Below, one piece after another: positions 1 through 36,938 of a stretch of 36,938 bases of DNA. The notes beneath the pieces were generated by a model. That model ran no database searches and was not told where the DNA came from. It saw only the letters and a list, made by a program, of their open reading frames with translations. How positions within the stretch are numbered: the stretch's first letter is position 1; each line of letters starts with the position of its first letter. Made by a program: the position numbers and the translations under genes. Source of the stretch: Reclinomonas americana ATCC 50394. Taxonomy: Eukaryota. The stretch lies in contig PS015243.1 in assembly GCA_048213135.1 (NCBI GenBank), forward strand, positions 9,371-46,308, read 5' to 3'.

Positions 1-171
1 TCCGATATTTCCACGAAGTTCTGCAACGCCGTGCCCACGCAGGTCTCCTACAGCCGCCACTGTCCTGTGGTTACATACGCTCGACTCCAGCATGACTGCC
101 CACTGCTGGAAACAGAAAAACTCAGCACTTCGCGTCCTGCATTCCATCACTTGCATTTTGTCGTGAGAGCC

Positions 172-1567
172 ATGGCCAGTTGCGTCTCTTCTCCCTTGCA
201 TTACTGTGGTGTCTGTATGTGCCTGCATCTCTCTCTCTCTCTCTTTCTCTCTCCTATCTCTCTCTCTCTCCTTCTCTCTCTTCTCTTCTCATATCTATTC
301 TTCAGTTGTCTCGCGCAATCTCTGCATCTCTCGCATCTCTCTCTCTCTCACACACACACACTCACCCTGTCTCTGATCATCTCTCTTCCATTGTGCTCAC
401 TCGGTGCATCACGCTGCCTATCATTCTGCTTCTCTCTTTCAATACAGTCACTCTGCATCATGACATCGACCCCCACTGCAGTCACTCTCTTCTCTCTGTC
501 TTTCTCTCACTCGCACATGCTGCAGAGAGAGAGAGAGTGAGAGCGTGAGTGTGAGAGTGAGAATGAGAGCGAGACAGCATAAGGGAGAGCGAGATGGAGA
601 CAGCACCAATGCAGGAGACGGAGATGCAAGATGAGATGCACAGAGAGGCAGATATAGCAGACTGGGGGTCGTTGTGATAATACCTATACACACTCCCGGA
701 CACTCACACGCTCATGCACACAGTCACTGTTCATCACTTGCTGACTGTTGCTCTTTGCACATCTCTTCCTTTCTGTCGCTCTTCTCTGTCTCTGTCACAC
801 ACACACAGACGCACTCATGCACGTAGTCACTCTGCTTCATCGTATCGACATCCACTCTGCTGCCTCTGACCTTCATTGCATCCCGTCTTGTCTCTCAGTA
901 TCTCAGCTCTGTACGTTGCTCTCTCACACACTCATTTCGCATGCACTCACCCTGCGCTTCGCCGACCCCGCTGTCCAGCACTGTCACTGCATCCCAGCTG
1001 TACTCTCTCTCTCTCTCTCGCTCTCTCTGTCGGTCTCGCTCTCTTTTGTTGTCTCTCTCTCAGGCTCGCACGCACACTCATACACACAGTCAGTGCATCA
1101 TTGTCAACCCCCCGATGCTCTTTCTAACTCTCGTTGCATCCCATCTTGTTTCTCAGTCTCTCACACTGTGTGCGTTTCACTCTCACTCACTCATTTCGCA
1201 CCACACCGACCCGCTGTGTGCATCCCGCTTTTCACACCCACAATCAGGCACACACACACACTCATGCACCCTCATGCACACTCATGCACACAGTCAGAGC
1301 ATCATTGCGTCGACCCCCGGTGCTCTTTCTGACTCATTGCATCCCGTCTTGTCTCTCAGTCTCACAACTGTGTGCGTTTCTCTCTCTCTCACTCACTCAT
1401 TTGCATGCACTCACCCTGCGCCACACCGACAACGCTGTGAAGCACTGTCACTGTATCCCAACTTGTCTCACTCACTTGGTCACTCACTTGCTCACTCACT
1501 TGCTCACTCACTTGCTCACTCACTTGCTCACTCACTTGCTCACGCTCTCTGTCTCCCTTTCTCTCTA

Positions 1568-1600
<33 letters not shown>

Positions 1601-3249
1601 TGTCTCACTCAGGCACATGCACGTAGTCACTCTGCTTCAGTGTATCGACATCCACTCTGCTGCCTCTGACCTTCATTGCATCCCGTATTGTCTCTAAGTA
1701 TCTCTCTCGCTTTCTCGCTTTCTTTTTGTTGTCTCTCTCTCTCTCTTTTGTTGTCTCTCTCTCTTTCTTGCTGTCTCTCACACTCGCACACGCACTCATA
1801 CTCACTCGTGCACACAGTCACTACATCATTGTTTCAACCCCCCCGATGCTCTTTCTGACTTTAATTGCATCCCGTTGTTTCTCAGTTTCTCACACTGTGC
1901 GTTTCTCTCTCTCGCTCACTTCGCACCACACCAACCCCGCTGTGCAGCACTGGTACTGCATCCCAACTTGTCTCACTCACTTGCTCACTCTGTCATTCTC
2001 TCTGCTCCCTCCTCTCCTCTCCCCCTCCCCCCTTTCCCTTTTCCTCCCCCTTCCCCCTTTCCTCATCCCACCCCTCTCCCTTACCACCCCCTTCCCCCTT
2101 CCAGATCCCTTCCGCCTCGCCATCCTCGCCCACGCCAGCCCCTACGAAAGCGCCCACAACTCCGGCCTCTCCCCCTCCACCTACCCACTCCTGCAGGCAC
2201 TGCGCGACCGCGGCGAGCACCTCTACCACGTCGACGTGGTCGTGTGGGACAGCGCGCCGGCCAGCGAGCAAGCCGCCCACCTCGCCACCTACGACCTGGT
2301 GCTGGTGCGCGAGACGTGGGACTACCACGAGAAGCCGCGTGCGTGGCGCGAGTTCCTCGCCGCCTTGGCCAGCAGTGGTGCGCGCGTGGCGAACGCCGTG
2401 CGCATCCTGCAGTGGAACACCGACAAGGTGGCGTACTTGAGCGATTTGCAGCGGCAGGGGGTGCCGGTGGTGCACACGGTGGCGGTGCGACGCGGTGAAG
2501 GAGAAGAGGGAGGCGGAGAATGGCGGCCTGTGCCTTCGGTGGAGGAGGTGATGGGTTCGTTTGCGGCGCTGGAGTGGCCGCTGGTGGTGAAGCCGGCCAT
2601 GTCCGCCAATGGGTACATGACGACGCGAGTGTATGGGAGGGAGGAGTTGGAGGCGGCGGTGCGGGAGGTGTTGGCGACGGCGGAGGATGCGGTGGTGATG
2701 GTGCAGCCGTTTATGAGGGGTGTTTTGGAGGAGGGGGAGGTGTCGACGGTGAGGGGGAAGAAGGGAAAGGGGTGAAGGGAAAGGGGTATAAGGGAATGGG
2801 GGAGAAGAGAGAGAAGAGGAGGAAAAGAGCAAGAAAGGGGAGGAGGAGAACAGAGATGAGGTGGGAGAGGGCGTGAGAGAGAACGAAACACAAGAAAGAA
2901 AAAATGAGCACGTAAGACAGAGAAACAGAAAGTACACTAAAGAATGCAACAGGAAAGAAAGTGGTCTTGTTTGCCGTGTTGTCAACACTCCCTCCGACTT
3001 CGCGTCTGACTGGTAGATTACTTTTCTCACTCCCCATTCTGCTCGTTTCCTCACGTGCTCTCGCACTCTCTTTCTCTTTGCACGCACTCTTTATCTCTCT
3101 CGCACACACTAATCCTCCCAACCTAAGTTCCTCCTCTTTCACTCTTTCTCAAACGTTCTCTGCCCATTTCTTCTCTTTCTCATCCTTCTTTCTTTCGTTT
3201 CTTCTACTTCCTCCTCGTCGTGTTATTGGTGTTGTTTTGTTGTTCTTGC

Positions 3250-3280
<31 letters not shown>

Positions 3281-4116
3281 CTTATTCTTCTTCTTCCTCT
3301 TCTTCTTTCTTTTCTTATTCTTGTTCTTGTTCTTTTCCTTTTTCATCTTCTTCTTTCTTCTTTTCTTCTTCTTGTCCTCCTCCGTGTCTTCTTCTTGCTC
3401 TTATCTTCTTCTTCTTGTCTTTGTTTTTCTTCTTGCTTCTCTTCTCCTTCTCAGAAGTGCTTCTCTTCTCCTTCTCAGAGAAGACATTACTTCTCTTTCC
3501 AATCATGAATGCGAAGAGACTTGCTTTTCAGCTCATCTTCCTCCGTTCATGAAGATAAGTAAATCATTCCCTCTCTTTCTTCGTCTTCTTCTTCTTCTTT
3601 CTCCTTCCTCTTCCTCTCCTCTCTCCTCTTCCTCCTCCTCCTCCTCCTCCTCCTCCTCCTCCTCCTCCTCCTCCTCCTCCTCCTCCTCCTCCTCCTCCTC
3701 CTCCTCCCTCCCTCCCTCCCTCCCTCCCTCCCTCCTCCTCCTTTCTCCTTCTCACTCTTTCCCTTTCCCACCAGATCTTCATCGGCCACCAACACGCCGG
3801 CAGCGTGATCAAACGCCCCGCTTCCGGCGAATTCCGCGTGCAGGAGCAATACAAGGGCACGACGCTGGCGCACGAGACCACTCCAGAGCAGCTGGCCAGC
3901 GCCGAGCGCGTGTTGCGGGCCGCCGAGGAGGTCCTCGGTGTCGACGAGAATGGCGACGACTGCTTCTTTTGGTATGCGCGAGTCGACAGTGTGATGGTGG
4001 ATGGCGTGTTGACGCTGATGGAGCTGGAGGTTATTGAGCCGTCGTTGTATGGCGAGAAAATTCCGCAGGCCACCGTGATGATGTGTGAGTTGATTGAGAG
4101 GATGTTGATTGAGTGA
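172..4116 (+). CDS. ATP-grasp ligase of bacterial RimK/glutathione-synthetase-like (DcsG-like) type, ~330 aa; exons 172-178 (tentative), 2105-2748, 3775-4116
   Basis: The spliced translation has family motifs VRETWDY, NAVRILQWNTDKVAYL, PLVVKPAMSANG, MVQPFM..V.EEGEVS|IF, IKRPASGEFRVQEQY and YARVD...LMELEVIEPSLY. Intron 2749-3774 is GT..AG, phase 0. The 7-nt first exon (ATGGCCA|gttgcg) is phase-compatible with the acceptor at 2104 and gives MANPFRLAIL, but it is less certain. Confidence 0.85.
740..2000. repeat. Complex diverged direct repeats with CT/CA microsatellites inside predicted intron 1 of the ATP-grasp gene
   Basis: atgcacgtagtcactctgcttca..tatcgacatccactctgctgcctctgaccttcattgcatcccgt occurs at ~818 and ~1617. 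Related sub-blocks (cgatgctctttct.act...ttgcatccc) occur at ~1112, ~1320 and ~1844. The 12-mer cactcacttgct is in tandem at ~1468-1543. Confidence 0.8.
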
Positions 4117-4590
4117 ATATGGAGAAGGGATTTTTGGCAAGGATTCGAAGGTGCAGGGCTGTGGGACCGCAGCGTGAATCAAAAAAACGCATTCACCAAT
4201 GACAAGCAACAGCTGTCATGATGACCAAGTCCAACAATATTGAAAACATTGTGTTTATTGGATCCACGCCCACTTTGGCGCTGGGAATCTCTTTTGAGCA
4301 GCACGGAGGAGATCGGCTCGAGATGAACTATGAATGAAAGAAGGGTCCCGTTAGCAGATGGAGCAACGCGTACTGCAATTCAGTCTTGGTTTCATGAACA
4401 TGAAATATTCAGGGTGTGGAAGGCTGCTGTGGAATGCACAATTCACCTGCTTATAAGATCTGTCGCCCGTGCCGACAACAAGACATTCCATGATCGCAGA
4501 CAAAGCTCAGCTTCGGCAAAATTCAGAAGCAAATCAAGCATGTTGTGGGCACACGCGCAACACGTTTGCTTTATCTCACACGCATTCATC

Positions 4591-7533
4591 TCACAGTTCC
4601 ATTGTGAACTGCCCACATGCATCGCGCAGCGTACGCATCACATCGAGCACCTCTTGCGAGGTTGGCCGATCGCGTCGCACACTCATGCATCGCATGCCGA
4701 GTTCGAACATGGGTTCGACGATCCGCGGCGTCCATTCCACGCGAGCGTCCACCAACTCCATGGGGCGCAACGAGGCAGCAGAGCGATCCCATCTCACTGA
4801 CCAATCCACCACCGTCGCCACGGGCTTCCCAGTGACCAGCTGCACCAGCACAATGCCCATGCTGTACACGTCGTGCTCTGGATCTGGAATCCGCACACGC
4901 ATCGCCAGTGGGTCCATGTAGTCCAGCGTGCCGGCGGCGGTGGTCGTCTGTGTGGCCAGGAAATGAGACAGTGAAGAAGAGAGAGGAAAAGGAACCAAAC
5001 AAACCTTGCCATCTGCAATCGACCGTGCAATGCCAAAGTCACCGAGACATGGCTCCAGTCGGTGATCGAGAAGTACATTGGAGGGCTTGATGTCGCGGTG
5101 TACCACGTTGTTCTGTGAAGAGAGATGAGTGAGGCGAGGAACAAAGCATGGAAACACAACAGCGAGAAAAGGAGAAAGTGTGAGAGACTTGGAGAAACAC
5201 GAACAGCACGAGAGCGACAAGGAGAGAGAGCACACGAGACTTGTTGGCGATCACTGGTAGATGCTCATTGTTGTGTATGGATTAGTGAAGTTTTTATTAT
5301 TATGAAGAGAAAAGGGGCAAGAACAGAGAGCGAGGACTATTCAGGGAGAGAACACGTGAGAGTGGAAGAGACAAGAACAGCAAATGAGTGACGAAAAGAG
5401 AAGAGGAAGAGAGTGCAGCGACAGAGAGCTCGGGTGACGGAAAGGGTGGATGGGAGATGGAGGATGGATCGACATCGCACAAACCTTGTGCAGGAACACC
5501 ACAGCCTCGGCCAGTCCGAGACCAATCTGCACACGCTGTACGACCGTGAGTGGTACCCGACCAGCACGAGGCAGCAGCAGCAGATCCTCCAGGTTGGGAA
5601 CTCTGCGTGTTACACAGTGAGGAGGTAATGCGAGAGAAAAGGAAAGGAGAGAGATGAACACGCACTGCAGGGCCTTGTACACGAGACAGCGTGCCTTGTC
5701 GTCCCCCACCGAGAAGCCGACAAGGGGGACAATGCGACGGTCACGCAGACGACTGAGGGTGGCCACCTGCGAGATGAGGAGAATGAGAGAGAGAGAGAAG
5801 AAACAGGAGAGAAGGAGAGAGACACAAACCTCACTCTCAAACGACTCCATTGTCCACGGAGCGTCGGGATCGAGCACCTTGATGGCCACGTGCATTTCGC
5901 GGAGTATGGAGATAAAGACGGCACCCTGACCACCTTCACCGACCTTGAGGCGTGGGGAGAATGAATCGGTGGCTTGCACTATCTCGGGCCACTCGAAGCG
6001 CTGTACGGCGGTGTCGACTGTGCAAGGTGTGACAGGGAAGTGAGAGATGAGTGAGAATGAATGACGTTGAACACTGATGTGAAGAAAGAAAGAGGGGCAA
6101 GAGGCAGACCTTGGGTGAGGAGGAGATCCTGTCGCAGCTGAGAGATGAGTTGATTGCTTTCTTGCAGCTGCGCGGCGAGATCGTCCTTGTCGCGCAGGGC
6201 CGCAGTCAGCTGAGCCTGCAGTTGGCCATGAGCTTGCTGCAATTGCGTGATTTGATGTTGTCCGTCAGCGTGAGCTCGCTGCCATTCTGAGTTGGCTTGT
6301 TGAAGTTGGGCATTCCTCTGCTGCTCACTGGCATGCGCTCGCTGCCACTCCGTGTTGGCTTGCTGCAGTTGGGCGACCTTGTGCTGCTCCTCGACCTTGG
6401 CTCGCTCAAGCTCCGCGTTGATTCGCTGCAACTGGGCATTTTTCTCCTGCTCCTCGGCCTTGCCTCCTTCGAGCTGTGCATTGGCTCGCTGCAGCTGAGC
6501 GACAATGTCCTCCAAGTCTCGTCGCTGTCGATCCCACTCTCGCTGCTGCTGCTCTCGCTCCTGTTGCGCGGCGGCAAAATCGCGCTGGAGTTGCGCAAGA
6601 AGTGCGTCCTTGTCGGCGAGCTGGCGTGCGACGGTGAGATCATCAACAGCCGACTGCAATTTACGAGAGTGCGGGGGAGACACGGAACGGATGCGAGAAG
6701 TGAGTTTCACGAGCAACAGGAAGCAGAGAGTGGCAGCACTCTGTCTCACCTGGCGTGCTGGCACTGCATCATATTGGCCAGGAACGACACACAAGGACAA
6801 ACACAGATGGTGGAGCGTGAGCACGAACACACCATGCCAACACACATAGAGGTCAAACCTGCAGGAGGCGGGGATCGCGGCTGCTGAAGTTGCTGTTGGC
6901 GTGGTGGAGCTGGTTGCGCAGCGAGGTGGTTGAGCATGTCGGCAACTTGCTGCTTGCCTTCGTCGCGTGCCCACTGAGCCGCCGTCTTGCCCTTCTTGTT
7001 GACCATGGGAATGAGGTCGGGAAAGCGACTGGCGAGGAGTTGCACAATGGCTTCGCGGCCATTGTAGGCAGCATAATGCAGAGCAGTGGACTGTGGACTG
7101 CCTTCACGATCATTGGTGACTGCCCGCACCATCTCCGGCGGACATCGTCGCTCATCGGCAAGCAACCACTCCACCACTTGCAGCTGCCCATTGTAGGCAG
7201 CCGTCATCAGTGGCGTCCAGCCATAGTCGCTGACCATTTGTGCTAATTGCGGGCCCACGCCACTCTGCTCCCACAAATACTCCAACACAGAGAGATGGCC
7301 TTTCCAAGCGGCATAGTAAAATGCCGAGCGGCCAACATAATCCATCTCCTCTCTCATCAGCAGCGTTTGTGCACCCTCACGCGCCACCAACTCGCGCAGT
7401 GCCTTCACATCACCCTTCTCCGCCATCTCCCATGCTTTCTTTCGACGAGCACTGCCACCAAAGAGGCAAAAGCAGAAGCGCGAGTGAGAGTGAGAGTGAG
7501 AATGCCACCTGACAACATCACAGCACACCTCAT
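4591..7533 (-). CDS. Copy A: ankyrin-repeat / coiled-coil / IRAK-Pelle-like Ser/Thr kinase (9 exons, apparently intact)
   Basis: ANK exon 6859-7451 contains SAFYYAAWKGH, TPLMTAAYNGQ and TALHYAAYNGR, followed by a Q/E-rich heptad exon. Kinase motifs are RFEWPEIVQATDSFS..KVGEGGQGAVF, VAIK, CLVY, HRDIKPSN, DFG, GTLDYMDP and DVYSMG. Intron positions match copy D. Confidence 0.9.
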
Positions 7534-7913
7534 TTTCTTTGATCCCGAGACTGAAGGGGAAACGATAGTATCTCTCTATCTATCTATCTCGGCGCCTGAC
7601 ACACCCTGCGCCCTCTTCCCCTGGACTGCCTTTCTCCGCGTGTCCTGTTTCATGCTGGACGGCAATGGATCGACGTTGTGTTGTGCGATGACTTGCGAGA
7701 GTAACTTCTGTGAAGTGCAGAACGGCTTCATCACATGGCAAACTTTGTCGCTAACTTGGGTATCTGGTGACAGCTTCATTTCGACAGCATGAATGGTGCA
7801 GTCGATCACGATCTGCGCGTCAAACGCATCCTCTCACTTGGCCACGGCCTTCCTCCAGTGACTCATTTTTACTTACATTCATCTCAACGCTTCTCCAGCA
7901 CGTCGGACTTGGA

Positions 7914-9024
7914 TCAATCCTCTTCACGCAGATGCGCAGCGCGATCATCCTTGTCGCGCAGTGCAGCAGTCAGTTGACTCTGCAGTTGACCATGAGCTCG
8001 CTGCCACTCTGCATTGCCTTGCTGCAGCTCCGAGACAGATCGCTGCAGCTGAGCGATGATTTCTTCGTACTCCCGTCGCTGCCGATCCCACTCTCGCTGC
8101 TGATCCACTCGTTCCTGCTGCGCTGCTGCAAGATCGCGCTGGAGTTGTGCGAGGAGTGTGTCCTTGTCGGCCAGCTGGCGTTGCAATGTGGCGAGATCGT
8201 CGTCAGCCGCCTGCAAGAAGCCAGATGTGACACAAGAGTTCGCGGGTGAAATGGAACACAAGGACGATCAACAGACGCACAGGTTGACACTCACTGTCTC
8301 ACCTGGCCCACTGGCGCTGCGTCTTTCGCCCGGGGATGAATGTGTGAGCACGAATCACAACTTGACAGCACCCAAGAGAGACTCCACACCTGCTGATAGA
8401 GGAGACTGCGCAGCGAGTCGGTCAAGCAACTCGGCCGCCGCAGGGTTGTCGTTATCGCGCGCCACCTGCGCCGCCGTCTTCCCCTCTTTGTCGACCATGG
8501 GAACGAGTTCGGGGAAGCGAGTGGCGAGGAGTTGCACGATGGCTTCGCGGCCTCGATAGGCAGCATAATGCAGTGCAGTGAAATGCGGATAGAAGTCACG
8601 GTCATAGGAGACCGCCCGCACCATCTCCTTCGGACATCGTCGCTCATCGGCAAGCAACCACTCCACCACATGCAAATGCCCATAGTAGGCAGCCGACATC
8701 AGTGGCGTCGAGCCCCAATCGCTGACCATTTGTGCTACTTGCGGGCCCACGCCACTCTCCTCCCACAAATACTCCAACACAGAGAGATGGCCTCTGGCAG
8801 CGGCATTGTGAAATGCCGACCAGCCAGCACTTCCCATCTCCTCTCTTTTCAGCAGAGTGCGTGCTCCCTTACGCGCCACCAACTCGCGCAGTGCCTGCAC
8901 ATCACCATCATAAGCCATCTGCCATGCTTTCTTCCGAGGAGCACTGCCACCAAAGAGGCAAAGGCAGAAGCGCGAGTGAGAGTGAGAGAGGAATGCCACC
9001 TGACAACATCATAGCACACCTCAT
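7914..9024 (-). CDS. Copy B: ankyrin-repeat / short coiled-coil protein with no kinase domain
   Basis: Exons 9020-9024, 8390-8943, 8303-8316 and 7914-8210 are phase-consistent. The frame ends ...AAHLREED-TGA where paralogs continue QEKDQL. Only ~260 bp separate this stop from copy A's upstream motif, and no kinase sequence lies there. Confidence 0.75.
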
Positions 9025-9480
9025 TTTCTTTGATCACGAGAATGAAAAGAAACAACAGCAACACACTCTCTCTCTCTCCCTCTCCCTCTCTCTCTCTCCT
9101 CTGCCTCACACTCACTGTGTAATGATTTTTCCGCGGGTCCTGTTCCATGTGCGGACAGAGATGCATTGGCGACGTCGTGTTCTCGCCAGGAGAGATCTGT
9201 TGAGTTGATCAGAAGGGTGCTGTGCACACAAGTCAGCCCTTGCTCACTAATATTGCCTTGCGCCAGCTGCAAGTCAACAGCAAGACGTTCCTCAATCATG
9301 CTTCACGACGCATGTCGCGTCCACATTCCGACGACGCTGACAGCAAGGCAGCGTATTCCTCGGTCACTGGATAATGCTGATCCGCGCCAGCTCTATCGAA
9401 CGACGTATTCCTCGCGTGACTGTCTCTGGCTCAATTCACTTGCTTTCATCATGTCAAAGTACCATGGTAATCTGCACACA

Positions 9481-9648
9481 CCTCGCGCATCACATCGAAC
9501 AGCTCCTGCGACGTCTGGTTCATGCATCGCCTGTCGAGATCGAACATGCGTTCAGCGATGCGCGGTGTCCACACTGCTCTACTATCCGCAAGCTCCATGG
9601 GTGCAGCGAAGAAAGCAAGTCGTCCGACTTGCCAAGCAAGCGACCACC
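9481..9648 (-). pseudogene. Decayed remnant of the last Pelle-kinase exon
   Basis: Translates PMELADSRAVWTPRIAERMFDLDRRCMNQTSQELFDVMR, against PMELVDARVEWTPRIVEPMFELGMRCMSVRRDRPTSQEVLDVMR in copy A. The RRDRP segment is deleted and no upstream kinase exons are present. Confidence 0.85.
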
Positions 9649-9674
9649 TCCTGCCTCCTGTCTGCCGTCTCTCA

Positions 9675-9817
9675 CTACGACGGTCCAGCCGCAGCCGCTC
9701 CAAGCCCTCCTACCACGCCGGCTGCCTCGCACAATCGCTTCAGCTCGTCGTGCACATATGTTGCTGACACGCGCGTTGCTTGCGGCCTCTGCATCGCACG
9801 AAGACTGAGTCCTCGTT

Positions 9818-9860
<43 letters not shown>

Positions 9861-9927
9861 TACAAACACTCTCTTTGTGTGTCTGTCTGACAGGCTGTCT
9901 GTCTGCCTATCTATCTGCATGTCTGCC

Positions 9928-9960
<33 letters not shown>

Positions 9961-9971
9961 GGCTGGCTGGC

Positions 9972-10046
<75 letters not shown>

Positions 10047-21652: not shown

Positions 21653-22381
21653 TCACGGCTCCTCCGTCGCCAACGGCACATACGCACCACCTCCACCTCC
21701 ACTCGCCACCCCCGTCGGCGTCTCTCCCTTTCTCCCCCCAATCACCCTCGACGCCGGCACACCACCACTGCTCCTCCTCCTCTTCTCCGCACTCGACGAT
21801 CCCACCGACCCATTACACAGCATGCACGCCACAAAACAGCATCCAAACAGCGCAAACAACACCGTAAAGAACACACCCATCAATCCAATCGCCGAGAGCA
21901 CATAGTACGCGCGCCCGGCATTGCCCGCACGCGGATCGTCCCAGAAAAACCTCAAGTTCTTCGTCTGGAAGATGAACGAGGCGAGATTCATCGCCCCCGC
22001 GCCCATCAACCCAAACAACGCCACCACCGCGAGCACAACGCCAAGCGCCACAAGCACTTTCCCGCGCACAGTGTCCGTCGAGGCAGTGAACGAGGCCGCG
22101 TAGCCTTGAATTCCCTCGGGAGGCGGCGCTTCCGTGTCATCGTCTTGCTGTCCGCAGCAAACGACCAGCGCAGCAACGCCCAACGCGAGCGCGGCAGTTC
22201 CCGCGCAAATGATGGTGGAGGCGAGGGAGAGGCGGACGGCGGATTGCACTTGAACGTTGCCCGAGTGATCGGCGGCGGAGTAGATGAGGAAGAGAGGGAC
22301 TTGGAGGCCGAGGAAGAAGCCGAGGTAGATGGTGATGATGATGGTGATGATGGAGAGGAAGAAGCAGCGGGGGGACACCAT
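21653..22381 (-). CDS. T2: unknown intronless 4-transmembrane protein, 242 aa
   Basis: MVSPRCFFLSIITIIITIYLGFFLGLQVPLFLIYSAADHSGNVQVQSAVRLSLAS...FQTKNLRFFWDDPRAGNAGRAYYVL...GAYVPLATEEP*, with four hydrophobic helices. The start was chosen as the ATG just before TM1. Confidence 0.8.
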   Translation of the reverse strand: MVSPRCFFLSIITIIITIYLGFFLGLQVPLFLIYSAADHSGNVQVQSAVRLSLASTIICAGTAALALGVAALVVCCGQQDDDTEAPPPEGIQGYAASFTASTDTVRGKVLVALGVVLAVVALFGLMGAGAMNLASFIFQTKNLRFFWDDPRAGNAGRAYYVLSAIGLMGVFFTVLFALFGCCFVACMLCNGSVGSSSAEKRRRSSGGVPASRVIGGRKGETPTGVASGGGGGAYVPLATEEP

Positions 22382-22860
22382 CTCTCCGTCCCAAAGTGTG
22401 TGTGTGTGTGTGAAAGGGTGCAAAGATATGTGCTCGCGGGTGGATTTCGCGAGCACGAAAGTGGGGAACTCATGTTGAGTTGGAAAGGGGAGGGAGAAAG
22501 TGGGAAAGTGCATGTGGAGAGGAGGTGGGGGAGAGGTGATGCGTGCAGGGCTGCTGGAGAGTGGATCATTGCACTTTTTGTGATTGCAATTTCGATATCG
22601 ATATCGACATACACTTGCTGCTGCTGTTGTGATTGCGTGCAACAACAACAACAACTTTACTAACCCAAACAGCAACACAGCTGCATGATGATCACCATCT
22701 TGAGTGAGCACCAGAAACTCAGACATACGAACGGAAAAAAAGCGAAGAAAAGTCGAAGATGGACTAATGACTAGCGCTTCGNNNNNNNNNNNNNNNNNNN
22801 NCGTCGTCGTCGTCGTCGTCTCGTCTCTCTTCTTCTTCTTCTTCTTCTTCTTCTTCTTCT

Positions 22861-22917
<57 letters not shown>

Positions 22918-23123
22918 GCTTGAGATGCAGCAACTCGTTTCCACCGTAGAACTACTGCTGTCCTCGCCGAAGCTGTCGCGTATTGTGCACTGAGGGTGGA
23001 TCATCCACGCGAGTCTTGCTTCTATTCTCGCAAGTTCTCTGTTCTCACTTTCACACTCGATCTCGCGCACTGAAGCAGCAACAAGGCGCACAAGAACACT
23101 CAGACACAACCCCTGCATTCATC

Positions 23124-25950
23124 TCACAGTTCCAGCGTAAACTGCCCACAAGCCTCTCGCAGCGCGCGCATCGTATCGAGAACCGCCTGCGAGGTCGGCC
23201 GGTCAGGGCGCATCGTCATGCATCGCATGCCGAGCTCAAACATCGGTTCGGCGATGCGTGGGGTCCACTCTGCTCCGCCGTCCACCAACTCCATCGGGCG
23301 CAGCGAGGCAGCACCAGAGCGATCCCATCTCACAGACCACCCGACCACTGTGGCGACGGGCTTGCCGGTGACCAGCTGCGCCAGCACGATGCCCATGCTG
23401 TACACGTCGTGCTCTGGATCTGGAATCCTCACACGCATCGCCATTGGGTCCATGTAGTCCAGGGTGCCGGCGGCGGTTGTTGTCTGCGAGATGAGAGAAG
23501 GTGAGAGGGCGAGGAAGGGAGAAAGCAGAACGAAAGCCAACAAACCTTGCCATCTGCAATCGACCGCGCAATGCCAAAGTCACCGAGACATGGCTCGATA
23601 CGGTGATCGAGAAGCACGTTGGAGGGCTTGATGTCGCGGTGCACCACATTGTTCTGCGAGGAGAGGTGAGTGAGATGAGGAAGAAAGCATAATACACAAC
23701 AGCGAAAACAAGAGAAACTGAGAGAGATTTGGAGAGACACGAACAGCACGAGAGCGGCAAGGAGAGAGGAGAGAAAAATGTCAAGACCAGAGAGCAACGG
23801 CTATTCAGAGAGAGAGAGAGAGAGCACGTAAAAGTGGGAGCGACAACAACAGCGAAAGAGTGACGAGGATAGAAGAGGAAGAGAGTGCAGCAACAGAGAG
23901 CTCGGGTGACAAAGAGAGGGTGAATGGGAGATGATAGATGATATCCACATCGCACAAACCTTGTGCAAGAACACCACGGCCTCGGCCAATCCGAGGCCAA
24001 TCTGCACGCGCTGCACGACAGAGAGTGGCACCCGACCAGCGCGTGGGATAAGCAATAGATCCTCAAGGTTGGGAACTCTGTGTGTTTTCACAGTGAGATG
24101 ATGATGGAAAAGAGGGGGAGAAAGAGATGAACACGCACTGCAAGGCCTTGTACACGAGACAGCGTGCCTTGTCATCGCCCACCGAGTAACCGACAAGAGG
24201 CACAATACGACGATCGCGCAGGCGTCCGAGAGTGGCCACCTTGTGAGATGGGGAAAAGGATGAGGAGAAAGAGGGAGAAGAAACAGGAGAATGGAGAGAG
24301 AGACACAGACCTCACTCTCAAACGACTCCATCGTCCACGGCGCATCGGGGTCGAGCACCTTGATGGCCACATGCATCTCGCGGAGGACAGTGATGAAGAC
24401 GGCACCCTGGCCACCCTCGCCAACCTTGAGACGGGAGGAGAATGAGTCGGTGGCGTGCACGATCTCGGGCCACTCGAAGCGCTGCACGACGGTGTCGACT
24501 GTGGCAAGGGTGATTGGGAAGTGAGAGATGGGTGAGAATGGAGGACATAAAACACTGACATCAAGAAAGAAAGAGGGCAAACAACAGACCTTGGGTGAGG
24601 AGGAGGTCCTGTCGCAGCTGGGAAACGAGTTGATCCTTTTCTTGCAGCTGCGCAGCGAGATCGTCCTTGTCACGCAGAGCTGCAGTCAGCTGAGCCTGTA
24701 GTTGGCCATGAGCTTGCTGCAATTGCGTGATTTGATGTTGTCCGTCAGCGTGAGCTCGTTGCCATTCACCGACCGCCTGCTGCAACTGGGCGTTCTTTTG
24801 TTGCTCCTCAACCTTGGCTTGCTCAAGCTCCGCGTTGATTCGCTGCAAATGGGCATTTTTCTGCTGTTCCTCGGCCTTCCCCTGTTCGAGCACTGCGTTG
24901 GCTTGCTGCAGCTGTGCGACAATGTCTTCGTGCTCTTGCCGCTGTCGGTCCCACTCCCGCTGCTGCTGCTCTCGCTCCTGTTGTGCTGCGGCAAGATCTC
25001 GCTGCAGTTGCGCAAGGAGTGCGTCCTTGTCGGCGAGCCGGCGTGCCATGGCGGGATCATCAACAGCGGTCTGCAATTTACAAGAGTGCGAGGGAGACAC
25101 GGAGCGGATGTGAGAAGTGAGTTTCACGAGCAACAAGAACCAGAGAGTGGCACTCTCCGTCTCACCTGGCGTGCTGGTGCTGCGTATTCGCCAGAAACGA
25201 CGCACAAGGACAAACACAGTTGGTGGAGCGTGAGCACGAACACAACTTGCCAACAGACATAATCGAGGTCATACCTGCAGGTGGCGGGGATCGCGGCTGT
25301 TGTTGTTGCAGCTGGCGTGGTGGTGCTGATTGTGCATCGAGGCGATCGAGTAATACGGCCACTTGGTGCTTGTCGTTGTCGCGCGCCCACTGAGCCGCTG
25401 TCTCGCCCCGCTTGTTGACCATGGGAATGAGGTCGGGGAAGCGAGTGGCGAAGAGTTGCACAATGGTTTCGTGCCCTATGGCGGCAGCCCAATGCAGTGC
25501 CGTGGACTGTGGATCGTAAGAATGGTCACTGGTGACCGCCCGCACCATCTCCGGCGGACATCGTCGCTCATCGGCAAGCAACCACTCCACCACTTGCAGA
25601 CGTCCATTGTAGGCAGCAATCATCAGTGGCGTCCAGCCATCGTCGTTGACCAGTTGTGCGAGTTGTGGCCCCACGCCACTCTCCTCCCACAAATACTCCA
25701 ACACAGAGAGATGGCCATTCCCTGCTGCAAAGAAAAATGCCGAACCACCACGAAACTCATCGATCTCCTCTCTCTTCAGCAGCGTTTGTGCGCCCTCATG
25801 CGCCACCAACTCGCGAAGTGCCTTCACATCGCCATCCCTCGCCATCTGCCATGCTTTCTGCAGACGAGCACTGCCACCAAAGAGGCAAAAGCAGAAGCGC
25901 GTGTGAGAGTGCGGGAGAATGCCATCTGACAACATCGCAGCACACCTCAT
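23124..25950 (-). CDS. Copy E: ankyrin / coiled-coil / IRAK-Pelle-like kinase (9 exons, apparently intact)
   Basis: Same exon structure and kinase motifs as copy D. ANK motifs are SAFFFAAGNGH, TPLMIAAYNGR and TALHWAAAIGH. Confidence 0.9.
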
Positions 25951-25984
25951 TTTCTTTGATCGAGACTGAAGGGGAAACGATAGC

Positions 25985-25986
<2 letters not shown>

Positions 25987-26074
<88 letters not shown>

Positions 26075-26173
26075 TCGTTCGTTCGTTCGTTCGTCGTCGT
26101 CGTCGTCGTCGTCGTCGGTACGTACGGTCGTCGTACGTCGTCGTCGTCGTCGTACGTCGTCGTACGTACGTAC
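25987..26173. repeat. (CT)n/(CGT)n microsatellite expansion upstream of copy E, abutting a small gap
   Basis: Directly visible CT run followed by cgt/cgtt/cgta repeats. Confidence 0.9.
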
Positions 26174-26287
26174 NNNNNNNNNNNNNNNNNNNNGTAGCCG
26201 ACTACTCGTACAACAACTACGCACGCACACCTACCACTTTTCTTTTTCGTTATCGTACGACGTAGTAAGGGGAAACGGAAGTAGACA

Positions 26288-26328
<41 letters not shown>

Positions 26329-28340
26329 CGCGCACTGGGGCGCACAGCGTTTTTGATCGCGTTTTTCCGTCGATGTCCTCTTGTATTAGCGGACAGGGGG
26401 GCACAGGCGACGTCGTCTCGTTGCTTCCTCACTGGCAGGAGAAAGTCGGAGAATGAGACTCTTCCTCCTGCACCTCCGCCACAAAACACTGCTCCTCAGC
26501 CTCTTCTGTATATAAAGCAAACACAGCAACGTCGATCGATATTGGCACATGTGACACTGTGACATGTACGCGTCGAGGCGACATGCACTGGAACTGGCAC
26601 GACTTCGGAAGAAAGACGGATGCTTACGAGGAACTGAACTGCTTGCTCGGAAGCGTGGCAAGTCGCAGACAGCAAACGTGAGTGACTTGTTTTTCGACGT
26701 CGACGACAAACAGCAACGCAGTTGCGTGTCTCTCTTCGACGATACACAGCGAGAGTCATGGAGAACCATGGAGACAAACGACTGTCACTCCAGAGTGTCC
26801 ACTGCTGTCTGTTTGCAAGGATTGTGGCAATGTGGCTCACGACACACTGTACGGTTTTGGAGAGTGCTGCTAGTGCACATTAACGCATTTGCATGACCGC
26901 CTCTTTGACAGCAGAGAGAGAGAGAGAGAGAAAGAGATCGAGGGAGGAATCGAAAGGAGGAAGAGGAGGTGGAAGGAGACCACGTGAATGTGCAGTGCAA
27001 TGGCGCAGTCAGGAAAGTCAACTCGAGTCAAGATCTGAGAAGAGATCGCGGACTTGGTCGTCCGCATCGCAAACTCTGCAGAGGCAGCACAGGGCAGGAG
27101 AGAGACCAAGCTAGCAGGAGAAAAGTGGGGGATGCGGACGAGTAAGACAGAAGGAAGGAGTGGGAGAGAGGAGGGAGACCGCAAGGTTTTCTCCGATATA
27201 GAAGGGCACGGGAAACCCAACATAATCTGCCAGCGCAAGGGCAAGTGCAGTCGAGGTAAATGGTTGCAGAGTGGGCAGGAAGGAGACACGAGCTTGCAGG
27301 AGAAGACGCGAGGACGTGAACGAGTGAGACAGAGAGAAGGAAACGGAAAAAAAGAAAGACAGAGAAATGAGCTGCGAGCGCAAAATCGATGTCACACAGC
27401 CAGACGCAATCGGCCCGGCTCGCGGCTCGAGCCCTCTTGTCAAGCACGCACACATCCATCGACCCTCGCTGCATTACTGATCTTCCCCCTCACCGTTCCC
27501 TTGCAAGCCTGCAGCTCGCAAACCTCATATTTCTCATTGTTTCAAATTCTCTCTTCGGGTTTTTCAGCCCTCTCTTCCACCAACTCTCTGCCTCGCCCTT
27601 TCTCCTCTCCCACGATCCCTATGGCACTCAACCGAACGCTCTTCCTCCTCTTTCCTCGCACTCCACAGCACTTCCGACTCAATTTCTCGTCATTCTTTCG
27701 ACGACTCACTCTCCGCTGCCTCAACTCAACAACGGCACGAGCAGAGCACGGCTTCCAGAAGAACGAGAGAGAGCACAGCTGTGAAAATGAGAGGAGAGCA
27801 CAAGAGAGGAGAGCAGATACCAAGAAAAACATGGAGACAACGAAACTGAAAGAATTGAGAGCAGTGGAGAGCACGAAGAAGCTCCTGTCTTTCCTTCTTC
27901 TCCCTTCTTCTCGCCTTATCGTCTCTACGCCACTCTGCTCCTCACGTTCACCATGCGCCATTCAGCTCTTCATTGCACCCATTTTTCTCTCTCCTCTTGC
28001 CTTTCTCCTCCCTTGCCCTCTCCTCCGCTTCCTCTCTTCGTCTCGTAGTCTCTCTCTCTCTCTCACCCTCCTTCCCTCTGTCTCCCTCTGTCCCTCCCAC
28101 TCCCTCCGCATCCTCCTCCCCTCTCTTGCCCATCCCTGCCTCGAACAGCACTCCTCCTGCTCTCTCTCTCACACACACTGTCTCTCTCTTTCTCTCTCTC
28201 TCTCCACTGTCCCACTCCCTCTCTCTCCCTCCCTCTCCTCCCTCCCCTCCCCACCCTTCCCCTCTCCCTCATCCCTTCCCCTTTCCTTCCCCCTTCCCCC
28301 TCGCCCACCTACTTACAAACAACCTCCCCATTCATTACAA

Positions 28341-28778
28341 TCACGGCTCCGCACTCGGCAACAACACATACCCCTTCCCCTCTATACCCTTCGCCACCCT
28401 AAACGGCGACCTCCTCGGCCTCCTCGCCACCTCCCCCTCACCCGGCCGACAACACACCACACAACACACCCAACACGTCACCAACACACCCACCACACAC
28501 ACCACCAGCACACCCACCACCCCAAACGCCGACACCACCACAAACGCCCTCCCCGCACTGCCCACTCGCGCGTCCTCCCAAAAGAACCGCATGTTCCTCG
28601 TCTGCAACACAAACGACACCAAGCTCATCGACGCCGCACCCAGCACGCCCACCACAACCGCCAACGCGAGCAGCAGGCCCACGCACGCAGCGACCTTGCC
28701 ACACATTGTCTCGCGACTGTCGGTGATGGCCTGTAAGCGCGTGGCCTCCTCGCTAAACTGCGCCTCCTCTTCGCTGCT
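28341..28778 (-). CDS. T3: unknown 4-TM family protein, C-terminal half (5' part in gap)
   Basis: ITDSRETMCGKVAACVGLLLALAVVVGVLGAASMSLVSFVLQTRNMRFFWEDARVGSAGRAFVVV...GYVLLPSAEP* aligns with T2. Confidence 0.75.
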   Translation of the reverse strand, partial: SSEEEAQFSEEATRLQAITDSRETMCGKVAACVGLLLALAVVVGVLGAASMSLVSFVLQTRNMRFFWEDARVGSAGRAFVVVSAFGVVGVLVVCVVGVLVTCWVCCVVCCRPGEGEVARRPRRSPFRVAKGIEGKGYVLLPSAEP

Positions 28779-29532
28779 NNNNNNNNNNNNNNNNNNNNNN
28801 NNNNNNNNNNNNNNNNNNNNNNNNNNNNNNNNNNNNNNNNNNNNNNNNNNNNNNNNNNNNNNNNNNNNNNNNNNNNNNNNNNNNNNNNNNNNNNNNNNNN
28901 NNNNNNNNNNNNNNNNNNNNNNNNNNNNNNNNNNNNNNNNNNNNNNNNNNNNNNNNNNNNNNNNNNNNNNNNNNNNNNNNNNNNNNNNNNNNNNNNNNNN
29001 NNNNNNNNNNNNNNNNNNNNNNNNNNNNNNNNNNNNNNNNNNNNNNNNNNNNNNNNNNNNNNNNNNNNNNNNNNNNNNNNNNNNNNNNNNNNNNNNNNNN
29101 NNNNNNNNNNNNNNNNNNNNNNNNNNNNNNNNNNNNNNNNNNNNNNNNNNNNNNNNNNNNNNNNNNNNNNNNNNNNNNNNNNNNNNNNNNNNNNNNNNNN
29201 NNNNNNNNNNNNNNNNNNNNNNNNNNNNNNNNNNNNNNNNNNNNNNNNNNNNNNNNNNNNNNNNNNNNNNNNNNNNNNNNNNNNNNNNNNNNNNNNNNNN
29301 NNNNNNNNNNNNNNNNNNNNNNNNNNNNNNNNNNNNNNNNNNNNNNNNNNNNNNNNNNNNNNNNNNNNNNNNNNNNNNNNNNNNNNNNNNNNNNNNNNNN
29401 NNNNNNNNNNNNNNNNNNNNNNNNNNNNAATCCATCACTGAGGAGAGAATGAGGCAGCGCATAGGAGAAGGTGGATTTCGCGAGCAATACAATGTCCGCT
29501 GTAATGCATTGTACTTTGTTTCCTTCTTGCAC

Positions 29533-29655
29533 CTTCGCGATGGAGAGGAGGAGAATGGCGGCGAAGAGGAGGGTGGAGGCGAGGGAGAGGCGCACGGCCG
29601 ATTGGACTTGAGCGTTTCCGGAGTGATTGGCGGTGGAGTAGATGAGAAAGAGGGG
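29533..29655 (-). pseudogene. Fragment of a further 4-TM family copy
   Basis: PLFLIYSTANHSGNAQVQSAVRLSLASTLLFAAILLLSIAK matches T2, but TM1 and the ATG are missing and there is an in-frame stop just upstream. It is followed by ggtggatttcgcgagca (~29470), which in T2 lies ~60 bp 5' of the ATG (~22439), so T3 probably starts separately in the gap. Confidence 0.6.
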
Positions 29656-29921
29656 AGGGCGAGATCTCTCAGAGGGGTATTGCTGAAAGACTCAGTCTTC
29701 TTCTTCTTCTTCTATTTGAGATGCAGCAACCGGGTTCCACCGTCGAACTACTGCTGTCCTCGCCAAAGCTGTCTCATATTGTGCACGACGTGAGGATTCG
29801 TCCACAAAACATGGATTCTGTTCTTGCAAGTTCTCTGTTCTCGATGTCACACTCGCACACTCCTTCGCAATGAAGCTGCAACAAGCCGCACAAATACACT
29901 TCGACACAGGCTGCATTCATC

Positions 29922-32620
29922 TCACAGTTCCAGTGTGAACTGCCCACACGCCTCACGCAGTGCACGCATCACATCGAGCACCTCCTGCGAAGTTGGCCGA
30001 TCAGGGCGCATGGTCATGCATCGCATGCCGAGCTCAAACATCGGTTCGGCAATGTGTGGCGTCCACTCTGCTCCTCTGTCCACCAGTTCCATCACGCGCA
30101 GCGAGGCAGGTGAGTCGTCCCACTCCACAGACCAATCCACCACCATGGCCACAGGCTTGCCGGTGACCAGCTGGACAAGCACAATGCCCACACTGTACAC
30201 GTCGTGCTTGGGTTGTGGACGGCGCACGCGCATCGCCATTGGGTCCATGTAGTCCAGCGTGCCGGCGGCGGTTGTTGTCTGCGAAGAAAGAAATGAGACA
30301 GTGAAGAAGAGAGAGGGAAAGACAAGCGAACAGACCTTGCCATCTGCAATCGACCGTGCGATGCCAAAGTCACCGAGACATGGCTCCAGTCGGTGATCGA
30401 GGAGCACGTTGGAGGGCTTGATGTCGCGGTGCACCACATTGTTCTGTGAGGGAGGTGAGTGAGGCGAGGAACAAAGCATAAAACACAACAGCGAGAAAGG
30501 AGAAAGTGAGAGAGACTTGGAGACACAAGGAGAGAGGAGAGAAAAGGGCAAGAATAGATAGCAAGGGGCTATTCAGAGAGAGAACACGTGAGATTGGGAG
30601 AGACAACAACAGCGAAAGAGTGACGAGAGAAGAGGAAGAGAATGCAGAACAGAGAGCTCGGGTGACGGAGAGGGTGAATGGGATGGAGGATGGTATCCAC
30701 ATCGCTCAAACCTTGTGCAAGAACACCACAGCCTCGGCAAGTCCGAGGCCAATCTGCACACGCTGCACGACAGAGAGTGGTGCACGGCCTGCGCGTGGCA
30801 GTAGCAATAGATCCTCCAGATTGGGAACTCTGTGTGCTCACTCAGTGAGAAGATGATGGTGGAGTGAGGGGGAAGGAGATGGAAACGCACTGCAGGGCCT
30901 TGTACACGAGACAGCGTGCCTTATCGTCGCCCACCGAGTAGCCGACAAGAGGCACAATGCGACGGTCACGCAGGCGTCCGAGGGTGGCCACCTGCGAGGA
31001 GAGAAGGATGAGAACGGAGATAAGAGAGAAGAAACAGGACAGAGACACCGACCTCGCTCTCGAACGACTCCACCGTCCACGGTGCATCGGGATCGAGCAA
31101 CTTGATGGCCACGTGCATCTCACGAAGCAGGGTAATGAACACGGCACCCTGACCACCCTCGCCGACCTTGAGGCGGGGAGAGAAAGAGTTGGTGGCGTGC
31201 ACGATCTCGGGCCACTCGAAGCGCTGCACCGAGGTGTCGACTGTGGATGAAAAAAGAGTGAGAATGAGTGAGAATGGGGGACTCAGACCACAGACCTTGG
31301 GTGAGAAGGAGATCCTGTCGCAACTGGGAGATAAGTTGATTGCTTTCTTGCAGCTGCGAGGTGAGGTCGTCCTTGTCGCGCAAAGCCGCAGCCAGCTGAG
31401 CCTGCAGTTGGCCGTGAGCTCGCTGCAATTCCGAGTTGGCTTGCTGAAGTTGGGCATTCTTCTGCTGCTCCTCAATCTTGGCTCGCTCAAGCTCCGCGTT
31501 GGTTCGTTGCAACTGGGCATTCTTCTGTTGCTCCTCAGCCTTGCCTCCTTCGAACTCTGCATTGGCTCGCTGCAGCTGAGCGACGATGTCCTCATGCTCT
31601 CGCCGCTGTCGATCCCACTCCCGCTGCTGCTGCTGCCGCTCTTGCTGTGCTGCGGCAAGATCGCGCTGGAGTTGCGCAAGGAGTGCGTCCTTGTCGGCGA
31701 GCTGGCGTGTAACGGTGGGATCATCAACAGCGGACTGCGATTTACGAGAGGGCGAGGGAGACACGGAACGGTTGTGAGAAGTGAGTTTCACGAGCAACAA
31801 GAAGCAGAAAGTGGCACTCTCCGTCTCACCTGGCGTGCTGGCACTGCATCATATTCGCCAGGAACGACACAGAAGGACAAACCACAGGTGGTGGAGCGTG
31901 AACACGAACACAACATGCCAACAGACAAAATAGAGGTCAATACCTGCAGGAGGTGGGGATCGCGGCTGCTGTTGTTGTTGTTGGCGTGGTGGTGCGGGTT
32001 GCACAGCGAGGCGGTCGAGCAACTCGGCAACTTGCTGCATGCCACAGTCGCGTGCCCATTGAGCCGCCGTCTTGCCCTTTTTGTTGACCATGGGAATGAG
32101 GTCGGGGAAGCGAGTGGCCAGGAGTCGCACAATGGGTTCGTGGCCCTTGAAGGCAGCCCAGTGCAGTGCAGTGGACTGCGGATCACCGGTACTGTCATTG
32201 GTGACCGCCCGCACCATCTCCGGCGGACATCGTCGCTCATCGGCAAGCAACCACTCCACCACTTGCAGATACCCACTCTCAGCAACCGTCATCAGTGGCG
32301 TCAAGCCATAGTCGCTGACCATTTGTGCGAGTTGTGGTCCGACACCACTCTCCTCCCACAAATACTCCAACACAGAGAGATGGCCTCTCCAAGCGGCATA
32401 GAAAAATGCCGAGCAGCCACCAGGACTCATCTCCTCTCTCTTCAGCAGACTGTGTGCGCCCTCACTCGCCACCAATTCGCGCAGTGCCTTCACATCGCCA
32501 TTCAGTCCCATCTCCCATGCTTTCTTACGAGGAGCACTGCCACCAAAGAGGCAAAAGCAGAAGCGCGAGTGAGAGCGAGAGAGAGAGAATGCCACCTGAC
32601 AACATCACAGCACACCTCAT
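29922..32620 (-). CDS. Copy F: ankyrin / coiled-coil / IRAK-Pelle-like kinase (9 exons, apparently intact)
   Basis: Same exon structure and kinase motifs as copy D. ANK motifs are SAFFYAAWRGH, TPLMTVAESGY and TALHWAAFKGH. Confidence 0.9.
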
Positions 32621-32994
32621 TTTCTTTGATCCCGAGACTGAGCGAATCAACGGCAGCTCCCTCTCTGTGCCTCACACTCCACGCCCTCTCTTCGCAAGCA
32701 CGCGTTCTGCTCAGCCTTTTGGCCCCAACCCTTTTTCTCCGCGTGTCCTGTTTCAATGTCGACGTCGCACTGTTGTGCACGAGAGCAATGTGGCCTTGCG
32801 AGAGCAAGCGCGCTCTCTCACTCACTTGCGCACTTTCTCACTCTGCGTCTCACGGCAAGCCTCACTGTGTGCCTCACAACTTGTCTCAATGCAACAATGT
32901 CCTGGCTGATCTTCAATCACTTCTTATCTTGTAAGACCTTAACGCGAAGGCACATCGCGCTCTGTTCTCCTACGAAACACAGCCTTCCTTATAC

Positions 32995-33188
32995 ATGGCC
33001 TCCTCCTCTAGTGGTGGAGGCGACGAAATCCGCCGCCTCCAATACCTCTCTCTCGTCTCTCGCGTGTGCGTCGAGCTAGAGAACCACCTCGGTGTCAGCG
33101 ACCACACCCTCGCCGAGTTCGTCATTGAGCTGGCCAACAGCGCCACCAATGCGCGGCACTTTAGCTCGCAACTGACGGAGAATGGCGC
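32995..33188 (+). pseudogene. Truncated duplicate of the DHX8 5' end
   Basis: Reads identical to 33450-33643 up to ...LTENGA, then runs into a (GA)n tract. Confidence 0.75.
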
Positions 33189-33213
33189 AGAAGGGGGAAG
33201 AGAGAGTTTGCAA

Positions 33214-33256
<43 letters not shown>

Positions 33257-33449
33257 AGCAAAGAAGTGGATGCAGTGAGCATGGTGGATGCTTGCTCTCT
33301 ATCTCTTCTTAACATGCTTGCACTCTTACCTGTGCCTCACAGCTCGCAAGTTGTCCCATCGAAGTCCTCCTTATCATTTTCTTTGCAAGACCGTAACGCG
33401 AAGGCACAGCGCTGCTCTGTTCTTAGCCTAAGAGCCTTCTCCTCCTCCA

Positions 33450-34987
33450 ATGGCCTCCTCCTCTAGTGGTGGAGGCGACGAAATCCGCCGCCTCCAATAC
33501 CTCTCTCTCGTCTCTCGCGTGTGCGTCGAGCTAGAGAACCACCTCGGTGTCAGCGACCACACCCTCGCCGAGTTCGTCATTGAGCTGGCCAACAGCGCCA
33601 CCAATGCGCGGCACTTTAGCTCGCAACTGACGGAGAATGGCGCGGAGATGCCCGAGTCGTTTGCGGAGAACTTGTTCAAGTTGATTCAGCGGATGAAGCC
33701 CAGTGCGGCTTCAAGTGGCGCAAGTGGAAGTGGAAGTGGCGCGAGTGGCAGTGGCGCGAGTGCGGCGGTGGCGAGTGCGGATGTGAGGTGAGTGTGTGTG
33801 TGTGTGTGTGGAGAGAGCGGGAGAGTGCGTGTGTTGTCGACGTCAAAGTGTCACACTTCTATGTGACTCTTCTCCTCACTCTCACTCTCGCACACTTTCA
33901 CTCACTTGTGCACACTCTACAGCTCCCTCTCACGCTCACACACGCGCACTCTTTGCACACAGAGAGAGCACTGATCGTCAAAGTGTCACACTTTTATGTG
34001 ACTCTTCTCTCTCTCACTCTCCCCCCTTCTCACGCACACATGCGCGCTCTTTTCGCTCAGACAAGAAGCGTTGACGATCAAAGTGTCACTCACACACTCT
34101 CTCTCACACATGTACTCTCATGTACACACACTCTACTCTCTCTCACTCTCAGGGAGCCTTGACGACCAAAGTGTCACACTTTTACGTGACTCTTGTCTCT
34201 TGCACTCACTCTCACACTCCTTCTCTCATGCACACTCTCACATACGCACTCACTTGCTCAGACAAGAAGAACCTTCACGATCGAAGTGTCACTTTCATGA
34301 GACTTTGACTTTCACATCACACTGTTGCTCGTGTCTGCCTGCCCTCTCCCTTCTGCTCCCTCTATCTTCACTCTCTTCTCCTCTCATCTCCTTCTCCTTT
34401 CATGCGCGCGCGTGTTTTTCGTGGACATGTCCAATCCATTGTTGCCGCTCACACTCCTTTCCTCCTCGCAGTGGGAAGCGCGCCATGTTCCCCGGCTTGA
34501 GCGTGCCCGACGCACCCGGTCCGATTCCCGTTCAAGTTGGAACCACGCGCAAGCGCGATCGCAGTCCGACCGACGACGACGACGACGACGATGGCGGTGA
34601 TAGGCGCAAGCGACAGCGCGACTTGGAGGGAGGTTCGCGCTCTCCGCCGCCGCCTCGTGGCGATCGTGAGCGGGGGCGGCGCAGTCCGAGTCCGCGGAGC
34701 TCGAGGGGAAGGAGGAGTCCGAGTCCGCCGCCGCGAGGGGGGAGGTCGGAGCGGGGTGGTGCGAGTGGAAGTGGAGTTGCGTCAACAGGGAAAGGGCTGA
34801 GTGAGTGAGGCTCTCGTGCTCTCGAGCTGGCTTTACTGTCTTTCTTTCGTGCTTGTTCTTCAACACATTATCGGACGCGTACTTGTGTTCCTCTCTCTTT
34901 CTCTCGCTCTCTTTCTCTCTCGCTCTTGTCTTCTTCTCAGTTCCTTTCCGCCAGTTTGTCACCCGTTCTCTTCCTCTCGCCTTCTGC

Positions 34988-35026
<39 letters not shown>

Positions 35027-36722
35027 ACTCGAGTCGTTTTTCACCCCTCACTCGCGCTTGCATCCCTCCCCTTGCGTTCCTTTTCTCTCTTTCTCACTCT
35101 CTTTCTCTCCCTCTCTCTCTCTATTCCTCACTCTCTCTCTCTTCTTCACTCTCTCTCTCTCCCTCCCTCTCTCTCGCTGATAATCATTTTTCACTCTATC
35201 ACAATGCGCCGTGTGGTTCACAACTTCTCACCTTTACTCATCGCATCCTTCTCTCCACCTTACTTTTTTATCTCTCCGTCTCATGCCCCCTCTCTCTTTC
35301 CTCTCTCTTCTTCCTGTCTCTCTCCTCTCCACTTCCTCATTGCGCTCCCCGTCTCTCTCCCCCACCCAACCCCCCTCTTTCTCCCCCTTCCTCTATCCCC
35401 TTCTCTTCCCCCTTCAGTCTTCCCCCTTCAGTCTTACCCCTTCTCTTCCCCTTCTCTTCCCCCTTCTCTTCCCCCCCCCTCTCTCTCCCCTCTCCCCCTT
35501 TTCCCTTCTCCCTTCGTCTTCCCCCTTCGTCTTCCCCCTTCGTCTTCCCCCTTCGNNNNNNNNNNNNNNNNNNNNNNNNNNNNNNNNNNNNNNNNNNNNN
35601 NNNNNNNNNNNNNNNNNNNNNNNNNNNNNNNNNNNNNNNNNNNNNNNNNNNNNNNNNNNNNNNNNNNNNNNNNNNNNNNNNNNNNNNNNNNNNNNNNNNN
35701 NNNNNNNNNNNNNNNNNNNNNNNNNNNNNNNNNNNNNNNNNNNNNNNNNNNNNNNNNNNNNNNNNNNNNNNNNNNNNNNNNNNNNNNNNNNNNNNNNNNN
35801 NNNNNNNNNNNNNNNNNNNNNNNNNNNNNNNNNNNNNNNNNNNNNNNNNNNNNNNNNNNNNNNNNNNNNNNNNNNNNNNNNNNNNNNNNNNNNNNNNNNN
35901 NNNNNNNNNNNNNNNNNNNNNNNNNNNNNNNNNNNNNNNNNNNNNNNNNNNNNNNNNNNNNNNNNNNNNNNNNNNNNNNNNNNNNNNNNNNNNNNNNNNN
36001 NNNNNNNNNNNNNNNNNNNNNNNNNNNNNNNNNCCCCATCTCTTCCCCCATGTCTTCCCCCTTCGTCTTCTTGCTCTTCCCCTTCCTCTTCCCCCTTGCT
36101 CTTCTCCCTTGCTCTTCTCCCTTCTCCCCCTTTCCCCTCCCCCTTCCCCTCCCCCTTTCCCCTCCCTCTTTCCCCTCATCTCCCTTCTTCCCCCTTTCTG
36201 CCCCCTTTCCCCCTTCCCCCCTCACCTCCCCTCTTCCCTTCGCCCTTTTCCTCACCCCCTTTCCCTTCGCAGTCCCGCCAACCCGTCGAACTCGAAATCA
36301 ACACCGTCTACAAGGGCACCGTGGCCAACATCACCGACTACGGCGCTTTCGTCCAACTGAAAGAGACCGCCACCGGCCTCCCCGTCGCCGGCCGCCGCGA
36401 GGGCCTCCTGCACGCCTCCGAAGTGGTGTCGTCGCGCACCGGCGCCGACGTCAAGGACAAGCTGCGACGCAACGAGGAGGTCTTTGTCAAGCTGCTGGCC
36501 ATGGCCGGCACGCGCATGACACTGACCATGCGCGACATTGATCAACGCACGGGCGCCGATCGCGCCCCCCGACGACCACCGCCGCCGGCGACACGCGGCC
36601 CGACCAGCATGTCGGCCACCAGCTCCAACTCGGTGCCGATTGGCGGTGGGGCGAGTGGGGGTACCGGGGCGGCCGCCTTTATCGGCGACGACACGGTGGA
36701 GGCCAGGAGGCCGAACAAGAAG
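33450..36722 (+). CDS. DHX8: Pre-mRNA splicing DEAH-box helicase DHX8/PRP22, 5' part (N-terminal domain, RS-rich region, S1 domain); continues beyond the window
   Basis: Exon 33450-33787 encodes LQYLSLVSRVCVELENHLGVSDHTLAEFVI...NGAEMPESF. Exon 34472-~34775 encodes FPGLSVPD plus RS/SP repeats. Exon 36273-36722 encodes the S1 domain VYKGTVANITDYGAFVQL...REGLLHASE...LTMRDIDQRTGAD. Confidence 0.93.
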
Positions 36723-36831
36723 GTGAGTGGGGTGGAAGGGGGAATGATGGGGAAAGGGGAAGGGAAAGGAGGAGGAATAGGAGAGGGAGTGACAGAGTGA
36801 GCCAAGGGTAGAAACGAGAAAGTGCGAGAAT

Positions 36832-36938
<107 letters not shown>

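Follow-up and report, generated by a model that had tools for sequence, protein, structure and literature searches.

A tandem array of ankyrin-coiled-coil kinase paralogs with a variable ankyrin surface in Reclinomonas americana

Do six clustered, related genes of Reclinomonas americana form an intracellular immune system, or has a signalling kinase expanded here for other purposes? An earlier note on this locus had described a modular array in which one front end of ankyrin repeats and a coiled coil carries several kinds of tail. We analyzed the whole stretch of 36,938 nucleotides (the window) and find a diversifying family of recognition kinases, a novel variation on the known expansions of kinases that combine ankyrin repeats with a TKL kinase domain. 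Probably, though by no means certainly, these cytoplasmic recognition kinases form a tandem family that is young and restricted to one lineage, with a diversifying ankyrin surface and a conserved kinase. An immune role is possible.

Layout and integrity of the array

A search of the window with the model of gene A (tblastn) yields six ankyrin (ANK) exons at E-values of 1e-70 to 1e-123. Such a number in one window is far beyond chance, and the array of six paralogs (A, B, C, D, E and F) is real. Common to all of them are a four-repeat ANK exon, an inferred 14-nt micro-exon and a coiled coil, which bears out the shared modular front end proposed earlier. The gene models (Table 1) are based on paralog comparison and selection only. 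In A, D, E and F the ANK, linker, coiled coil and kinase account for the whole length, and neither these models nor that of B leave a region unassigned.

Table 1. Coordinates of the features in the window
Feature	Position	Strand	Description
Gene A	4591-7426	-	665 aa; 8 exons, all GT-AG, no internal stop
A, ANK exon	6859-7426	-	
A, 14-nt micro-exon	6750-6763	-	
A, coiled-coil exon	6110-6653	-	
A, kinase exons	4591-6017	-	five, including stop
Gene B	7914-8918	-	279 aa; ends after short coiled coil
B, ANK exon	8390-8918	-	
B, micro-exon	8303-8316	-	
B, short coiled coil and stop	7914-8210	-	
Relic of A-type last kinase exon	9467-9646	-	downstream of C; tblastn
Gene C	10212-13969	-	~900 aa, 11 exons; manual GT-AG model, intact ORF
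C, ANK	13402-13969	-	front end
C, micro-exon	13296-13309	-	front end
C, shared coiled coil	12943-13201	-	front end
C, second coiled coil and region X	11632-12875	-	coiled coil unrelated to the first; region X orphan
C, kinase	10212-11577	-	different Ser/Thr kinase
FAM221-like fragment	near 15426-15842	+	between N gaps 14891-15423 and 15990-16101
T1	16105-16764	-	multi-pass membrane protein (ORF, hydropathy); truncated by N gap 16766-17413
Gene D	17868-20572	+	645 aa ANK-coiled coil-kinase; 8-exon GT-AG model
T2	21653-22381	-	candidate single-exon gene, 242 aa, four hydrophobic helices; downstream of E
Gene E	23124-25845	-	646 aa ANK-coiled coil-kinase; 8-exon GT-AG model
T3	28344-29691	-	paralogous membrane protein gene, downstream of F; N gap 28779-29428 lies within it
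Gene F	29922-32511	-	630 aa ANK-coiled coil-kinase; 8-exon GT-AG model

The gene order given in the earlier note is confirmed: A(-) B(-) C(-) FAM221-like(+) T1(-) D(+) T2(-) E(-) T3(-) F(-). D alone lies on the forward strand, opposite to the other five copies, and is thus inverted. The FAM221 gene is the weak member of this series: a fragment is present, but its assignment depends on one Pfam match that, at 13.1 bits (E 0.076), stays under the cutoff of 25. A hydropathy scan of A to F found no transmembrane (TM) or signal-peptide-like segments, in line with the cytoplasmic look noted before. One hydrophobic match in F is located within the C-lobe of its kinase.

Could the array be an artefact of collapsed or mis-joined haplotypes, or a row of pseudogenes? 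The window holds seven N gaps, three of them inside or adjoining T1, T3 and the FAM221-like region, and the DHX8-like flank carries a 197-nt direct repeat that is 99% identical. However, the six ANK genes are free of N, and the copies differ by 14-16% and by indels, also in the length of the coiled coil, which exceeds allelic variation. Open frames and all splice sites are kept in four out of four full copies (A, D, E and F; 630-665 aa), and this argues against a dead array, as does a kinase dN/dS of about 0.1. We regard an artefact or a dead array as highly improbable.

The remaining copies show how the family changes. No kinase was found in B, where the ANK framework has a pN (0.12-0.13) below pS (0.16-0.29), which indicates that this copy is still constrained. 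The relic matches residues 596-661 of A with 47% identity (tblastn, E 1.5e-10). Truncated copy B, chimeric copy C, the relic and the inversion bear out the proposed birth-and-death evolution. T1 to T3, which alternate with D, E and F, are fast-evolving orphan genes with four TM segments. T1 and T2 share 37% identity; database searches with T2 gave no Pfam match and no homolog, and its AF2 model has a pLDDT of only 58.5. E and F share homologous 3' flanks (22901-23120 and 29697-29918, 76% identity). Nonetheless, the T genes have diverged much further than the kinase genes (37-42% amino acid identity, dS 0.75-0.9), and co-duplication as a single cassette is therefore unproven.

Variation of the ankyrin surface and the coiled coil

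Pfam Ank_2 matches the three exons scanned (A, E 1.5e-21; B, 1.8e-20; C, 4.8e-21), and the AF2 model of the ANK module consists of paired helices with a mean pLDDT of 89.4. Together they give the tandem 33-residue helix-turn-helix repeats that characterize ankyrin. We fixed 24 binding positions a priori, taken from the DARPin and ankyrin literature and presumed here to form the canonical binding surface. Columns are variable at 18 of these 24 positions against 54 of 145 in the framework (Mann-Whitney p 7e-7, Fisher p 6e-4). Moreover, surface pN exceeds framework pS in all 15 pairs (ratios 1.7-3.35), with Fisher p<0.05 in 11 out of 15, the pairs being non-independent. These hypervariable binding-surface codons support the sensor-like module suggested previously. 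For the surface codons alone the NG86 dN/dS is 0.93, so not above 1: the nonsynonymous excess is visible only relative to synonymous change in the framework, a baseline that gene conversion could have lowered. The surface positions are also the ones that are structurally most tolerant.

The value of 0.93 fits neutrality, and a possible, if less probable, explanation is that a signalling or scaffold kinase has simply expanded in this lineage. Its paralogs would have subfunctionalized (for instance in cytoskeleton, cilium or developmental signalling) and the surface variation would reflect relaxed constraint after duplication rather than conflict. Precedents can be found: PMC3019232 describes oomycete TKL kinases that cluster and grow by unequal crossing-over, including TKLs with N-terminal ankyrin repeats, and bioRxiv 10.1101/2020.01.27.920793 places IRAK4-type kinases among the most duplicated since LECA. 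Against this stand the surface excess in every pair and the strong constraint on framework and kinase, which means that the copies are not decaying.

Quartet-informative sites are divided 63/38/36 across the three topologies and lie clustered (62 runs against 89.0 +/- 5.4 expected; none out of 20,000 shuffles is that low). The paralogs are recombination mosaics.

In full members the coiled coil measures 146-181 residues. Indels in its body amount to 7, 7, 14, 21 and 70 residues, every one a multiple of 7, and they preserve the heptad register. Complex prediction for two copies of the coiled coil of A yields 0.44, whereas the best of three controls yields 0.00. Of proteins solved as one-chain pairs, 21 of 30 attain this mark, compared with none of 23 solved as single chains; in a eukaryote calibration the numbers are 17 of 29 pairs and none of 30 single chains, though only one of seven eukaryotic pairs without an older solved relative gets there. 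The model shows 100% contact agreement between runs and a partner pLDDT of 87, and its interface is parallel, in register and with 3-4 spacing. The prediction and the kept register thus favour the earlier suggestion that the coiled coil is able to pair, while likeness to solved coiled coils alone can let a dimer prediction of this kind pass.

The kinase domains and the chimeric copy C

All four kinase models have a G-loop, the VAIK lysine, HRD, DFG and an APE-like motif, and Pfam Pkinase matches the C-lobe of A (E 1.9e-18). From these motifs the kinase of A, D, E and F is active-looking and predicted to be a catalytically competent Ser/Thr kinase. PDB matches of the gene A kinase are IRAK4, BRI1, a LysM-RLK and IRAK1. 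For the first kinase exon, 11 of 12 PDB matches at E<=0.05 are IRAK/RLK chains, the twelfth being a designed protein; the C-lobe matches PknB (1e-12), IRAK4 (7e-12) and BRI1 (2e-11), and also BIK1, a lectin-RLK and SOBIR1. Bacterial PknB scores slightly above the IRAK4/RLK matches for this lobe. The sole 'longer' database match at E<=1e-15 carries LRR and kinase Pfam families (38% identity), and in the Atlas the closest clusters consist of streptophyte kinases (score 0.97), with an SRK fragment cluster among them (0.94). Judged by its closest sequence relatives, the kinase appears RLK/Pelle-IRAK-like, and the four Pelle kinases of the earlier note agree with the matches to IRAK and plant RLK structures. 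The partner modules of IRAK/Pelle/RLK (death domain; TM and ectodomain) are absent from the models of A, D, E and F; these stop at the kinase end, with no KEN nuclease C-terminal to it.

The domains differ markedly in dN/dS, from 0.08-0.13 in the kinase through 0.16-0.24 in the coiled coil to 0.46-0.75 in ANK. At ~0.1 the value for the kinase signifies strong purifying selection, and a fast-changing ANK surface joined to a constant kinase points to a recognition-and-signalling family. With a dN of 0.04-0.06 the four kinases are near-identical, so that the diverse effectors once proposed are not found. Instead of three different tails, the array has a single type of effector, plus a truncated copy and a chimera.

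In C the homology to A stops near 12990. The gene is a chimera in which the shared front end is followed by a further coiled coil, by an orphan region (region X, ~230 aa) and by another kinase. Pfam assigns Pkinase to 10805-11200 (E 1.4e-13), scoring 51.3 bits against 46.7 bits for PK_Tyr_Ser-Thr, and the best PDB matches are CDK6 (top, for the middle exon) and CDK1. The C-lobe motifs may be TKL-like; the TKL label is unproven. The stop of this model falls within kinase subdomain XI.

An RNase output through a HEPN domain in C, as proposed earlier, is unsupported. Searches with single exons gave no HEPN homology in Pfam, PADLOC or PDB, and no matches at E<=0.001 among 1.84 billion representatives. 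An Rx4-6H motif does occur at residue 560, but 91% of region X shuffles carry at least one (mean 2.2), so its presence is no more than chance predicts. Between three and six such motifs also occur in each of A, D, E and F.

Comparison with known systems and significance

IRAK/Pelle/RLK proteins are innate-immune signalling kinases of animals and plants (PMC3019232). The array resembles RLCKs (e.g. BIK1) and IRAK1/IRAK4 in the best matches of its kinase and in active-site motifs, and like RLCKs it is soluble and has no ectodomain. At the N-terminus it carries four ankyrin repeats and a coiled coil of 146-181 residues where IRAK/Pelle has a death domain; it lacks the TM and ectodomain of RLKs and the short lipidated N-terminus of RLCKs.

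Ankyrin repeats stand N-terminal to a TKL-group kinase in integrin-linked kinase (ILK) and TNNI3K; RNase L has the order ANK, pseudokinase, KEN/HEPN nuclease; and Giardia Nek kinases have ANK and coiled-coil modules, many copies being catalytically dead with cytoskeletal roles. RNase L likewise places ANK before a kinase fold, a likeness relevant to C only if region X were HEPN. However, no KEN/HEPN was detected in the array, its kinases look active rather than pseudo, and in C region X precedes the kinase, after which the protein ends. The Phytophthora OS1 member PITG_06288 combines 15 N-terminal ankyrin repeats with a TKL kinase (PMC3019232). ILK, TNNI3K and PITG_06288 share with the array ankyrin repeats that precede a TKL-group kinase, whereas the array has a long heptad-phased coiled coil in between, an apparently IRAK/RLK-like kinase and diversification focused on the surface. 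The Giardia family resembles the array in its ANK and coiled-coil modules but differs in that its kinase is Nek; its large lineage-specific expansion is reported in PMC3218828.

Fungal NLRs with ANK, WD or TPR repeats and brown-algal ROCO-LRR proteins are described in PMC4986451 and PMC11378527, respectively, as repeat-based candidate immune receptors. They reportedly share with plant NLR clusters and the array birth-and-death evolution, tandem and clustered paralogs, a hypervariable repeat surface, recombination and exon shuffling; the array, by contrast, lacks an NB-ARC, NACHT or ROC-COR NTPase, and its kinase output is fused directly via the coiled coil. Indeed, no NB-ARC or NACHT family of Pfam was found in any exon scanned. 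We consider it unlikely that the locus is an intracellular immune cluster whose ANK sensors form hetero-oligomers via the coiled coil and drive kinase or RNase effectors like NLR sensors and helpers. Such a cluster would account for the ANK surface diversifying beside a conserved kinase of an innate-immune signalling type, for birth-and-death evolution with mosaic recombination, for the predicted pairing and for kinase-less B as a potential decoy. Yet the NTPase switch domain is absent from all models, contrary to the sensor/helper logic proposed earlier, the RNase output is as unsupported as HEPN, and the single effector type comes in four near-identical copies. Since an NTPase is absent and there is effectively one effector type, the immune-cluster label and the NLR analogy stay at the level of inference.

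For the recognition-kinase family that we favour, we infer that the partner or ligand bound by the ANK surface would differ from paralog to paralog. The coiled coil would dimerise the protein in parallel and keep two kinase domains together; binding may then alter kinase activity or substrate access, with phosphorylation as the output. Unequal crossing-over and gene conversion would grow and alter the family, giving rise to kinase-less B and chimera C. Possibly B acts as a regulator or decoy through heterodimerising, and T1 to T3 may be membrane partners. A bolder proposal, which we consider quite unlikely, is a receptor-kinase recognition system whose origin would be separate from those of plant RLKs and of the animal TLR-IRAK pathways. 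Each 4-TM T protein would be paired with a cytosolic ANK-coiled-coil-IRAK-like kinase, whose diversifying ANK surface reads the variable cytosolic loop or tail of T, or a foreign ligand. B would be a decoy and C an alternative output in an innate-immunity or self/non-self cassette of a unicellular eukaryote, evolving by birth-and-death and gene conversion.

The wiring of IRAK/Pelle/RLK kinases is poorly known outside animals and plants, and the array offers a compact design, accessible to experiment, in which a variable binder is combined with a constant kinase. If its ligands are foreign or non-self, it would represent an independent path to immune-type receptors. If they are not, it would still be a clean natural case of ANK diversification focused on the surface, of a coiled coil that changes its length in heptad steps and of domains shuffled through tandem recombination.

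Gene copies, gene models and exchange between them

With about 55% G+C, short CT-rich GT-AG introns and many microsatellites, the window is nuclear DNA of a eukaryote; it contains seven N gaps. A tblastn comparison with the model of gene A recovers exactly six copies of the ankyrin (ANK) exon, those of the paralogous genes A to F (E 1e-70 to 1e-123), together with one isolated relic of a last kinase exon, which confirms the six-copy ANK array described in an earlier note on this DNA. Pfam ankyrin repeats (E about 1e-21) are present on the three ANK exons scanned, and a Pfam protein kinase domain is found in the tails of A and C. The full copies A, D, E and F share 84.5-86.1% DNA identity across about 2.8-2.9 kb including introns (MAFFT alignment). 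Conserved GT/AG pairs lead to an 8-exon model for each of them: the ANK exon, a 14-nt micro-exon, one coiled-coil exon and five kinase exons. All four models are open (665, 645, 646 and 630 aa, respectively), with introns of 55-372 nt. Gene B, of 279 aa, ends in a stop after a shortened coiled coil; its ANK exon and micro-exon are both retained, and there is no kinase. In agreement with the earlier note, no transmembrane or signal-peptide-like segment is seen in A to F.

Without the predicted micro-exon the ANK and coiled-coil exons would not be joined in frame. All six copies retain both its length and the AG/GT at its edges, B included, although the adjoining introns of B carry deletions. 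Directly upstream of the ANK exon lies a leader of approximately 45 nt that is almost invariant in 6/6 copies. It holds an ATG with a GT donor behind it; the AG that closes the ensuing intron of about 77 nt would join in frame and add some 10 basic N-terminal residues. The leader is a possible 5' mini-exon carrying the true start.

Features of the array and its flanks (positions in the window)
Feature	Position	Strand	Micro-exon	Remark
Left-flank gene	1627-4113	+		sub-threshold Dala_Dala_lig_C match
Gene A	4591-7426	-	6750-6763	full copy
Leader region of A	7430-7560			
Gene B	7914-8918	-	8303-8316	kinase-less
Kinase-exon relic	9467-9646			isolated last kinase exon
(TGTC)48 microsatellite and GA-rich tracts	9876-10068			
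Gene C	10212-13969	-	13296-13309	chimera
T1	16105-16764	-		membrane-protein gene
Gene D	17868-20572	+	18516-18529	full copy; only one of the six on the + strand
T2	21653-22381	-		membrane-protein gene
Gene E	23124-25845	-	25166-25179	full copy
T3	28344-29691	-		membrane-protein gene
Gene F	29922-32511	-	31830-31843	full copy
Direct repeat, 197 nt	32995-33191 and 33450-33646			copies 99% identical, 455 nt apart

Exchange between the copies is apparent from the 137 quartet-informative sites among the full genes: 63 pair A with F and D with E, 38 pair A with D and E with F, and 36 pair A with E and D with F. These sites are strongly clustered (62 runs against 89.0 +/- 5.4 in shuffles, a value of 62 being reached in 0 of 20,000 shuffles). 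Because they cluster along the gene, we read the sequences of the paralogs as mosaics produced by gene conversion or unequal crossing-over. The same processes explain how B was truncated, how C became a chimera with a relic tail behind it and how D was inverted. Of the earlier interpretation, a modular, recombining family is borne out.

Kinase tails and the orphan region of gene C

The kinases of the four full copies carry every catalytic motif. With the first kinase exon of A as query, 12 PDB matches are obtained at E<=0.05, of which 11 are LysM-RLKs, IRAK1, CERK1, a lectin-RLK and BRI1; the remaining one is a designed protein. For the C-lobe the PDB matches are bacterial PknB (about 1e-12), IRAK4 (7e-12), BRI1 (2e-11), BIK1 and SOBIR1, and the nearest language-model clusters of the kinase are streptophyte kinase clusters (score 0.97). 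When the C-lobe was searched against proteins of 304-2000 aa (8,000 candidates scored), one protein was obtained at E<=1e-15, with 38% identity and LRR and kinase Pfam families; a close relative was not seen in this search (a weak negative). The N-lobe, read through two in-frame introns, yields 0 PDB matches at E<=1e-7. Together the PDB matches, the streptophyte clusters and the LRR-kinase match support, short of a phylogeny, a Pelle/IRAK/RLK-like kinase. The Pelle-type assignment of the four copies therefore holds on sequence comparison.

Gene C is different. Its front end is homologous to the other copies only up to about 12990, and past this point come an unrelated coiled coil, an orphan region X (approximately 230 residues) and a kinase of another type. 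Modelled by hand with 11 exons and GT-AG junctions, the gene has an open frame for about 900 aa. The middle exon of its kinase finds CDK6 and CDK1 as best PDB matches, and the predicted kinase looks active. The kinase model stops within subdomain XI; possibly a further 3' exon exists, maybe the kinase-exon relic. The (TGTC)48 microsatellite and GA-rich tracts lie directly downstream of the predicted stop, between C and this relic.

The HEPN RNase reading of region X comes down to one Rx4-6H motif. Shuffled versions of the region contain such a motif in 91% of cases (on average 2.2 per shuffle), and genes A, D, E and F carry 3-6 of them apiece. Searched as separate, unspliced exons, region X has no Pfam, PADLOC or PDB match; exon X2 (90 residues) has 0 matches among 1.84 billion representatives, and exons X2 and X3 have 0 PDB matches. 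With a motif expected by chance and separate exons without a homolog, the HEPN assignment is not upheld: at the level of sequence it is unsupported, though not disproved. The second coiled coil of C does match JetC and LmuB in PADLOC (E 1e-4 or weaker), but these matches are set aside as coiled-coil noise.

Selection on the ankyrin surface and predicted pairing of the coiled coil

Constraint differs between the parts of the protein. Between A, D, E and F, dN/dS by the Nei-Gojobori method is 0.08-0.13 for the kinase (dS 0.42-0.56) and 0.16-0.24 for the coiled coil (dS 0.33-0.55), against 0.46-0.75 for the ANK exon (dS 0.21-0.41; 15 pairs, including B and C). Before any counting we equated the ANK surface with the positions randomised in DARPins, six in each repeat (33, 2, 3, 5, 13 and 14), which we take to be the ligand-contact positions. 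Variable columns coincide with these contact sites: 18/24 surface columns are variable against 54/145 in the framework (Mann-Whitney p 7e-7, Fisher p 6e-4), although surface positions are also the most tolerant ones. Pooled dN/dS is 0.93 for surface codons and 0.45 for framework. Nonsynonymous change at the surface exceeds synonymous change in the framework in 15/15 pairs (ratios 1.70-3.35), with Fisher p<0.05 in 11/15; the pairs are not independent, and gene conversion may lower the synonymous baseline of the framework. Such a pattern characterises a constrained scaffold with a diversifying binding surface. In B the framework shows pN 0.12-0.13 against pS 0.16-0.29 and, since it is still constrained, B is probably a working ANK-coiled-coil protein.

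Divergence in the introns of A, D, E and F is lower than at synonymous sites (84-90% identity, JC d 0.11-0.18), and for the two introns on either side of the micro-exon identity is 89-96%. At four-fold degenerate sites the difference is 0.19 for the ANK exon, 0.24 for the coiled coil and 0.30 for the kinase, where about 28% of the differences are in CpG context. Candidate explanations for the low intron divergence are intron constraint, CpG hypermutation and gene conversion.

The coiled coil varies in length (A 181, D 167, E 160, F 146 and B 98 residues), and in A and E its exon contains repeats with a unit of 63 nt, or 21 residues (TRF). All indels in the coiled-coil body are multiples of 7 (7, 7, 14, 21 and 70 residues), and therefore the heptad register is kept; the sole other indel is one residue in the pre-coil linker. 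Structure prediction of two copies of the A exon as a homodimer scores 0.44, against 0.00 for the best of 3 controls. The mark used is reached by 21/30 pair-solved proteins (one chain) and 0/23 single-chain ones; for eukaryotes these figures are 17/29 and 0/30, with 1/7 for pairs without an older solved relative. Contacts agree 100% between runs, partner pLDDT is 87 and the predicted interface is parallel and in register with 3-4 spacing, though the pass may partly reflect likeness, as long coiled coils resemble many solved structures. Of the suggestion that the shared coiled coil oligomerises, the predicted homo-pairing of A and the whole-heptad indels are what stands.

Interleaved genes, flanks and relation to known systems

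The T genes (T1, T2 and T3) encode paralogous proteins that cross the membrane several times; T2 is a candidate single-exon gene of 242 aa with four hydrophobic helices. T2 and T3 are found downstream of E and of F, respectively, two genes with homologous 3' flanks; T1 occupies the same low-to-high position beside the inverted D. On positional evidence only, the T genes are paired with D, E and F. They share 37-42% protein identity (dS 0.75-0.9, dN/dS 0.4-1.0). Either the T genes predate the kinase copies now seen, or the latter have been homogenised. These 4-TM proteins evolve fast, yet keep one motif nearly unchanged in the loop that joins the last two helices; T2 and T3 also have their C-terminal end in common. 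For T2, Pfam gives no family above cutoff, a search at near length no homolog, and the Atlas no informative neighbour (best score 0.84); the AF2 model of T2 has a pLDDT of 58.5, and no relative of T1-T3 was found in any library searched.

Two further assignments come from sub-threshold matches. The sole basis of the FAM221 call is one Pfam match below cutoff (E 0.076), and that of the left-flank 'ATP-grasp' is its Dala_Dala_lig_C match (E 3.7e-4, 20.5 bits against a cutoff of 24). The left-flank gene contains long CTC/TTC-type microsatellites, whose open frames read poly-Pro and poly-Gly. On the right, the 197-nt direct repeat is the duplicated first coding exon of a DHX8-like gene, with an (AG)n tract separating the copies; the repeat arose by tandem duplication very recently, or else it is an artefact of the assembly.

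Protein and metagenome searches found no close relative (a weak negative). Against a large protein database ('longer' lengths) the ANK exon matches generic ankyrins only (<=35% identity), and of 168 pattern matches of the ANK alignment in JGI metagenome contigs 1 was confirmed, a generic ANK protein at 32% identity. The literature searched describes no ANK-coiled-coil-IRAK/RLK-like tandem family (again a weak negative). Phytophthora is described as having ANK repeats N-terminal to TKL kinases, clustered TKL expansions via unequal crossing-over and five IRAK-class kinases of unknown role (PMC3019232), and the ancestral kinase of IRAK4 type ranks among those duplicated most often in eukaryotes (bioRxiv 10.1101/2020.01.27.920793). 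Also described are fungal NLRs whose ANK/WD/TPR repeats are hypervariable (PMC4986451), ROCO-LRR candidates of brown algae (PMC11378527) and a Giardia Nek-ANK expansion (PMC3218828). The array differs from NLRs in that no NTPase was found in the exons scanned, and the NLR-like analogy drawn earlier is unsupported on this ground; it differs from RNase L/Ire1 in that no KEN domain follows the kinase.

The best reading is that of a diversifying recognition-kinase family, akin to known ANK+TKL kinase expansions. From the sensor-effector immune cluster of the earlier note this retains the modular, recombining organisation, the sensor-like ANK and the pairing coiled coil, but not the diverse effectors or the HEPN RNase. 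An immune role is possible. Should the ligands prove foreign or non-self, or the T proteins paired receptors, the significance of the array would rise sharply.
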